Source of the DNA: an uncultured Alphaproteobacteria bacterium
GTDB taxonomy: Bacteria; Pseudomonadota; Alphaproteobacteria; Rhodobacterales; Rhodobacteraceae
Length of the DNA: 64,000 bases
Direction of reading: 5' to 3'
Assembly (NCBI GenBank): GCA_902574225.1
Contig: CACGMO010000005.1
Location: 4,736-68,735 of the forward strand
Positions within the stretch are counted from its first letter, which is position 1, and every line of letters begins with the position of its first letter. A model generated the notes under the pieces. The model searched no databases and was not told the origin of the DNA. It saw only the letters and a program-made list of their open reading frames with translations. Position numbers and translations under genes: made by a program. Shown one piece after another: positions 1 to 64,000 of the stretch.

Positions 1-227
1 TTTACAGCCCATTGGGAGTTTAGTGACCCAGATATTATCCAATCGAAGACTACAACAGAACCATTATCCACTGATACTATATCAAGGAAAACAAACCAAC
101 TGATCAGTGCGCCCATTGTAACTATTGATGTAGCTAAAATTGTTGCTACATTTTCACCTATGGAACGATACATAAATCCTGCAATCAAAGATCCTAGTAA
201 GGGTCCAAAAATTAAGATTTCAATCAA
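1..227 (-). CDS. nuoL: NADH-quinone oxidoreductase subunit L, N-terminal part (runs off the window start)
   Basis: Not in the ORF track. My reverse-strand translation from TTG at 227-225 reads LIEILIFGPLLGSLIAGFMYRSIGENVATILATSIV..., a typical NuoL N-terminus. It starts 3 nt after the nuoK stop, in nuoA-N order. Confidence 0.75.
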   Translation of the reverse strand, partial: MIEILIFGPLLGSLIAGFMYRSIGENVATILATSIVTMGALISWFVFLDIVSVDNGSVVVFDWIISGSLNSQWAV

Positions 228-230
228 TGT

Positions 231-539
231 TTAACCCTTCATCGTATTCGCATCTTCAATAAAAATAGAATTTCTTAGCCGGTAAAAACAAACAAGTATT
301 GCGAGACCAATTGCTGCTTCCGCGGCAGCAACAGTCAAAATAAACATTGCAAAAACTTGTCCTACCAAGTCTCCAAGATATGACGAAAAAACAACAAAAT
401 TAATGTTCACAGATGCCAAAATTAGCTCGATAGACATCAGGATAATAATTATATTTTTTCTATTAAGAAAAATTCCAAAAACACCTATCACAAAAAGCGA
501 AGCTGAAACAATCAGAAAGTGTTCAATTGGAATTATCAT
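231..539 (-). CDS. nuoK: NADH-quinone oxidoreductase subunit K
   Basis: 102-aa three-TM protein ([26 protein letters not shown]) between nuoJ and nuoL. 4-nt overlap with nuoJ. Confidence 0.93.
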
Positions 540-1141
540 ATACCCTCACCTGGATTAATGTCTTTAACCTCAATTGAGGAATTAGGATCCCTAAATATTT
601 GCTCTGTAATATTTTGTCTTTTGACGTCGGGTCGCGACCGCAATGTAAGAACTATAGAGCCAATCATCGCTATCAACAAAATAATGCCTGCACATTGAAA
701 AAGTAGAAAATAATCTGTATAGACAACCTTCCCTAATGCTACCGTATTTGTTTCAGATAGATTAATTGGGGAACTTAGATTGTCAAAAGATTGTTCCTTA
801 AAATCCCAAGGAACAAATGCCAGGATTAGTTCAATAAATATAACTAATCCAATTAAAATCCCAAAAGGAAGATATTGTGCCACACCACTTCTTAACCCCG
901 CAAAATTAATATTGAGCATCATAACTACGAACAGAAATAAGACCGCTAGCGCTCCTACATAAACGATCATTAGAAGTAGAGCTAAAAATTCTGCACCTAC
1001 AAGAATAAAAAAACCTGCAACTGAGAAAAAAGTCACTATAAGCCATAGTACTGAATGAACAGGGTTATTAGCGAAAATCACTAAAAAGGAAGACAAAATA
1101 GCAGTAAAAGCAAAAAAATAAAAGAAATATAAAGCCATCAA
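536..1141 (-). CDS. nuoJ: NADH-quinone oxidoreductase subunit J
   Basis: 201-aa hydrophobic protein ([10 protein letters not shown].., [16 protein letters not shown]) in the operon position between nuoI and nuoK. Confidence 0.92.
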
Positions 1142-1154
1142 TTACTTACCTTAC

Positions 1155-1646
1155 TCATTTGTAAGGAGCATCGAGCTTAATGTTTTCGGAAATTGCATTT
1201 TCCCATTTATCTCCATTCTCTAACAATTTTTCTTTAGTATAAAAAAGCTCTTCTCTTGTCTCAGTAGCAAATTCAAAGTTTGGGCCCTCTACTATTGCAT
1301 CAACCGGACAAGCCTCTTGGCAAAAACCACAATAAATACATTTCGTCATATCAATATCATATCGTGTAGTTTTTCTTGATCCGTCTTCTCTTACTTCGGC
1401 GTCAATCACAATTGCTTGCGCTGGACAGATAGCCTCACATAATTTGCACGCTATACACCTTTCTTCACCGTTAGCATACCTTCGGAGAGCATGCTCACCT
1501 CGAAACCTCGGTGAAATGCGTCCTTTTTCGTATGGGTAATTTATAGTGGCTTTCTTCTTGAAAAAATACTTAAACGCAAGACCTGATGCTTTAAAAAAGT
1601 CTAACCAAAGTAAGTATTTCAAAAAATATTTTAATTTATATCCCAT
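1155..1646 (-). CDS. nuoI: NADH-quinone oxidoreductase subunit I (2x[4Fe-4S] ferredoxin type)
   Basis: Two CxxCxxCxxxCP motifs ([24 protein letters not shown]). 163 aa, correct operon position. Confidence 0.95.
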
Positions 1647-1650
1647 GTAA

Positions 1651-2667
1651 TTACCACCTTGCGTAATTCAAAAGTTTAAAATGGGCCATAAACGATACAA
1701 AAACTACCCATCCTAATGAAACTGGGAGCATAACTTTCCAACCTAGCCTCATTAATTGATCATACCTGTATCTTGGCACGAGACCCTTAATCAAGGAAAA
1801 TACGAAAAAAAACAATAACATTTTGCTAAACATCCAGAAAAAACCGTCGGGTAAAGAGGGTATAGGTGATAACCACCCTCCAAAGAAAAGGATCGTGATC
1901 AAGGCTGTCATCAATAATACTGCGCTTAGTTCACCAATCATAAAAAGCAGGTAAGGGGTTGAAGTATATTCAACTTGATATCCTGCAACAAGCTCTGCTT
2001 CCGCCTCGGGCAAATCAAAGGGCGGCCTGTTCGTTTCAGCTAAAGCTGACACAAGGAAAAAGAAGACCATTGGTAGATGTGGAAGCCAAAACCAACTCAA
2101 CATTCCATAATCACTTTTCTGAGCCAGAACAATTTCACTCAAATTAAGAGATCCAGCCGAAATAATAACGCCGATAATTATAAAACCAATAGAGACTTCA
2201 TATGATATCATTTGAGACGCTGACCTGAGGCTTCCTAAAAACGGGTACTTGGAATTTGATGCCCAGCCCCCCATAATAACTCCATAGACTTCTAAACTAG
2301 AGACTGCAAACAAATATAATAAGCCGATATTAATATTTGAAACCACCCAACCATCATCAAACGGGACTACTACCCATGCTATAAGCGCCAACACAAAACT
2401 TATAAGAGGAGCTAAGAAAAAAACCACTTTGTCAGATTCAGTGGGAACAATTATTTCTTTAAACACATGTTTCAGTAAGTCAGCAAAACTCTGTAATATT
2501 CCAAAAGGCCCAACAACATTTGGCCCTCTTCTTAGCTGTAAAAGGCCCCAAACTTTTCTTTCTCCGTACATTATGAAAGCCAAGCTAGCCAATACACACA
2601 TTATCACCAAAAAACACTGACCTACCACTATAGCTAAAATACCAATATTTGTTTCAAAAAAAGACAT
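1651..2667 (-). CDS. nuoH: NADH-quinone oxidoreductase subunit H
   Basis: 338-aa polytopic membrane protein with ND1/NuoH signatures ([37 protein letters not shown]). Confidence 0.95.
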
Positions 2668-4713
2668 CTAACTTGCCTTTTTAAGATTATGAGAATTTCT
2701 AGCTCTCGCTAGACTACCCATCGTTTTACTCGCTCTACAAATGCTATTAGAGAGATAGTAATTCTTGACATATCCTGGTAACGATATTTTTGAATCTAAT
2801 TTCTTTTGTTTTTTGACAGCTTTCCAAGGCACCTCGATTATTTCACCAGGCTTTGAAATTAATTGAAACTCATCAAATAAAGCATTTCTTAATCCATTGA
2901 GATCTAGCCAATTTGGAACATAACCTAACTTTTCTGTGAGTGCTCGCAGTATTTTCCAATTTTCCTTAGCTTTTCCTGGGGGCTGAATTGCTTTTCTTGC
3001 AAATTGCATTCTTCCCTCCATATTCACAAAAATGCCTTCTTCTTCTAAATAACATGCAGAAGGAAAAATAAGGTCAGCCGAACCTGCGCCTTTATCTCCA
3101 TGACTTCCCTGATAAATTACGAAGGTTCCTTGATCAACATCCAATGTATCACAGCCTAAGTTGTAGATTGTCTTTGTTTCCTTTATCAACTCTTGTTTAA
3201 CCTTAACATCGGTTTCGAAACCCAAATCCAATGATCCCACCGCACTTGCGTTTTGGTGCAGAACAAGAAGCTTTGAATTAAACTTTTCTACGTATGATCT
3301 GATAGTGTTTAAAGCAGTATCTGCTAATTTGGAGTTCAAAAAACTGTACCCAACTAAAAACATTGTGTTAGTCCAAAAAGATTTCTTTGAACCCAATTTA
3401 TCTAAAAAATTTTGTAGATCGAAAAGAGAGACTCCGAGCTCTTTAACATCATAGGTTAAATTTTCTTGAATGCCCAACCGATATACATCTGCACCGTTTA
3501 TCCAAGCCTTCCGAATTCTTGCATTTACAACAGACGCCTCTTTTCTAGGATTAGTACCAAGAAGAAAAATGTTTCTTGCGTTATCTAAATCTTCAATTTT
3601 TCCATTGCCAACGTAAACAGATCTTTCATTTAAAGGAAAGGTGGTATCTAAATCTCCAAGGATTTTTGCACTTCCTAGATACTCACTTAATTTGCTCGCT
3701 GTATATAGAGCTTCCACATTTACTAGGTCTCCCGCCACAAATGTTGTATTTCCGTTTTCCATTCTCTTAGATGCTATTGATAATGCATCTTCCCAACTTG
3801 TTGGCATCAAATTACCTTCAATTTTTTTTAATGGTGTATCTAGCCGCTGGACCCTGATACCATCCCAGACAAATCTACTTTTATCTGATATCCACTCTTC
3901 ATTAACAAGATGATTTTCTCTTGGTGTTATCCTCATAACCCGGTTCCCTTTTGAGTCTACCCTGATATTAGACCCAATACCGTCCATTACATCTATAGTA
4001 TCCGTCTTCTGTAATTCCCAAGGCCGTGCTGTGAAAGCATATGGTTTAGACGTTAACGCACCAACCGGGCAAAGATCGATAATATTTCCTTGTAATTCAC
4101 TATCTAAAGTATGGCTAAGATAGGTCACTATTTCAGAGTTCTCTCCCCTACCTGTCTGCCCCATTTGGTCAATTCCAGCTACTTCAGTAGTAAATCTTAC
4201 ACAACGTGTACAGGAAATACATCGAGTCATATGTGTCTCTACTAAAGGGCCAAGGTCATAATCTTCTACTGTTCTTTTTTCCTCAGTGTATCTAGATTCA
4301 CCCAATCCAAAGGACATCGCTTGGTCCTGCAGATCACACTCACCGCCCTGATCACATATCGGACAATCTAATGGGTGATTTATTAATAGAAATTCCATTA
4401 CCCCTTTTCGTGCGTTTTCTACCATTTCAGAATTGGTCAGAACCTGAGGCGGCTCTCCATTTGGTCCTGACCTTAAATCTTTGAGCTGCATTGCACATGA
4501 TGCAGTTGGCTTAGGGGGTCCACCTACAACCTCGACTAAGCACATTCTACAGTTGCCTGCTATCGAAAGTCTTTCATGATAACAAAAACGAGGTATTTGT
4601 ATTCCTGATAGTTCACAAGCTTGAATAATGGTTAGGTTTTCATCGAAATCTAAAATTGTATCGTTTATCTTAATTGATTTTGTGGTCATCTTTATTCTAC
4701 TCTGCAGCTTCAA
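2668..4713 (-). CDS. nuoG: NADH-quinone oxidoreductase subunit G (75-kDa Fe-S subunit)
   Basis: N-terminal 2Fe-2S and 4Fe-4S cysteine clusters ([43 protein letters not shown]). The track start is a TTG overlapping nuoF. The ATG at 4689 ([10 protein letters not shown]) is the more likely start. Confidence 0.93.
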
Positions 4714-5986
4714 CAGTTTTTCTTTTCGAATAGTTCATTATTCTATCTTCAACCTCATTTCTAAAATGCCTTATTAATCCCTGTATTGGCCAAGCCGCCG
4801 CATCACCGAGCGCACAAATGGTATGACCCTCTACTTGTTTAGTAATCTCTATCAACATATCTATCTCATCAACAGAGGCATCGCCCTTCACAAGTCTTTC
4901 CATAATTCTCATCATCCAACCTGTGCCTTCTCTGCAAGGTGTACATTGGCCACAGCTTTCGTGTTTATAAAATTTTGATAATCTCCAAATTGCCTTAATA
5001 ATGTCGGTGCTTTGGTCCATAACAATAACAGCTGCTGTACCAAGCCCTGAGCGCTGTTCTTTTAGCCAATCAAAATCCATTAGAGCATCATCACAAACTG
5101 ATTTTGGAATGAGTGGCACCGAAGCACCACCAGGAATGACAGCTTTTAGATTATTCCAACCACCTATCACGCCTCCACAATGCTTATCAATTAAATCTCT
5201 TAAAGAGATAGACATTTCTTCTTCCACAACGCAAGGACTATTGATATGTCCAGATATTGCAAAAAGCTTAGTTCCATGGTTATTCTTTCTACCTAAGCTA
5301 GAAAACCAGCTACTTCCTCTTTTTAAAATAGTGGGCACAACAGCGATAGATTCAACATTGTTTACCGTTGTGGGACACCCATAAAGTCCTGCTCCAGCTG
5401 GAAATGGGGGTTTCATTCTAGGCATACCTTTCCTTCCCTCTAATGACTCCAACAGGGCGGTCTCTTCACCACATATGTACGCTCCTGCACCGTGATGACT
5501 GTATACATCAAATGATATCCCAGATTTACAAGCATTTTTTCCAATAAAACCTTTTTCATATGCCTCAAAAATAGCAATCTCAAGTTGTTCTCTCTCTCTT
5601 ACATACTCACCTCGTATATAAATATAAGCTGCGGAACAGCCCATTGCTATTCCTGCTAACAGACAGCCTTCCAAGAGGCTATGTGGCTCATGTCTGAGTA
5701 TTTCTCTATCCTTACAGGTCCCAGGTTCAGACTCGTCTGCATTTATAACTAAATACTTTGGCTTATCTGTACTTTTTGGCATGAATGACCACTTCAAACC
5801 CGTAGGAAAACCAGCCCCTCCCCTTCCTCTCAAGCCAGAATCTTGTATTGTTTTTATTATCTCTTCAGGACCTCTTGCTATTATAGCTTTCGTATCAACC
5901 CAGCCACCACGCGCCATTACTCCCTTCAAAGAGCGCTCTTGAAAGCCATGGATATTTGGGAATATTTTGTCTTTCTCTTTAAGCAA
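4697..5986 (-). CDS. nuoF: NADH-quinone oxidoreductase subunit F (FMN/NADH-binding)
   Basis: [43 protein letters not shown] motifs. 429 aa. Confidence 0.96.
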
Positions 5987-5989
5987 ATT

Positions 5990-6628
5990 TCAGCCCCTAT
6001 ATCTTTCAATGGAAGCGTTCTCACTTGACGATTTTTTTCTACTATATTTTTTTGTCATGTTTGAAGGTTCGGAAGAAAACCTTCCAACTCTTGAGCCGGG
6101 AACTGGCGACTTATTACTCTCTACATCAGAGATAAGTTTTTCAAATGAGACTTTGTCAAGATCTTCAAAATAATCGGACCCTATTTGTACAACTGGAGCA
6201 TTTACACAACCTCCCAAACACTCAACCTCTTCCCAACTCATAGATCCATCAGCAGAAGGAGCATGTTGTTTCCCATTTATTCTAGCTTTGCAAATATCGA
6301 TTAGGGACTCAGATCCCCTGAGCATGCAAGGAGTTGTACCACATACTTGAAAGTGAGCCTTAGAACCTACAGGTTTCAGATGAAACATAAAGTAAAAGGT
6401 AGCGACTTCCAAAACTCTAATCTCAGGCATATCTAAAAAGTTAGCAACAAATTCTATTGCTGGCTTTGAGACCCATCCCTCTTGCTCTTGCGCTTTCCAT
6501 AATAATGGTATTACTGCACTGGCTTGTCTACCTTTAGGGTACTTCTTCAACTGCGCTTTAGCCCATTTAAGATTTGTCTTTGAGAACGAGAATTCTTCTG
6601 GTTGATTTACTGAAAGCCTTCTTAGCAT
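5990..6628 (-). CDS. nuoE: NADH-quinone oxidoreductase subunit E (2Fe-2S)
   Basis: Thioredoxin-like 2Fe-2S subunit pattern ([11 protein letters not shown] ... CLGGCVNAP). Basic, Ser-rich C-terminal tail. Confidence 0.93.
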
Positions 6629-7821
6629 TATCTGTCAATCTCCCCAAAAACAATATCTAATGAACCCAAAATGGCTGAAACATCAGCTAGCTGATGGCCT
6701 CTAGTTATTCGCTCCATAGCTGAAAGATGTACAAATCCAGGCGCTCTGAGCTTTACTCTATATGGCTGATTAGTTCCATCAGATAAAACAAATACTCCGA
6801 ATTCACCTTTCGGTGCTTCTACGCAAGAATAGATACTGCCTTTAGGCACTCGAAACCCCTCAGTATAGAGCTTAAAATGATGTATTAATGCCTCCATAGA
6901 ATTCTTCATATCGTCTCTTTTAGGTGGGGTAAATTTGCCTCTCACCAAAACATCGTCGCCGACGGTATGCTCTAATTTTTTGATAGCTTGCTTAATTATA
7001 TTTACACTTTCTCTCATCTCTTGAATTCTCAACAAATATCTATCATAACAATCGCCATTTTTTCCAATTGGAATAGAAAACTTATATTCGCTGTATGTCT
7101 CATACGGTTGAGACCGTCTCAAGTCCCATGGAACCCCAGACCCCCTTAGCATTACTCCTGAAAACCCAAGCTCGATGGCTTCTTCTTTTGACACAACACC
7201 AATATCTACATTGCGTTGCTTGAAAATTCGGTTCTCTGTAAGAAGACCCTCAAGATCATTAAGCTTTTCGGGAAAGCTTTCAGCCCAATCAAAAATATCC
7301 TCCAATAATTTCGTTGGAAGATCTTGATGCACACCTCCCGGTCTGAAATAGGCAGCATGGAGCCGAGCACCACTCGCTCTTTCATAAAACTCCATAAGCT
7401 TCTCACGCTCTTCAAATCCCCAAAAAATTGGGGTAAGCGCCCCTACATCCATTCCTTGTGTTGTTATATTCAGTAAATGGTTGAGTACTCGTCCTATTTC
7501 ACAGAATAGAACCCGAATATCTGAAGATCTCTTAGTTATTTTGATATCACACAGCGTTTCTAGAGCAAGACACCACGCATGTTCTTGGTTCATTGGGGCC
7601 ACATAATCCAATCTATCTAGATAGGGAAGATTTTGAAGATACGTCCTAGACTCCATGAGCTTCTCCGTGCCTCTGTGAAGCAATCCAATGTGTGGATCCA
7701 CCCTTTCCACAATTTCACCGTCAAGCTCAAGAACCATTCGAAGAACACCATGGGCTGCGGGATGCTGTGGCCCAAAATTCATCGTTAGAGTATTTTTATC
7801 CGTATTTTTCTTGTCTAGCAT
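6628..7821 (-). CDS. nuoD: NADH-quinone oxidoreductase subunit D
   Basis: [26 protein letters not shown] and C-terminal DIVFGEIDR signatures. 397 aa. Confidence 0.96.
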
Positions 7822-7824
7822 TAT

Positions 7825-8424
7825 TCAATTCTTAGTATTTTTAGTAGTATCGGTATAAACGTTGGGATTATCCCAAGGGCTTAGAAAGTCAAAGTCCCTA
7901 TAACCTTGGGTAAGAGTAGTTGGTTCATAGACCACCCTTTTTTCTACCTCATCATACCTTACTTCTAGGAACCCTGTAGTAGGAAAATCCTTCCTTAATG
8001 GATGACCTTCAAAACCATAGTCTGTCAAAATTCGCCTAAGGTCTGGGTGAGATGAGAATCTTATTCCAAATAAATCAAAAATCTCACGTTCAAACCAATT
8101 AGCACACTCAAATACAGGCGTTACACTTTTAACCGTCTCCTGGTCAGATACATCCATGGTTATTTTACATCTTTTATTTTCAGTCATAGATAAAAGATGA
8201 TAAATCAATTGAAATCTTTTTTCTTTAGCTGGAAAATCTATTGCCGTTATGTCTATTAAAGTTGTAAATGAAAATCCTTTTTTTGATCTTAAATATGTTA
8301 CCACTTCTACAATTGCGCTGGGGATAATATCAAAAATAATGTGAGCATGTTCTTCTTTGATGCTCAGCACGGAGTCCCGTAGAGTGTCAGTTAGGTTGTT
8401 TTGAAAACTTGTGAGATCAACCAT
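7825..8424 (-). CDS. nuoC: NADH-quinone oxidoreductase subunit C
   Basis: 30-kDa subunit motifs (ANWFEREIFDLFGIRFSSHPDLRRILTDYGFEGHPLRKDFP). Separate from nuoD. Confidence 0.94.
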   Translation of the reverse strand: MVDLTSFQNNLTDTLRDSVLSIKEEHAHIIFDIIPSAIVEVVTYLRSKKGFSFTTLIDITAIDFPAKEKRFQLIYHLLSMTENKRCKITMDVSDQETVKSVTPVFECANWFEREIFDLFGIRFSSHPDLRRILTDYGFEGHPLRKDFPTTGFLEVRYDEVEKRVVYEPTTLTQGYRDFDFLSPWDNPNVYTDTTKNTKN

Positions 8425-8425
8425 T

Positions 8426-8980
8426 TCAACGCTTCACAGTACCAGTTCTTCTTATCTTCTTTTGTAATTGCATGATGCCATAAAGAAGTGCTTCCGCACT
8501 TGGTGGACAGCCCGGGACATATATATCAACAGGTACAATCCGATCACATCCTCTTACTACAGAGTATGAATAGTGGTAATATCCACCTCCATTAGCGCAA
8601 CTACCCATCGAAATTACATACCTGGGCTCTGGCATTTGATCATAAACTTTTCTAAGCGCTGGAGCCATTTTGTTTGTCAACGTACCTGCTACAATCATTA
8701 AATCGGATTGTCTTGGACTTCCTCTAGGTATTGCACCAAAACGCTCTAAATCATAACGAGGGATAGAGGTGTGCATCATCTCAACTGCACAACACGCTAA
8801 ACCGAAGGTCATCCAGTATAAGCTGCCTGTTCTAGACCAGTTTATTACGTCATTTACCGTTGTAAGGATGTACCCTTTGTTATTACTTCCGGCTAGTGAT
8901 ATTTCTTGATCGTTGTCAAATTTATCATCCAGAACACCGCTTGAGGTCGTTATTCCCACTCCAATGCCCCTTTCTTCCAT
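8426..8980 (-). CDS. nuoB: NADH-quinone oxidoreductase subunit B
   Basis: [27 protein letters not shown] cluster-N2 motifs. The N-terminus overlaps the nuoA 3' end by 31 nt, so the exact start is uncertain. Confidence 0.94.
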
Positions 8981-9315
8981 TCATATAGAAAGCCGATAGT
9001 CAAAATCAACAGAAACAGCATCATCGACCAAAAACCTAAAGATCCTATGTGCTGAAAACCAACCGCCCATGGAAATAAAAAAGCAACTTCCAGATCAAAT
9101 ATAACAAAAAGAATGGCAACTAAGTAAAACCTAATATCAAACTTCAATCTTGCACTTTCGAAAGGCTCAAAACCACATTCATATGCGGAGTTTTTTTCAT
9201 TATCAGGATTGGAAACGGCAGCCACTAATGGTGCAAGCATCAAAATCAACCCGAACGCAAGTGAAATACCGAAAAAAACAACCAGCGGAAAATATTCCTC
9301 TAGATACCCAGTCAA
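8950..9315 (-). CDS. nuoA: NADH-quinone oxidoreductase subunit A
   Basis: 121-aa three-TM protein ([30 protein letters not shown]). First gene of the operon, with an AT-rich upstream spacer. Confidence 0.93.
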
Positions 9316-9451
9316 GAGAGCCCCCTAAAAATTTATCTCAACTCTTTATATATCGAAATAACTAATAAATATATAAAAAAAATTAAATAAACAGCGCGAA
9401 ATAGCCACACCCCCTTTTGTATTACAATTTAACTATTTCTAAGCGCTTAGA

Positions 9452-10666
9452 TCAATTTCCTATTTCGGTTCGTATAGTATCTCTTGCCTGAAGCGTTAAA
9501 CCTGTTGAGCCAAGAATTTGTGAGAGCGTTCTGCTGTAGAGTGACAAAGGCTGCGTGGCCACGAAAACTATGTCATCTGGTCTCATTTCAAATTGATTTG
9601 CTAAACTGACTCTTGTTGGATTTGTTATATCCAAATGGAAAGCTTGAAAGAACTTTTTCTTTCTTCTTAAAACATAAATTTGGCTAAAGTCTGAAGTGGT
9701 ACTATTAAGCACGCTTCCTGAAAAAATTGTGTCGGATAACGAAGGACGCAAAAAAGAGTTGATAGGTATAGCTCTTTGAGCACCTGTTTCTCCGACCAGC
9801 AACACCTTTTCTTTCTTGTAATTGAGAGATTTTACAAAAATCCTGTCACCGGGAAAAATTCGAACCTTTTTTAAAGTATTTCTTATTAGATTGTTGTAAG
9901 AAAGATTATATTCCTCATTACCACGCAAAATTGATATTTTTGCATCTACAGTTGAAGATACGGGAGTCTCTCCTAGAACTTGCTCTATGAAAATTGGAGT
10001 TGATACGTAGGGGATTGATCTAGTTTTCATTCCAGTAGAGATAGAAAAATGCTTGCTCCTGAAATCTTTTATGAACAGATTGAAATCTGTGTTTCCACCT
10101 GTCTCAACAACTTTTTTGTAAATTAAATCTTCTAGTTCTGTAAGTGTCTTGCCTTCTGCATTTAATCTTCCTAATTGAAAAAAGTTTATCAAACCGTCTT
10201 CATTAACCGTTAGATTACGGGTCACTCTAGTGTTTAGTCCTTCAGCACCAGGAACTAACTCCTCATATGCTAAAACGTCACCTATCCCAATAAGATAAGG
10301 ACCAGGGTAATTATTGGTTGGATGCTTTTCTACTAAAGCAACCTCCGTAGGAACCAATTTTGCGGGCTCCTTTAAGTCGCCTGCTTCTATTATGTAACGC
10401 TTATACGGAGCACTGTTGGCTAATTTTATATTATTGGTGGTCATCGGCACTATAACAACATTACTATCTTGTTGTTTTTCAGACCTATCTGATCTAGAAA
10501 TCGTCTTTAGTTCAATAGGAAAATAAACTCTTCCACAAGCGGAAAAAGAAAGCACCCCGATCAACAGGACCGATAAAAAAATATTTCTCTTTATGAACAA
10601 CAAAGAAAATTGCAATGCTGTTAGTCTATCAGAAAAAACCCTAGACATTTTTTTTCTTTCTCCCAT
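9452..10666 (-). CDS. Polysaccharide export outer-membrane protein (Wza-like; Poly_export + SLBB-type)
   Basis: Lipoprotein-like signal ending ..LSFSAC. Poly_export-like core (GPYLIGIGDVLAYE). Repeated beta-grasp-like segments. Directly downstream of the Wzc-like gene. The start is probably MSRVF at 10648. Confidence 0.78.
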   Translation of the reverse strand: MGERKKMSRVFSDRLTALQFSLLFIKRNIFLSVLLIGVLSFSACGRVYFPIELKTISRSDRSEKQQDSNVVIVPMTTNNIKLANSAPYKRYIIEAGDLKEPAKLVPTEVALVEKHPTNNYPGPYLIGIGDVLAYEELVPGAEGLNTRVTRNLTVNEDGLINFFQLGRLNAEGKTLTELEDLIYKKVVETGGNTDFNLFIKDFRSKHFSISTGMKTRSIPYVSTPIFIEQVLGETPVSSTVDAKISILRGNEEYNLSYNNLIRNTLKKVRIFPGDRIFVKSLNYKKEKVLLVGETGAQRAIPINSFLRPSLSDTIFSGSVLNSTTSDFSQIYVLRRKKKFFQAFHLDITNPTRVSLANQFEMRPDDIVFVATQPLSLYSRTLSQILGSTGLTLQARDTIRTEIGN

Positions 10667-12711
10667 ACAGTATTTGAAAACTTTTTATAAGTTTGTTCGT
10701 CAAAGCCAAAAGATCTACCAATTAAAATGTAAAAATCGCATTGTTCGATAAATTTAAATTTTGTTAAGTCACCAATTTTAGCGCCTAAAGCACAAATGAT
10801 TTTATCATAGTCCGAATATTTACTTTTAATTTTATTTACCTCTCCAGCGGCTATCATTCCGTCTTCATCATTGAAAGATAAAATATTTTTGCCCGAAATT
10901 CCTTTCACATTGAGGTTACCATGATCAGGCTCAAAATTTTTCTGTTTACTGGCAGAGAAGGGTTTTTTACTTGGCGAAGCATCCAAACAGGCAATTTTTG
11001 AATTATCAGCCGCCAATAGATTTGCAATGGTCTCAGAAAACTCTGAAGCAAGAAGTTCAATCTCCCTTTTTTGTGAAAGATCGATAATGCAGCCAAGCTT
11101 ATCCATTTTCCTAGCATGCGAAAAAAATGATTGACCAATCACAGTTTTATCAGACCTTTCGCCCATCTGCTTTAATTGTTTGTATTTAATTAAATAACAA
11201 CTTAAATAGCCACTTATCCTTTGCAGTTGTGAAAGCGAATGGACCCTCCTCAGCGAGATTTGTCTGATTACAATGTAAGCAATACCTAAAAACATAGATA
11301 GAATAACTCCCAAAACAACTATCAGCTTTTTGTTTGGAGAAGCTTTACTAAATGGCGGCACAGCTTTGGTTAGTAAAGATGGTTGCTCAACATTAGCAAG
11401 CCCGGCCGTTAATATTTTTTCTTTCAGCTGATCCTTTAGCCCTTCAAAAATGAGCTTTTTCTTAGCAACATCAATTGCCAATTCCTGAAATCTATTCTCA
11501 ATAGACATTAGCTTCATTGTTTGCTCTTCTCGCTTACCAATCTTCTCTTCTAGAATTTGTATCTGTCGTTTTATAGTTATCAACTCCTGGCTCACAATTT
11601 TCGTTATTTCCCGGTTTATTGCGCTTGTGCCTGCAGATAAATTATTCATCTTTGATATAGCTGTAATAAAAGTCCTTGATAATACTCCCTGAACATCTGT
11701 TGACGATATAAATTTTTCGATCTTTTCTTGATTTAGCTCCTTGAGCTTTGATAAATTAAAACTTGCTTTCCTTAATTGATCTAATGATTTTTCTAGCTGG
11801 CTCAAGTTAGCAATTTCTTTATTCAACTCAGGGACAAACGGACTATCTGGGATCGACTTTTCCAAACTTAAACCAGTTGAGTTAAGGCTCTGATCAGATA
11901 TAGGGTTGATGTTCATAAGCAGAGTATTTTTAATTTTGAATTGTTGTAGTAACTTGTTGGCTTCAATGTATTCTAGCTGAGCCTCTGTAATTACTTTTGA
12001 TAGATATTCTTTTACTTTCTGAAAACTTTGGTCTCTTTTCTTTTCGTGTAGAACAAAATATTTCTCTACAATTTGATTGGCTAGATTAGCCGAAAAATTT
12101 GGGTCTCTACTCTCTATGGACAATCTATAAGCGCTACTTTCAGTACCGCCATAGGAATCGAAGGCAATTTCTAACATTCCATTCACACATCGCACTAATA
12201 AAGACGTTTTTTGGCTTTCGCTTGGAGCTCTATTCTCGGATATACCGAGTGAAATTAGTATTGACCTGAGAGAAAACCGAGAAGTTTCTTTCGATGGTAA
12301 AGGGCAGAATTCTTTAATCGTTTGGCTATCCATCTCAGAGTTATTAAAAATGACGGTTTTCAAAAAGGACTCACTTCTTAGCTCAGAGAAAAAACTATCA
12401 CCACTTCCAATGGCAGATATGCCACTTACAGCACTCAAAAACCCTAAACCTTCAATATTCTTTAATAACGAAGTACTGCCTTGCGTGTTATTGTCACTGG
12501 GTTTTTCGAAAACGGTTTCTGCTTTATATGTAGGCTCAATGTCACTAGAATACATTATGGAAATCGGAACCGAAAACACAACAAAGACCAACAAGTAAAA
12601 TTTATAAAACCAAATACTTCTAAATAATTGAGCTAAATCAATTTCGTCATTATCCACTTGTTGCTTTTCATCAAAAGACATGAATCTTTTTCCCTGTGAT
12701 CGCTTATCCAA
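10621..12711 (-). CDS. Polysaccharide co-polymerase / chain-length determinant family protein (Wzc/GumC-like), with no recognisable kinase motifs
   Basis: Wzz-like N-terminus (IDLAQLFRSIWFYKFYLLVFVV TM helix), a long coiled-coil periplasmic region and a second TM (LIVVLGVILSMFLGIAYIVI). The about 190-aa C-terminal domain has no GxxxxGK[ST] Walker A and no terminal Tyr cluster. Confidence 0.7.
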   Translation of the reverse strand: MDKRSQGKRFMSFDEKQQVDNDEIDLAQLFRSIWFYKFYLLVFVVFSVPISIMYSSDIEPTYKAETVFEKPSDNNTQGSTSLLKNIEGLGFLSAVSGISAIGSGDSFFSELRSESFLKTVIFNNSEMDSQTIKEFCPLPSKETSRFSLRSILISLGISENRAPSESQKTSLLVRCVNGMLEIAFDSYGGTESSAYRLSIESRDPNFSANLANQIVEKYFVLHEKKRDQSFQKVKEYLSKVITEAQLEYIEANKLLQQFKIKNTLLMNINPISDQSLNSTGLSLEKSIPDSPFVPELNKEIANLSQLEKSLDQLRKASFNLSKLKELNQEKIEKFISSTDVQGVLSRTFITAISKMNNLSAGTSAINREITKIVSQELITIKRQIQILEEKIGKREEQTMKLMSIENRFQELAIDVAKKKLIFEGLKDQLKEKILTAGLANVEQPSLLTKAVPPFSKASPNKKLIVVLGVILSMFLGIAYIVIRQISLRRVHSLSQLQRISGYLSCYLIKYKQLKQMGERSDKTVIGQSFFSHARKMDKLGCIIDLSQKREIELLASEFSETIANLLAADNSKIACLDASPSKKPFSASKQKNFEPDHGNLNVKGISGKNILSFNDEDGMIAAGEVNKIKSKYSDYDKIICALGAKIGDLTKFKFIEQCDFYILIGRSFGFDEQTYKKFSNTVWEKEKKCLGFFLID

Positions 12712-12990
12712 AATTTCTAAAGAGTACTTAAATGAAATAAATTAGACACTTCCAACCTCTTTAGTCATAGAGCTCATATTAACTAATACAAATTAAATTT
12801 CAATCAGGATCTCATTTCGTAAAGAAGCATACTTCCATACCTCTTTAACTTATTGTGTACAACAGGTTTTGATCAATAATTCAACAAATTACAAAAATCA
12901 AAAAAAAATTCCAAACAGGTATTCCACATTTAACTCTTTGATTAAGAACATTCTAATTTTATGATCAGCTTTAAAATTTAATCTATTGAG

Positions 12991-13019
12991 TAAAAAAAGA
13001 AGGAACCACTTAAAAGTGG
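12991..13019 (-). terminator. Candidate weak intrinsic terminator downstream of tRNA-Phe
   Basis: On the minus strand, hairpin CCACTT-TT-AAGTGG (13006-13019) is followed by TTCCTTCTTTTTTT. The stem is short and AT-rich. Confidence 0.35.
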
Positions 13020-13114
13020 TAAATCATTACTTTAAAGAACCAGTTCACTTTTGATTAAAAAAACTCAATGTCTATAACGCAATTAAATGCCATTATATGT
13101 TAGATACATTTTGA

Positions 13115-13189
<75 letters not shown>

Positions 13190-13239
13190 ACAATTCGTTT
13201 GATACCCCAAGTAGGATTATTTGTCCAATCCTAATTGGC

Positions 13240-14274
13240 TTAAATTAGAAGATTCAAAGGAATTTTGTCACGTTTACGTTCTAACTCGAAACTGCCGCCC
13301 TTTGTCCATCCCCATAGCTTAATTTTTACTCTATCTTTAGAGAAATAGTTGAGCAATTTTCTATGTATCTTTCTTCTTATGGCTTGTGAACAAGGTAGAA
13401 AATCAATCAATATTTTCCCTCCAAACCCGCATACTCTAATTATCCGAAAAATTTCGCTACATGCATTTAAGTTTATGTTTTCTTTAGTTGATTTAAAGTC
13501 AGTTCCGGAATTAACATCAATACTTACAAAAGCTTTAGTTTGTTCGAATATTAAAAAAGATCCTGTATGTAATAAAATTCTTCCATTTTTTATTTCCTCT
13601 AACTGTTCCCAAATACCCAGTTGTTCAAAAACTCCTTCATCTTCATTAACACTGTACAACTCGTTTTTATATTGATCTAAAACAACGTTTCGCGCGAGTC
13701 CGTCGTAATAGATACTATTTGAAGTCAGAGCTATCTTGATATTTTGAAAGTGAGTAATAGCTTTTTCTACTTCATGATCAAATTCTTGAAAATTAATACC
13801 AGCTGCGCTTGACCTACAAATTATAAAGAGATCATCGAAATTTTTAATTTTAGACCGCAAAACAATCGAAGCCTTGTTCTTATCAAAACTATCTGGAAAT
13901 TTTTTTGAAAAGGAATAACCACTTTTACTCATTTTTATTACAAAATATTTTGATACCGATTTCAAAACATCTGTAAACGTTTGGGGTTTGTTCGTTTCAA
14001 AAATTATTTGTGACCTTAATGCAACTAAGCTCCCTTCTTTATATTTTATTTTTGATTTCAGAAACCCCTTACCCCCGTTGGGTAACTTAACAAAATAACC
14101 TCCTATGTTGGTTGCTTTCCTATCAATATTAGCCTCTAACAAAGTATTTGGTGGATAAAAGACAGCGTCTTCAGGTGGATCGATAAAACAGTCGATAATT
14201 TGATTGCGCTGGAGTACAACTGCAGCGTGGCCAAGTCCATATCTATTAATTATTATTTCATTGTTCATTAACAC
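13240..14274 (-). CDS. rng: Ribonuclease E/G family protein (short Rng-like)
   Basis: RNase E/G catalytic signatures (VSIDVNSG, GGKILIDFL). maf-rng adjacency as in E. coli mre-maf-rng and in alphaproteobacteria. Confidence 0.8.
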   Translation of the reverse strand: MLMNNEIIINRYGLGHAAVVLQRNQIIDCFIDPPEDAVFYPPNTLLEANIDRKATNIGGYFVKLPNGGKGFLKSKIKYKEGSLVALRSQIIFETNKPQTFTDVLKSVSKYFVIKMSKSGYSFSKKFPDSFDKNKASIVLRSKIKNFDDLFIICRSSAAGINFQEFDHEVEKAITHFQNIKIALTSNSIYYDGLARNVVLDQYKNELYSVNEDEGVFEQLGIWEQLEEIKNGRILLHTGSFLIFEQTKAFVSIDVNSGTDFKSTKENINLNACSEIFRIIRVCGFGGKILIDFLPCSQAIRRKIHRKLLNYFSKDRVKIKLWGWTKGGSFELERKRDKIPLNLLI

Positions 14275-14875
14275 CTCGATAAAACCCTCTCCCTTTTAGC
14301 ACACTAACAAGTTTTGGAATTGGAAGGCCAACTACATTTGAAAAACACCCTGAAATGAAAGGAATAAAAGTTTTTGCTCTTCCTTGTATACGGTAGGCAC
14401 CAGCAGACCCCACCCACTCTCTACAAGCGATATAATCGTTAATTTCTTTTGCTGACAGCAATCTCATCTTCAGTGAAGTTTTTACTATTTTCAAGCTCAG
14501 AATACCATTATGTTTCACACAAAAAGCTGTAAAAACAGCATGTCTACGCCCGGAAAGCATGCGCAAATGACTGTATGCTACTTTTTCATCGGATGTTTTA
14601 GACAAAACACGTGACCCAGCTACCACTATCGTATCAGCGGTAATTAAATAAGGCTGCTTTTTCAGTATAATAGCATTGGCTTTTTCTTCAGCCATTCTCT
14701 TAACATAGTTAACAGGCGATTCATTTGGCTTTAAACTCTCATCAATTTCAGGTTTCTCTATAATGTCCGGAACAAGACCGATTGAAGCCAAAAGCTCTCT
14801 CCTAGCAGCACTACCTGATCCTAGAATGAGCAAATTACTTGTATCGGTAGTTAATTCGTCCCTTTGTGAGATCAT
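14258..14875 (-). CDS. maf: Maf-like nucleoside triphosphate pyrophosphatase
   Basis: [15 protein letters not shown]-terminal motif, GAYRIQG, NVVGLP. 205 aa. Confidence 0.9.
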
Positions 14876-15053
14876 AGGGTGTCATTTCAACCTGAACTTT
14901 ATCACCAGCAAGAACTCTTATTCTATTTTTTCTCATCTTACCAGCGGTGTGCGCAATTATTTCGTGACCGTTTTCAAGTTCTACCCTAAAGGTTGCGTTT
15001 GGTAGCAACTCCTTTACCAACCCTGGAAACTCCAGCATTTCCTCTTTTGCCAT
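14835..15053 (-). CDS. infA: Translation initiation factor IF-1
   Basis: 72-aa S1-like protein [53 protein letters not shown]. Confidence 0.97.
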
Positions 15054-15118
15054 TAAAACTCCAAATTCTTTATCTTTGTTATAAGTACTTTTTCTAAAAA
15101 ATAAAAGTTTTTTTCTTC

Positions 15119-15571
15119 TTAAAAGTACTCTTGAAAGCGCTTGCTAATCTTATCAAAAATAATATCCCTTGTCATTCTGTAAGAACAAAGGGTTTGGTTG
15201 ATGTCGTTTTCATTTTTTATAGGCTCATCCACGATCCAATCCTCTATCATTACACTGGAATATCTTGAATACTTATATGCTTCTTCTGAAGACTCTTTTG
15301 TTAACGGAATTATCAGGTCAAAACTTCCTATAAAACCACCCTCCTTTTCCATCTCTCTAAGCGACCTGACTCTGTGTTTGCTTAATTTTACATTGATTTC
15401 ATTGCAAACTTTGACGGTAAATCCGTCGATTTCAAGTGTATCAAATATTCCTGCAGATTGAACGAATATTTTTCTTCCAATAAGATTTTTAAAAATACCC
15501 TCAGCCATTGGCGATCTAACAGAATTGTAGTTGCAACAAAAAAGTACCGATTGAATAATTCTATTTTCCAA
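15119..15571 (-). CDS. Low-molecular-weight protein-tyrosine phosphatase / arsenate reductase-fold protein
   Basis: N-terminal CX5R(S) P-loop ([19 protein letters not shown]). 150 aa. Confidence 0.85.
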
Positions 15572-15574
15572 AAT

Positions 15575-16042
15575 TTACCTCTCGTAAGTTAAGGCATAGA
15601 TCAAAGTGAAAATCCGCCGTGATGTTTCCATATCGGTATTAATCCTATTCTCTAGTCTCTCTATTATCACACGAGCTCCCTCATTATGAATTCCTTTACG
15701 GCCCATATCGATAGACTCAATCTTATCTATTGGCAGGCTTTTTACAGCATTGAAATAACTTTCACAAATTAAGTAATAGTCATTAATAATTTGCTTTAAG
15801 GGTGTGAGAGAAAAGAAAAAGGTCTTTAATATTTCGTCTTTTTTAGAGCTGATTTTAAAAACCAGCGAATTACCAGAAAGAGAAATATTTAACTTGATTT
15901 CATCATAAGCCTCAAATCCGACAACCTGAAAAAAATTAGTCTGTTCTAAATCATAGATCGCAACATTCTGTTCTTGCAAAACCTCCGGAGTAGGCAAATT
16001 AAAATCATCTTGTTCTATACTTATTGAGATAAGTTTCGACAT
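15575..16042 (-). CDS. UPF0262 family protein
   Basis: Matches my memory of alphaproteobacterial UPF0262 (AIYDL, SLTPLKQIINDYYLICESYFNAVK, IESIDMGRKGIHNEGA, SRRIFTLI) and the conserved position next to hisD. Confidence 0.85.
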   Translation of the reverse strand: MSKLISISIEQDDFNLPTPEVLQEQNVAIYDLEQTNFFQVVGFEAYDEIKLNISLSGNSLVFKISSKKDEILKTFFFSLTPLKQIINDYYLICESYFNAVKSLPIDKIESIDMGRKGIHNEGARVIIERLENRINTDMETSRRIFTLIYALTYER

Positions 16043-16051
16043 TTCACTTTC

Positions 16052-17350
16052 TTATTGAAGATCTTTAAGCCTCTCGGAAACGGAAAGAGAGTGTGCTTGA
16101 AGACCCTCAGAGTTGGCTAGCCTAACAACTGAAGGCCCGAGTTTCTTGAAACCATTCTTGTTTACTTTAGTGATGGCAACTCTTTTCATAAAGTCAAAAA
16201 CGGAGAGCGATGACGAAAATTTCGCAGTTCCGTTGGTAGGTAGCACATGGTTTGATCCCGTAATGTAATCTCCCATAGCCTCGGGAGACCAAAAACCTAG
16301 GAAAACTGATCCAGCATTTTTGATTTCGTCTAAATAACTTTCTGCATTAGCAAAACAAAGTTGTAAGTGTTCAGGTGCAATCATATTTGACACTTCAATT
16401 GCTTTATTAAAATCTGGAACAATTACAATGGCTCCAAATTTTCTCCAACTAAGTTCTGCAACTTCTTTCCGTTTTAACTTTTTCAAATAATTCTCAATTT
16501 CATTTTCTACCCTCGAGGCATATTCTTGATCATTCGTAATTAAGATTGACTGTGCATTTTTGTCATGTTCAGATTGTGCCAACAAGTCTAAAGCAGCAAG
16601 TTTCTCGGGCATAGTTTTGTCTGCGATTAATAAAACTTCTGAAGGTCCTGCCACAGAGTCGATCCCAACCCTTCCAAAAACTTGCCGCTTTGCTTCGGCA
16701 ACAAATTCATTTCCTGGACCGGTAATTTTATTAACCTTTTCAATTGTCTCGGTGCCAAACGCAAGAGCGGCAACGGCTTGAGCACCTCCCACTCGCATTA
16801 TTTTTCTAATGTTCATTACTGTTGATGTATAAAGCATCAGAGGATTGAAAGCTCCATCTGGAGTCGGTGAAGCCAAGACGATATCATTAACCCCAGCTAC
16901 CCTCGCGGGGACAATATTCATAATAGCCGAAGAAGGGTATGACGCTTTGCCACCTGGCACATAAACTCCCACTCGATCTACTGGTTTCCACACCCAACCC
17001 AGTTCAATCCCCAACTCGTCTTTCCAACTTAAATTTTGGGGCATTTGCTTTTTATGAAAATCCATAATCCTACCAATCGATAAATCTATTGCTTTTCTAT
17101 CTAGCAAATCAATTTTACCTATGCTTTCTTCAATCTCATTTGGTAGAAAAAAAATACCCGTTTTTCTCAGATCAACATTGTCAAATTTCTTTGTGTATTT
17201 TATTAGAGCAGCGTCTTTATTTATTCTTACGTCCTCAATTACTTTTGCTACAAGGCTTATTATCTCTGTATTTGGTTTTTGTCTTGTTTTTAAAAAGTCT
17301 ATGAAAATTTGATGAAAGTTCTTATCCTTATAGAAGAAAATATTTTTCAT
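16052..17350 (-). CDS. hisD: Histidinol dehydrogenase
   Basis: 432 aa with LAQSEHD, GPGNEFVAEAKR, PEHLQL, GDYITGSNHVLPT motifs. Confidence 0.96.
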   Translation of the reverse strand: MKNIFFYKDKNFHQIFIDFLKTRQKPNTEIISLVAKVIEDVRINKDAALIKYTKKFDNVDLRKTGIFFLPNEIEESIGKIDLLDRKAIDLSIGRIMDFHKKQMPQNLSWKDELGIELGWVWKPVDRVGVYVPGGKASYPSSAIMNIVPARVAGVNDIVLASPTPDGAFNPLMLYTSTVMNIRKIMRVGGAQAVAALAFGTETIEKVNKITGPGNEFVAEAKRQVFGRVGIDSVAGPSEVLLIADKTMPEKLAALDLLAQSEHDKNAQSILITNDQEYASRVENEIENYLKKLKRKEVAELSWRKFGAIVIVPDFNKAIEVSNMIAPEHLQLCFANAESYLDEIKNAGSVFLGFWSPEAMGDYITGSNHVLPTNGTAKFSSSLSVFDFMKRVAITKVNKNGFKKLGPSVVRLANSEGLQAHSLSVSERLKDLQ

Positions 17351-17353
17351 AAT

Positions 17354-18619
17354 TTAATACCTTCTTATGACCGCACCACATGAAGTGAGCTTTCCGATAA
17401 TATCCTCATAACCTCTATCTATGTGGTGCACCTTATCAATTTCGGTTTGTCCCTCAGCGACTAGACCAGCCAAAACCAATGAGACTGAAGCACGCAGATC
17501 GGTCGCTTTAACTGGAGCTCCTTTAAGTCTATCCACTCCAGATATTATGGCTTCTCGACCAGATATTTCTATATTTGCTCCCATCCTTATAAGCTCTGGC
17601 ACATGCATGAATCTATTCTCAAAAATTTGTTCCTCAATTTTCGAGACTCCATCAGCAATTGATAGTAGCGCCATCATTTGCGCTTGAAGATCAGTAGGAA
17701 ATCCTGGAAACGGTTCGGTCAAAATGTTAGTACATTTAATTGAGGAGCTATTTTCTCTTTTCACCTGTAGGTAGTCTTTGGTTTGATGTATTTCTATACC
17801 CACCTCACTAACTTTACTGATAAAATTTTCTAAGAGAGCAGTGTTTCCACCCGTTAACTTTATATCTGAATTTGTAATAGCCCCTGCGATTATAAAGGTT
17901 CCAAGCTCAATTCTATCCATTACCACACTGTGACGTGTTGTTTTCAAGTTATCAACCCCTTGTATAATTATCCGACTTTTTCCTTCACCCTCAATTTTAC
18001 AACCCATAGCTTTTAAGCATTTACATAAATCAATTATTTCTGGTTCCCTAGCGACATTTAAAAGTTCAGTAGTCCCTTTAGCTAGGACGGCTGCCATTAT
18101 AGTATTGGCTGTGGCTCCTACAGATTGAAATGGAAACTCAATTTTGCAGCCCTTCAACCTACTACCCACTTTTCCTTTCACGTAACCATTTTCTATTGAA
18201 AAACGGGCTCCAAGGGCCTCTAATGCCATTAAATGTAGATTTATAGGCCTTGCACCTATTGCACACCCTCCAGGAAGAGCAACCATGGCTTGGCCATGCC
18301 TAGCTAACAGAGGACCTAGAACCAAAATAGAAGCCCTCATTTTTTTGACAATGTCGTAGTCCGCTAGAAATAAACACTCATCAGATGTTTTTAGATTGAG
18401 GGTCTTATCTGCCTTCTGATAATGCACCACACAGCCAAGACTCCGGAGCAGTGTGTTCATCGTTTCTACATCTGTTAAGTTAGGCACATTGTTTAAAGTT
18501 AAGGCACTCTCACTCAACAGTGATGCTGGCATTAAAGTAAGACAAGAGTTTTTTGCACCAGATATCGGAATAGCTCCAGATAATTTTTTTCTACCTTCGA
18601 TAAAGATTTTTTCCTTCAA
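17354..18619 (-). CDS. murA: UDP-N-acetylglucosamine 1-carboxyvinyltransferase
   Basis: 421 aa with ISGAKNSCLTLMPASLL, LPGGCAIGARPINLH, FPGFPTDLQAQMMAL, HIDRGYE. Confidence 0.96.
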   Translation of the reverse strand: MKEKIFIEGRKKLSGAIPISGAKNSCLTLMPASLLSESALTLNNVPNLTDVETMNTLLRSLGCVVHYQKADKTLNLKTSDECLFLADYDIVKKMRASILVLGPLLARHGQAMVALPGGCAIGARPINLHLMALEALGARFSIENGYVKGKVGSRLKGCKIEFPFQSVGATANTIMAAVLAKGTTELLNVAREPEIIDLCKCLKAMGCKIEGEGKSRIIIQGVDNLKTTRHSVVMDRIELGTFIIAGAITNSDIKLTGGNTALLENFISKVSEVGIEIHQTKDYLQVKRENSSSIKCTNILTEPFPGFPTDLQAQMMALLSIADGVSKIEEQIFENRFMHVPELIRMGANIEISGREAIISGVDRLKGAPVKATDLRASVSLVLAGLVAEGQTEIDKVHHIDRGYEDIIGKLTSCGAVIRRY

Positions 18620-18630
18620 TTAAGCCTCTA

Positions 18631-18762
18631 TTAGCAATTTTTTGTTTCTTTTCTTAGTTTCATATTTTTTTTTAGAGCATTTGCTAATTTTTCTTCTCGC
18701 GTAAGCTTTTTATTTTTTTTCTGATCTTTGGTTTTTTTTGAATTTTCTTTCGTATCGCTCAC
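18631..18762 (-). CDS. Candidate 43-aa lysine-rich small protein (GTG start)
   Basis: My own translation; the ORF is too short for the track: VSDTKENSKKTKDQKKNKKLTREEKLANALKKNMKLRKETKNC*. The EEKLANALKKNMKLRK segment resembles a small basic protein (..RLAxALRxNLxRRK..) I recall next to murA in alphaproteobacteria. Confidence 0.35.
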   Translation of the reverse strand: MSDTKENSKKTKDQKKNKKLTREEKLANALKKNMKLRKETKNC

Positions 18763-18833
18763 TGCTCAAACCTTTTACTTTACAGACATGATATATGTAT
18801 ATAATACAACAAAAAAAAACTAAAGAGTTACTT

Positions 18834-18908
18834 GCTGCCGTAGCTCAGGGGTAGAGCACTCCCTTGGTAAGGGAGAGGCCGAGAGTTCAAATCTCTCCGG
18901 CAGCACCA
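18834..18908 (+). tRNA. tRNA-Thr (GGT)
   Basis: GCTGCCGTAGCTCAGGGGTAGAGCACTCCCTTGGTAAGGGAGAGGCCGAGAGTTCAAATCTCTCCGGCAGCACCA. Clean cloverleaf, anticodon loop TTGGTAA, CCA encoded. Confidence 0.95.
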
Positions 18909-18943
18909 GTATGGGCTGGCATGAAAAGTGCAGTGATCCTAAT

Positions 18944-19204
18944 ATGAAACAAATCGCACTCTTAACACTTTCTTTACTAGCCGTTTCTTGCACAGCCAAC
19001 AACCTAGACAACGATTTAGAGAAATTATTTTCAGAGGACTACTATTTAGGTGTTCCAGGGTCAAAATTATTTTATCGCACAACTAGCGCAGATACACAGG
19101 AAAAATATCACTACTCAGAATGCAAAAAAAAGTTAATGAGTGGAGATCAACTGAAGATCGAGAGCTGTGTCAGTTCGTATTGGCTGAAAGCTAAAAGTAT
19201 GTAA
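18944..19204 (+). CDS. Small putative lipoprotein (86 aa)
   Basis: The internal Met of the 18911 ORF gives MKQIALLTLSLLAVSC with lipobox LAVSC. The longer track start would overlap the tRNA flank. Confidence 0.55.
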   Translation: MKQIALLTLSLLAVSCTANNLDNDLEKLFSEDYYLGVPGSKLFYRTTSADTQEKYHYSECKKKLMSGDQLKIESCVSSYWLKAKSM

Positions 19205-19274
19205 GAAAAACTAAAGTTTTTTCTATTATTTTTTCAAATTTCGTCGAATTATATTACATAGTGATATAATTAAA

Positions 19275-22200
19275 TTGACGAGATCATTTATGGTGCAGGG
19301 AACAGACAGTTTAAACAGATTACTTCTGTTTTATATCTGTGGCTTTGCCTTTGTTTTGCTATCACAAATGCCAACCTATGCCCAGCAAGGATCATATTCC
19401 CCAATGGCGCAGCGGATATTAGACAATAACAGCTCTGCGACAGAATTAGGTAATCTGGATGTATTTAAATTTTCTATTAATGATATTTTAAATTCATCGG
19501 GGAATACAATTGAGAACGCATACGGCGAACCAACTATTTTTGGGCGTACCGACTATGGTAGTGAATTTACGCTTGCTAATGATCTGGAAACCTCGTTTTC
19601 GATAGAAATTCCTGCTTTTGTTATCGATGACTTGGCTGAAACTGATGCCGGTGAATATTTCCCTGTCATAAAGAATGGAGATAGCGATGAAGAGGACGGA
19701 ACTTACGTTAATACCTATGTTGATAATGCGCTAGGAACTCAAGTGACAGAATATTTCAATTCTGGGGCACCAAATAAAATTGAGACCGTATATGATTATG
19801 GTACAACAGAAATAGAATACCTTAATGATGATGGCATTGATGTAAAAGATCAAATTTTTGAAGACGGTTCAATTACAAAAACTTTTTTTATAGATGATGA
19901 GCTAAATGTTTTAGCAGAAACCCATGAAGGGAATGATGGATATACATCTACTTCCTATTCAGATCCTGATACAAATTACAATTTTTTTACTTCACTAAAT
20001 TCAGATGGTAGCACTTACAATTCTTATAGTGATGGTAATAATTCTGGGTTTTCTGAGAGTTTGTCTGCGACAGAAACTCAAATAGAGTCTAACTATTATG
20101 AAGAAGGGCTAAGTTTGAATACACAAACTAATGACAACGGCTCTCAAGAAATAAACTACTACGCTTTTGATGATTTTGGAAACTATAATAACATCGTTGA
20201 GATAAGAAACGAAACCGGTGAGGTTACGAGTTTACAATACTCCAACCAAGACAACCCAAACGCCGTGGAACTATTTCTGGAGAGTAGTAGCGATGATGGA
20301 GATACAGTAACAACGACCTATACCAGTAATGACGAGTCAGTAATTCTGGTTAAAACACAAACCTCGGAAGATATTACAATTTCTTACAATGACGTCGAGA
20401 TTTTCTCATTTTACCAAGAAAACAAGGATAATCTCGTGGACCTGGCTGCACCACTAATAAGTGCTGGAGAAAATGTTATTGCTGATGGAGAGACAACCGT
20501 CTCTGAAGCAAACAGTGCTACTAACCCAAATAGTCTTACCATTGATTTCAAAGATTTGTATGACAGCGAAAATGGGCAAGCAATAACTCCTGAAATGGGG
20601 TTCGTAAGGCTAAATAGTGAAGATGGCAACGAATATATAAATCTTTCTAATGGAGATATTGTAGAATTTTTTGTGAGGTCGACAGATACATATCTAAAGA
20701 ATCATAATAGTGAAGACTTATTTTTTATTGACAGACCAGTTCCAGAGGATCCGATCATTTCTGAGACAGATACTAGCGAGACGGAATACGGCACAGCCGA
20801 TAGTACATCTTCGGAAACTGATATAACAGTTGATGTTGGACAAGGGGAAGAGGCCGTTACACTACCAAGCGGCGAAATCAAAGTTTATGTGACAAGAGTA
20901 TATGTTCCAGCACCAGCTTCTAAGTTTCTTCCATCTCAGATAGTAATGCCTGTCAAAGCTGATGGCGATTATAATTACGAAATAGAGCCTGCTCCGGCAG
21001 AGACATTTCCCGATGAAGTAGAGGTTGTTGCAATACCAGAGGAGGAAGCAAAATTGGTTTCTGCGAAAGTTAAGCAGCTAAAAAAAGCAAAAGAAGCTCC
21101 CTCAAACCCAAGGCATGACGAAGATGCTCCACCAGCTATAGACCCGGGAATAGAAGCAATGATAAATTTAAATATTCTTCTAAATAACGTTCAAAAGGCT
21201 CCAGCAAAATTACTATCCGAAACGAAAAAAACTATTCAAAAGGAATTCCCAAACATATCTAATGAGTTGATAAATTTAATTATTAACATGGCTAATTCCG
21301 ATGAAAAATTTGAGCTTTTAAGAGATCCAAAGACTTTTCTAGATAAAGAGTTTTCAAAGGTAAGCACCCCTCAGGATTTAAATTCGATACTGAGTGCCGA
21401 CTTGTCTCAGAAAGAGCTAACAAAAATCTATAATATTTTACAATATAGATTTTCTTCAGAACTGACTGAATTTGGTTTTGAACCTCTAGAAAATCAGAAG
21501 GTTGAGTTCTCAAGCAATGTTACAAGCCCAGATCAAATTGTGGAGCAATTACAATTGCAGAACGATCTTCTGCCTGTCCTATCCTTACTTGCTGCAGAAA
21601 ACAAAAGTCAATCATTGGAAAGCCTTCTAAGAGATCCTTTGAAAAAAAAGTCAGATTCTTCTGAGGCACTGTTTGAATCCAGTCAAAGTCAAAAAATATT
21701 AGGTAAAATGAAGAACCTCTCAGAAGCTATTAATCTTATTAATAATGGGCCTAATGTTATCCCTACCAGTGAGGACAATCTCAACAATGACGTCCCAGTA
21801 ATAGAAGTAAATGTGGCAGTTGGCGAAAATATTGCAGAAGCATTAGAGAAAAAGCTTGCCGGAGATAAACGTTCGAATAGAGAATTTCAACCACGATCGC
21901 AAAGCGCTAAACTCGAAAAATTTAGCTTTAATATACCTCCACCAAACGATGATTCAACACCAACTGTATCACCACCCTTACTAGAAGATACGCCAAATAT
22001 AACAGGCCAAGAGCTTCAATTGGTAAGTGAAACAACAGAAGCAACTAATAATATTTTAGATCAGACTGTCGCTAACATGCTGAAGGAGCTTGGAGAAGAG
22101 ACACCAGATGAAAATACGGTACAGTTAGTTGCGGGGACGAATAATCTATTTCCAGCTGAACAAGAGGAATTGCAAACACGCGAAACCGTAGTTTTAAATA

Positions 22201-22280
22201 ACGCTTTATCTACAGTTCAACGATTAAAAGAGATCGAGGATATAAGAGCAATATTCCAAATATTAGGACTTGGATCCTAA
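19275..22280 (+). CDS. Large acidic secreted/surface protein of unknown function (about 1000 aa)
   Basis: Long uninterrupted ORF. Signal-peptide-like N-terminus (LLLFYICGFAFVLLSQMPTYAQQ). D/E/N/S/T/Y-rich N-terminal half and a helical L/K/E/Q-rich C-terminal half. No Cys after the signal. The ATG at 19290 is a likelier start than the TTG at 19275. Confidence 0.7.
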   Translation: MTRSFMVQGTDSLNRLLLFYICGFAFVLLSQMPTYAQQGSYSPMAQRILDNNSSATELGNLDVFKFSINDILNSSGNTIENAYGEPTIFGRTDYGSEFTLANDLETSFSIEIPAFVIDDLAETDAGEYFPVIKNGDSDEEDGTYVNTYVDNALGTQVTEYFNSGAPNKIETVYDYGTTEIEYLNDDGIDVKDQIFEDGSITKTFFIDDELNVLAETHEGNDGYTSTSYSDPDTNYNFFTSLNSDGSTYNSYSDGNNSGFSESLSATETQIESNYYEEGLSLNTQTNDNGSQEINYYAFDDFGNYNNIVEIRNETGEVTSLQYSNQDNPNAVELFLESSSDDGDTVTTTYTSNDESVILVKTQTSEDITISYNDVEIFSFYQENKDNLVDLAAPLISAGENVIADGETTVSEANSATNPNSLTIDFKDLYDSENGQAITPEMGFVRLNSEDGNEYINLSNGDIVEFFVRSTDTYLKNHNSEDLFFIDRPVPEDPIISETDTSETEYGTADSTSSETDITVDVGQGEEAVTLPSGEIKVYVTRVYVPAPASKFLPSQIVMPVKADGDYNYEIEPAPAETFPDEVEVVAIPEEEAKLVSAKVKQLKKAKEAPSNPRHDEDAPPAIDPGIEAMINLNILLNNVQKAPAKLLSETKKTIQKEFPNISNELINLIINMANSDEKFELLRDPKTFLDKEFSKVSTPQDLNSILSADLSQKELTKIYNILQYRFSSELTEFGFEPLENQKVEFSSNVTSPDQIVEQLQLQNDLLPVLSLLAAENKSQSLESLLRDPLKKKSDSSEALFESSQSQKILGKMKNLSEAINLINNGPNVIPTSEDNLNNDVPVIEVNVAVGENIAEALEKKLAGDKRSNREFQPRSQSAKLEKFSFNIPPPNDDSTPTVSPPLLEDTPNITGQELQLVSETTEATNNILDQTVANMLKELGEETPDENTVQLVAGTNNLFPAEQEELQTRETVVLNNALSTVQRLKEIEDIRAIFQILGLGS

Positions 22281-22282
22281 AC

Positions 22283-24169
22283 TCAATCCCATGTAAAAAT
22301 AAATTTGTCCAATACTTTCCCGATCTGCTTTGGGTCAATTTCCCTGTTTTTTTCTATTATAGCAGTCAAGCCCTTTTTAGGATGATCTATTACTTCATGG
22401 ACCCTACAAGAAAGTGCGGCCTTCTCCAAAGACTCGTTATAAACCCTGGTGATAGCTCTTTTTCTTAATTCAGGCTTGAAAATCTTACCGATAGGTGTCT
22501 TTGGCATTTCATCTACAAGCTCTAAATACTTTGGCACAGCAGCTTTCTCTCCGATGTTATCCTCTGCGTGCTTAATCAATTCATCTACCGGAACTTCTGA
22601 ACCCTTTATTAGTTCTACATAAGCACAAGGCAACTCCCCAGCTCTTGCATCAGGCTGACCTATTACGCCAACCATAGCAACGGCCGGGTGTGACGCAAGT
22701 GCCTCCTCTGCTAGGGCCGGATCTATGTTGTGACCACCCCTAATGATCAAGTCTTTTGCTCTACCAGTAATAAATAGGTATCCGTCCTCATCAATGTATC
22801 CTAAATCACCAGTTTTGAAAAAATCTTTTTTGTAATAAAGGTTCTTATTCTTTTCGGCATCGGTGTATGTATTTCCAGCAACAACACCGGGGTTAGCGAC
22901 ACAGATTTCTCCAGACTCTCCAGTTTTGCACTCTAATAAACTACCATTTGCACTTTCTTTGATAATTTTAATTTTTGTATACGGAAGAGGAATTCCTACA
23001 GAACCAACCTTTCTCTCACCTTCTATAGGGTTGACAGAGATATTGCATGTTGCTTCTGTCATACCATACCCTTCCGTAATTTTTATCCCTGTCGACGACT
23101 CAAACTTTTTGAACAGCTCTACAGGCAATGGAGCCGAACCACAAAGTGAGTACTTCAATGAAGATACATCAGCGTCTATTGGCCGCTGCATTAGTTCGGC
23201 AGCAGCTGTTGGAACTATACTCAGAAAAGCGGGCTTCCATCTTTCTACAAGTTTCCAAAAATTATCGAAAACACCATCTCCTCTATACCCCTGTGGTGTT
23301 ATGAATATAATGTGTGATCCGGTAGCAAGAGAGTTCATCAAATTAGGGTAAACGGCAAAAACATGAAACAATGGTAGAGGGCACAAAACTGAATCTTTCT
23401 CACTCCAATCTGTGAGCACAACATTCGTAACCCATCCTTGATACAGCATACCATTTTGTGTATGCTGGGCTAACTTAGGAGTTCCCGTTGTTCCTCCAGT
23501 GTGAAACATAGCGGCTGTTCTATCTTTATTATCATCTTTAAATGACAATGATGTCCCTGATTGGGACGCCAAAAGATCATCAAACGCAATTACTGTTGCT
23601 GAGTGCTTAGAAGACACTTTTGGTCTTATAAGAGGGGCTATCCAACTTTTTGGAAAACTGAGATATTTCACCAAATCAACTTCGACGAGATGCGACACGT
23701 CTGGACATTCTTCTAAGGCCTCTGCAACTTTTTGCGCCACGTCGGTTTTTGGAAGAGCTTTCATACTCACTACAACTTTAACACCAGCTAGTTTAAGAAT
23801 GCCAGCAATTTGCTTCGGTTCTAACAGTGGGCTTATGGGCACTACAACTCCCGCAGCTGTACCGGCTACAAATGTGACTACTGCTTCAGTGCAAATCGGT
23901 AGAATGTAGGCTATTTTATGCTCTGGCGAAACTCCAAGAGATTTAAACCCATTAGCGGCCTGTGTAACGCGTGCTAGTAGTTGACCCCAATTCAGTGTTT
24001 CTGCCTTTGCTTTTGGATCCGAGTCTAACTGAAAAGATACAGCTGGTTTGCCTTGATGCTTAGTTACTGTTCTCGAAAGCAACGCATAAACACTTTTTGC
24101 ATCAAGTCTTTTTTCAAAAGGCATCTCAGCTTCTATTTTTTCAGAGCTGGCTATTGAATTCCATTTCAT
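22283..24169 (-). CDS. AMP-forming acyl-CoA synthetase/ligase
   Basis: AMP-binding motifs MFHTGGTTGTPKLA, GYGMTEA, TGDLGYIDEDGYLFITGRAKDLIIRGGHNI. 628 aa. Confidence 0.9.
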   Translation of the reverse strand: MKWNSIASSEKIEAEMPFEKRLDAKSVYALLSRTVTKHQGKPAVSFQLDSDPKAKAETLNWGQLLARVTQAANGFKSLGVSPEHKIAYILPICTEAVVTFVAGTAAGVVVPISPLLEPKQIAGILKLAGVKVVVSMKALPKTDVAQKVAEALEECPDVSHLVEVDLVKYLSFPKSWIAPLIRPKVSSKHSATVIAFDDLLASQSGTSLSFKDDNKDRTAAMFHTGGTTGTPKLAQHTQNGMLYQGWVTNVVLTDWSEKDSVLCPLPLFHVFAVYPNLMNSLATGSHIIFITPQGYRGDGVFDNFWKLVERWKPAFLSIVPTAAAELMQRPIDADVSSLKYSLCGSAPLPVELFKKFESSTGIKITEGYGMTEATCNISVNPIEGERKVGSVGIPLPYTKIKIIKESANGSLLECKTGESGEICVANPGVVAGNTYTDAEKNKNLYYKKDFFKTGDLGYIDEDGYLFITGRAKDLIIRGGHNIDPALAEEALASHPAVAMVGVIGQPDARAGELPCAYVELIKGSEVPVDELIKHAEDNIGEKAAVPKYLELVDEMPKTPIGKIFKPELRKRAITRVYNESLEKAALSCRVHEVIDHPKKGLTAIIEKNREIDPKQIGKVLDKFIFTWD

Positions 24170-24238
24170 CAGTTATCCCCCATGAGTTGCAATATCTTAC
24201 GATTGAATAATATTGCTTTTAAAAAAAAACTTCAAGCA

Positions 24239-26014
24239 TTACAAAAATTGAAGATCAGCCAATTTTTTATACTTTTTATTATTTCTTATAAGTTCTTTGT
24301 GAGTGCCCTCATTCTCTATCTTCCCTTTCTCAAGAAAAAGAATCCTGTCTGCGTTTCTTACCGTTGAAAGCCGATGAGCAATAACAATGATAGTCTTGTT
24401 ACCAGAAATATTGTCTATGGCTGTTTTTATAGCATCTTCTGATATAGCATCAAGAGAGGAGGTTGCTTCATCAAGAAGAAGAATTGGAGAGTCTCTTAAT
24501 ATAGCTCGCGCTATAGCTATTCGTTGTTTTTGCCCGACCGAAATTAATAGTCCTCTTTCACCCAAGAGGGTACTATATCCTTCCGGAAGGTCGTTTATAA
24601 ACTCCTCTGCACAAGCTAGCTTCACTGCCTGCTCTACTTCTTCAATTGATGCTCCAACTCTCCCTATACGTATATTGTCTAATACTGATTTGGAAAAAAT
24701 GACTGGTTCTTGTGGCACATAGGCTATCTGTTGCCTTAGATGAGATTTAGAAATTTTATCAATTGGATAGGTATCTATTGAAATAGATCCTTTTATAGGA
24801 TCATATAGTCGCTGAATTAACTGAAAGAGAGTTGTTTTCCCTGCCCCTGAAAGACCTACGAGAGCAACCTTTTCGTTTTTGTTTATCGTAAGATTAGGAA
24901 TATCCAAGGCCGAAGTTTCTTTTCTCATAGGATACGAAAATTTAACGTTATTAAAAGTAATAGATCCATTTATTGGCGTTTTTATTGACATGGGGTTGGT
25001 AGGCTCCTTTACCGGATCCAATGTATTAAAAATATCTCCTATTCTATCCAAGGCACCTAAAAATTTACTAATCTCTCCATATGTTTCCGTGATGGCTCCA
25101 ACACTTACTCCAACAACTAGAGAATAAAGACAAAATTGAAGTAATTCCCCAATAGAAAAACTACCACTCTCAACATCCTTTAGACCTTCAAAAACAACAA
25201 AAGAAATAGCAAAAAAAACCAAGATAATAATTAAAAAAATCATAATTGATCTTGCAAAAACGCGAATTTTTGATTTGAGATAACTATCCTCAATTAATTC
25301 ATTATACTCTTTTACTGCTTGGTCTTGATAGCTATTTGTTTGCACTGTTGTTGCAGCGAAAATATATTCGGATGCGATACCTGCACTGTTGGCTAATTTG
25401 TCCTGTGTTTGACGGGTTAGCTTTCGTAAAAATCTTCCAAAGTATATCAAAGGGAAAACGATAAGTGGAATAATAAGAAGAGAAAATGATGCTAATTTTA
25501 TAGATGTCGAAAACATTAATACTATTCCCCCCAAGAAAAGTAATGTATTTCTTATAGCAAGAGATAGAGTAGATCCGGCGACGCTTTGCACAAGAGTTGT
25601 ATCTGCATTTATCCTAGACACCAAATCACCCGTCAAAGTTTTCTCAAAAAAATTTGGGCTTAAATTTATTATCTTTTCGAATAACTCCTGCCTTAGATCA
25701 GAGACTAATCGTTCTCCGAGTAATGTTACTAAAAAAAAGCGAATAGCCGTCCCTAGAGCTGCTACAACTACCAAAACACAACTTATGAAAAGATATTTTT
25801 GACCGGTTTCAACATTAAATGAATATCCATCAACAATGTAGCGTACCATTATGGGAATTGATAATGTTATAAGAACCGTAAAAAGCAGAAATATAAGAGC
25901 CCCCAAAGCCCAAAATAAGTGCGGAATAAAAATTAGTTTAAATAGCTGCTTCAACTGATGGGGTTGTAGATTTTGAAAATTTCTGTCTTTGTTATCCACT
26001 GTATTTGATCTCAT
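24239..26014 (-). CDS. ABC exporter, fused permease/ATPase (ABCB/MsbA-like)
   Basis: Six-TM N-domain. Walker A GLSGAGKTT, Walker B ILLLDEATSSLD, H-loop IAHRL. The signature region reads ISVGQKQR instead of LSGGQ. Confidence 0.9.
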   Translation of the reverse strand: MRSNTVDNKDRNFQNLQPHQLKQLFKLIFIPHLFWALGALIFLLFTVLITLSIPIMVRYIVDGYSFNVETGQKYLFISCVLVVVAALGTAIRFFLVTLLGERLVSDLRQELFEKIINLSPNFFEKTLTGDLVSRINADTTLVQSVAGSTLSLAIRNTLLFLGGIVLMFSTSIKLASFSLLIIPLIVFPLIYFGRFLRKLTRQTQDKLANSAGIASEYIFAATTVQTNSYQDQAVKEYNELIEDSYLKSKIRVFARSIMIFLIIILVFFAISFVVFEGLKDVESGSFSIGELLQFCLYSLVVGVSVGAITETYGEISKFLGALDRIGDIFNTLDPVKEPTNPMSIKTPINGSITFNNVKFSYPMRKETSALDIPNLTINKNEKVALVGLSGAGKTTLFQLIQRLYDPIKGSISIDTYPIDKISKSHLRQQIAYVPQEPVIFSKSVLDNIRIGRVGASIEEVEQAVKLACAEEFINDLPEGYSTLLGERGLLISVGQKQRIAIARAILRDSPILLLDEATSSLDAISEDAIKTAIDNISGNKTIIVIAHRLSTVRNADRILFLEKGKIENEGTHKELIRNNKKYKKLADLQFL

Positions 26015-26071
26015 TTCTCCAAAAAAAAAACACTCTTGGTTCGAGAAAAATATTGTTGGTATTAAACTTCG

Positions 26072-27337
26072 ATGTACCTAACGATAAATAGTAAAATAAT
26101 CCACAAATCCAAGATAATTCTGTTTGGGGATGATAATTTTAATTGTATGAAATTAAAAGTCATGATTTTGTTGAGTGATATGATAAATAAACCAATTCAC
26201 AATATTGAGATTTCAAAGTTCAAACGCAACCCCTATCCAGACCTACAGGAAATGCGTGATGTCAATCCTATCTGTTTCGTTCCACAGCTTAATGCAACAA
26301 TGATTTGTGATAGAGACTCAATATATGAATGTGAAAAGAATACAGATGTGTTTTCTTCCGTTCAGCCCAAAGGACTTATGACGGTCTTAATGGGACAGAA
26401 CATGATGCGAAAAGATGGAGAAGATCATTTGAGAGAAAGAAAAACAATATTTAAGACAATTTCTCCCAAAACTTCTAGGGACCACTGGAAAGACAAATTT
26501 GAGAATATCGCTGATAATTTAGTTAACAAAATTAAGGAATTAAAATATGGAGATCTGTTGACGCTCTATGCAAGAGAGCTATCTGCAGAATCTTTAAAAT
26601 TAGTTACTGGCCTAACAAACATGACGTCAAGTGAGATGGATAGAGTTAGTCAAGGTATGATCGACGGTTGTGCAAATTATATTGGCGATGAGGAGACCGA
26701 AGAATATTGTAATAATTGCACAGAAAGCATAGATGCACATATTAACGAAATGATTGGTAAAATACAGAGGAACTCTGATTTCTCTTTGTTGAGCACAATG
26801 TTGGAAGGTAACCTTAGCCTAAGTCAGATTAGTGCCAATATAAAGTTAGCGATTTCAGGGGGACAAAATGAACCGCGCGATGCAATAGCCGGATGTATAT
26901 GGGCTGCTTTAAATTTTGGGTTAAAAGAGCATTTACTTGAAAAGAATGATTGGGATCAATTGTTTAATGAATATTGTCGTTGGATGTCCCCTATTGGAAT
27001 GTCTCCAAGAGAAATAGCGAAAGATTTTGTATATAAAAATGTTGCCTTTAAAAAAGGAGACAGAGTTTTCCTTATGTTTTCTTCCGCCAACCGAGATGAA
27101 AAAGTGTTCTCTAATCCTGAAAATTTTGACTTAGAACGAGATTGTTCTAAATCTATACATTTTGGTGCTGGCCCCCACTTTTGTGCTGGTGCATCTATAG
27201 CGAGCACTATGATAAGCTTAGTAGCATTACCAAAACTGTTCTCTGCACTTCCTCAATTAAAATTGGTTAAAACAGAAAAGTACGAGTTTGAAGGTTGGGC
27301 ATTCAGAGGTATCACTTCTCTTGAGTGCGAATGGTAA
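26072..27337 (+). CDS. Cytochrome P450
   Basis: Heme-ligand loop FGAGPHFCAGASIA (FxxGxxxCxG), plus NPYP near the N-terminus. The true start is probably an internal Met (about 26147-26180), giving about 385-395 aa. Confidence 0.88.
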   Translation: MYLTINSKIIHKSKIILFGDDNFNCMKLKVMILLSDMINKPIHNIEISKFKRNPYPDLQEMRDVNPICFVPQLNATMICDRDSIYECEKNTDVFSSVQPKGLMTVLMGQNMMRKDGEDHLRERKTIFKTISPKTSRDHWKDKFENIADNLVNKIKELKYGDLLTLYARELSAESLKLVTGLTNMTSSEMDRVSQGMIDGCANYIGDEETEEYCNNCTESIDAHINEMIGKIQRNSDFSLLSTMLEGNLSLSQISANIKLAISGGQNEPRDAIAGCIWAALNFGLKEHLLEKNDWDQLFNEYCRWMSPIGMSPREIAKDFVYKNVAFKKGDRVFLMFSSANRDEKVFSNPENFDLERDCSKSIHFGAGPHFCAGASIASTMISLVALPKLFSALPQLKLVKTEKYEFEGWAFRGITSLECEW

Positions 27338-28236
27338 ATAAAATCAAAGAGCCATCTATAACTTCTAGAGACTCTTATCTTCTAGGTGCTCTTTTTTTAT
27401 TTCTCGAAATAGTAGTGGGAACTTCGATTGTTGCAATTATAAAATTCTTTTCGAATGATGTTTCTTTATTAATCGTATTAATGTTCCGGTACCTTTTCTG
27501 CTTACCAATATTGCTAATTGTTGGTCTAAAAATTGGCGGCACACATTATTTTAAAATAAAAAATAAAAAAGTAATGTCTCTTCGCAGTGTTGCTGGCTTA
27601 CTTGGATTATCCTTTTGGTATTTATCTGTAATTCATTTAGAAATAAGCAAAGCACTGGCTTTGTCACAAGTTATGCCAATTTTTATTTGTATCCTTTCAA
27701 TTCTTTTTCTAAGAGAAAAAGTAGGCATCTTTAGATGGACTGCCATACTTTTAGGCTTATCAGGTGCTGTGATAATAATAAATCCAGACTCTAACAACTG
27801 GTATAACATAGGCCTTCTTTATATTTTTCTAGGCACTCTTTTTGCCTCAATAATGTTTGTTGCACTGAGGAGGTTGGGTATGACTGAAAATCCAGTTGCA
27901 ACTGCATTTTGGTACAACTTATTTGGCTCATTTATATTCAGCCTATATTGCGTATCCACACTTACATTCGATAAGATTTCTCCGGAAATTTGGTTTATGC
28001 TCGTTATAATTGGGGTCATGGCAAGCGCACAACAAATTTTCATGGCTCTGAGCCATACTTATGCGTCAGCTTCGTCTCTTGCTCCTGTGCATTATACTAC
28101 TATTCCGCTAGGTGTACTTATAGGTGTAATAGTGTTTAGTGAAAAAATCGACCTGAACTTTTTGATTGGGACTTTTTGTGTTGTAGGCTCCACTCTATTT
28201 ATTCTCTATAGAGAACGAAAAAAATCTACTAGTTAG
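27325..28236 (+). CDS. EamA/DMT-family transporter
   Basis: 303-aa protein with about 10 TM helices and a two-fold EamA-like repeat. 13-nt overlap with the P450 stop. Confidence 0.8.
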   Translation: MRMVNKIKEPSITSRDSYLLGALFLFLEIVVGTSIVAIIKFFSNDVSLLIVLMFRYLFCLPILLIVGLKIGGTHYFKIKNKKVMSLRSVAGLLGLSFWYLSVIHLEISKALALSQVMPIFICILSILFLREKVGIFRWTAILLGLSGAVIIINPDSNNWYNIGLLYIFLGTLFASIMFVALRRLGMTENPVATAFWYNLFGSFIFSLYCVSTLTFDKISPEIWFMLVIIGVMASAQQIFMALSHTYASASSLAPVHYTTIPLGVLIGVIVFSEKIDLNFLIGTFCVVGSTLFILYRERKKSTS

Positions 28237-29077
28237 ATGACCTGTCATTAGTCCAATCGTATGTTCCATTATCTCTCTCTTTGACAGCTTTCTTCCAACC
28301 TTCTTGTTCTGACATTTTTTTAAAATTTAACCCTTCGCGAGAATGTCTCGAAATTCCATCAAAAATAGTTGCAAATTTTTGACTGTTCAGTAAGCCGGAT
28401 GCCTCGACAGCCTGATTTATCAATATTTTCTGCATCGCTAGCTGATTTTGAGGAACCGTAGTCATACGCATCGCAAAGCTTTCAACTTCATCATCAAGCT
28501 TATCCTTAGAGACCGCTTTTAGCACTAAACCAATTTTTTCTGCCTCTAGCCCGGAAATTTTATCCCCAGTAAATAACATTCTCTTAGCTTTTTCAGGACC
28601 AAGCCGATACACCCACATTGCAGTCGTCGGCGTACCCCATACCCTTGATGGCATATAACCTATTTGGGCATCATTTTCCATAAGTATAAAGTCACTGCAA
28701 AGAGCAATATCAGAGCCTCCTGCAAAAGCACCTATCCCATGAATTTTACATATTACTGGCTTTAGGCAATGAAATAATGACATAAAATGTTTGTTATTTT
28801 CCCACATAAACCTGTAATCTTTTATAGGATCCCATGGCATTTTTTGCGTTAATGGGTTGTCTTTTTCTTGAGCAAAAGCGTTTAGATCATACCCTGCGCA
28901 GAAGGCTTCTCCCCTGCCGGCAAGTACAATCACATGAACCTCGTCGTTTTCGTCAGCTTCCCTTACAGCTTTAGATAGAAAATAGGGAACTTCGGTATCT
29001 ATCGCGTTAAGTACCTTCGGCCTATTTAGGTAGATGCGTGCTATCTTGCCATCTATTTCTAGTTCAACTTTGTCCAA
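28229..29077 (-). CDS. Enoyl-CoA hydratase/isomerase (crotonase) family protein
   Basis: RPKVLNAI, VIVLAGRGEAFCAGYDL, GIGAFAGGSDIAL oxyanion-hole pattern. 282 aa. Confidence 0.88.
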   Translation of the reverse strand: MDKVELEIDGKIARIYLNRPKVLNAIDTEVPYFLSKAVREADENDEVHVIVLAGRGEAFCAGYDLNAFAQEKDNPLTQKMPWDPIKDYRFMWENNKHFMSLFHCLKPVICKIHGIGAFAGGSDIALCSDFILMENDAQIGYMPSRVWGTPTTAMWVYRLGPEKAKRMLFTGDKISGLEAEKIGLVLKAVSKDKLDDEVESFAMRMTTVPQNQLAMQKILINQAVEASGLLNSQKFATIFDGISRHSREGLNFKKMSEQEGWKKAVKERDNGTYDWTNDRSSN

Positions 29078-29096
29078 TTATTTACCTTAAAAGGTT

Positions 29097-29170
29097 TGGA
29101 GCGGGTGATGGGAATCGAACCCACGTATTCAGCTTGGAAGGCTGCTGCTCTACCATTGAGCTACACCCGC
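29097..29170 (-). tRNA. tRNA-Gly (TCC)
   Basis: Reverse complement GCGGGTGTAGCTCAATGGTAGAGCAGCAGCCTTCCAAGCTGAATACGTGGGTTCGATTCCCATCACCCGCTCCA. Anticodon loop CTTCCAA, CCA encoded. Confidence 0.95.
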
Positions 29171-29175
29171 ATCAG

Positions 29176-29847
29176 TTAAAACCTATATGTGATACCAGCA
29201 TAGGTCGTATTACCTTTAAGAACAACTGCTGTGCCAGCAGCATTTTTTGTTTCAGTTGATTTATAACCGAGGTTTAAACCTAGGCTTGAAGTTAGGTCGT
29301 ATACAAATCTTACGTCCATAGTTGTCACTTTTTGCTTTCTGTCTTCTGTTTTGTAGCCAAGGATTAAGCTACTACCCTGTGCAACTCCTAAGTTTACTTT
29401 AGTTCCATAGGTATAAAATTTTCCATAATTATTTATATCGCTACCAGCGAAAACCTTTAAACCAAGAGAAGAGGTATTGATGTTATAGGACACCCCCAAG
29501 GAAGTATCGGTTTCCTGAACTGTTGAGAGTTTTATTTGGGATCCCATGAAATGAATGCCAATATTTGAATAAACATTGTATGTTATAGAGCCCTGACTAT
29601 CACTAAATACTATATCATCGAATTTTCCATCGCTCATGCTCAAACTGTAGGAAAGTGATGGTGACAGTTGCCCATCTAGACTTAAAACTCCTCCATCGCC
29701 CGTATACTTTGTTCCAGAAATATCGTAATTAAAAGAACCATAGGATAATCCTGTAATTACACTAACTTGTGAAAAGGCTGTTGTTACACTGATGATAAGT
29801 GAAACTAAAATGGCCAAAGGATACAATTTTTTCATAATAAACTCCAA
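29176..29847 (-). CDS. Outer-membrane beta-barrel protein (small porin / OmpW-like class)
   Basis: Signal peptide MKKLYPLAILVSLIISVTTAFSQ (likely start 29835). Alternating-hydrophobicity strands. C-terminal ..GITYRF typical of OMPs. Confidence 0.75.
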   Translation of the reverse strand: MEFIMKKLYPLAILVSLIISVTTAFSQVSVITGLSYGSFNYDISGTKYTGDGGVLSLDGQLSPSLSYSLSMSDGKFDDIVFSDSQGSITYNVYSNIGIHFMGSQIKLSTVQETDTSLGVSYNINTSSLGLKVFAGSDINNYGKFYTYGTKVNLGVAQGSSLILGYKTEDRKQKVTTMDVRFVYDLTSSLGLNLGYKSTETKNAAGTAVVLKGNTTYAGITYRF

Positions 29848-29887
29848 ATTTTATATGCTTCATGAATATTAAAATTATACTTAAACA

Positions 29888-30559
29888 TCAAGGTTTATCT
29901 TTATAAATACTCAATAAATCTGCAAAGGTTTTTATTTTGAAAACGGCACTGTCGCCCTTCGCTAACTTATATAGACTGCCATGTCCATATTCACAAAAGA
30001 TAAAATCCACATTTGCATTTTTAGCTGCATCTGCATCGGTATTTGTATCACCCACAAAAAAAGCGTCTGCAGGATTTTTATTAAGTCTATTAATTGCTTC
30101 TAAAAGAGGCTTAGGATCTGGTTTCGCAATACCAACGGTATCTGATCCGATTAAAGAGTCTCTAAAAAAACCTATTAACCCTAACCTTTTTATAAGTTCC
30201 CTTGCGTATTTCTCCGGTTTGTTTGTGCAGATCCCTAGCTTAACGCCCATACCTTGCAGCTTTTCAAGCGTTGCAACTACACCGTCATAATTCACGGACC
30301 TTTTATCCAAAACTGTACCATAACTATTGAGATATAGTTGATAGTAATTCTTTAACAACTTCTCATTAAAGTAAATGCCCTCCTCTTTAAGTCCGTAACG
30401 TAATATCGCTCTTCCACCCTGAATTGCGGTTTGTAGACCACTGAAACCTTCAAGCCTTGTTGCCCAACCCTGACTTTCAAACACTAAATTTCCAGCTTCA
30501 AGCATATCATATTTTGTGTCCACAAGTGTCCCATCGAGGTCAAATACTAGAGCTTTCAT
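29888..30559 (-). CDS. HAD-superfamily hydrolase (phosphoglycolate phosphatase-like)
   Basis: DxDGT motif (VFDLDGTLVDT), TNK, GDTNTD. 223 aa. Confidence 0.85.
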   Translation of the reverse strand: MKALVFDLDGTLVDTKYDMLEAGNLVFESQGWATRLEGFSGLQTAIQGGRAILRYGLKEEGIYFNEKLLKNYYQLYLNSYGTVLDKRSVNYDGVVATLEKLQGMGVKLGICTNKPEKYARELIKRLGLIGFFRDSLIGSDTVGIAKPDPKPLLEAINRLNKNPADAFFVGDTNTDADAAKNANVDFIFCEYGHGSLYKLAKGDSAVFKIKTFADLLSIYKDKP

Positions 30560-30607
30560 AACTTTTCCTTACATATTCAGGTTAAATGAAATAAATTAAA
30601 ACGTGTA

Positions 30608-31972
30608 TTGACCATAGAGGTGTTGATGACTGTTTCAACCATAATTTTAGCAGCTGGTAAGGGTACTAGGATGAGAAGTCCTACACCTAAGACTCTCCAC
30701 AAGATAGCTGGGAGATATCTTGTGAGCTTTAGTGTGGAATTAAGCAAGGATATCAAATCCAAAGAGACCATTGTAGTTGTTGGGAAAGAAACCGAACTAG
30801 ATACTAGGAAAGCTCTTTCAGATCATAAGGTAAAATTTTGTGTACAAAACACTCAACTGGGAACTGGAGATGCTGTCAAAATAGCTCTCAAAAACTTGAA
30901 AATAAAAACAAAGCATACACTAGTATTGTATGGAGATACCCCGTTTATCACAAAAGGTACAATCAGGCGAATGATATCGAGAGCGGAAAAGGGTTTCGAA
31001 TTTGTTTTCCTCGGTTTTAAATCACAAACAAAAAATAGTTACGGACAATTTAAACTTGGGCCAAAAAGGACACTCATCGACATAATTGAAAAAAATGAGC
31101 CCGGCTACACTTCTTCCAAATGTTTTTCAAACTCTGGTATACTTTTAGCGCAGTCAAACATAATTACTGATCTAATCACAAAAATTAAGAGCGATAATTC
31201 TAAAAAAGAATACTATTTGACCGATATTGCCAAAATGGCAGCTAAGTGTGGATACTCATCAACATATGTACAGTGTAAGGAAGACGAATGTCTTGGGGTA
31301 AATTCACAACTTGAATTGTCGATTGCAGAAAGAAAATTTCAAAACGACTTCAGAAAAAAGCTAATGGCTTCCGGCGTTTCTATGCTTTCGCCTGAAACCT
31401 GTTTCTTTTCATATGATACAATTATTAAAAGCGGATGCACTATAGAGCCAAATGTCATTTTTGGTACTGGTGTAACAGTTCAAAGCTCTACGATCATCAG
31501 ATCTTATAGTTACATAGAAGGGACTCAGATTGGTAAGCATTGCCAAATTGGTCCTTTTGCTCGGATCAGGCCAGGAACCACGCTATCAGAAAAAGTAAAG
31601 GTCGGAAACTTTGTGGAAGTTAAAAACGCTAGTTTTGCGCCCGGAAGTAAAGCTAATCACTTATCATATATCGGGGATGCAAAGATCGGTACAAACACAA
31701 ATATCGGTGCTGGAACTATATTTTGCAATTATGATGGTAAAAATAAGCATACTACCGTTGTGGGTAATGACGTTTTTGTTGGTTCAAATACAGCTCTCAT
31801 TGCCCCTTTGAAAATTAGTGATGGGTCGATTGTGGCTGCTGGATCAGCGATAAATAGAGATGTACCGCCTGAAAGCCTTGCTATAGCGCGACCAATGCAG
31901 CAGAATAAAATCGGCTTAGCCAAAAAAATAATGCTTAAACTTCAGAAACTTGCTGGTAAAGTAAAGAAATGA
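30608..31972 (+). CDS. glmU: Bifunctional UDP-GlcNAc pyrophosphorylase / GlcN-1-P acetyltransferase
   Basis: ILAAGKGTRMRS nucleotidyltransferase motif plus C-terminal left-handed beta-helix hexapeptide repeats. The likely start is the ATG at 30626. Confidence 0.93.
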   Translation: MTIEVLMTVSTIILAAGKGTRMRSPTPKTLHKIAGRYLVSFSVELSKDIKSKETIVVVGKETELDTRKALSDHKVKFCVQNTQLGTGDAVKIALKNLKIKTKHTLVLYGDTPFITKGTIRRMISRAEKGFEFVFLGFKSQTKNSYGQFKLGPKRTLIDIIEKNEPGYTSSKCFSNSGILLAQSNIITDLITKIKSDNSKKEYYLTDIAKMAAKCGYSSTYVQCKEDECLGVNSQLELSIAERKFQNDFRKKLMASGVSMLSPETCFFSYDTIIKSGCTIEPNVIFGTGVTVQSSTIIRSYSYIEGTQIGKHCQIGPFARIRPGTTLSEKVKVGNFVEVKNASFAPGSKANHLSYIGDAKIGTNTNIGAGTIFCNYDGKNKHTTVVGNDVFVGSNTALIAPLKISDGSIVAAGSAINRDVPPESLAIARPMQQNKIGLAKKIMLKLQKLAGKVKK

Positions 31973-33006
31973 ACAAACCGGTGAATAAATTATTAAAAGA
32001 TAATACACTTGTAGATCCTTTTAATAGGCACATAACGTATTTGAGACTGTCCGTTACCGATCGCTGTGACTTGAGGTGCACTTATTGTATGTCTGAAAAA
32101 ATGACTTTTCTGAATAAAACAGAAATCCTTACATTTGAGGAAATGTATAGGCTTTGTCGTAGTTTTATCAAAGTAGGTATCAAGAAAATAAGAATAACAG
32201 GTGGGGAGCCGCTAATTCGAAAAGGTATCATGGATTTATTCGAAATGTTAAAACCTCATTTATCCTCCGATTTAAATGAACTCACTCTAACTACCAACGG
32301 TACGCAACTGCATAAGTATGCTAACCAACTTTACTCTAATGGTGTTAGAAGAATAAATGTATCGCTAGATACCTTAGACCCAACAAAGTTTAAGCTTATC
32401 ACAAGAATTGGAAAACTCGAAGACGTATTGTCAGGAATTGATGCAGCAAGAGATGCAAATATAAGGGTCAAAATTAATTGTGTAGCATTAAAGAATATTA
32501 ATGAGAATGAAATAGAAAAGTTTGTTAATTGGTGTATCGAAAAAGATTTTGACCTCACGTTCATTGAAACGATGCCAATGGGTGATATAGGCAATGAGAG
32601 CCGTTTGAACCATTTTTTATCTCTCGAAGAGGTAAAAAAAAGTCTTACGTCAAAGTATAAATTAGAGGACATTACACTCTCGACGGGAGGCCCCGCCAGA
32701 TATAGTAAAATAGAGGGGTCTGATATAAAATTGGGTTTTATTACTCCCTTGTCACATAACTTTTGCTCTACTTGTAATCGTATAAGGATCGACGCAACAG
32801 GCGTCTTGCATCAGTGTCTCGGGCAAAGTGAAAGTTTAGACTTTCGAAAAATACTTCGAGATCCCTTCTCGACAAATGACAAACTTCTCGAAATCATAAA
32901 AAATTCGGTAAAACAAAAACCTGAAAAACATTCTTTCGCTTATGATTTTTCTAAGGAGGAGATAAAAGGACAGATTAATAGGCACATGAGTCTAACTGGG
33001 GGGTAA
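31969..33006 (+). CDS. moaA: GTP 3',8-cyclase (molybdenum cofactor biosynthesis protein A)
   Basis: Radical-SAM CDLRCTYC, GGEPL, C-terminal CSTCNRIRIDATG cluster, terminal GG. 4-nt overlap with glmU. Confidence 0.93.
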   Translation: MNKPVNKLLKDNTLVDPFNRHITYLRLSVTDRCDLRCTYCMSEKMTFLNKTEILTFEEMYRLCRSFIKVGIKKIRITGGEPLIRKGIMDLFEMLKPHLSSDLNELTLTTNGTQLHKYANQLYSNGVRRINVSLDTLDPTKFKLITRIGKLEDVLSGIDAARDANIRVKINCVALKNINENEIEKFVNWCIEKDFDLTFIETMPMGDIGNESRLNHFLSLEEVKKSLTSKYKLEDITLSTGGPARYSKIEGSDIKLGFITPLSHNFCSTCNRIRIDATGVLHQCLGQSESLDFRKILRDPFSTNDKLLEIIKNSVKQKPEKHSFAYDFSKEEIKGQINRHMSLTGG

Positions 33007-33097
33007 CGGCTATTTCATAGAGGTGTAAGGGAAGCACTTAACAAAAATAGCTTGCACTTTTTTGCGTTGAGTTTTAAATACAATCGCAAGTTTGTTA

Positions 33098-33174
33098 GGC
33101 GGAGTAGCTCAGGCGGTTAGAGCAGAGGAATCATAATCCTTGTGTCGGGGGTTCAAGTCCCTCCTCCGCTACCA
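33098..33174 (+). tRNA. tRNA with CAT anticodon (elongator Met, or Ile2 if lysidine-modified)
   Basis: GGCGGAGTAGCTCAGGCGGTTAGAGCAGAGGAATCATAATCCTTGTGTCGGGGGTTCAAGTCCCTCCTCCGCTACCA. Cloverleaf with a G1-U72 wobble. It lacks the initiator features (no C1xA72, no GGG/CCC anticodon stem). Confidence 0.88.
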
Positions 33175-33398
33175 TAATTTTAAAACGTAGCATTTTGTCG
33201 AAAGCCGACTAATAATTCGTTTAAGAGGTACCAAAATTCCTTAAAATTTTGTATGATACTAAGCTTGTTAACTTAATTTTAAGAGACATACATAGGAGAA
33301 TTGTGAGTACAGATCCGTATATCGATTTCCTAAATAATAACTAGTTACTTTGATTGGCTCATTCATTTACCAAAAAATAAGCCGAAATTATATTACCT

Positions 33399-33980
33399 TT
33401 AGGCTGTTTTTAGTTGTTCTCGAGATACCGCTAGTCTTGCACATTGCCCCATTAGCTCCATTATCACCCAAATGCGCTTTGTACTTTCAATTGTTTCAAC
33501 AGTTGCAACAAAGTTGGCGAAAGGACCTGTCAAGAGTTCTACCGAGTCACCGGTCATAAGTTTTTCCGACGAACGAAGAACGCCGAATTTATCACACCGT
33601 AACATCAGTCCTTTCACCAAAGAGTTTGGCAGAGGACTAGGTCTATGAAAATTATTGACAAGACGTGATACACCTACAGTATTTTTTATATTTTGCCAGG
33701 GAGCAGATTTATCATTTACACCAACAAACATGTATCCTGGAAATAGCGGCTTAAGAATGTTGTTATACCTTGAGCCGTTTCTGGATGTTACTTGTTGCAA
33801 GGGTAAAAATGTTTTGAAAGACTGCTGTTTCAAATTGCGCTCAGCCAATCGATGGCTATTTGACTTAAACTGAATTAAAAACCAATTTATCATTAACCGA
33901 ATTTCATTCACGTTGTTTATAATTGAGCCTAGTAGCATAGAAGACCCAATAGGTCCAGTAAATAGGCTTGAGTCTTCCAA
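33399..33980 (-). CDS. Specialised NusG paralog (RfaH/UpxY-like transcription antiterminator)
   Basis: NGN-like N-domain (WFLIQFKSNSHRLAERNL..FLPL) and KOW motif (GDSVELLTGPFANFVATVE). It is not in a secE-nusG-rplK context and sits divergently next to polysaccharide genes. The likely start is 33893 (MINWFLIQ). Confidence 0.8.
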   Translation of the reverse strand: MEDSSLFTGPIGSSMLLGSIINNVNEIRLMINWFLIQFKSNSHRLAERNLKQQSFKTFLPLQQVTSRNGSRYNNILKPLFPGYMFVGVNDKSAPWQNIKNTVGVSRLVNNFHRPSPLPNSLVKGLMLRCDKFGVLRSSEKLMTGDSVELLTGPFANFVATVETIESTKRIWVIMELMGQCARLAVSREQLKTA

Positions 33981-34211
33981 TAAAAGTTAAATTTCTCCAA
34001 AAAATATGCCAATATTTTCACAGGCTAAGCGCTTGTCGGAACCATTATTAACTTTTTTACAAAATTAAAAACTCACACTATTTAAACATCGATTTTTTTG
34101 TTGTATATTCTGACGACTTCTGTTACCTCTCAAACTTGAGCATTCTATGATTTTAGTACAAACAAGCTTTTGTTAACGAAAAATGTAGCCAACGTTCATT
34201 TCGAGGCACAG

Positions 34212-34223
34212 TGCGGTAGCTAT
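34212..34223 (+). promoter_or_regulatory. ops-like element (TGCGGTAGCTAT) at the head of the polysaccharide operon
   Basis: Matches 7 of the 8 core positions of the enterobacterial ops consensus GGCGGTAGnnTG, on the non-template strand of the + operon. It lies about 320 nt from the RfaH-like gene start and abuts the ATG at 34222. The same 8-mer, GCGGTAGC, also occurs twice inside coding regions. Confidence 0.35.
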
Positions 34224-34611
34224 GGGTTTACTTACAGTGGCTAGTAGGCGTAAAGAACAACAGTCAGAAAATACATTGAAAGTCTTGAGACTTATCTCCA
34301 ACATACCTGAGTTATCTTCTCGACGAGTAGCGGATGCTATTGGTATCTCAAACGGGTCGGCTTACTATGTTTTAACAGCACTGATTGAAAAAGGACTAGT
34401 GAAAATTGGGAACTTTAAGAAAAATCCCAATAAAAGAAAATATGTATACCTTTTGACCCCTAAAGGTCTACGTGAAAAATCATTGCTTACACGTAGGTTT
34501 ATCGAACGAAAGAGATTGGAATTTATAGACCTAAAAGCTGAAATTCAAGCCCTTGAGGAAGAAGTAGGACTCGAAAATGAGACCATTTCCAATTATTGGA
34601 AAGAAGAATAA
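34222..34611 (+). CDS. MarR-family transcriptional regulator, EPS-associated type
   Basis: Winged-helix (LSSRRVADAIGISNGSAYYVLTALIEKGLVKIGNFKKNPNKRKYVYLLTPKG) followed by a coiled-coil tail. This matches my memory of the EPS-associated MarR family architecture. Confidence 0.8.
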   Translation: MGLLTVASRRKEQQSENTLKVLRLISNIPELSSRRVADAIGISNGSAYYVLTALIEKGLVKIGNFKKNPNKRKYVYLLTPKGLREKSLLTRRFIERKRLEFIDLKAEIQALEEEVGLENETISNYWKEE

Positions 34612-35990
34612 TGTCTAATCTTTCATGCTTCATGGCTTACGATATTCGTGGGGAAATTGGTGTTAATATCGATGAAAATGTTTGTTATCGAATTGGAAGA
34701 GCGGTAGCGCAGCATTTTCAGGCAGAAAATATAGTGATTGGCTATGATGCTCGCAAAACAAGCTCGACTTTTGCAGCTGCAACGGCGCAGGGAATTACCG
34801 ATGCGGGATCAAATGTGCTTGATTTAGGCATGGCCGGCACTGAAGAAATGTATTGGGCAGTAACAGAATTTGGAGCATGTGCTGGAATTGAGGTAACAGC
34901 TTCTCACAATCCGATTAACTATAATGGTATGAAAATAGTTAAATTTGGTTCAAAGCCATTAGATGAAAAAATGGACTTTCAAAAAATTAAAAGTTTGGCA
35001 AATTTCCAGAAGTGGGAAGCAAAATCCAACGTTGGTTCCATCAAAAATATTTGCACCCAAGCCCGGGAAAAGTACATTCAACAAATTTTGAAATTTGTTA
35101 ACCTTTCAAAACTTCGGCCTCTAAAGGTTGTAATTAATTCGGGCAATGGCGCTGCTGGGCCTACAGTAGATAAAATCTGCGAAAAACTTATGGAATTCAG
35201 AGCACCCATTGATATCATTCACATTCTTCCAAAACCCGATGGTAGTTTTCCAAATGGTATACCAAACCCTCTCCTTCCAGAAAATCATCCTATAACCTCT
35301 AAAGCGGTTATAAACGAAAAAGCAGATATGGGGATAGCTTTTGATGGTGACTTTGACCGTTGCTTTTTTTTTGATGAAAACGGTAAATTTATACCTAGCG
35401 AATACATCGTAGGTCTTTTGAGCTCAATCTTCATTGATAGAGAAGACTCCGTAAAAATAATTCATGACTCGCGCATTTTATTCAACACTAGGGACATAGT
35501 AGACTCGAAGGGTGCTGTAGGCATTCAGTCTAAGACAGGACACGCTTTTGTTAAACATGCCATGCGCAAACATGATGCGGTTTACGGTGGTGAAGTATCG
35601 GCCCATCATTATTTTCGTGATTTTTGTTATTGTGATAGTGGTATGATCCCATGGCTAATGGTTATACAGGAAGTATCAGAAACCAAAAGATCTTTAGGCG
35701 AACTGATGAAAAAACGAATGCAAGCTTATCCAAGCTCTGGTGAAATAAATTTTGTAGTAGACAATGCTGATATTGCCATTGAAAGAGTAAGGAAAGCGTA
35801 TTTAGGTAAACGAGCATCAATTGATAAAACTGACGGGTTAAGCATAGAATTTGAAAACTGGCGTTTTAACATTAGAAAATCCAATACCGAAGCCCTTATT
35901 CGACTCAACCTAGAAACAAAAGGGAACTCGGAAAATATTATGTCAAAAATAAAAAAAATTGAGACTCTAATTGGTGGCTCAAGAGTTTAA
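34611..35990 (+). CDS. manB: Phosphomannomutase/phosphoglucomutase
   Basis: TASHNP active-site loop, GIAFDGDFDR metal site, GGEVSAHHYF sugar-binding loop. ATG at 34611 overlaps the MarR stop (TAATG). The track ORF begins at 34596. Confidence 0.92.
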   Translation: MSNLSCFMAYDIRGEIGVNIDENVCYRIGRAVAQHFQAENIVIGYDARKTSSTFAAATAQGITDAGSNVLDLGMAGTEEMYWAVTEFGACAGIEVTASHNPINYNGMKIVKFGSKPLDEKMDFQKIKSLANFQKWEAKSNVGSIKNICTQAREKYIQQILKFVNLSKLRPLKVVINSGNGAAGPTVDKICEKLMEFRAPIDIIHILPKPDGSFPNGIPNPLLPENHPITSKAVINEKADMGIAFDGDFDRCFFFDENGKFIPSEYIVGLLSSIFIDREDSVKIIHDSRILFNTRDIVDSKGAVGIQSKTGHAFVKHAMRKHDAVYGGEVSAHHYFRDFCYCDSGMIPWLMVIQEVSETKRSLGELMKKRMQAYPSSGEINFVVDNADIAIERVRKAYLGKRASIDKTDGLSIEFENWRFNIRKSNTEALIRLNLETKGNSENIMSKIKKIETLIGGSRV

Positions 35991-36052
35991 AAAATGCTTT
36001 TTATAATACATTTAGCCACTCACTTTCTAATTAAATTTTATAAAAAAAATTC

Positions 36053-37219
36053 ATGAAAATCGTTGTTGTTGGGTTAGGATATGTTGGATTATCGAATGCG
36101 GTACTTTTAGCTCAGAATAACGAGGTTATAGGGATTGATATCTCGATAGATCGCGTAAATATGATAAATTTAAAGCAATCCCCAATTGATGACATAGAGC
36201 TAACAAAATATATAGAGAAAAAATCTTTAAACCTGAGTGCGTCTAACGCTATCGATGAAGTTATATCTGGGACAGATTACGTCATAATATGTACACCGAC
36301 AGATTATAATAGCAAAAATAATTATTTTGATACAACTCTTGTTGAAAAAGTTATTGAGCAAGTTTGCACTCTTGAACCAAATGCGTGCATTGTGATTAAA
36401 TCAACGATCCCTATGGGCTTTACTGACTTCATAAGAGCAAAATACCAAACAGAGTCAGTAATTTTTTCACCAGAGTTTTTACGCGAAGGGAGAGCCCTTC
36501 ATGACAATCTTTATCCAAGTAGAATAATTATCGGCGATAAATCCGAAAAAGCAGTGATTTTTGCCGATCTACTTAAAGAAGGGGCACTTAAAGAAAATAT
36601 CGACGTTTTATTTACGGGCTCACGCGAAGCAGAGGCCATAAAACTGTTTTCTAATACTTATTTGGCAATGCGAGTTTCTTTCTTTAATGAGTTAGATAGC
36701 TATGCTTTGGCTTCCAATCTCAGTAGCTTAGAGATTATCCGCGGAGTCTCTTTAGATCCACGTATTGGAAATGATTACAATAATCCATCTTTTGGGTATG
36801 GTGGATACTGTTTACCAAAAGATACAAAACAGCTTCTTGCAAATTATAATGACGTGCCCCAGCAAGTTATCAAGGCAATAATTACTTCTAATGATACAAG
36901 AAAAGACTATTTAGTGGAATATATCCTTAAAAACACCCCAAAAGTTGTAGGCGTGCATCGTTTAATTATGAAAGCAGGTAGCGATAATTTTCGAGATAGC
37001 GCTATTCGTGGGATAATAGAACGCATTCATTTAAAAAAGACGGCTATTATAATTTATGAGCCTGGTATAAATGAAGAGTTTTATGAGGGATGTAAAATTG
37101 AAAATAATTTAGACATTTTTAAACAGCAATCAGATATAATTGTCGCTAATAGATTTAGTCAAGAATTAAATGATGTGAGAAATAAAGTATTTACGCGAGA
37201 TTTATTTGGGTCCGATTGA
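36053..37219 (+). CDS. ugd: UDP-glucose 6-dehydrogenase
   Basis: MKIVVVGLGYVGLSNA Rossmann start, catalytic GYGGYCLPKD. 388 aa. Confidence 0.93.
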   Translation: MKIVVVGLGYVGLSNAVLLAQNNEVIGIDISIDRVNMINLKQSPIDDIELTKYIEKKSLNLSASNAIDEVISGTDYVIICTPTDYNSKNNYFDTTLVEKVIEQVCTLEPNACIVIKSTIPMGFTDFIRAKYQTESVIFSPEFLREGRALHDNLYPSRIIIGDKSEKAVIFADLLKEGALKENIDVLFTGSREAEAIKLFSNTYLAMRVSFFNELDSYALASNLSSLEIIRGVSLDPRIGNDYNNPSFGYGGYCLPKDTKQLLANYNDVPQQVIKAIITSNDTRKDYLVEYILKNTPKVVGVHRLIMKAGSDNFRDSAIRGIIERIHLKKTAIIIYEPGINEEFYEGCKIENNLDIFKQQSDIIVANRFSQELNDVRNKVFTRDLFGSD

Positions 37220-37222
37220 ACA

Positions 37223-38263
37223 ATGCATAATTTTAATAAAAACGTAGCCCTTGTTACAGGATCAGCTGGATTTATAGGTTTTCACATTTCAAGAAAACTG
37301 CTTAGCGAAGGTTGGAAAGTGATCGGAATTGACTCAATGTCTGATTATTATGATATTTCCCTAAAGGAAAATCGTGAAAAATTGCTTCTTCAAAGCAATA
37401 ATTATAGCTCTATCCACGAAAGGGTTGAAAAGCAAGGCGTACTTAAAAATGTTATTAGTAAAGAAAAACCAGCAATAATATTACATTTAGCTGGACAAGC
37501 AGGTGTTCGATACTCATTAGAGGATCCTCGATCCTATCTAGAGGCAAACATTGTTGGAACATTTGAACTTTTAGAGGCAGCAAAATTGTTTCCTCCAAAA
37601 CATATGCTTTTAGCATCATCATCATCCGCTTATGGCGCAAATGACAAGATGCCTTTTTCTGAGAAAGACAAAGCAGACCATCAAACCTCATTTTATGCCG
37701 CTACAAAAAAATCTACAGAAATTATGGCCCATAGCTATTCACATTTATTTGATCTTCCAATAACGATGTTCAGGTTTTTTACAGTATACGGACCTTGGGG
37801 GAGGCCAGACATGGCACTGTTCAAGTTTACAAAAAATATTCTTAAAAGAGAGAAGATTGATGTTTTCAATCATGGTGAGATGAGTCGTGACTTTACATAC
37901 ATTGACGATCTTACAAACGCAATTTGGCTTTTAATTAAAAGTATCCCAGAAAAAAAAATTAAAGTGAGTGATAAAGAAAAAAATGATAGCCTTTCCCCTG
38001 TTGCACCCTTCCGGATTATTAATATTGGGAATTCAAAACCTCAAAAGCTAACAGATTTCATCGAAGTAATCGAGAAAGCTCTAAATATGCGCGCAAAAAA
38101 AAACTATCTTCCAATGCAAACTGGAGACCTAGACTCGACTTGGGCTGATACAAGTTTATTAAGAAAATTAACAAACTATAAAGCGCAAACATCAATTCAA
38201 CAGGGAGTAGCTGAGTTTATAAGATGGTATCAGGCCTACTATAATATCGAAAAAAATTATTGA
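37223..38263 (+). CDS. UDP-glucuronate 4-epimerase (NAD-dependent SDR)
   Basis: VTGSAGFIGFH, DYYDISLK, HLAGQAGVRYS, YAATKK, RFFTVYGPWGRPDMA, all characteristic of the UDP-GlcA 4-epimerase subgroup. Directly follows ugd. Confidence 0.85.
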   Translation: MHNFNKNVALVTGSAGFIGFHISRKLLSEGWKVIGIDSMSDYYDISLKENREKLLLQSNNYSSIHERVEKQGVLKNVISKEKPAIILHLAGQAGVRYSLEDPRSYLEANIVGTFELLEAAKLFPPKHMLLASSSSAYGANDKMPFSEKDKADHQTSFYAATKKSTEIMAHSYSHLFDLPITMFRFFTVYGPWGRPDMALFKFTKNILKREKIDVFNHGEMSRDFTYIDDLTNAIWLLIKSIPEKKIKVSDKEKNDSLSPVAPFRIINIGNSKPQKLTDFIEVIEKALNMRAKKNYLPMQTGDLDSTWADTSLLRKLTNYKAQTSIQQGVAEFIRWYQAYYNIEKNY

Positions 38264-39087
38264 GTATGTATGTAAATAAAGCAGTATTTCCAGTAGCAGG
38301 TTTCGGCACACGTTTCTTGCCCGCAACCAAGGCTATGCCAAAGGAACTTTTACCAATTGTTGATAAGCCTCTTATCCAATATGCAGCGGAAGAAGCAATA
38401 AAAGCTGGTATTGATACACTGATTTTTGTGACGGGCCGTAATAAGCGCGCCATAGAAGATCATTTTGATACAAACAAAGAGCTTGAAGCTGCTCTGAGAT
38501 CGAGTGGGAAAATAGCTCAGGCAGAAATGATCCAAAATATCTTACCCAAGGGTGTTGAATGCATTTTTGTACGACAACCTGAGCAATTAGGTCTTGGGCA
38601 TGCAGTTCTATGTGCGGAGCGCGTAGTAGGGGATGATCCATTTGCCGTGATACTAGCTGATGACTTTTTAACCGATTATGCTCCAGGAGTGACCGCTGAT
38701 CTTTCTCATGCATTTTCACAGAATAGAAAGTGCCAACTTTCTGTTATGAGGGTTGAAGGGACAGATATATCAAAATATGGCGTGGTGGTGCCTTCAAAAT
38801 CCAAATCTGGTATCATTGGCCTTATAGAAAAACCAACTCCAGAGGATGCACCCTCGAACCTTGCATCCATCGGGCGATACATTTTAACCTCAGAAATATT
38901 TTCAATATTGAAAAAATTACCAAAGGGATCAGGTGGAGAAATTCAACTCGCTGATGCAATTAATATTCATGCAAGAAATGGTTTGGTTGATATGGTAATG
39001 CTAAAAGGGAAACGGTTTGATTGTGGCTCAGTTGACGGTTTCATGGATGCTTCTAAACATGAATACGCAAAGAGGGCTGTAAGCTAA
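38260..39087 (+). CDS. galU: UTP--glucose-1-phosphate uridylyltransferase
   Basis: KAVFPVAGFGTRFLPATKAMPKELLPIVDKPLIQY, VEKP-like IEKP, GRYIL. 275 aa. Confidence 0.94.
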   Translation: MSMYVNKAVFPVAGFGTRFLPATKAMPKELLPIVDKPLIQYAAEEAIKAGIDTLIFVTGRNKRAIEDHFDTNKELEAALRSSGKIAQAEMIQNILPKGVECIFVRQPEQLGLGHAVLCAERVVGDDPFAVILADDFLTDYAPGVTADLSHAFSQNRKCQLSVMRVEGTDISKYGVVVPSKSKSGIIGLIEKPTPEDAPSNLASIGRYILTSEIFSILKKLPKGSGGEIQLADAINIHARNGLVDMVMLKGKRFDCGSVDGFMDASKHEYAKRAVS

Positions 39088-40520
39088 TGAAATCAATATA
39101 CCCCGTTATACTAGCAGGAGGCTCTGGCACCCGTCTTTGGCCATTATCACGTAAGTCCTACCCAAAACAGTTTTCTAATTTCGTAGGCGACCTATCCCTG
39201 TTTCAGCAGTCAGCGTTACGATTGACGAGTTTTGATACGATCAAGTTCGCACCTCATATTGTCCTCACGAATGATGACTACCGATTTACAGTGAGTGATC
39301 AATTAAAAGCATTAAATTTAAATGCTGAAAACATTTTAATTGAACCTTATGCAAAAAATACAGCTCCAGCGATCGCAGTTGCTAGCTTATGCGCCTATTC
39401 ACAAGATAGAGATGCTATATTGTTGGTTGCGCCGTCTGATCATCTTATACCAGAAAATGAAGTTTTCCACTCAGCTATAAAAGTGGGTTTATCTCATACT
39501 TCAGAAGAAAAGCTGGTTACTTTTGGAATAACTCCAACACGACCAGAAACTGGTTTTGGTTATTTGAGGATATGTAAGTCGGGGGGTCCAAATAAAGGAG
39601 CATATGAGGTATTACAATTTATTGAAAAACCAAATCATACAACAGCTATGAAAATGATAAAAACTAAAAGCTTTCTTTGGAATTCAGGAATTTTTTTATT
39701 TAAAGCAGCTGATATGATAAACGCATTCAAAAAATATTCGCCGGACACTTTTCACTTAGCACAAGATGCGCTTAATACCTCGGAAAAAGATCTGGGATTT
39801 GTGCGACTGAATTCTAAACCATGGAAAAAAATTGGAGCGAAAAGTATTGACTATACAATAATGGAAAAAGCCAACAATTTAATGGCTGTTCCCTATACCT
39901 CCCAGTGGTCCGACTTAGGTGACTGGTCATCAGTGTGGAGAGATACAGAAAAAGATACTTTAGGAAATGTTGTTTCAAACAGCGCTCATGCTATAGATTG
40001 TTCTAATTCTCTTTTGAGAGCGGAGAGTAAAAGTCAACAGCTGGTTGGGTTGGGCCTAGACAATATAGTTGCAATAGCAATGCCTGATGCAGTTCTTATT
40101 GCCAACAAAGACAAAGCACAAGATGTAAAAAAAGTTGTCACGCATCTTGAGGAAGGTAATATTTTACAATCTAAAACTTTTCCAAAGGATTATAGACCGT
40201 GGGGATGGTTTGAAAGTCTTGCTATTGGAGATGTTTTTCAGGTCAAGCGTATTTTTGTAAAAGCAGGAGCTGCTCTAAGTCTCCAAAGTCACCAGCATCG
40301 GTCAGAGCACTGGGTCGTAGTTCAGGGTACAGCAGAGGTTACAATAGGTGATAAAGTAATGCAGTTAAAAGAGGGTCAATCAGTTTTTGTTCCTCTTGGA
40401 GCTAGGCATAGGCTAGCAAATAATGAGAAAATACCACTGCAAATTATCGAAGTTCAGATAGGTTCATATTTAGGAGAAGATGACATTATTCGATACGAGG
40501 ATCTATATTCAAGGATTTGA
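39087..40520 (+). CDS. manC: Mannose-1-phosphate guanylyltransferase / mannose-6-phosphate isomerase (bifunctional type II PMI)
   Basis: ILAGGSGTRLWPLSR N-domain and C-terminal cupin (RPWGWFES..., SLQSHQHRSEHWVVVQG). 477 aa. Confidence 0.93.
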   Translation: MKSIYPVILAGGSGTRLWPLSRKSYPKQFSNFVGDLSLFQQSALRLTSFDTIKFAPHIVLTNDDYRFTVSDQLKALNLNAENILIEPYAKNTAPAIAVASLCAYSQDRDAILLVAPSDHLIPENEVFHSAIKVGLSHTSEEKLVTFGITPTRPETGFGYLRICKSGGPNKGAYEVLQFIEKPNHTTAMKMIKTKSFLWNSGIFLFKAADMINAFKKYSPDTFHLAQDALNTSEKDLGFVRLNSKPWKKIGAKSIDYTIMEKANNLMAVPYTSQWSDLGDWSSVWRDTEKDTLGNVVSNSAHAIDCSNSLLRAESKSQQLVGLGLDNIVAIAMPDAVLIANKDKAQDVKKVVTHLEEGNILQSKTFPKDYRPWGWFESLAIGDVFQVKRIFVKAGAALSLQSHQHRSEHWVVVQGTAEVTIGDKVMQLKEGQSVFVPLGARHRLANNEKIPLQIIEVQIGSYLGEDDIIRYEDLYSRI

Positions 40521-40794
40521 CTCTAAGATGTTAGTTCCGATAAGTTTTTTATCTCTTTGATAAATACTTATATAAAAAATTATTATTGTGTTGAAATTAA
40601 CTTTTTAAATTAAGTGTTAAAAATAAAAATAGATAATTAATGGGCAAAATAAATTCAAAAAAATAAAAAAATTTATTTACTTGAGGTTTAAAATAATCAG
40701 CACTATTAATTTAAAAATTTCTATATTTGGAAAAATCGTAAAAAAAAAAAGTACGATCTATCTCTTAATGTTTGGTCGAAAACAAAAGTGCTGA
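40521..40794. other. Extremely AT-rich 274-bp non-coding spacer (junction between the conserved sugar-nucleotide module and the variable block; likely internal promoter region)
   Basis: No ORF, long A/T runs (aaaaataaaaatagataattaat..., aaaaaaaaaaagtacg). It is the largest gap in an otherwise overlapping or abutting gene string. Confidence 0.6.
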
Positions 40795-41673
40795 ATGGAC
40801 ATTGACAAAAAAGTTAATATTTTAGTTATTGGTGGCGCGGGCTTCGTAGGAAGCCATTTGTGTGAATCATTAATATCAAATAAAATATACAACGTGATAT
40901 CTATCGATAATTATTCTAGTGGAACGGTTGATAATCATACATCTGGCGTCACATATATTGAAGGAGATACCAGAACTTTAGATGAAGTTAACTTACCAAA
41001 ATTTGATTATGTTTATCATTTAGGGGAATATTCTAGAGTTGAAAATAGTCTAGAGCAAGTTGACCAAGTTATTGACAATAATATCGTAGGTTTAACCAAG
41101 GTTTTAAAGTTTTGTTATTTTTCGAATGCTAAATTAATTTATGCAGGTAGTAGTACTAAATTCGGTGATGATGGAAAAACAATTAACGAAACCCCTTATG
41201 CTCTCACCAAATGGATTAATACCGAATTGATTTATAATTACTGTACTTGGATGGATCTAGAGTTTTGTATCTCATATTTTTATAATGTATACGGTCCCCG
41301 TGAAAATGAGGACGGTAAATTTGCCACGGTATTGGGAATATTCAAACGCAGATATATTTTGGGACAGCCTATGCCAGTCGTTAGACCTGGCACTCAAAGA
41401 CGGAATTTTACACATGTTAATGATATTGTTTCCGGATTAATTCTTCTGTTAAAAGCTCCATCAGGAGATGGATATGGAATTGGAGCTGAGGAAGATTTTA
41501 GTATCATCGACATTGCAAAACTATTTTCAGAAAATATAGAATTACTACCCGCAAGAAAAGGCAATAGACTTGGTTCTTCTTTGGTGAATTCCAAAATTAA
41601 AGAGCTTGGTTGGAAGCAAAAACATCAATTGCGTGATTACATACATGATATAAAGCATAATTTGGAAAAATGA
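40795..41673 (+). CDS. NAD-dependent epimerase/dehydratase family protein (extended SDR)
   Basis: ILVIGGAGFVGSHL Rossmann motif, YALTK catalytic YxxxK. 292 aa. Substrate not assignable by eye. Confidence 0.75.
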   Translation: MDIDKKVNILVIGGAGFVGSHLCESLISNKIYNVISIDNYSSGTVDNHTSGVTYIEGDTRTLDEVNLPKFDYVYHLGEYSRVENSLEQVDQVIDNNIVGLTKVLKFCYFSNAKLIYAGSSTKFGDDGKTINETPYALTKWINTELIYNYCTWMDLEFCISYFYNVYGPRENEDGKFATVLGIFKRRYILGQPMPVVRPGTQRRNFTHVNDIVSGLILLLKAPSGDGYGIGAEEDFSIIDIAKLFSENIELLPARKGNRLGSSLVNSKIKELGWKQKHQLRDYIHDIKHNLEK

Positions 41674-42395
41674 TTGTACTAGTTTTAGCAGGAGGATTGG
41701 GGAAGCGTTTGAGGTCTGTTATTCAGGATGTACCAAAGCCCATGGCTCCAGTGGGCAAATATCCATTTCTTTATTTTGTATTATCTGAATTAGTATCGAG
41801 TCCCATAATTACAAAAATAGTAATTAGCGTTGGATATAAGTCAGAAAAAGTATCTAGCTACTTTGGCAGTCAGTTCAAAGGTATCCCTATAAAGTATTGT
41901 AAGGAAGTTAGCCCACTAGGCACTGGAGGTGCTATTAAAAATTTTGTGACTAACATGAAAATCAAAAGTCCCTTTTTTGTAAAAAACGGTGACACATTTT
42001 TTAAGTCTAATTATACCGATTTAAAGGTAGCGCAGGATTTGTTTAAGCCCAAAATAATCTTGGAAGCATGTAAAGTAGAAAAGTTAGATAGATATGGATC
42101 ATTAGAATTAGAGACTATTGATAGAAAAAGAAGATTAGCTCTGATATTAAAATTCAAAGAGAAAGATCAAAGCGCTAAAAATGGATATATAAATTCTGGT
42201 TGTTACCTCATGGACCCCCACATTTTTGATAAATATCCAAAAAGAAAATTTTCCCTCGAAGAGGATATACTTACCCCGTTTTCAATAGAGAGAGATATTT
42301 ATGCTATCAAGTCTAAAGAAAAAGAGTTTATAGATATTGGAATACCATCGGACTTTTACGCAGCGCAAAAATTACTACCAAAGTGGAGTCTTTAA
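41670..42395 (+). CDS. hddC: D-glycero-alpha-D-manno-heptose 1-phosphate guanylyltransferase-like nucleotidyltransferase
   Basis: MIVLVLAGGLGKRLRSVIQDVPKPMAPV...VISVGYKSEKVSSYFG matches the HddC pattern. Clustered with hddA/gmhA/gmhB homologs. Confidence 0.7.
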   Translation: MIVLVLAGGLGKRLRSVIQDVPKPMAPVGKYPFLYFVLSELVSSPIITKIVISVGYKSEKVSSYFGSQFKGIPIKYCKEVSPLGTGGAIKNFVTNMKIKSPFFVKNGDTFFKSNYTDLKVAQDLFKPKIILEACKVEKLDRYGSLELETIDRKRRLALILKFKEKDQSAKNGYINSGCYLMDPHIFDKYPKRKFSLEEDILTPFSIERDIYAIKSKEKEFIDIGIPSDFYAAQKLLPKWSL

Positions 42396-42396
42396 C

Positions 42397-43332
42397 ATGA
42401 AAAACATCTTGATTACTGGCGGGGCTGGTTACATTGGATCAGTGTTAACGGAAACTTTATTAAACAAAGGCTATAAGGTAACGGTTGTTGATCTCTTTGA
42501 CCAACTCGAAAGTTCGTTATCATATGCAGCGCAATACAAAAACTTTAGTGCAAAGAGACTAGATGTCCTTGATGCCAAGAAACTGAGAGAATTCTGCACG
42601 CCTTTTGACGTTATCATTCCTTTAGCCGCTCTCGTAGGCGCTCCTTTATGTGAAAGACACGAAGTTTTAGCAGAATTGATAAATTATAAAAGTATTGCAA
42701 ATATATTAGAAACAAAAAAAAGCGATCAATTAATTATTTACCCAAATACAAATAGTGGATACGGAAAAATGACTGATAATGAGGACTTTTGCACCGAAGA
42801 GAGTCCCCTTAACCCTATTTCAGTTTATGGTGAAACAAAGGTCCGAGCTGAAAAAGACATTATCAATAGCGGAGGAATTGCATTTCGTCTAGCTACAGTT
42901 TTTGGGAGTAGTTATAGGATGCGTACCGACTTGATGGTTAATGAGTTTGTGTATAAGGCAGTTAAAGAGAAGTGTGTCGTCTTGTTTGAGAGTCACTTCA
43001 GAAGAAACTTTATTCATGTAAGAGATGTTTGCAAAGCATTTATACATGCTATTGAAAACTCTTCTTCCATGAGTGGGGAAGTATACAACTTGGGTCTTTC
43101 GAGTGCCAATTATACAAAGAAACAACTTTGTTTAAAAATTAAAGAGCAAGTAAAAAGCTTCGTTATTATTGAAAATGACATTAGTCTGGATCCTGACAAG
43201 CGCGATTATCTGGTTAGCAATGAGAAATTAGAAGCAACAGGTTGGTCACCTGATCACAGCATAGAAAGTGGTATAGCAGAACTTATAAAATATTATGAAA
43301 CATTTGCACCAATTAAAACCGCAAACGTCTAA
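42397..43332 (+). CDS. NAD-dependent epimerase/dehydratase family protein (SDR) inside the heptose gene set
   Basis: ILITGGAGYIGSVL, YGETK (YxxxK). The ATG at 42397 lies right after the hddC stop. The track ORF begins at 42337. Confidence 0.75.
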   Translation: MKNILITGGAGYIGSVLTETLLNKGYKVTVVDLFDQLESSLSYAAQYKNFSAKRLDVLDAKKLREFCTPFDVIIPLAALVGAPLCERHEVLAELINYKSIANILETKKSDQLIIYPNTNSGYGKMTDNEDFCTEESPLNPISVYGETKVRAEKDIINSGGIAFRLATVFGSSYRMRTDLMVNEFVYKAVKEKCVVLFESHFRRNFIHVRDVCKAFIHAIENSSSMSGEVYNLGLSSANYTKKQLCLKIKEQVKSFVIIENDISLDPDKRDYLVSNEKLEATGWSPDHSIESGIAELIKYYETFAPIKTANV

Positions 43333-44325
43333 ATGAGTGGTGCTATGATTTTGTCTTCAGCCCCACTAAGAATTAGCTTTTTTGGTGGTGGAACAGACTA
43401 TCCCAGTTACTATAAGAAGTACGGTGGTAAGGTTATTTCAACTGCTATAGATAAATATGTGCACGTAATCCTAAAGAATAAAGCCCCTTTTAACGAAGAG
43501 AAATTCATTTTGTGCTATTCGTCCATTGAAAAGTGCAATTCAATAGATGAGATCAAACACCCTGGAATTCGAGCAACCCTTAGTTATCTCAAATTTCAAA
43601 AACCTTTAGAGATGCACATTATAGGCGATATTCCAGCAAAAACTGGATTGGGCTCATCATCTTGCTTTACGGTAGCTCTTCTGAAAGCTCTTTATACATA
43701 TATGGGTGAAAAAAGGAGCCAACGTGAGATTGCATTTGATGCGATGCGGATAGAACAAAGCTTAATGAATGATAATGTTGGCAGTCAAGATCAATATGCG
43801 TCGGCAATCGGTGATCTAAACGAAATCATTTTTGCTACTACTGGCGAAATTACCCACACTGCTCTGAATTTACCCTTGGAAATTGAAAGTGAGTTTTTTT
43901 CCTCTTTATATTTGTGCTTTACGGGCGTCAAACGATTAGCGTCAAATGTTGCTTTAGAACAAATCAATAAAATTGAGAATGGCTCCATAGATCAACAGAC
44001 ACATGAGCTTTCACAAATAGCAAAAGCTGCTCTGGTTGCCTTAAAAAACCATAATCTTCACGAGTTTGCTCACCTTTTAAATGAAACATGGAAAGTAAAA
44101 CGACTGTTAACTAATAAAATCTCAAATAAAGAAATTGATGAAATATACGAGCATGGGATCAACTGTGGTGCAACTGGAGGAAAATTATTAGGCGCAGGCG
44201 GTGGAGGCTTCTTTTTGTTTTTCGTTCCAATCTCAAAAAAACTAGAATTTGAGACAAGTTACCGCGCAGGAACCTTTCTTCAAGTAAATAAATGCAAAAA
44301 AGGTGTAGTGGCCAAATTAATATAG
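43333..44325 (+). CDS. hddA: D-glycero-alpha-D-manno-heptose 7-phosphate kinase-like GHMP kinase
   Basis: SAPLRISFFGGGTDYPSYY, GHMP motif PAKTGLGSSSCFTVAL, GAGGGGFFLFF. 330 aa. Confidence 0.75.
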   Translation: MSGAMILSSAPLRISFFGGGTDYPSYYKKYGGKVISTAIDKYVHVILKNKAPFNEEKFILCYSSIEKCNSIDEIKHPGIRATLSYLKFQKPLEMHIIGDIPAKTGLGSSSCFTVALLKALYTYMGEKRSQREIAFDAMRIEQSLMNDNVGSQDQYASAIGDLNEIIFATTGEITHTALNLPLEIESEFFSSLYLCFTGVKRLASNVALEQINKIENGSIDQQTHELSQIAKAALVALKNHNLHEFAHLLNETWKVKRLLTNKISNKEIDEIYEHGINCGATGGKLLGAGGGGFFLFFVPISKKLEFETSYRAGTFLQVNKCKKGVVAKLI

Positions 44326-44361
44326 TTATTTTAGAATTATGATGAAAGTTAACTTTTAGAA

Positions 44362-45354
44362 ATGAAAATTCTACTTCTCAATAGAGGTTTTAATGATTAC
44401 TTAGCTGATGGAGTATTTCATGGGTTCCGAACAATGTTTGGAAGTGATGTTATTGATTATCCAAGATGTGACTGGATGTATGAAGATTTTTCCGAAGTTG
44501 ATAAATTACATGGTAAAGGATTTTCATTATACAGAACGTTGAAATCCATAAAAATTGATAGATACAATATTTATGAAAAGGTAAGAAATAGCTACTTTGA
44601 CCTAATAGTTTTTGGAAGTATTCATGATACATTTGGAACATACTTTCAGTTGTTTCCCTATCTAAAAAAAAATAGTGTCATTTTTTTAGATGGTAACGAC
44701 CACCCTGCACCATTCCCCTTCCACGGTTATTTTTGGAGAACCTTCAGAAATCTTTGTGTACCAAAAGTAAGTAACAACTTTTTATATTTTAAACGAGAAT
44801 GGACACCGGAAACAACTTTTTACAGATATTACAAGGTTATGCCAAAGTCTATCTTAAATTATCTGCCGAACCTAGCAAACTATAGAAAAATAAATTTCGG
44901 CTTTCCATCTGAAAAAATTATAAAGGTTCTACCTAAGAAATCGAAATTATTCAATACGCATATCGTAGACCCTGAAGTTAAGCAAAATATAAAGGGAGCA
45001 AGCCTTGACTATGCATTTGCTGCAGAAAAAGATTATTACAATGATCTTAAGGCTTCAAAATTTGGTATAACGACTAAGAAAGGAGGTTGGGATTGCATGC
45101 GCCACTATGAAATTGCAGCTAATGGAACAGTTCCATGTTTCAGAGATTTGGATAAAAAACCAGATAGCTGTGCTCCACATGGGTTCGATAGTACAAATTC
45201 GATCACCTACAGCTCTTACCACGATCTTTTAGGAAAAATATCTTCTATATCAGATGAAGAGTATGCTTCATTACAATCCGGAGCACTAAAATGGATTAAA
45301 GGTCAAACCACGGTGAACATAGCAAAAAAAATATTAAAGGAGCAAGGCATTTAG
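44362..45354 (+). CDS. Hypothetical protein, possible GT-B/exostosin-like glycosyltransferase
   Basis: No family recognised with certainty. The C-terminal SKFGITTKKGGWDCMRHYEIAANGTVPCF resembles the exostosin/GT-B motif S.F.L.P.G....R..EA...G.IP. Confidence 0.35.
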   Translation: MKILLLNRGFNDYLADGVFHGFRTMFGSDVIDYPRCDWMYEDFSEVDKLHGKGFSLYRTLKSIKIDRYNIYEKVRNSYFDLIVFGSIHDTFGTYFQLFPYLKKNSVIFLDGNDHPAPFPFHGYFWRTFRNLCVPKVSNNFLYFKREWTPETTFYRYYKVMPKSILNYLPNLANYRKINFGFPSEKIIKVLPKKSKLFNTHIVDPEVKQNIKGASLDYAFAAEKDYYNDLKASKFGITTKKGGWDCMRHYEIAANGTVPCFRDLDKKPDSCAPHGFDSTNSITYSSYHDLLGKISSISDEEYASLQSGALKWIKGQTTVNIAKKILKEQGI

Positions 45355-45426
45355 CTTTTAAATCTGTAAATTTTTTTGAACTTAAAACGAAGAAAAATTT
45401 TATTTTTCGAAAGTTGAAATTATTAT

Positions 45427-46005
45427 ATGATTATCAAATTGAATGATACTATTCCTTTGAAGGGGAAAAAATTTATCTTCCTTGACAGAGACGGCACTAT
45501 AAATGTCGAAAGAAACTATTTGTATGAAATTTCAAAATTCGAATTCGAGTATAAAGCTGTGGAGGGTCTGATATCTCTTGCAAGCCAAGATTTCAATTTA
45601 ATTATTATAACCAATCAATCTGGTATCGGACGCGGGTATTACACAATCAAAGACTTCACCATGTTACAATCGTACATTATCAGAAAGTGTTCTAGTTATG
45701 GGGTTGAATTTCTGGGTTATGTTGCATGTCCGCACTATAAGGAGAATTGTGAATGTAGAAAGCCAAAAGACGGCATGTTGCGTGCTATTCAGGAACGCTT
45801 TGAAATTGATAAAGAGTATTCTTGGATCGTTGGCGATAAAGTCTCAGATACAGAAACAGGACGATCACTAGGGTACCAGTCCTGCTTATTAGGTACCGGC
45901 CATGGTAAAAATAATTTTGAACATAAATCTGATAATACATACTTTGTTAAAAATTTGAGTGAATTTGCTAATTTGGTTAGGAAAACAAATGAAAGACTTT
46001 ATTAA
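45427..46005 (+). CDS. gmhB: D,D-heptose 1,7-bisphosphate phosphatase
   Basis: HAD motif FLDRDGTIN, TNQSGIGRGY, Zn-finger insert CPHYKENCECRKP, GDKVSD. 192 aa. Confidence 0.88.
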   Translation: MIIKLNDTIPLKGKKFIFLDRDGTINVERNYLYEISKFEFEYKAVEGLISLASQDFNLIIITNQSGIGRGYYTIKDFTMLQSYIIRKCSSYGVEFLGYVACPHYKENCECRKPKDGMLRAIQERFEIDKEYSWIVGDKVSDTETGRSLGYQSCLLGTGHGKNNFEHKSDNTYFVKNLSEFANLVRKTNERLY

Positions 46006-46561
46006 CAAAATAAACGCACACCATGATGCTCTTTCAAGGCTTAAAGATGATCTCGAGCTTCAGGAAACTCTCCATGATTTGATAGATAAAATAGTACTAG
46101 CTTTAAGTAAAGATAATAAATTAATGATTTGCGGTAATGGAGGCTCGGCTGCTGATGCGCAACATATGGCGGCAGAGTTTATTGGAAGATTTGCATTCGA
46201 TAGTCGTCCTCTACCAGCTCTTACTCTGACAAGCGATACTTCTACTATTACCTGTATAGCCAATGATTATAAATTTGAAGATATCTTTAAACGCCAGATC
46301 GAGGGATTAGGAAGAGAAGGCGACATAATTCTAGGTATTTCAACTAGCGGTGCCTCTGAAAACATTCTACGTGCTCTTGAAAAGGCAAGAGATATGAATA
46401 TCACAACAGCTATTTTGACAAGCACTAAGGCAAATTTAGAGAAATTAATTTGCAACTATGCAATTAAAGTCGAAGCTTCAAATACTGCAACAATACAAGA
46501 AATGCATCTAATTATCGAACACTATATATGCGAACAGGTTGAACTTAGGCTCTGTGGATAA
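45989..46561 (+). CDS. gmhA: Phosphoheptose (sedoheptulose-7-phosphate) isomerase
   Basis: SIS domain with GNGGSAADAQHMAAEF, GISTSGASENI. The ATG at 45989 overlaps the gmhB end. The track ORF begins at 45959. Confidence 0.9.
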   Translation: MKDFINKINAHHDALSRLKDDLELQETLHDLIDKIVLALSKDNKLMICGNGGSAADAQHMAAEFIGRFAFDSRPLPALTLTSDTSTITCIANDYKFEDIFKRQIEGLGREGDIILGISTSGASENILRALEKARDMNITTAILTSTKANLEKLICNYAIKVEASNTATIQEMHLIIEHYICEQVELRLCG

Positions 46562-47975
46562 AATAATTAAAAGCAACTCAAAACGCATTTTGGTAATTGG
46601 AGATGTGATGTTAGATCATAACGTCATTGGAGATGTAACTCGGATAAGCCCCGAAGCTCCTGTTCCAATTTTCAATAGCTTTAAGGAGACTTTTAAACTT
46701 GGCGGAGCAGCTAATGTTGCCGCAGGAATTAAAAAATTAGGGTGTGATACTGATATATATTTTGACGCCGCGAAAGATGATGGAACTCCGGAGTTAACAA
46801 AATCTCTGAAAAAGTTGGGGATAGGTTTCAAACTGATCCAAAGTAAACAAATAACCACAATTAAACGTCGATTTTTTGTTGGTTCACAACAGGTTTTTAG
46901 ATCAGATAATGAAATCTATAGTCCGGTTCAGTCTTCAACCATTTTAAATAATATTAAAAAAGACTATAGAAATAATTTGCCCGAGTTATGTGTTTTATCT
47001 GATTACTCAAAAGGAGTCCTTTCTGACAGTGAGAACATTATTGCTGGTTTACGGCAACTTGGGGTTAAATCAATAGTGGATCCCAAAAGCTCAAAAATTC
47101 AAAAATACAAAGGCGCATGGATTTTGAAACCAAACTGGAAAGAATTCAATGCGTTTTTTAAACAAGATATTGAGATAAATAATTTACCTCATTTTGGAAA
47201 AAAAATGTGCGAAGATAATGATATTGAAAATCTGATAATCACTTTGGGTTCAAAAGGCATTTTTTATATTAATAAATCGGGTTCTACTTTTCATATAGAG
47301 ACAAAAGCCAAGGAGGTTTTTGATGTTACAGGAGCAGGAGATACTGTAATTGCCACTGTAGCTTATTTTATCAATCAGGGAATAAGCATACCTCAATCAA
47401 TTGAATTGGCAAATTATGCTGCCTCCTTCACAGTGGCAAATATAGGCACTTATAATGTAACTTTAGAAGAAATAAGATTAAAGGCTGAAAAAGGGAGTAT
47501 AAGAGAAAAGACTTTTTCAAAAATTACTGATCTTATTGAGTCAATTAGGGCAAAAGGAAGAAAGATAGTGTTTACAAATGGCTGTTTTGATATATTACAT
47601 CCTGGCCACATTGACATTTTAAATTTTTGTAAAAAACAAGGAGATTTTGTAGTAGTTGGTCTTAATTCAGATAAGTCTGTTAAAGAAATTAAAGGTCAGA
47701 ACAGGCCGATAAATAGTTTTCAGATTAGAAAAAAGCTTTTACAGAACTTAAGGGCTGTTGATCTTGTTGTTGAATTTGACAGTAAGACTCCTCTTGAATT
47801 AATTAAAAATATTAAGCCCGATATTTTAATTAAGGGAGGCGATTATAAAGTTGATGAAGTGGTGGGAGCAGATTTTGTAAATAGTTACGGAGGCGAAATT
47901 ATTATATTTGAATTTGTCAATAATACCTCGACCACTAAAGAGCTGGCAAAAATCAGGAAACTTGGAGATGATTAA
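46539..47975 (+). CDS. hldE: Bifunctional D-beta-D-heptose 7-phosphate kinase / D-beta-D-heptose 1-phosphate adenylyltransferase
   Basis: Ribokinase-like N-domain (ILVIGDVMLD, TGAGDTV) fused to a cytidylyltransferase-like C-domain (FTNGCFDILHPGHIDIL). 478 aa. TTG at 46539 or GTG at 46554 is the start. Confidence 0.88.
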   Translation: MNLGSVDKIIKSNSKRILVIGDVMLDHNVIGDVTRISPEAPVPIFNSFKETFKLGGAANVAAGIKKLGCDTDIYFDAAKDDGTPELTKSLKKLGIGFKLIQSKQITTIKRRFFVGSQQVFRSDNEIYSPVQSSTILNNIKKDYRNNLPELCVLSDYSKGVLSDSENIIAGLRQLGVKSIVDPKSSKIQKYKGAWILKPNWKEFNAFFKQDIEINNLPHFGKKMCEDNDIENLIITLGSKGIFYINKSGSTFHIETKAKEVFDVTGAGDTVIATVAYFINQGISIPQSIELANYAASFTVANIGTYNVTLEEIRLKAEKGSIREKTFSKITDLIESIRAKGRKIVFTNGCFDILHPGHIDILNFCKKQGDFVVVGLNSDKSVKEIKGQNRPINSFQIRKKLLQNLRAVDLVVEFDSKTPLELIKNIKPDILIKGGDYKVDEVVGADFVNSYGGEIIIFEFVNNTSTTKELAKIRKLGDD

Positions 47976-48201
47976 GATTGATATAGAAGTTGTAGAATAC
48001 GCTATTTTTGAGTCACTCAAAAAAGAACACTTAAAAGATGTAAATTTTATTTCTTTAGAATTACATTACATCGGTGTCACTAACGCTATGAAGAGTTTTA
48101 AATCGAAACTCTATTCTTTTGGAAATAGATTTCTTGTAAAACCAGATAGCTGGGGACGATCTGGTTTAGGACAATTATGGGCAAGAAAGGACGATTGTTG
48201 A
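47968..48201 (+). pseudogene. Possible remnant of an FkbM-family methyltransferase (C-terminal fragment only, 77 codons)
   Basis: MIKIDIEVVEYAIFESLKKEHLKDVNFISLELH resembles the FkbM C-terminal block (LKIDIEGAE..VL.G....I..I.IE.H). There is no SAM-binding N-domain. It overlaps the hldE stop and the next gene's start. Confidence 0.35.
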
Positions 48202-49103
48202 AAATCCTTGTTACAGGTGCAAGTGGCTTTTTAGGGCAAGCATTTGTTGAAAAAGCAAAGTTGAAAAACCTTGATATTTTTGCTCCTTCATCAAAGGATT
48301 TGAATTTACTGCATCCAATAAGACCTGATATGATAGGAAAAAAATTTGATGTTATAATACATTTCGCCAGTTGGACAAGAGCAGGAGATTTTTGTAGAAC
48401 ACATAAATTAGAACAATGGCTTGTGAATGAAAAAATAAATCTAAATATTATTGATTATTGGGTTAATTATCAGAGGGAAGCGCATCTTATAAGTTTTGGG
48501 ACTAGTGTTTGCTACAACGATGATGACACGGTAAAATTGGAAAAAAATTATTTAAAAAATGACCCTATTGATGATTATTATGGTTACTCTACAACAAAAA
48601 GATCACTTATTTATGGTATCAAATGTGCCTCTCAGCAGTTTTCTTTAAGTTTTTCTCACTATGTGCCATCAACCATATATGGACCAGGCTATCATCTTGA
48701 TGGACGCCAGATGCACTTTGTTTATGATATAATACGTAAATTAGTGATTGCTAAGAAAGAAAATCGCGAAGTTGTTTTGTGGGGCAATGGATATCAGGAG
48801 CGAGAACTTATCTTTATCGATGATGTAACAGATATTCTTTTCAGGTCGTTGTCAAGTCCGACCAATCAAATCATTAATTTGTCTTCTGGGAGAGGCTTTA
48901 CAATCCGAGAGCTAGCCAATTCAATTTGTGAAATTATTAATTTCCCTCCCTCAGATATTAGCTATGATACTGACGCCTTTACTGGATTTAAATCAAAAAT
49001 ACTGTCAAATACAATTCTTGACGATATCTTTCCTGATCGGAAAAAAACTGATCTAGTATCTGGTTTGCGTCCCACTATAAAGTGGGTGAGTGAGAACTTT
49101 TAG
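48177..49103 (+). CDS. GDP-4-keto-6-deoxy-sugar epimerase/reductase family protein (GDP-L-fucose synthase-like SDR)
   Basis: ILVTGASGFLG, SSKDLNLLHP, YGYSTTK, VVLWGNGYQERELIFIDDV parallel E. coli Fcl/WcaG blocks. 308 aa. Confidence 0.75.
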   Translation: MGKKGRLLKILVTGASGFLGQAFVEKAKLKNLDIFAPSSKDLNLLHPIRPDMIGKKFDVIIHFASWTRAGDFCRTHKLEQWLVNEKINLNIIDYWVNYQREAHLISFGTSVCYNDDDTVKLEKNYLKNDPIDDYYGYSTTKRSLIYGIKCASQQFSLSFSHYVPSTIYGPGYHLDGRQMHFVYDIIRKLVIAKKENREVVLWGNGYQERELIFIDDVTDILFRSLSSPTNQIINLSSGRGFTIRELANSICEIINFPPSDISYDTDAFTGFKSKILSNTILDDIFPDRKKTDLVSGLRPTIKWVSENF

Positions 49104-49119
49104 ATGAGAGGATTTAGTT

Positions 49120-49689
49120 ATGTTTTACAAAGATCATAGTTGGAGTGAATTTGCTAAAAGTTATTTAAGAACATTTGGCCAAGAAGTACCAATTTATCAA
49201 CCTGCGGTCTTCAGAGAATTTAGGGGTGAAATTTTTACAACTTTTCATGACAAATATCATCCAGCAATGTCCAAAATTGGAAAAACAGATAATACTCATG
49301 TAAGATTTTCTAACTCTCGAGCTGGCGTTTTACGGGGATTACATTATGACTTTTCAACTTGGAAACTTGTTCAAGCTCTTGTAGGAGAGATATACCTCGT
49401 TGTCTTAGATATGCGAAAAAAGTCGGCAACCTACGGAAAATGGGAACACTACTTGCTGTCAAACAAAACGCGGGATCAAGTGCTTATTCCTCCAGGGTTT
49501 GCAAACGGTCACTTAGCCCTGGAGGAATGTATCTTTCACTATATTCTATTCTACAAGGGCAAATATACCGATGAGAAAAAACAAGGTGTGGTCGCTTACA
49601 ATGATCCACGTTACTCTATCCAGTGGCCTGATACAAATTTCATAGTTCAAGAAAGAGATAAGACAACATCCGAAATCAATAACAGCTAG
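49120..49689 (+). CDS. RmlC-like cupin sugar-nucleotide 3,5-epimerase
   Basis: FRGEIFTTF, RGLHYD, KLVQALVGEIYLVVLDMRK, IPPGFANGH match the dTDP-4-dehydrorhamnose 3,5-epimerase fold family. 189 aa. Confidence 0.8.
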   Translation: MFYKDHSWSEFAKSYLRTFGQEVPIYQPAVFREFRGEIFTTFHDKYHPAMSKIGKTDNTHVRFSNSRAGVLRGLHYDFSTWKLVQALVGEIYLVVLDMRKKSATYGKWEHYLLSNKTRDQVLIPPGFANGHLALEECIFHYILFYKGKYTDEKKQGVVAYNDPRYSIQWPDTNFIVQERDKTTSEINNS

Positions 49690-49722
49690 TATTCTAAAAA
49701 GAGTAATAAGGAAAAATTTGAT

Positions 49723-50676
49723 ATGAAAATACTAATTACCGGTGGAAATGGATTCCTAGGAAAGAGATTGGGAAAAGCACTGCACGATCGAAAGCATCAG
49801 GTGACATTAGCATCCCGTAACAATAAAAATAATCTTCTTGCTTCACAAATGACGGGATGTCAGGTCTTGGCGATGGATATCACTTCAATAGAATCTGTTA
49901 GGGATATAGTGAACCAAACTGAACCAGATTTAATAATTCACGGAGCGGCAACAAAATTTGTTGACATAGCTGAGAAACAACCCCTGGAAACAATTGATGT
50001 TAACGTAATTGGGTCTCAAAATATTGCAAGAGTAGCAATTGACAAAGGTATATCTTCTGTCATCGGAATATCAACTGACAAGGCGTCGCCTCCGGTACGG
50101 AACATATACGGGATGTCCAAATCTTTAATGGAACGTTTATATTGTGGGCTTAATGGGAGAGGAGGTGTTCAGTTTGCCTGCGTACGATACGGAAACGTAG
50201 CATGGTCAACCGGTTCAGTATTAAGTATATGGAGAAAAATGGTAAAGGAAAAGATGGAGATTGGGACTACGGGACCCGAAATGTATAGATATTTTTTTAC
50301 CGTTAATGAAGCAGTTGATCTGGTAATTACTGCAATTGAGAATATACATGAGATAGCTGGAAAAGTTCTAAGTCGTGAAATGAAAGCAGCACAGCTCAAA
50401 GATATAATTTCTGTTTGGATGGAGTCTGACAAAAGAATTTCTGTGAAGAGTTTGCCTGAAAGGCCTGGGGAAAGAATAGAAGAATACTTAATCGGTGAAG
50501 AAGAGCTTTCAAAAACATATTCTAAAAGATTTAATGGAATTGAACACTATATTTTTAATTTCAACACTGACGTTGAGAACCCTGTTCAGGAAGTACACAC
50601 TTCAAGAACTGCAATCAAATTAACTAATGAAGAAATTTTAAATATAATAAATAACCCTCCCACAGAAGAACTATAA
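49723..50676 (+). CDS. Polysacc_synt_2 (CapD/PseB/FlaA1-like) nucleotide-sugar 4,6-dehydratase
   Basis: ILITGGNGFLGKRL, STDKASPPVRNIYGMSKSLMERL, VRYGNVAWSTGSV parallel H. pylori FlaA1/PseB blocks. 317 aa. Confidence 0.75.
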   Translation: MKILITGGNGFLGKRLGKALHDRKHQVTLASRNNKNNLLASQMTGCQVLAMDITSIESVRDIVNQTEPDLIIHGAATKFVDIAEKQPLETIDVNVIGSQNIARVAIDKGISSVIGISTDKASPPVRNIYGMSKSLMERLYCGLNGRGGVQFACVRYGNVAWSTGSVLSIWRKMVKEKMEIGTTGPEMYRYFFTVNEAVDLVITAIENIHEIAGKVLSREMKAAQLKDIISVWMESDKRISVKSLPERPGERIEEYLIGEEELSKTYSKRFNGIEHYIFNFNTDVENPVQEVHTSRTAIKLTNEEILNIINNPPTEEL

Positions 50677-51341
50677 TGTTCAAAAATGCTTTAATTATGG
50701 CAGCAGGTAGAGGTAATCGTATGAGACCTCTTACAGATGTGACTCCGAAAGCACTTGCACCACTAAAGGGTAGCACTCTGATTGAGCAAACTATCGATAA
50801 ACTACATAAAGAAGGTATTTCAACACACGTTACGGTTGGGTATCTTGGAAATATAATTGCCGAGACTCTAATTAGAAAAAACATAGTTTCTTCCATAATC
50901 AATACTGATGGATACGATAACGGATGGTGGATTTTCAACACACTTATTAGTAAAATCAATGAACCAATACTCGTTATGACCTGCGATAATGTTACGGACC
51001 TAGATCTAGATTTCATGCAGAGTGAATATAGCAGATTGAACGCACCTGCATGTATGTTAGTTGGTGTTGAACCAATAATAGGAGTAGAAGGTGACCTAAT
51101 AGAGCATAAAGATAATTTGGTTACAAATATTTCTCGTAATAATTCTGGGAAGACATATGCTTCAGGAATACAAGTTATTAATCCTGTTTCTTGTAACATG
51201 CTTATTAAGAATTCAGAAAATTTTTCATTGATTTGGTCGCAATTAATTGAAAAAAACCAATTATATGTGACAAATATTTATAAAAGGTCTTGGTTCTCAA
51301 TTGATACACTAGACCAATTGGTCAAACGTAATGAAGAGTAA
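50676..51341 (+). CDS. Sugar-phosphate nucleotidyltransferase (specificity unknown)
   Basis: IMAAGRGNRMRPLTDVTPKALAPL G-rich NTP-transferase motif. 221 aa. TAATG overlap with the upstream gene. Confidence 0.75.
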   Translation: MFKNALIMAAGRGNRMRPLTDVTPKALAPLKGSTLIEQTIDKLHKEGISTHVTVGYLGNIIAETLIRKNIVSSIINTDGYDNGWWIFNTLISKINEPILVMTCDNVTDLDLDFMQSEYSRLNAPACMLVGVEPIIGVEGDLIEHKDNLVTNISRNNSGKTYASGIQVINPVSCNMLIKNSENFSLIWSQLIEKNQLYVTNIYKRSWFSIDTLDQLVKRNEE

Positions 51342-52491
51342 CAATCTAGTTATTATAAGTGAACAAGCCTATCAACAAATTAACCGTAAAATATACGATC
51401 TTCTTAAAAAGAAGGTTCTAAAATTGAAAATAGTAATTCCATATGACTCGTCTATGGCCCCACCATCTAAACTAGAATCTATGTACATACCTCGCCCAAT
51501 AAAGAATTATCACCCACGAAAAAGCTTTAGCTTGTTACCAAAAAAAAATTTCTTATTGAATTCAAAGGTTGACTCCATTTTGTTAGAAAGTGATTTTCAT
51601 ACGCTGACATGTCTGCAAGTGCTTTTTTTTAAAGTATTATTAAAAAGAAAATATAAAGTGTCTTTACTTACATTTGAAAATATAAAGAAAGACTATCTCT
51701 TACTTGCTGTTGATGATCTTAGAAATTTTAAGTTAAAGAGAAGTACGCTACATTACTTCATGTATCTTATGGAAAGGTTTCTAGGAAGGTATATTGACAA
51801 TATTTTTACAGTCTCAAAAGACAGTACATTAATCTATAAACAAAAGTTTAAGCTTTCAAAAATTTGTCAAATTCCATTAGGTATAGACAGTGATCGATTT
51901 AATATGAAGAACCGTCAGAAAACTCATGGATTAGTAACGCTAGCATATATGGGCAGAGTAATTAAAGAAAAAAACCCACACTTAGTGCTAGATGCGTTTG
52001 AACGGCTATCAGCAGATTTCAAAAATATTTGTTTGATATTTCAAGACCCAATTCGATATGATAGTGATTACGCTAAATGCATTGAAAAAAAATTAAACAA
52101 ATTAAAGCAAAAAGGATTAGCAATTAAAGTAGTTAATCCCTCCCATATAGAAATGCCACACCACCTAAAGCAAGTTGATATTTTGATTACACCCTCTACA
52201 GAAACAGAGCTATTCAAGGAACAATATGGCCGAATTATTGTAGAAGGTAAGCTTTGCGGTGCTATTGTGCTAAGTAGTTACTCAGGTGCATTTCCAGAAA
52301 TAAATGGCTTTTACGATCAACTGTTTAAACCAACACCCAAAGACCTCTATAATAGAGTGAAAGAATTTATAAAGCTGAAAATTAACAACCCAGATAAATT
52401 TGCAGCACGGATTGAGAAGTCCTACAAACATGCTGTAAGCAAACAAACGTTAAAACCTCAGCTAATAAGATACATTGAAAATTTAGTATAA
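51331..52491 (+). CDS. Glycosyltransferase, GT-B fold (GT4-like)
   Basis: C-terminal E-x7-E region (TPSTETELFKEQYGRIIVEGKLCGAIVLSS). 386 aa. Confidence 0.7.
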   Translation: MKSNNLVIISEQAYQQINRKIYDLLKKKVLKLKIVIPYDSSMAPPSKLESMYIPRPIKNYHPRKSFSLLPKKNFLLNSKVDSILLESDFHTLTCLQVLFFKVLLKRKYKVSLLTFENIKKDYLLLAVDDLRNFKLKRSTLHYFMYLMERFLGRYIDNIFTVSKDSTLIYKQKFKLSKICQIPLGIDSDRFNMKNRQKTHGLVTLAYMGRVIKEKNPHLVLDAFERLSADFKNICLIFQDPIRYDSDYAKCIEKKLNKLKQKGLAIKVVNPSHIEMPHHLKQVDILITPSTETELFKEQYGRIIVEGKLCGAIVLSSYSGAFPEINGFYDQLFKPTPKDLYNRVKEFIKLKINNPDKFAARIEKSYKHAVSKQTLKPQLIRYIENLV

Positions 52492-52684
52492 ATTTAACGT
52501 AGGTGTTTTGAGCAAATAAGGTAAAGGATTATCACTATGAGATTTTTGAGCCAATAGAAAGTTGGTAATAGCTTATTAGAAATAGAATAATACCTAAATT
52601 AAGTAAAACAATTAGGTCTCGGTATCAGTAGGAAATTGGTTTCGCAAAAAGAATAGTTAGATTCAACACTGGGAGTAATATCAC

Positions 52685-53776
52685 ATGGTTAAGAAAAGTG
52701 ATACATTCGAATATAGAATAGAAACAAATCAGAAGGTTATTCCGAAATTAGATCAATTTAATAAGATCGGCACAAAAAACTGGAAAAAAGAGTACTTTAA
52801 TTCAGCTTTTCCGGATAGTTTTCTTGTGACGGCTCGAAATCCTGATGGCGAAATAGTAGGCACTCAAGGTTTCATGTCATTTTATTTAAATAACTTTGGT
52901 CAAAAAGCCTTAGTTCATAAAAGTGAAAGAACTTTGTTATCGCCAGAATGTCGAGGAAAGGGTGTTTTCAAACGCCAAGTAGAGATTGGCAAGAACCACC
53001 TCATTAATCAAGGTAGTTTATTTTGTTTTGGTTGCAGTGACGCAAGAAAAGCTTTTTCAGCCGCGGGTTTTGATGTGTATTATCCCTATCGCTTTCATGA
53101 AATTTACTCAATCTCGTTGTTTTGGAGCGTTATTAAATGTCTGAGATACACTGTGGGCTATCTTGTTAAAGATCTAAAACGTCTTTATAAAAAGCAGCTT
53201 AATATAGATGATCTATATAAGTACATCCTTTTGATGCACGTAATAGCTTGTTTCAAAAAACGGTTGGATGTAAAAAACAAAATCACAAAGACTTTAAAAA
53301 CAAAAAATAAAAGTTTTAGATTCAAGAAATTTTCTTTAACAGATAAAAGTTTTACCAAAGGACTTGTATCAAAATTCAATAAAAGAAATGATGGTATTTA
53401 TTTATGGCTTGACGAAGAACTTTTTTCAAGGCTTGCAGAGAACTTTCCCTTTTTCTATCATATTTCACTGCAAATTGAAGATATAACATGTGAATTGGTA
53501 CTGGAAAAAATTGACAATGGTTACTTCAAGATAGTAGCGTGCTCTGACTACAAAATTTACTATAAACTCATCGAAATGTTTAATTATGAACTGAAAGAAA
53601 ACGGAATTTGTGAATTGATGACAATTAGGAATAAAGAATGCGTAAGTGTGAAAGAAAATTGCTCTAATCATAAGAATTTTACTAGGCATAGTGGTTTTGG
53701 AACTTTTTTTCTGATAGAGAACAGCCCTTTGAAGCTTCGAGACCTAGAAGTTGAGGAAATATGGCTTCTATTATAA
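52685..53776 (+). CDS. Hypothetical protein with GNAT-like acyltransferase N-domain
   Basis: GEIVGTQGF...LLSPECRGKGVFKRQVE resembles GNAT motif A (R/QxxGxG/A). The remaining about 200 aa are unassigned. Confidence 0.4.
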   Translation: MVKKSDTFEYRIETNQKVIPKLDQFNKIGTKNWKKEYFNSAFPDSFLVTARNPDGEIVGTQGFMSFYLNNFGQKALVHKSERTLLSPECRGKGVFKRQVEIGKNHLINQGSLFCFGCSDARKAFSAAGFDVYYPYRFHEIYSISLFWSVIKCLRYTVGYLVKDLKRLYKKQLNIDDLYKYILLMHVIACFKKRLDVKNKITKTLKTKNKSFRFKKFSLTDKSFTKGLVSKFNKRNDGIYLWLDEELFSRLAENFPFFYHISLQIEDITCELVLEKIDNGYFKIVACSDYKIYYKLIEMFNYELKENGICELMTIRNKECVSVKENCSNHKNFTRHSGFGTFFLIENSPLKLRDLEVEEIWLLL

Positions 53777-54537
53777 TAAATTGTGATGATTTTGGTCTTG
53801 ATAAAGAAACAAACAAAAATATATCCACCTTGTTCCAAGAAGGATCAATAAGTAGTTGTAGCTGCTTAGTCAATTTTCCCGATTTTGACCACGCTGTAGA
53901 GTTAGCTAAAAAATTTAATTTTTCTGACAAAATTGGGCTACATTTCAATATAACTGAGGGATCCCCACTAAGCAAAGCAATATTAAATAGTGCACGACTT
54001 TGTGATGGAGAAGTATTTGTAAAAAGCTTTAGAAAAAATAAAGTTTTGAACCTTGGATCTTATGAAGTTGCTATGAACTTTCTATCAAAAGAGGATTTGT
54101 CAATGATTAAAGAAGAATTTCACGCTCAAGTGGAGAAATTTATTTCCTCGTTTGGAATGTTGCCATCGCACGTAGATAGCCATCATGGAAGTCATCACGA
54201 CGCTATGCTGTTTGTGTTTATTTGTTCTTGGTGCAGTGAACTTAGTATAAATGCGGTTAGACCTCAGTTTAATTTAAAAAAAACAAATTTTATCATTAAA
54301 TTAGTAAAGACCACGTTAAATATATATGCCAAGATAAGATTAAAGAACCAGGTAGACTTCTTTGGCGATTTAGAGGATATCAAAAATTGTGATCTAGCTA
54401 CAAATGCGAGCGTGGAACTAATGGTTCATGCTCTAACCAATAAAAAAGGTGAAATCTGTGATCTTGACCTGTCAAACTTGAAGAAAAAAATACTAACGGT
54501 AATGTCCTTAGATCATCACCTGACTGGGTATCGCTAA
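53761..54537 (+). CDS. YdjC/ChbG-family carbohydrate deacetylase
   Basis: IIINCDDFGLDKETNKNI and HVDSHHGSHH metal-site motifs. 258 aa. Confidence 0.8.
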   Translation: MASIIINCDDFGLDKETNKNISTLFQEGSISSCSCLVNFPDFDHAVELAKKFNFSDKIGLHFNITEGSPLSKAILNSARLCDGEVFVKSFRKNKVLNLGSYEVAMNFLSKEDLSMIKEEFHAQVEKFISSFGMLPSHVDSHHGSHHDAMLFVFICSWCSELSINAVRPQFNLKKTNFIIKLVKTTLNIYAKIRLKNQVDFFGDLEDIKNCDLATNASVELMVHALTNKKGEICDLDLSNLKKKILTVMSLDHHLTGYR

Positions 54538-54622
54538 ACAATGATTAGATATATTGAAGCCTCAAAGGTCTTACTCATAATCTTCAGACAGAAAAGTGCC
54601 TCTATTAAATTGTTAAACTGAA

Positions 54623-55711
54623 ATGCTTATAGTAACTTATGAACACGGATTAATATCAAAGTCATTTGGTGGAGGACAAAGAATTTTGATAGAACTTCTA
54701 ACCGAATTTCTTAAAAATAGCGACGTGATTTTAATAACTCAAGGGCATAAAGATGATAAACTTCCGCTACAACTTTGCGACATTAGAAATTTAAAAATTA
54801 AATATGTCAAACGCTCAGAAAATGCTGTTTTGAGTGGAATAAGAGTATTCTTAGCCGCGGTACCGGAAATATTTAAGTATACTGACGTGAGAGTGATTTC
54901 ATTTACTTCGGAATTATTTTGGATATCATCTCTCAGAGTTTTTAAAAAATTTACTATTAGCGCTTATTTAGCAGCACCCGATTTGAATGGTTTTGAACAA
55001 AAATCAGTAGTGTCACGCTTAAAAATACTTCGTAAAAGATTGGAGCTTTATCTTTTTTTAAAAGGCTTCAAAAGATCTAATAAAAAAGTTGCGATTGGCA
55101 ACCAAATAAGAACCCAGGCACAATCAATTTTGAAAATTAATGATATCAAAACTATTTTTCCTGGGGTAAGAGATCTTAAACTTAAAAACCGTTATGGGCT
55201 CCAATCAAAGCACTTGTCTTTCATTTATATAGGAAGATTGGAATTAAATCAAAAACCGTTAACTGAGTTCCTTGACTGTTTATCAACAGCAGATTTTAAT
55301 TGGAAAATGGTTCATATCATCGGTGATGGACCCGACTATAATTACCTGAGAAATAAATACAAAAGTAATAAATTTTTATTTCATGGTTCTCTCCCAATTG
55401 ATGCTATTTCACATATTATTGATGATTGTGATCTTGCTGTCTTACCTTCTAAGAATGAAAGCTTCATGCTCACCGCTTATGAAATGGTAAAAATGGGGTT
55501 ACCCGTTGTATGTAATGATGTAGCCGACCTTTCAAGTAATCTTGGTCACCTATCCACGGTTAGCATTATTCCAAACAAAAAAAGCGAGTACTTAAACCTT
55601 TTCAAAAAAATAGATAAAAAGAGATATACATCCAAAGAATGTCTTACTTCGGCGCGTTATGTCTCAAAAAATTTTTCATGGGCCAAACTTGCGCAAACAC
55701 TTAAAGACTAA
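54623..55711 (+). CDS. Glycosyltransferase, GT-B fold (GT4-like)
   Basis: IIGDGPDYNYL, LPSKNESFMLTAYEMVKMGLPVVCNDV (E-x7-E). 362 aa. Confidence 0.75.
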   Translation: MLIVTYEHGLISKSFGGGQRILIELLTEFLKNSDVILITQGHKDDKLPLQLCDIRNLKIKYVKRSENAVLSGIRVFLAAVPEIFKYTDVRVISFTSELFWISSLRVFKKFTISAYLAAPDLNGFEQKSVVSRLKILRKRLELYLFLKGFKRSNKKVAIGNQIRTQAQSILKINDIKTIFPGVRDLKLKNRYGLQSKHLSFIYIGRLELNQKPLTEFLDCLSTADFNWKMVHIIGDGPDYNYLRNKYKSNKFLFHGSLPIDAISHIIDDCDLAVLPSKNESFMLTAYEMVKMGLPVVCNDVADLSSNLGHLSTVSIIPNKKSEYLNLFKKIDKKRYTSKECLTSARYVSKNFSWAKLAQTLKD

Positions 55712-56867
55712 TTCTTTCTACTATCTTGAACCAGATCTTAAGAATGCGGGAGGACATACATACATATCGTGTAAACTAATTTTGGAAGAACTAAAATCTA
55801 GAAAAAAATTTCATAATATTAACTTACTGATTCCTGATGACTGCCCAGATGAAATAAAAAAAGAACTATCAGGAACCGTAGCATTTTTTAAAAGACCAAA
55901 TTTTCATCAAGGATATGTGAAAAGATTAATCCATGACTTATTGGTCATAAAATTTATATATCGAGGAATTTACTCCTTAAATAATATTTTAAAAAATGGA
56001 GATGTAATTTATCTAAATACTGCAATGTGGATGCACTTGTTTGCAATTATTATATTTAAAGCTTTAAATAGGAACGATATCAAATTCGTAGCAACGTTAA
56101 GATTATCCATTGAATTTGATGGTAAAAGTTCAAAACGAGCTTTTTTGCAAGATTTTACATTCATGCTTCTTAGATTGATGAAAATTAATATTGTATTTGT
56201 AACCGATTCAAATCTTCTTAAAAGAGAATATGAAGAAAGATATAACATTGACGTAAAAACGCTTCCCATTCCTCATATTCCTAAAAAAAATACATATCTA
56301 AAATCTAACAATATAACTGTATCTTCATTAGGTCCAGCACGTGGATACAAAGGCAGTCTAAAATTATTGCAAGCTTTAAGGATTCTTGATAAGCGGAAAT
56401 TTAAGAACAAAGAAAGGCTTTTTATAGTATTTCATATATTTGGTGAAATTCAGAACTATCTGCAGAGTGAGCTCGAAACTATAAATTCAATTCAAATAAA
56501 AGCTTTAAACCTTCCTCGTTCACTTCATGAATATGAATTAGATTTGAATATGTCAGATATAATTTTCTGTGCATATGATAAAAAAATGTACGCAAAAAAT
56601 ACATCTGGTATATTTTTTGAAGCCTGTGCCTTAAATAAAATTCCATTAATTTCAGCAAATACTTGGGCAGCCACTATTAATGAGAAGTATAATTGCGCTA
56701 GAGTAGTGGCTTATAGTGCTGAACGCATTGCAGAAGAGATCCAGACGCTTTGTACTTTGAGTTTAAAAAATATTAAACGAGAGTTGTGCAATGGGCAGAG
56801 GAAGTTTGTAAGCGCACACGGTTGTGAAAAATATTGCTCCATGTTGTTACTTGCGTTGGAAGACTAA
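55659..56867 (+). CDS. Putative glycosyltransferase (divergent GT-B)
   Basis: C-terminal TSGIFFEACALNKIPLISAN resembles the GT-B donor-binding helix. The 53-nt overlap with the upstream gene suggests the real start is further downstream. Confidence 0.45.
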   Translation: MSQKIFHGPNLRKHLKTNSFYYLEPDLKNAGGHTYISCKLILEELKSRKKFHNINLLIPDDCPDEIKKELSGTVAFFKRPNFHQGYVKRLIHDLLVIKFIYRGIYSLNNILKNGDVIYLNTAMWMHLFAIIIFKALNRNDIKFVATLRLSIEFDGKSSKRAFLQDFTFMLLRLMKINIVFVTDSNLLKREYEERYNIDVKTLPIPHIPKKNTYLKSNNITVSSLGPARGYKGSLKLLQALRILDKRKFKNKERLFIVFHIFGEIQNYLQSELETINSIQIKALNLPRSLHEYELDLNMSDIIFCAYDKKMYAKNTSGIFFEACALNKIPLISANTWAATINEKYNCARVVAYSAERIAEEIQTLCTLSLKNIKRELCNGQRKFVSAHGCEKYCSMLLLALED

Positions 56868-56868
56868 T

Positions 56869-57873
56869 ATGGCCACTGCCTTTTTTTCATTAATCTTGCT
56901 TTCTAAAATAGCGGTAATTTCATCCGCAAAAATAGGCTTTGCATTTCTACTTAATTATTCTGCGGTAGCATTGTCAGCTTTAAGCCTTGGTTCCCGTTTG
57001 CCAAAACGCATCGTAATAGTGTGTATTTTTTCTCTACTATTTTTGATCGGAGGGCAATACAAAGCAGCTTTTTCATGTTTGCTGCTAATAGGGATAGCAA
57101 AAGTATATGCCTCTTTTATAAGTGTAAAGTCAAAAAATAGATCAAAAATTTTATTATTTTTGATGATTTTTTCTATTATAACGCTGGATCTGCAAACATT
57201 TTTAACTGGGAATTTTGCAAGTACATACGGTAGAAACCAGGTACTATTCGGCATTTTTCATCCTAAGGAACAAGCTATATTTATAGTATTTTCATACTTG
57301 ACATTCTTCGTAATTCCAAGAAAGGGAAAACTCAGCTTTCTTGGTTTCTCTATCGTTGCGGCACTACTTTATATCACTGATGCTCGAGTTCACCTTTACT
57401 CTTTTTTAGTTTTCGGCTTTGTTTATCTAGTCGGGTATCGAACTGTATTCTTATTATTTTTAATACCGATCTTCATTTCACCTCTTCTAATTTACATTAT
57501 TTTTGAAAACTGGGAATTGTTAAATAGTTTCAGTTCCGAAAGACTTCGTTTATGGCGGGACATTATCGTGATTGGTTACTCGGTTGGAGCCAATTCTATT
57601 GATTCTTCTTGGCTTGAATTTGGTCGGAATAATGTTGTGAATTTTTTTATCGCTGTCCCTTTTCTTTTTGCCTTTTTCTTGATAACTGCAATAAATATTT
57701 TGAGAACTCCTGATAATAAATTTTTTGGGGCCATGTTTATTTACTTCCTTTTGAGTAATACAACTGATCTCGGAGCTTTCTCAAGCACTAACATGATATC
57801 AATGATTTTCTGGGCAACATATCTTTATCCATCAAGCTTTAACTTCAAAAGACGATCAATAGCTGAGAAATAA
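56869..57873 (+). CDS. O-antigen polymerase/ligase-like polytopic membrane protein (Wzy-like)
   Basis: About 10 predicted TM segments and no soluble domain. Position among the GTs. The ATG at 56869 (MATAFFSLILL) lies just after the upstream stop. The track ORF begins at 56824. Confidence 0.5.
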   Translation: MATAFFSLILLSKIAVISSAKIGFAFLLNYSAVALSALSLGSRLPKRIVIVCIFSLLFLIGGQYKAAFSCLLLIGIAKVYASFISVKSKNRSKILLFLMIFSIITLDLQTFLTGNFASTYGRNQVLFGIFHPKEQAIFIVFSYLTFFVIPRKGKLSFLGFSIVAALLYITDARVHLYSFLVFGFVYLVGYRTVFLLFLIPIFISPLLIYIIFENWELLNSFSSERLRLWRDIIVIGYSVGANSIDSSWLEFGRNNVVNFFIAVPFLFAFFLITAINILRTPDNKFFGAMFIYFLLSNTTDLGAFSSTNMISMIFWATYLYPSSFNFKRRSIAEK

Positions 57874-58910
57874 CTTTTTTCTATTTCAGCCCGACTTAAT
57901 AACTTTGAATTGTCGCCAATTTTAATTGATGGCTCAGGCGAAATACTAATACTGTTGTGAACAGGATGAGTGAATTTAGAAAAAGTTGGCCCAGTAACTA
58001 CAATGGAATTAACCCCAAAAAGAGAACATAGATGGGATGGACCGCTATCCAGACAAATGAGGGCATCAATTTTTTTTAAATTATCTAAAAAATCCTCAAA
58101 GTTATCTTTTAAAATCTTAACATTACTTAACTGTTCGTAGCAATCTTCATCTATCTCACTCAACCAGATACCATCATCAAATATAATGATGGTCTTATTG
58201 GAATATTCTCGCGTGAAATGCCCTAAAATAGCGTTTTTCTGGTTTTTTGACAGCTGTCGATTTTTCTGGGACGCTCCCAGGTGAATCCCTAAATTTTCAA
58301 TCGACTTATTTTCCTTTTTTTTGGGTGCTGATAATTTTATGTAATCTGCATAATTGAGGTTTTTTTTAAATATTTTTCCAATTTGAAAGTTGTAGAAGTT
58401 CAAATGCTTCCGACAACCATCGTCAGGAATTATGTATGTCAGAAAATTTTTACCGGCTGTAAAATTGTACCCGATACAATTAGTGGCTTTTAAAAAGTGT
58501 CCAAATAAAATATTTCTCACATCTCCCCTATTCTCTAAAAATATATCTATATTTAATTTTCGAATATACTTTATTAATTTTATGAGAGATTTGAGTTTTT
58601 TAAAGTCAAGCAAACCTTGGTTTATCCAAGGAGGAATAAACTCTATAAATTCAATCTGGGTAACTCCCAGAGCACGCATTATAGGTTTGGCAAATGGTCT
58701 GGCAAGAAATATAATTCGCTTAGAGGGAAACTCCTTCTTTAAAAAGATACACAATTGTAGGCTAAGTGTAATATCTCCGATTAAATGTGACTCAAAAATT
58801 AATATTTTATTGCATTCTATGATTTTAGGTGCTTTTTTAGGCTTCTTTATCGGTATTGTTAATAAATCAAATAGAGTGTAGATGATTTTAAACTGTTTAA
58901 TAGGTTTCAT
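57825..58910 (-). CDS. Glycosyltransferase family 9 (heptosyltransferase-like)
   Basis: ILIFESHLIGDITLSL N-terminal and LDSGPSHLCSLFGVNSIVVTGPT C-terminal motifs typical of GT9. It is the only minus-strand biosynthetic gene in the locus (the RfaH-like regulator at the left edge is also on the minus strand). Confidence 0.8.
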   Translation of the reverse strand: MKPIKQFKIIYTLFDLLTIPIKKPKKAPKIIECNKILIFESHLIGDITLSLQLCIFLKKEFPSKRIIFLARPFAKPIMRALGVTQIEFIEFIPPWINQGLLDFKKLKSLIKLIKYIRKLNIDIFLENRGDVRNILFGHFLKATNCIGYNFTAGKNFLTYIIPDDGCRKHLNFYNFQIGKIFKKNLNYADYIKLSAPKKKENKSIENLGIHLGASQKNRQLSKNQKNAILGHFTREYSNKTIIIFDDGIWLSEIDEDCYEQLSNVKILKDNFEDFLDNLKKIDALICLDSGPSHLCSLFGVNSIVVTGPTFSKFTHPVHNSISISPEPSIKIGDNSKLLSRAEIEKSYFSAIDRLLKLKLDG

Positions 58911-58913
58911 AAT

Positions 58914-59984
58914 ATGAACATTTTGTTAGTCAGTGGTTACGAAAGACGATATAGTATGGAATTGTATGCATCCGGTATACAAAAAAACATATCGACTAAC
59001 AACCTGTTTTCAAAAGTCGACCATTTAAACTTGAGAACCATTTTGCCCGGTTATATTAAGAGCGTCCGTATCATGTTTCTGCTTTTTAAGTATTTTTTAT
59101 CACCCCTATTTTTGATCATCAGAGCAAAGCAATATGACATAGTCCATATAGTTGATCAATCATACGGTTTCTTACTGATTTCCAAACTACTAATGCCTAA
59201 ATCGACGTTTATTTGCACGGTTCACGACATGGTACCATATTTCGCTCAAAAAAAGTATGGTAAAAGTATCTCTCTACCATACAGAATATCTATGTGGATT
59301 ACAAAAATGGCAGATATATTGTTATTTCCTTCTCAATGTACCAAGAAGGCTTATGACTCAATTTTTAAAGAAATTAAAAACACTGCTTTAGTCTGTCGCC
59401 ATAATGTACAAGTTTACACCAGAGTTCCCTCAAAAGATCGACGAATTTTCCCGGCTGAAGGCGACATTTTGAAAATAGGTTTTTGTCTTGGTGAATTCTA
59501 TAAAAGATGCGAATTTAGTATCATAATTTGTGAACTACTTGCTTCAAAATATTCAATACAAGTTGATATTATGGGACCTTATAACGATGAAATTTTGCAA
59601 AAATTGAAAAAGGCAAATTGTCATCGAGTAGTTTTTAAGTCCAATATGAATTATAAGGAAATAAAAAGTTATTACCATGATATTGACATCCTTCTATTTC
59701 CATCTGAAATTGAGGGGCTTGGTGCTCCTTTGATTGAGGCATTGAGAGTTGGTTGCCCTGTTTTTGCATCCTCAATTCCAATTTTTGAAGAAATAACAGA
59801 TAAGGAGTACCCATTATATCATTGTATAAACGCTTCGGAAATTTTTCGTTTTATTGATAAATTGAAACTAAATAAAGGCAGTTTCATATCGAATAGATGT
59901 CATAAAGCTTTAGAGAAGTATTCTTGGACAAGATTTACACAGCAATATTATCAGGCCATAGCAAATTTTATAAATAAGGAATAA
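58914..59984 (+). CDS. Glycosyltransferase, GT-B fold (GT4-like)
   Basis: [29 protein letters not shown]-x7-E motif. 356 aa. Confidence 0.78.
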
Positions 59985-59985
59985 T

Positions 59986-61083
59986 ATGATGAGTAAAGTA
60001 GCTTTAATTTCTGGGATAACGGGACAAGATGGCTCTTACCTTGCAGAACTATTATTGGATAAAGGATATGTTGTTCACGGAATAAAAAGAAGAAGTTCCT
60101 CTTTTAATACAATGCGAATTGATCACTTGTACGAGGATCCACATGATGGTAAGAGCAATTTTTATCTTCACTATGGAGATTTAACTGATACATCCAATAT
60201 ATACAATTTAGTCCGAGATATTCAACCTGATGAAATTTACAATTTAGCTGCACAAAGCCATGTGGGGGTAAGTTTTTCTACTCCCGAGTATACTGCAGAA
60301 GTCGATGCCCTTGGTACGCTACGGTTTTTAGAAGCAATAAGATCATGTAACTTAGTAGAAAAAACGCGGTTCTATCAAGCCTCTACCTCTGAATTATATG
60401 GTCTTGTACAAGAGACTCCTCAAAGGGAGACCACTCCTTTTCATCCCCGCTCCCCATATGCGGTAGCAAAACTTTATGCTTATTGGATTACGATTAACTA
60501 TAGGGAAGCGTACAATATATACGGGTGCAATGGTATTCTTTTCAATCACGAAAGTCCAAGACGAGGCGAGACATTTGTAACCAGAAAGATTACCCGGGCA
60601 ATTGCGAGAATTGTCATCGGTCTTGAAAGTTGTGTTTATTTGGGTAAATTAAGTTCGAAGCGTGATTGGGGGCATGCAAGGGATTATGTTGAAATGCAAT
60701 GGCTGATGCTTCAGCAGGAACAACCAAAAGATTTCGTAATTGCTACCGGGCAACAGTATTCAGTCCGGGAATTTGTTACATGGTGTTGTGAGGAGCTAGA
60801 AATTGATATTCACTTTGAGGGTAGCGGACTAAAGGAAATTGGAGTAGTAAAAAAGGTTCCAAAAAGGTTTTCGACCACACTTAAAAAAGAACAAATAATA
60901 GTCCGAGTTGACCCAAAATATTATCGACCGGCTGAGGTCGAGACGTTGCTAGGCGATGCGTCTCTTGCAAGGCAAGAGCTTGGGTGGAAGCCAAAGATTA
61001 CCGCTAGAGAGCTTTGTTCGGAAATGCTTGCCTCTGACCTGAGTGAGGCCACTAAAAGTAAAAACTATGGAAATGACCCTTAA
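59986..61083 (+). CDS. gmd: GDP-mannose 4,6-dehydratase
   Basis: [57 protein letters not shown]. 365 aa. Confidence 0.93.
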
Positions 61084-61842
61084 ATGAAATACTCCATTAT
61101 CACAGTTTGCTATAATTCTGAGAATACAATTAAAGATACCATTGAAAGTGTAAAAGCTCAAAAAGATGTTAATGTAGAGCACATTATAGTAGATGGTTTG
61201 TCGAAAGACCGTACTGCAAATCTAATTAAAGATATGCTAACTAACAAAATGATATTTTTATCAGAACCGGATTTAGGTTTATATGATGCGATGAATAAAG
61301 GCCTTCGTTTGGCGACTGGAGATGTTATCGGAATACTAAATAGCGATGATTTTTTCTCGACTGATGATGTTTTATTAGAAGTTAATAAAAACTTTAAAAA
61401 TGACGTAGATATCGTTTTCGGAAATGTGGAATTCATTGAAAACAATAGCAAGCAGAGAGTTACAAGAAAAATCGCATTACGAAACTTTAAGCCTTGGTTT
61501 TTAAAGTTCGGTTGGATGCCCCCTCATACAGGAACATTTCTAAGGCGAAAAATCATCTCTGCTGTGGGTGATTATGACATCAGTTATGAGACTGCCGCAG
61601 ATTACGAATACTTTATAAGAGTTTTTTATAAATATAAATTTAGTTATAAATACATTAATAAAACAATCGTAAAAATGCGCGAAGGTGGTTTAACTACAAA
61701 TGGCATCCAAAGCTACATGAGAACTGGCAAAGAGATGGTACGTGCTATAAGATCCAATGGATATTACAGTAACGCATTTATGATTCTGTGCCGATTACCC
61801 ATCAAACTTTTAAACAAAAAGTTTTTTTTTAGTAGGCTTTAA
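61084..61842 (+). CDS. Glycosyltransferase family 2
   Basis: YSIITVCYNSENTIKDTIESV, IVDGLSKDRT, SDD (DxD-like). 252 aa. Confidence 0.82.
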   Translation: MKYSIITVCYNSENTIKDTIESVKAQKDVNVEHIIVDGLSKDRTANLIKDMLTNKMIFLSEPDLGLYDAMNKGLRLATGDVIGILNSDDFFSTDDVLLEVNKNFKNDVDIVFGNVEFIENNSKQRVTRKIALRNFKPWFLKFGWMPPHTGTFLRRKIISAVGDYDISYETAADYEYFIRVFYKYKFSYKYINKTIVKMREGGLTTNGIQSYMRTGKEMVRAIRSNGYYSNAFMILCRLPIKLLNKKFFFSRL

Positions 61843-62733
61843 ATGAAAATACTTGTAACTGGGTCTTCAGGTTTTATCGGAAATGCAATCTGTAAAACAC
61901 TATCAGAATGCGGATACGAAGTGTCAAATTTGGACCGGTCCCGTTTTCAATTAGATCCGTCATCAGCAAATAACGTTTTAGAAAATTGTAATGTAGTAAT
62001 ACATTGTGCTGGAATCGCTCATACAAAGTTGACTAAAAATATAAAAATGATAAGAGAGGTCTATAACGCAAACGTAGAATTTACTAAGAAACTTTACAAA
62101 AAATCAATGATCGCTGGAGTACAACATTTTATTTTTCTGAGTAGTTCAAAAGTATATGGCGCTTTTTCAAGAAAAGGTATTGTCTTTAACGAGCTTGACA
62201 ATTTAGAGCCAGAAGACGTATATGCACGCAGTAAGCTCCTTGCCGAAACGGCAATAATAAGTATTCCTCAAAAAAAAAAAATTAAATACACAATTTTACG
62301 TTTGCCTTTAACCTACAGCGAGAGGAATAAGGCAAATATGAATAAATTAGAAAAATTGGTAAATGTCGGCTTACCACTACCTTTTGCAGAGATCGGAAAT
62401 AAAAGGAGTCTTATAAACCTTAATAATCTGACCGAATTCATTCGCTTGATATGTTTAAACTCTAAATCATATAATCAGATATTTAATGTCTGTGATGATC
62501 GCTCGATTTCCACACCTGAATTGGTCAAATTGCTTGCAAATACATCTAGAAAACGTCTAATTCTATTTAGATTAAATAATAAACTTTTTTTGTGGCTTTC
62601 AAAAATTATAGGGATGCAAGCAGAATATAACGCACTCTGGAATTCTTTTGAGATAGATAATACCAAATCAAAAAAAGTTTTAAACTGGAGACCGAGATAC
62701 AGTTTATTCGATGTCTTCAAGAAGGTGCAATAG
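61843..62733 (+). CDS. NAD-dependent epimerase/dehydratase (UDP-sugar 4-epimerase-like SDR)
   Basis: ILVTGSSGFIGNAI, YARSKLLAE (YxxxK). 296 aa. Confidence 0.75.
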   Translation: MKILVTGSSGFIGNAICKTLSECGYEVSNLDRSRFQLDPSSANNVLENCNVVIHCAGIAHTKLTKNIKMIREVYNANVEFTKKLYKKSMIAGVQHFIFLSSSKVYGAFSRKGIVFNELDNLEPEDVYARSKLLAETAIISIPQKKKIKYTILRLPLTYSERNKANMNKLEKLVNVGLPLPFAEIGNKRSLINLNNLTEFIRLICLNSKSYNQIFNVCDDRSISTPELVKLLANTSRKRLILFRLNNKLFLWLSKIIGMQAEYNALWNSFEIDNTKSKKVLNWRPRYSLFDVFKKVQ

Positions 62734-62734
62734 T

Positions 62735-63922
62735 ATGGACTTGTTAAAGCTTGTAGGACGAGACCGAGAAATTTTGCAAGAAGATTTTGCAATACATAAC
62801 ACTTCATTGACAGCTGAGGTTCAGAAATCAAGATTTCTAGTCATTGGTGGCGCTGGTTCTATTGGCCAGGCAGTTGTTAAGGAGCTTTTTGCGCGTAATC
62901 CCCAGACACTATATGTGGTTGATATCAGTGAAAATAATTTAGTAGAACTGGTGAGAGACCTGAGAAGCTCTATTGGGTATATTGCCGGAGATTTTCAAGT
63001 ATTTGCCCTTGATGCCGGATCTGAACACTTTTTTAAATGGTTAGAAAATTGTGAACAATTCGACTACGTTTTAAATCTCTCAGCTCTTAAACATGTGAGG
63101 AGTGAGAAAGACGCGTATACTCTCATGAGGCTAATTGATGTAAATATTATTAACGTGAAATCATGTTTGGATATTCTTCAGGATAAAGGTTGTAAGAAAT
63201 ATTTTGCCGTATCTACAGATAAAGCGGCAAATCCTGCCAATCTGATGGGCGCATCAAAGTTTCTCATGGAGCGATATTTGCTAAATAATAGTGATAAAAT
63301 AGAATTTAGTAGTGCAAGGTTTGCTAATGTTGCTTTTTCTGACGGTAGCTTATTACATGGATTTGATCAGAGAATATTGAAGCGACAACCACTTTCTGCT
63401 CCAAACGATGTCAGGCGTTATTTTATAACCCCCAAAGAGGCAGGAAGGATATGCCTACTATCGTGTATTCAAGGAGGAAATAGAGATATATACTTTCCAA
63501 AACTTTCAAAAAAGCTTCATGAAATTACGTTTGCTGAAATAGCTATAAGGTATCTCGAAGCAAAAGATAAGGTTGCATATATTTGCAAATCAGAAAACGA
63601 AGCACGCGAGTATTTATCTCTTAATCAAGATCTGAAAAATTGGCCATGTTATTTTTTCAAAACAGACACTACAGGCGAAAAAGATTTTGAAGAATTCTTT
63701 ACAAAGAATGAAAAACTTCAAATGGAAAAATATGTTGATCTTGGAGTTATAAAAAATACGGTATCTAAATATGACAATTGTGTAGACGTTTTCTTGACTC
63801 AGATATATGAAATGAGAAAATCAAAATCCTACAGTCGAGAAGACTTAACTTTGCTCTTTACTAATGTAATTAATCAACTGGAATATAAGGATACTGGTAA
63901 ATTCCTTGATGGGAAAATGTGA
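62735..63922 (+). CDS. Polysacc_synt_2 nucleotide-sugar dehydratase (CapD/WbpM/PglF-like, soluble form without the N-terminal membrane domain)
   Basis: FLVIGGAGSIGQAVVKEL, LKHV, VSTDKAANPANLMGASKFLMERYL, RFANVAFSDGSLL. The ATG at 62735 follows the upstream stop. The track ORF begins at 62711. Confidence 0.8.
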   Translation: MDLLKLVGRDREILQEDFAIHNTSLTAEVQKSRFLVIGGAGSIGQAVVKELFARNPQTLYVVDISENNLVELVRDLRSSIGYIAGDFQVFALDAGSEHFFKWLENCEQFDYVLNLSALKHVRSEKDAYTLMRLIDVNIINVKSCLDILQDKGCKKYFAVSTDKAANPANLMGASKFLMERYLLNNSDKIEFSSARFANVAFSDGSLLHGFDQRILKRQPLSAPNDVRRYFITPKEAGRICLLSCIQGGNRDIYFPKLSKKLHEITFAEIAIRYLEAKDKVAYICKSENEAREYLSLNQDLKNWPCYFFKTDTTGEKDFEEFFTKNEKLQMEKYVDLGVIKNTVSKYDNCVDVFLTQIYEMRKSKSYSREDLTLLFTNVINQLEYKDTGKFLDGKM

Positions 63923-63923
63923 A

Positions 63924-64000
63924 ATGCAAAGGATTTTTGACATTTGTTTTTCTGTGGTTGCGCTCCTAATTCTGGGTCCTTTGCTAGGTTGCATTTGTCT
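63924..64000 (+). CDS. Initiating sugar-phosphate transferase (Bac_transf / PglC-WbaP C-domain type), N-terminal fragment running off the window
   Basis: My translation MQRIFDICFSVVALLILGPLLGCICL matches the KRIFD..(S/A)...L....P re-entrant helix start of small bacterial sugar transferases. Confidence 0.6.
   Translation, partial: MQRIFDICFSVVALLILGPLLGCIC

Follow-up and report, generated by a model that had tools for sequence, protein, structure and literature searches.

Activation of heptose by both the ADP and the GDP route within one organism, and a GmhB common to the two routes, are already established for Campylobacter jejuni and Kuenenia. C. jejuni NCTC 11168 carries a capsule module comprising Cj1423 (HddC), Cj1424 (GmhA), Cj1425 (HddA), Cj1427 (C4-dehydrogenase), Cj1430 (3,5-epimerase), and Cj1428 (C4-reductase) as well as an LOS cluster with the order gmhA-hldE-hldD-gmhB, and one GmhB serves both routes (PMC10680097). 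In Kuenenia, ADP- and GDP-heptose are present in one organism, for LPS and the S-layer glycan; this evidence is at the metabolite level, and we found no report of a merged operon there (bioRxiv 10.64898/2026.04.20.719630).

The window analyzed here, a 64-kb stretch of DNA from an uncultured marine alphaproteobacterium, encodes both routes in one gene string within a densely packed island of surface-sugar genes (Table 1). Five intact ORFs at 41670-47975 on the + strand have HddC, HddA, GmhB, GmhA, and a full-length bifunctional HldE as their best matches. The preliminary description had assigned five heptose genes to a single co-directional string, and this holds: all ORFs lie where it placed them, with overlapping or near-touching frames. 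Intergenic spacing between 40795 and 52491 ranges from -25 to +72 nt, hldE overlaps gmhA by 23 nt, and no terminator-like site was found on the + strand between genes of the string; we infer that the string is co-transcribed. Each heptose gene is single-copy within the window. A TARA contig from an independent sample (L102) has the same gmhB-gmhA-hldE junction, 99.3% identical, which rules out a junction chimera created during assembly. One TARA sample has assembly breaks flanking the hldE segment (contig L001 ends at 46499 and L103 starts at 48359), suggesting that hldE may be variable across the population.

Table 1. Heptose-related and neighboring features of the window. Cut-offs are those of the named family models.
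Feature	Coordinates	Strand	Best match or remark
SDR epimerase/dehydratase, 292 aa	40795..41673	+	Pfam Epimerase, 134 bits; first gene, after a 274-nt gap
HddC-like nucleotidyltransferase	41670..42395	+	NF049965 best family, 173.6 bits (cut-off 300)
Cj1427-like C4-dehydrogenase (SDR)	42394..43332	+	PDB 6vo6/6vo8, 2.6e-103, 348 bits
HddA-like GHMP heptose-7-P 1-kinase (alpha anomer)	43333..44325	+	NF049969 best family, 155.4 bits (cut-off 600)
330-aa protein, no family	44362..45354	+	Inside the cassette
GmhB heptose-1,7-bisphosphate 7-phosphatase	45427..46005	+	NF006506 (beta type), 154 bits (cut-off 178)
GmhA sedoheptulose-7-P isomerase	45989..46561	+	TIGR00441, 177.7 bits (cut-off 209)
Bifunctional HldE, heptose-7-P kinase (beta anomer) and heptose-1-P adenylyltransferase	46539..47975	+	PRK11316, 429 bits
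77-aa ORF	47968..48201	+	Fills the hldE-to-reductase gap; annotated protein in the source record
GDP-L-fucose-synthase-like (Fcl-like) SDR	48177..49103	+	NF047922, 92 bits; PDB GDP-fucose synthases, 1e-23
RmlC-fold GDP-4-keto-heptose 3,5-epimerase-like cupin	49120..49689	+	PDB matches
GT9 heptosyltransferase-type glycosyltransferase	57825..58910	-	PF01075, 26.4 bits (gathering score 22)

The kinase and the nucleotidyltransferase of the GDP branch score best to heptose families, above GalK, fucokinase, and glucose-1-P transferases, in line with their original assignment. For the nucleotidyltransferase, the next family reaches 104.5 bits, the top PDB match is HddC from Yersinia pseudotuberculosis (6jq8/5xhw, 4e-32, 38% identity), and the LAGGLGxRL motif is retained. 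The kinase scores 86.5 bits to mevalonate kinase and 82 bits to fucokinase, and its top PDB matches are WcbL (4usk, 5e-36, 32% identity), 4n3o, and 3k85. WcbL residues R13, D22, S118-120, Q162, and D163 are essential by mutagenesis (PMC4691232), and R13, D22, S108-110, Q152, and D153 of the window kinase align to them.

HldE matches PRK11316 from end to end (residues 13-474 on model positions 9-473), with PDB matches to HldA (4e84, 7.6e-42) and HldC (5x9q, 1e-31). The kinase and adenylyltransferase motifs DVTGAGD, CFDILHPGH, and STT are all retained, as the original HldE assignment requires. GmhB retains DRDGT, TNQSG, CPH..CxCRKP, and GDK and has E. coli GmhB as its top PDB match (3l8e, 6e-26); its score to the alpha-type model NF050049, 129 bits (cut-off 250), is somewhat below that to the beta-type model. 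The top PDB match of GmhA is B. pseudomallei GmhA (2xbl, 4e-44, 41% identity), and the conserved H..E and Q..H positions, which we take to be zinc ligands, are retained. More generally, catalytic and ligand residues that could be mapped from solved homologs are conserved. Measured against the strict equivalog cut-offs of NCBIfam, most scores of the five proteins fall below and only HldE domain II lies above (TIGR02199, 192 bits; cut-off 181.5). Specificities are thus extrapolated from characterized homologs whose computable identities are only 32-46%, and enzyme activities are predictions.

Three genes interleaved with these five form a Campylobacter-type GDP-heptose tailoring set that the preliminary description overlooked. 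The match of the Cj1427-like dehydrogenase to 6vo6/6vo8 spans residues 3-304, with the next PDB match at 4e-17, and of the 80 metagenomic loci with HddA-like genes, about 27 have an ortholog (43-59% identity) next to that gene. The best PDB matches of the cupin are the C. jejuni heptose epimerases 7an4, 7ang, 8dco, and 7m14 (~1e-35), as compared with ~1e-21 for dTDP RmlC enzymes. The Fcl-like SDR, which has a 45%-identical ortholog inside the HddA/Cj1427-like cassette of locus L002, is the probable C4-reductase of a GDP-4-keto-heptose intermediate. With this set, the GDP branch probably ends in a modified heptose, which changes its predicted product.

Two further ORFs belong to the string. The 330-aa protein has no match in Pfam or NCBIfam beyond RXYLT1_C at E=0.098 and is possibly a GT-B type glycosyltransferase; it is 99% conserved in two TARA contigs, L001 and L101, and was not found among the 80 HddA-like loci. 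The 77-aa ORF is wedged between its neighbors, its ATG overlapping the hldE stop and its 3' end the start of the next gene. Its sole match, to the C-terminus of an FkbM methyltransferase, is non-significant (E=0.13), and tblastn against all fetched loci gave no match.

Both heptose routes in one gene string is a rare arrangement. HldE is encoded near none of the 80 metagenomic HddA-like loci, which bears out the expectation that the two routes usually occupy separate loci, and in metagenomes HddA-like genes are repeatedly surrounded by HldE-less versions of the cassette, for example in L030, which contains Cj1427-like, HddC, GmhB, GmhA, HddA, and Fcl-like genes.

The window contains no HldD, consistent with the preliminary description, which recognized no clear one; among its SDRs, the highest TIGR02197 score is 86 bits (cut-off 274.6). 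The SDR that opens the string was considered as HldD and rejected: it reaches 77.5 bits to this model, matches HldD structures only at 1e-10 to 1e-12, and has GalE and UDP-GlcA 4-epimerases as its best PDB matches. The GT9 assignment of the protein at 57825-58910 is corroborated by family (PF01075, matched also by 49 of its 50 homologs) and by fold. In a Foldseek search of the PDB with its AF2 model (pLDDT 93.6), the top 9 matches are all WaaC, WaaF, or GT9 (3e-15 to 5e-12), followed by a match at 2e-8. The protein lacks the Cys4 motif found in 46 of 50 relatives, and its gene lies 10 kb from the heptose string. We regard it as a likely consumer of ADP-heptose, a presumptive pairing of transferase and donor.

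The reading that we favor, with a probability of roughly 0.55, is that the 40.8 to 49.7 kb string represents a GDP-heptose cassette of the standard kind in which a bifunctional hldE immediately follows gmhB-gmhA, serving an island glycan with two heptose kinds. GmhA would convert sedoheptulose-7-P to D-glycero-D-manno-heptose-7-P, which would be phosphorylated to the alpha-1,7-bisphosphate by the HddA-like kinase and to the beta-1,7-bisphosphate by the kinase domain of HldE. A single, presumably bispecific GmhB would dephosphorylate both anomers at position 7; elsewhere, the two routes are documented to share GmhB (and GmhA) (PMC10680097; PMC4691232). In the GDP branch, the Cj1427-like C4-dehydrogenase, the 3,5-epimerase-like cupin, and the Fcl-like reductase would yield a stereoisomer, following the logic of the Campylobacter capsule. 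In the ADP branch, the D,D form would probably be used by the island's own GT9 transferase, since the window lacks HldD. With two activated-heptose branches, the island glycan would therefore hold two heptose kinds.

It is possible, if rather doubtful, that the ADP-heptose made by HldE instead feeds the LPS inner core via heptosyltransferases encoded elsewhere, possibly after epimerization by an HldD elsewhere, while the GDP branch alone serves the island polysaccharide; the island would then be home to the only gmhA-gmhB-hldE set of the genome. The three genes often travel together as an LPS-core supply operon (gmhA-hldE-SDR-gmhB in L018, hldE-gmhA-gmhB in L003-L006), GmhB of the C. jejuni LOS cluster also serves the capsule route (PMC10680097), and the GT9 gene is divergent and on the other strand. 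However, that gene sits within the same island, and canonical-type HldD, WaaC, and WaaF are absent from the 64-kb window. In addition, homologs of the window HldE reach no more than 43% identity, in contrast to 89% for a match (labelled Paracoccaceae) to housekeeping MurA; hldE thus seems to be accessory to the island and not a core gene of the whole lineage.

That hldE is a passenger seems unlikely. It would have arrived with a gmhB-gmhA-hldE block recruited for GmhA and GmhB, leaving ADP-heptose without a dedicated use, or would be variable or decaying in the population. HddA-like cassettes do without HldE (0/80), an unexplained ORF marks the 3' junction of hldE, exactly the hldE segment is unassembled in one TARA sample, and GT9 has lost the Cys4 motif of its family. 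Yet HldE is full-length, none of its motifs is disrupted, its translation is coupled to that of gmhA, the GC and GC3 of hldE are like those of its neighbors, and a second sample has the gmhA-hldE junction at 99.3% identity. Highly improbable is a non-heptose substrate for the GHMP kinase and the nucleotidyltransferase, which would make the ADP route the sole heptose route. Both score far under the equivalog cut-offs (155/600 and 174/300), and NCBI labels relatives just 'kinase'; against this, heptose families lead the best matches by a wide margin, and the counterparts of heptose-binding D22 and Q162 and heptose/phosphate-binding D163 of WcbL are conserved. Moreover, GmhA, GmhB, and Cj1427-like genes are recurrent neighbors of the subfamily, and the adjacent SDR scores 348 bits to Cj1427, a GDP-heptose C4-dehydrogenase.

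Among known systems, Burkholderia pseudomallei (wcbL/wcbM/wcbN/gmhA), Y. pseudotuberculosis (6-deoxy-heptose), and Aneurinibacillus thermoaerophilus likewise place a GHMP heptokinase and an HddC-type guanylyltransferase beside GmhA and GmhB, and the first two supply, with WcbL and HddC, the best solved homologs of the window enzymes. In contrast, these three clusters lack HldE, the ADP route being encoded elsewhere, and employ a 4,6-dehydratase (6-deoxy route) where the window has a Cj1427-type C4-dehydrogenase. Helicobacter pylori HP0857-0860 and metagenomic L018, both of the gmhA-hldE-hldD-gmhB type, share the adjacency of gmhA, hldE, and gmhB and a bifunctional HldE of ~475 aa; they include an HldD-type SDR and no HddA/HddC, whereas the window block lacks HldD and is embedded in a GDP-heptose cassette. 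C. jejuni has the same enzyme set for both routes and the same tailoring logic of C4 oxidation, C3/C5 epimerization, and C4 reduction, and its structures are among the best PDB matches of the window SDR, cupin, and kinase. It differs in having two separate loci, a duplicated gmhA, and HldD, as opposed to no HldD in the window and one string with one gmhA and one gmhB. Every enzyme of the string belongs to a known family, and its novelty, which is modest, is the arrangement of known parts.

All five genes that the preliminary description had assigned to two heptose activation routes in one operon, GDP-alpha through HddA/HddC and ADP-beta through HldE, are present in the window. The HddA-like kinase matches both GHMP domain models (PF00288 and PF08544) and carries TGLGSSS and GAGGGGF, which correspond to the PxGSGLGSSS-type and GAGGGG motifs of the superfamily. 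The heptose-kinase model is its best family, with mevalonate kinase at 86.5 bits, fucokinase at 82 and galactokinase at 70, and the top four matches in a PDB search are heptokinases, among them WcbL of B. pseudomallei (4usk). Mutagenesis has identified seven residues as essential in WcbL, R13, D22, S118-120, Q162 and D163 (PMC4691232); they align to R13, D22, S108-110, Q152 and D153 of the window kinase, all of them invariant in our alignment of HddA-like proteins (A1). The kinase belongs to a distinct subfamily that shares 40-49% identity with thousands of metagenomic proteins. Its presumptive partner, the HddC-like transferase, has the NTP_transferase fold (PF00483, 83.8 bits), and the next family after its best one scores 104.5 bits.

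Features of the heptose gene string and associated sites in the window
Feature	Coordinates	Strand	Best family, bits (cut-off)	Closest solved homolog
SDR gene at the 5' edge	40795-41673			
Break in contig L001 (~95 nt)	41242-41338			
HddC-like guanylyltransferase	41670-42395	+	NF049965, 173.6 (NCBIfam equivalog, 300)	Y. pseudotuberculosis HddC 6jq8/5xhw, 4e-32, 38% identity
Cj1427-like SDR	42394-43332			Cj1427 6VO6/6VO8, 2.6e-103, 348 bits
HddA-like kinase	43333-44325	+	NF049969, 155.4 (NCBIfam equivalog, 600)	WcbL, 5e-36, 32% identity
330-aa protein	44362-45354	+		
GmhB	45427-46005	+	NF006506 (beta-type), 154 (178)	E. coli GmhB, 6e-26
Segment lacking in contig L101 (~96 nt)	45484-45589			
GmhA	45989-46561	+	TIGR00441, 177.7 (209)	B. 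pseudomallei GmhA 2xbl, 4e-44
HldE	46539-47975	+	whole protein, 429 (521); domain I, 271.6 (345); domain II, 192 (181.5)	B. cenocepacia HldA, 7.6e-42; HldC 5x9q, 1e-31
77-aa ORF	47968-48201	+		
Fcl-like SDR	48177-49103			
Epimerase-like cupin	49120-49689			
PseB/FnlA-like SDR and MurU-like nucleotidyltransferase	49723-51341	+		
GT9 enzyme	57825-58910	-	PF01075, 26.4 (gathering score, 22)	

GmhA has the SIS fold and keeps AADAQHxxxE and IQExHxxxxH, whose His/Glu/Gln/His positions we take to be the zinc and catalytic ligands. Its identity to GmhAs associated with HddA (41-52%) or with HldE (43-44%) is uninformative as a clue to the route from which it came. GmhB, for which the alpha-type model scores 129 bits, passes the HAD-IIIA and histidinol-phosphatase domain models and retains both DRDGT (the DxDGT nucleophile motif) and the CxH..CxC zinc loop. 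HldE is a fusion of a PfkB kinase (PF00294, residues 15-306) and a cytidylyltransferase-like domain (PF01467, residues 345-439) that aligns end to end with PRK11316 (positions 9-473 of 475). It keeps DVTGAGD, CFDILHPGH and STT; the GAGD anion-hole/catalytic Asp, HxGH and STT motifs (DVTGAGDTVIATVA, FTNGCFDILHPGH and STT) align with those of HldA (4e84) and HldC (5x9q). Apart from that of HldE domain II, these scores fall under their NCBI equivalog cut-offs; the five proteins are divergent members of their families, and their activities are extrapolated.

The preliminary description had overlooked a tailoring trio among the neighbors of these genes. The SDR encoded between hddC and hddA matches Cj1427 over residues 3-304, and its next match is at 4e-17. 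The cupin is nearest to the C. jejuni GDP-4-keto-heptose 3,5- and 3-epimerases (~1e-35), with dTDP RmlC at ~1e-21, and the second SDR resembles GDP-fucose synthase and has a 45%-identical ortholog within an HddA/Cj1427-like cassette of a metagenomic locus (L002). Together, the three proteins would make the GDP branch a complete Campylobacter-type pathway, predicted to comprise synthesis, C4 oxidation, C3/C5 epimerization and C4 reduction; its product is thus probably a heptose stereoisomer and not plain D,D-manno-heptose.

The genes form a tight string. Between 40795 and 52491, neighboring genes are -25 to +72 nt apart, with overlaps of 17 nt (gmhB/gmhA) and 23 nt (gmhA/hldE) and a 274-nt gap 5' of 40795. 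hldE lies 2.2 kb from hddA, and each heptose gene occurs once within the window. A terminator scan found no terminator-like sites between genes on the + strand; promoter and terminator counts do not exceed shuffle expectation, and the scans count solely as absence of evidence for terminators within the string. Along the string, GC and GC3 are uniform, and the values for hldE (0.331 and 0.257) are similar to those of its neighbors, so that composition gives no hint of a recent insertion.

Two proteins of the string lack a family. The 77-aa ORF, which the source record annotates, occupies precisely the space from hldE to the reductase gene, overlapping the hldE stop with its ATG and the next start with its end. 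It has no significant family match (the C-terminus of FkbM methyltransferase at E=0.13) and no tblastn match in any fetched locus; reading it as what remains of a methyltransferase at a recombination seam is not supported. Between hddA and gmhB, the 330-aa protein matches no Pfam or NCBIfam family (RXYLT1_C at E=0.098) and gave an unusable single-sequence AF2 model (pLDDT 37.6). TARA contigs conserve it at 99%, the 80 other HddA-like loci lack it, and it may be a GT-B glycosyltransferase. Downstream of the cupin gene come, in this order, the genes for a PseB/FnlA-like 4,6-dehydratase-type SDR (317 aa) and a MurU-like nucleotidyltransferase (221 aa), which overlap by 1 nt; the pair suggests a further nucleotide-sugar branch within the same string.

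To place this arrangement among relatives, we searched 80 metagenomic loci around HddA-like genes from alignment A1, which together carry 731 kb of flanking DNA, with the window proteins (tblastn, E <= 1e-8); flanks reach at least 2 kb on both sides in 39 loci and at least 4 kb in 25. HddC-like matches were found in ~45 of the 80 loci, Cj1427-like matches (43-59% identity) in ~27, GmhA and GmhB in 13 each, and heptose-epimerase-like proteins in 10. A typical order, as in locus L030, is Cj1427-like, HddC, GmhB, GmhA, HddA, Fcl-like. HldE had no match at this threshold in any of the 80 loci, including the 25 with at least 4 kb on both sides. Conversely, neither HddA nor HddC was found in eight loci with full-length HldE (L003-L006 and L016-L019), which show usual ADP-heptose arrangements such as gmhA-hldE-SDR-gmhB. 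The window therefore holds a standard GDP cassette to which hldE is joined.

HldE itself is isolated. Unlike the housekeeping genes, it has no relative above 43% identity among 5.8 billion proteins, and a scan of genome contigs with HldE yielded nothing beyond distant loci of Planctomycetes and archaea. The representative of its 90%-identity cluster (P0549/P0550), the 46-aa protein P0550, was rejected as a relative; it is a clustering artifact from a 468-kb eukaryote-like contig with Ig, fn3 and tyrosine-phosphatase genes, and this artifact concealed the window HldE from the homolog search. Such isolation fits an accessory island gene. It also suggests that the host lineage may normally lack an ADP-heptose route.

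A GT9 enzyme proposed earlier to use ADP-heptose directly could be substantiated as a member of its family. The protein scores just over the PF01075 gathering threshold and had no match in a sequence-only PDB search. In an exhaustive search, 49 of its 50 aligned homologs match PF01075 (best 2.3e-33), and an AF2 model built with the homolog alignment reached a pLDDT of 93.6. The first nine Foldseek matches are without exception WaaC, WaaF or other GT9 structures (3e-15 to 5e-12; next match 2e-8). Homolog profiling and fold search thus identify a GT9 heptosyltransferase-type enzyme, a natural candidate for the consumer of ADP-heptose. Residues 330, 333, 338 and 346 of this protein are K, D, L and S, at the positions of a C-terminal Cys4 motif that it lacks and that is present in 46 of the 50 relatives; the nearest two homologs (46% and 44% identity) both carry the four cysteines. 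The earlier failure to recognize an HldD holds for the window, where no SDR reaches the TIGR02197 or PRK11150 cut-off or comes near the 274.6 bits of TIGR02197 (best 86, 77.5 and 70). If the island uses ADP-heptose, then, barring an hldD in another part of the genome, it probably does so as the D,D form.

The DNA of the window, part of an NCBI contig of 74,373 bp, is of marine alphaproteobacterial origin. Its GC content is ~35%, several TARA Oceans contigs align to the region at 98-99% identity, and the best model for its NuoF is NF010120 (PRK13596; 798 bits), presumably the alphaproteobacterial type. A protein labeled Paracoccaceae bacterium shares 89% identity with MurA, and the host, a pelagic alphaproteobacterium, is probably related to Paracoccaceae. 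From 34.6 kb to the window end, the + strand forms a single long polysaccharide island, which also encodes a CpsG-like phosphomannomutase, Ugd, GalU, ManC and Gmd, several GT1/GT2/GT4 transferases, a YdjC-like protein and a multi-pass membrane protein.

The junction of hldE with gmhB and gmhA is no product of binning or assembly: the TARA contig L102 runs from gmhB through gmhA into hldE at 99.3% identity to the window. Other contigs differ from the window. In sample SAMEA6009172 the flanks are separate contigs, one (L001) ending at window position 46499 and the other (L103) starting at 48359; what is left unassembled is exactly hldE with the 77-aa ORF and the beginning of the gene for the reductase, a hint that hldE may be present in some members of the population and absent from others. 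L001 is otherwise 98-99% identical and has a break inside the SDR gene 40795-41673, whose called product there has only 194 aa; this points to mosaic or strain variation where the cassette has its 5' edge. The strain-level contig L101 (TARA_SAMEA6047393 scaffold_49376) misses a 5' part of gmhB including the DRDGT nucleophile motif, and its called GmhB has 160 aa versus 192; either inactivation of the allele or an error in assembly could account for this.

We propose an integrated dual-nucleotide operon. GmhA would supply heptose-7-P, from which HddA would form the alpha-1,7-bisphosphate and the HldE kinase domain the beta-1,7-bisphosphate, and one GmhB would dephosphorylate both. HddC and the tailoring trio would then yield a modified GDP-heptose, and the HldE adenylyltransferase domain would yield ADP-D,D-heptose for the GT9 enzyme. 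The genes for each step are in place, and the activities are those predicted from family membership. We put the probability of the full reading, in which one GmhA and a bispecific GmhB feed a tailored alpha/GDP branch and a beta/ADP branch for a two-heptose surface glycan, slightly below even, at roughly 45%. The five-gene observation behind the original interpretation stands, and the interpretation gains support, with a tailoring module and a validated GT9 enzyme now added.

Other readings differ mainly in the fate of the ADP branch. ADP-heptose may go into an LPS core whose assembly genes lie outside the window. Alternatively, hldE may be a passenger or variable gene: its absence from the other HddA-like loci and the assembly gap in sample SAMEA6009172 speak for such a status, its full length, intact motifs, composition and overlap with gmhA against it. 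That the HddA-like/HddC-like pair is not specific for heptose is unlikely; both proteins score below their equivalog cut-offs, but the conserved kinase residues and the recurrent GmhA/GmhB/Cj1427-like context speak against it.

Surface-glycan islands of the open ocean are thought to shape interactions with phages and grazers. If both branches of the proposed operon work, it would show Campylobacter-style heptose tailoring in abundant open-ocean bacteria, offer a natural, compact blueprint for the production of GDP- and ADP-heptoses from sedoheptulose-7-P with a single isomerase and phosphatase, and point to a GmhB predicted to handle both anomers. There is precedent for GmhB, and generally GmhA, serving both routes (PMC10680097; PMC4691232), and dual ADP/GDP heptose activation in one organism has already been observed in Kuenenia (bioRxiv 10.64898/2026.04.20.719630). 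The window reveals no new enzyme family or mechanism; all its parts come from known families, and the novelty is their merged arrangement.

Follow-up and report, generated by a model that had tools for sequence, protein, structure and literature searches.

The genes at positions 41670-46561 and 48177-49689 of the analysed window, a stretch of 64,000 nucleotides, are rather likely to encode a route for the synthesis and remodelling of GDP-heptose. In the proposed scheme an HddC-like protein (41670-42395) would supply GDP-heptose, the pathway substrate, and an SDR (42397-43332) would oxidise it at C4 to the 4-keto-heptose with O6 kept. An RmlC-fold cupin (49120-49689) would then epimerise C3, or C3 and C5, after which an Fcl-like SDR (48177-49103) would reduce C4 using NAD(P)H. 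The route is predicted to yield a GDP-D-glycero-heptose with a configuration other than manno and with the 6-hydroxyl retained, and a glycosyltransferase of the same island would then attach it to a surface polysaccharide. The substrates, cofactor use and order of steps given here are deduced from homology, catalytic residues, phylogeny and gene neighbourhood. An earlier note on this DNA had placed the Fcl-like SDR and the RmlC-like cupin in a GDP-heptose modification route beside hddC, gmhA and hddA, and both gene neighbourhood and phylogeny agree with that placement. The same note had described the genome as alphaproteobacterium-like, which is consistent with its NuoF, 75% identical to NuoF of Rhodobacteraceae.

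Heptose genes and the candidate entry enzyme

The ORFs at 48177-49103, 49120-49689, 42397-43332 and 59986-61083 were confirmed on the + strand at these coordinates, with profile matches strong enough not to be due to chance. Upstream of the reductase/cupin pair, profile search detected genes for HddC-like, HddA-like, GmhB, GmhA and HldE proteins. The HddC-like protein (41670-42395, + strand), which is predicted to make GDP-heptose, has NF049965 as its top family (173.6 bits; cut-off of 300 not reached) and shares 38% amino acid sequence identity with HddC of the Campylobacter jejuni locus referred to here as L098. The HddA-like GHMP kinase (D-glycero-D-manno-heptose-7-phosphate 1-kinase; 43333-44325, + strand) matches NF049969 best (155 bits, E 2.5e-45; cut-off of 600 not reached) and is 30% identical to C. 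jejuni HddA. The failure of both HddC and HddA to reach their NCBIfam cut-offs counts against the pathway. GmhB, the heptose-1,7-bisphosphate 7-phosphatase (45427-46005, + strand; 154 bits to NF006506, 129 bits to NF050049), is common to the GDP-heptose and ADP-heptose branches. GmhA, the sedoheptulose-7-phosphate isomerase (45959-46561, + strand), scores 177.5 bits against TIGR00441 and shares 46% identity with its C. jejuni counterpart; its coordinates are those of the ORF as listed, and the real start may be located further downstream. A search of the genome for HldD yielded nothing above the cut-off. The scan of the 40.4-52.8 kb region for promoters and terminators revealed no informative terminator-like site on the + strand in the intergenic stretches of 40.9-52.8 kb; promoter-like sites in the scanned region were no commoner than in shuffled sequence, and operon boundaries are not given by the scan.

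The SDR encoded at 42397-43332 (+ strand), a proposed GDP-heptose C4-dehydrogenase, was aligned by phmmer to PDB entries 6vo6/6vo8 with 348 bits and E 3e-103; the alignment covers 299 residues, of which 56.5% are identical, and contains few gaps. The next-best PDB match reached just 70 bits. The alignment to 6vo6 also favours the start at 42397 over an alternative at 42337. The 6vo6 protein, which we take to be Cj1427, is 96% identical in sequence to a 313-aa C. jejuni SDR which occupies the place of Cj1427 among the capsule heptose genes, and the synteny in C. jejuni agrees with this assignment. The gene order in L098 is cupin, Fcl-like SDR, 6vo6-like SDR, HddA, GmhA and HddC. The window SDR shares 54.8% identity with the 313-aa SDR of that locus and is flanked by HddC-like and HddA-like genes in a similar neighbourhood. 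About 4.8 kb (hldE and a 200-bp gap included) lie between the Cj1427-like gene and the reductase/cupin pair, a distance which speaks against the pathway.

Cj1427 (MlghA) is an alpha-ketoglutarate-dependent GDP-heptose C4-dehydrogenase which starts the C. jejuni route (PMC10680097, PMC7949155); its tightly bound NADH is recycled by alpha-ketoglutarate in a ping-pong mechanism (PMC10680097). The SDR at 42397-43332 is probably a homologue of this enzyme, in which case the route would be entered via C4 oxidation with O6 kept, and not via Gmd-like 4,6-dehydration. Since the likely entry enzyme is a Cj1427 homologue, the expected product is an epimerised D-glycero-heptose carrying O6 rather than a 6-deoxy-heptose. 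The earlier note had listed this gene simply as another SDR.

The cupin and the Fcl-like reductase family

The cupin (49120-49689, + strand; 189 aa) matches PF00908 with 121 bits over residues 22-186 and the rmlC model TIGR01221 with 110 bits, short of the cut-off of 155.75. The first eight of its PDB matches are without exception heptose epimerases of C. jejuni (108-127 bits), whereas dTDP RmlC enzymes score no more than 82 bits. The C3/C5 enzymes (122-127 bits) score above the C3-only ones (108-114 bits), a difference that is slight and not decisive. Amino acid identity of the cupin is 41.5-41.8% with the C. jejuni epimerases, 32.5% with Escherichia coli RfbC and 28% with the RmlC of its own genome. 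In the phylogenetic test that the earlier note had set for this protein, the cupin groups with MlghB, DdahB and Cj1430 and apart from canonical RmlC: a clade of 17 members with support of 100/99 unites 13 reductase-adjacent cupins with four C. jejuni enzymes and excludes E. coli RfbC as well as the RmlC of the genome itself. That the cupin might itself serve as the RmlC of this genome was ruled out by the rmlBDAC set located on contig C29.

In DdahB/MlghB numbering, His67, Lys74, Tyr134 and Asp173 are catalytic and Asn121 binds O4 (PMC7949155); all of these residues are identical in the window cupin in a phmmer alignment to 7an4. The heptose-pocket residues Ile56 and His123 are Ser and Phe in RmlC (PMC7949155). 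In the cupin the equivalent of His123 is His, that of Ile56 is Ser, as in RmlC, and Tyr132 is replaced by Phe; the latter two substitutions count against the pathway. The cupin is proposed to be a GDP-4-keto-heptose C3 or C3/C5 epimerase.

The gene situated 16 bp upstream of the cupin (48177-49103, + strand) encodes an Fcl-like SDR of 308 aa with a PF01370 domain. Its top NCBIfam match is GDP-L-fucose synthase NF047922, with 92.2 bits against a cut-off of 500, and it shares 22-27% identity with Fcl. This low score, together with the loss of Cys109 and the presence of a separate canonical Fcl, ruled it out as a true Fcl. Orthology with MlghC, DdahC or Cj1428 was ruled out by sequence identity, profile scores and the tree. 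The protein is 24% identical over 195 residues (41 bits) to the Cj1428-like protein of L098, and a profile of the reductase family scores 149 bits with human Fcl and 130 bits with E. coli Fcl, but 81-97 bits with MlghC, DdahC and Cj1428. The Cj1428-like protein, itself 39% identical to E. coli Fcl, groups with canonical Fcl (support 100), and the reductase family forms a clade of its own apart from that group. The earlier suggestion that the C. jejuni enzyme set is present here holds for the cupin and fails for the reductase. Because its identity to the Cj1428-like reductase is so low, gene neighbourhood is the one guide to the substrate of the window enzyme, a point against the pathway.

The reductase keeps the Thr/Ser-Tyr-Lys triad and the equivalent of His179 (His180). 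Where Fcl has GSSC109 it has GTSV111, so that Val111 replaces the epimerase Cys109. DdahC (T110/H180) and MlghC (Y108/R180), which are reductases only, also lack this Cys (PMC7949155). The product of 48177-49103 is probably a C4-reductase, with reductase activity only, belonging to a distinct and uncharacterised family of Fcl-like SDRs.

The reductase family gave 409 genomic matches, the best 80 of which cover at least 16 phyla, and its distribution spans bacteria and some DPANN archaea; Polynucleobacter sp. MWH-UH23A, for example, has a homologous locus with a Cys-type member. Among the 41 family loci flanked by 5 kb or more on each side, a Cj1427-like gene was found in 34, HddA likewise in 34 and HddC in 26. 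The position of Fcl Cys109 is occupied by Cys in all well-flanked loci without an adjacent cupin (51/51) and by Val or Ala in every member with one (13/13, the window gene included). A free tree set one cupin-paired member, L047, apart from the others. Independent origins of Cys loss and cupin pairing were nevertheless dropped, as the likelihood was better with all 13 members together (p-AU 0.947); the pattern is a single evolutionary event and represents one observation, not 13 independent ones. The subclade that has lost the epimerase Cys invariably has a cupin alongside, so that in the window locus one protein seems to epimerise and another to reduce. At somewhat less than even chances, the family as a whole finishes GDP-4-keto-heptoses made by Cj1427-type dehydrogenases. 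Most members, which have Cys and His and no cupin, would then be bifunctional epimerase/reductases, the heptose counterparts of Fcl, and one subclade, 48177-49103 included, would have lost the Cys and passed epimerisation to a recruited cupin.

The probable fucose branch and rival explanations

The Gmd homologue (59986-61083, + strand) scores 568 bits with TIGR01472 (cut-off 415) and has E. coli Gmd, with which it shares 68.6% identity, as its top PDB match (1db3, 580 bits). A canonical Fcl, 62.5% identical to that of E. coli and with GSSC and the SHV dyad intact, is located about 600 bp beyond the end of the window (window-equivalent 64614-65576). Judged by these similarities, Gmd and the canonical Fcl most likely constitute a separate GDP-fucose branch. 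Since the genome harbours both of these and the rmlBDAC set, the reductase/cupin pair is not needed for either fucose or rhamnose, and the alternative of the earlier note, in which Gmd and the Fcl-like enzyme make GDP-L-fucose, becomes unnecessary. Gmd was also set aside as the heptose dehydratase of the main route, since, with an Fcl of its own, it resembles an ordinary Gmd.

The earlier note had cast Gmd as a DmhA/WcbK-type entry enzyme. If Gmd were a GDP-heptose 4,6-dehydratase of the DmhA/DdahA/WcbK type, the cupin and the reductase would make a 6-deoxy-heptose from its product; the Gmd, cupin and reductase types do occur in one island, the Gmd family includes the C. jejuni heptose dehydratases (PMC10680097), and sequence alone leaves room for heptose activity of Gmd. 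However, the close resemblance to E. coli Gmd, with a score above the family cut-off, the 11 kb separating Gmd from the reductase/cupin pair and the canonical Fcl at the end of the island make this reading highly improbable, the more so as a close Gmd homologue (55-64% identity) is present in just 5 of 83 related loci, compared with 34 of 41 for the Cj1427-like gene. It is extremely unlikely that the pair acts, with no heptose involved, on Gmd-made GDP-4-keto-6-deoxy-mannose to give a second GDP-6-deoxyhexose (e.g. 6-deoxy-L-talose or fucose). Fcl enzymes are indeed the nearest characterised relatives of the reductase, and the C. jejuni heptose enzymes show weak activity on mannose-derived substrates (PMC7949155), but an intact canonical Fcl is at hand, the reductase family travels with heptose genes and not with Gmd, and the reductase combines its low identity to Fcl with the lack of the epimerase Cys.

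A different set of partners is found directly downstream of the cupin, where a PseB/CapE-like 4,6-dehydratase (49723-50676) is followed by a nucleotidyltransferase of 221 aa (50676-51341) which overlaps the end of the PseB-like gene; that these could partner the reductase and cupin instead is a point against the heptose pathway. The four proteins would then make a 6-deoxy-L-hexose or hexosamine, as in a split CapE/CapF-type route. The genes are almost contiguous, with a gap of 33 bp between the cupin and the PseB-like gene in addition to the 16 bp and the overlap already mentioned, and in a Polynucleobacter locus (L006) homologous dehydratase (64%) and nucleotidyltransferase (49%) genes come directly after a reductase homologue. 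Yet a PseB-like gene occurs in only 3 of the 83 related loci, where it is window-like in one (64%) and 30-32% identical in the others, and the conserved partners of the reductase family are the Cj1427-like, HddA and HddC genes. Given, moreover, that the cupin falls in the GDP-heptose epimerase clade and that the WbjC/CapF-type model NF047837 is absent from the NCBIfam matches of the reductase at E <= 1e-5, we regard this arrangement as improbable and retain the heptose-remodelling route as the preferred reading.

Significance and comparison with known systems

In the literature searched, the C4-oxidation/epimerisation/reduction route to unusual heptoses has been worked out in C. jejuni only, a food pathogen which remodels GDP-heptose for its capsule; interest in the route there concerns virulence and drug targeting. 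The window locus and its relatives suggest that heptose remodelling is widespread in free-living bacteria, here with a different, unstudied reductase family. Members with Cys and no cupin and members with Val and a cupin offer a ready structure-function contrast, which bears on transitions between a single bifunctional enzyme of the Fcl type and a split pair of the RmlC/RmlD type, and the enzymes could serve in making rare GDP-heptoses. If the family does finish GDP-4-keto-heptoses, environmental surface glycans would commonly contain non-manno D-glycero-heptoses; to our knowledge, such sugars have so far been known mainly from Campylobacter capsules.

In the 6-deoxy-heptose pathways of C. jejuni, Yersinia and Burkholderia, a 4,6-dehydratase (DdahA/DmhA/WcbK) is followed by an epimerase and/or a reductase. 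The proposed route shares with them its precursor, GDP-manno-heptose, and the cupin family to which DdahB belongs, but the only Gmd-family gene resembles an ordinary Gmd with Fcl and bears no mark of a heptose-specific 4,6-dehydratase. In dTDP-L-rhamnose synthesis, too, the work is divided between a cupin, the 3,5-epimerase RmlC, and an SDR acting after it, the 4-reductase RmlD, although the window cupin belongs to a different clade from the genome's RmlC (28% identity), which is encoded with the rest of its set on contig C29. With Fcl (GFS, GMER), its best-scoring characterised relative, the window reductase shares the extended-SDR fold, the triad and the His179 equivalent, whereas its conserved genomic partners are the Cj1427-like and heptose genes instead of Gmd, and Cys109 has given way to Val. 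Like DdahC and MlghC, it lacks the Fcl epimerase Cys (Val111/His180) and is paired with a cupin.

In C. jejuni NCTC 11168 (HS:2), D-glycero-L-gluco-heptose is made by the C4-dehydrogenase Cj1427 (MlghA), the C3/C5-epimerase Cj1430 (MlghB) and the C4-reductase Cj1428 (MlghC), encoded beside hddC, gmhA and hddA (PMC10680097, PMC7949155). The system described here differs in its host, a free-living alphaproteobacterium of marine type, in the presence of hldE in the operon and in a reductase that is not orthologous (24% identity, own clade). It resembles HS:2 in logic and neighbourhood, with identities of 38% for HddC, 30% for HddA, 46% for GmhA, 55% for the C4-dehydrogenase and 41.5% for the cupin.

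Gene content of the island

From position 40795 to the end of the window the plus strand carries a single, tightly packed run of sugar-nucleotide and glycosyltransferase genes, and HMM scans bore out all those that the earlier note had named. HddC-like (41670-42395) and HddA-like (43333-44325) genes, with an SDR gene (42397-43332) between them, are accompanied by GmhB, GmhA and HldE (46539-47975), an Fcl-like extended SDR (48177-49103; NF047922, 92 bits, cut-off 500), an RmlC-fold cupin (49120-49689; PF00908, 121 bits; TIGR01221, 110 bits, cut-off 155.75) and a bona fide Gmd (59986-61083; TIGR01472, 568 bits, cut-off 415), all in plus orientation. The 330-aa ORF situated between hddA and gmhB (44362-45354) has no match in Pfam or NCBIfam and no homologue detectable by tblastn in 83 related loci. 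Nowhere in the genome, which is 88% complete, did an ADP-heptose 6-epimerase (TIGR02197) score above cut-off, and a 292-aa SDR (40795-41673; 76 bits against 274.6) came closest; ADP-heptose may be left in the D,D form, or this SDR may be a divergent epimerase.

The assembly comprises 2.09 Mb, with ∼35% G+C in the window, and its NuoF shares 75% identity with that of Rhodobacteraceae, which fits an uncultured alphaproteobacterium. The reductase encoded at 48177-49103 was not found in 18 genomes of the same genus or 12 remoter relatives, all of them incomplete MAGs, so that its absence is weak evidence. It is consistent with a surface-glycan island that is variable and was acquired by horizontal transfer.

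Entry enzyme and cupin

The SDR at 42397-43332 matches PDB 6vo6/6vo8 with 348 bits (E 3e-103, 56.5% identity, hardly any gaps), the second-ranked structure scoring 70 bits. Entry 6vo6, which we take to be the C4-dehydrogenase Cj1427, was checked indirectly by C. jejuni sequence match and gene order: a C. jejuni cluster of 439 members has a representative with 96% identity to its sequence, and the C. jejuni contig carrying the 6vo6-like gene reads cupin, two small ORFs, Fcl-like SDR, 6vo6-like SDR, gap, HddA, GmhA, HddC, the Cj1430-to-Cj1423 order. In C. jejuni the product of the dehydrogenase is the next substrate of cupin epimerases and C4-reductases, and the island probably encodes a heptose route of this Cj1427 type.

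The eight best solved-structure matches of the cupin (7an4, 7ang, 7ani, 7m14, 8dco, 8db5, 8dcl, 8dak; 108-127 bits) are all C. jejuni GDP-heptose epimerases, the first three being DdahB and MlghB entries (PMC7949155), whereas dTDP RmlC structures reach at most 82 bits. In the alignment, with residue roles taken from PMC7949155, the cupin keeps the equivalents of His67, Lys74, Asn121, Tyr134, Asp173 and the heptose-pocket His123, differing at two positions (Ile56 to Ser, Tyr132 to Phe). A maximum-likelihood tree unites it with 12 reductase-adjacent cupins of other genomes and the C. jejuni enzymes (support 100/99), with E. coli RfbC and the RmlC of this genome outside; together with its two closest relatives, the cupin forms the sister group of the C. 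jejuni enzymes (93/96). Phylogeny had been proposed in the earlier note as a check, and this placement favours the heptose reading.

The reductase family

The reductase shares 22.5% identity with E. coli Fcl, 27% with the genome's own Fcl and only 24%, over 195 residues, with the Cj1428-like reductase, and has numerous homologues at 40-63%. A profile of 25 homologues scored human Fcl at 149 bits, E. coli Fcl at 130 and C. jejuni reductases at 81-97. Tree reconstruction sets the family apart as a clade and places the Cj1428-like protein, which shares 39% identity with E. coli Fcl, with canonical Fcl (support 100). The reductase is a member of a distinct, widespread, uncharacterised family: a relative is encoded at 409 loci when each prokaryotic species is represented by a single genome, and the top 80 of these come from at least 16 phyla, among them Planctomycetota, Chlamydiota, Acidobacteriota, Pseudomonadota, Bacteroidota and DPANN archaea. 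Members occur in three Candidatus Micrarchaeota contigs (L038, L071, L082; DPANN MAGs), L082 additionally having Cj1427-like, HddC-like and GmhA-like genes.

In the 41 loci flanked by 5 kb or more on either side, a Cj1427-like gene (identity of 40% or higher) and an HddA homologue were each found in 34, and an HddC homologue in 26; three more contigs show a Cj1427-like/heptose neighbourhood. The conserved context of the family is therefore GDP-heptose plus C4-dehydrogenase.

C3/C5 epimerisation by Fcl uses Cys109 as base and His179 as acid, and DdahC (T110/H180) and MlghC (Y108/R180), without the Cys, have reductase activity only (PMC7949155). The His179 equivalent is invariant across the family. 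Where no cupin is adjacent, all 51 well-flanked loci have Cys at the Cys109 position; all 13 loci whose cupin is no more than 1 kb away have Val (12, including the window with its GTSV111 motif) or Ala (one). Three Cys-type loci have cupins 1.4-8.7 kb away, none of which belongs to the heptose clade. Without constraint, the tree shows 12 of the 13 Cys-less members as a clade nested among Cys-type members, and constraining all 13 as one clade gave a higher likelihood (p-AU 0.947). They are best explained as one clade, and therefore by a single event combining loss of the epimerase Cys with recruitment of a cupin. Judged from sequence, this pattern suggests a reductase-only function for the enzyme in the window and possible bifunctionality of the Cys-type members.

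Competing routes and relation to C. jejuni

Gmd shares 68.6% identity with its E. coli counterpart, whose structure (1db3) is also its top structural match. The island closes just past the window end with a Bac_transf-type initiating sugar transferase (window-equivalent 63906-64592; contig C5:68641-69327) and a canonical Fcl (64614-65576; C5:69349-70311; 62.5% identical to E. coli Fcl, GSSC and SHV motifs intact), beyond which genes are unrelated, and contig C29 carries a full rmlBDAC set. Both GDP-fucose and dTDP-rhamnose therefore have a source of their own, and the cupin/reductase pair is needed for neither. Two genes past Gmd, a 296-aa SDR (61843-62733) with weak family matches (GalE 64 bits, RmlD 48 bits) may act as a reductase on the Gmd product, giving a second GDP-6-deoxyhexose. 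A Gmd-fed 6-deoxyhexose route for the pair is very improbable. Hardly more credible is the 6-deoxy-heptose route through Gmd put forward in the earlier note; no feature demands Gmd activity on heptose. The broader proposal of that note, a pathway to a modified heptose, is supported; as to mechanism, C4 oxidation by a Cj1427 homologue, with retention of O6, should take the place of the one then proposed.

On the strongest rival reading, itself still unlikely, the cupin and reductase would work for the short PseB/CapE-like SDR and MurU-like nucleotidyltransferase immediately downstream (49723-51341). Both are conserved in Polynucleobacter sp. MWH-UH23A (64% and 49%), where they follow the reductase; however, they are missing from nearly all other reductase loci, and this link is not repeated in the other 80-odd, whereas the heptose link is. 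The Polynucleobacter locus (L006:2630-13689, CP099572.1) is syntenic with the window, reading HldE, HddC-like, unknown ORF, HddA, Cj1427-like, second nucleotidyltransferase, sugar C-methyltransferase (Methyltransf_13/14), Cys-type reductase, PseB-like SDR, 221-aa nucleotidyltransferase and GT4 genes. It has no cupin, and its product may be a C-methylated heptose.

A protein search with 6vo6 returned at least 7,997 clustered proteins at E ≤ 1e-60, among the matches listed being Helicobacter proteins of up to 83% identity and one Bacillota protein of 67%; Cj1427-type dehydrogenases therefore reach well beyond Campylobacter. Identities between the proteins of the window and those of the C. jejuni locus are 38% (HddC), 55% (Cj1427), 30% (HddA), 46% (GmhA) and 41.5% (cupin).
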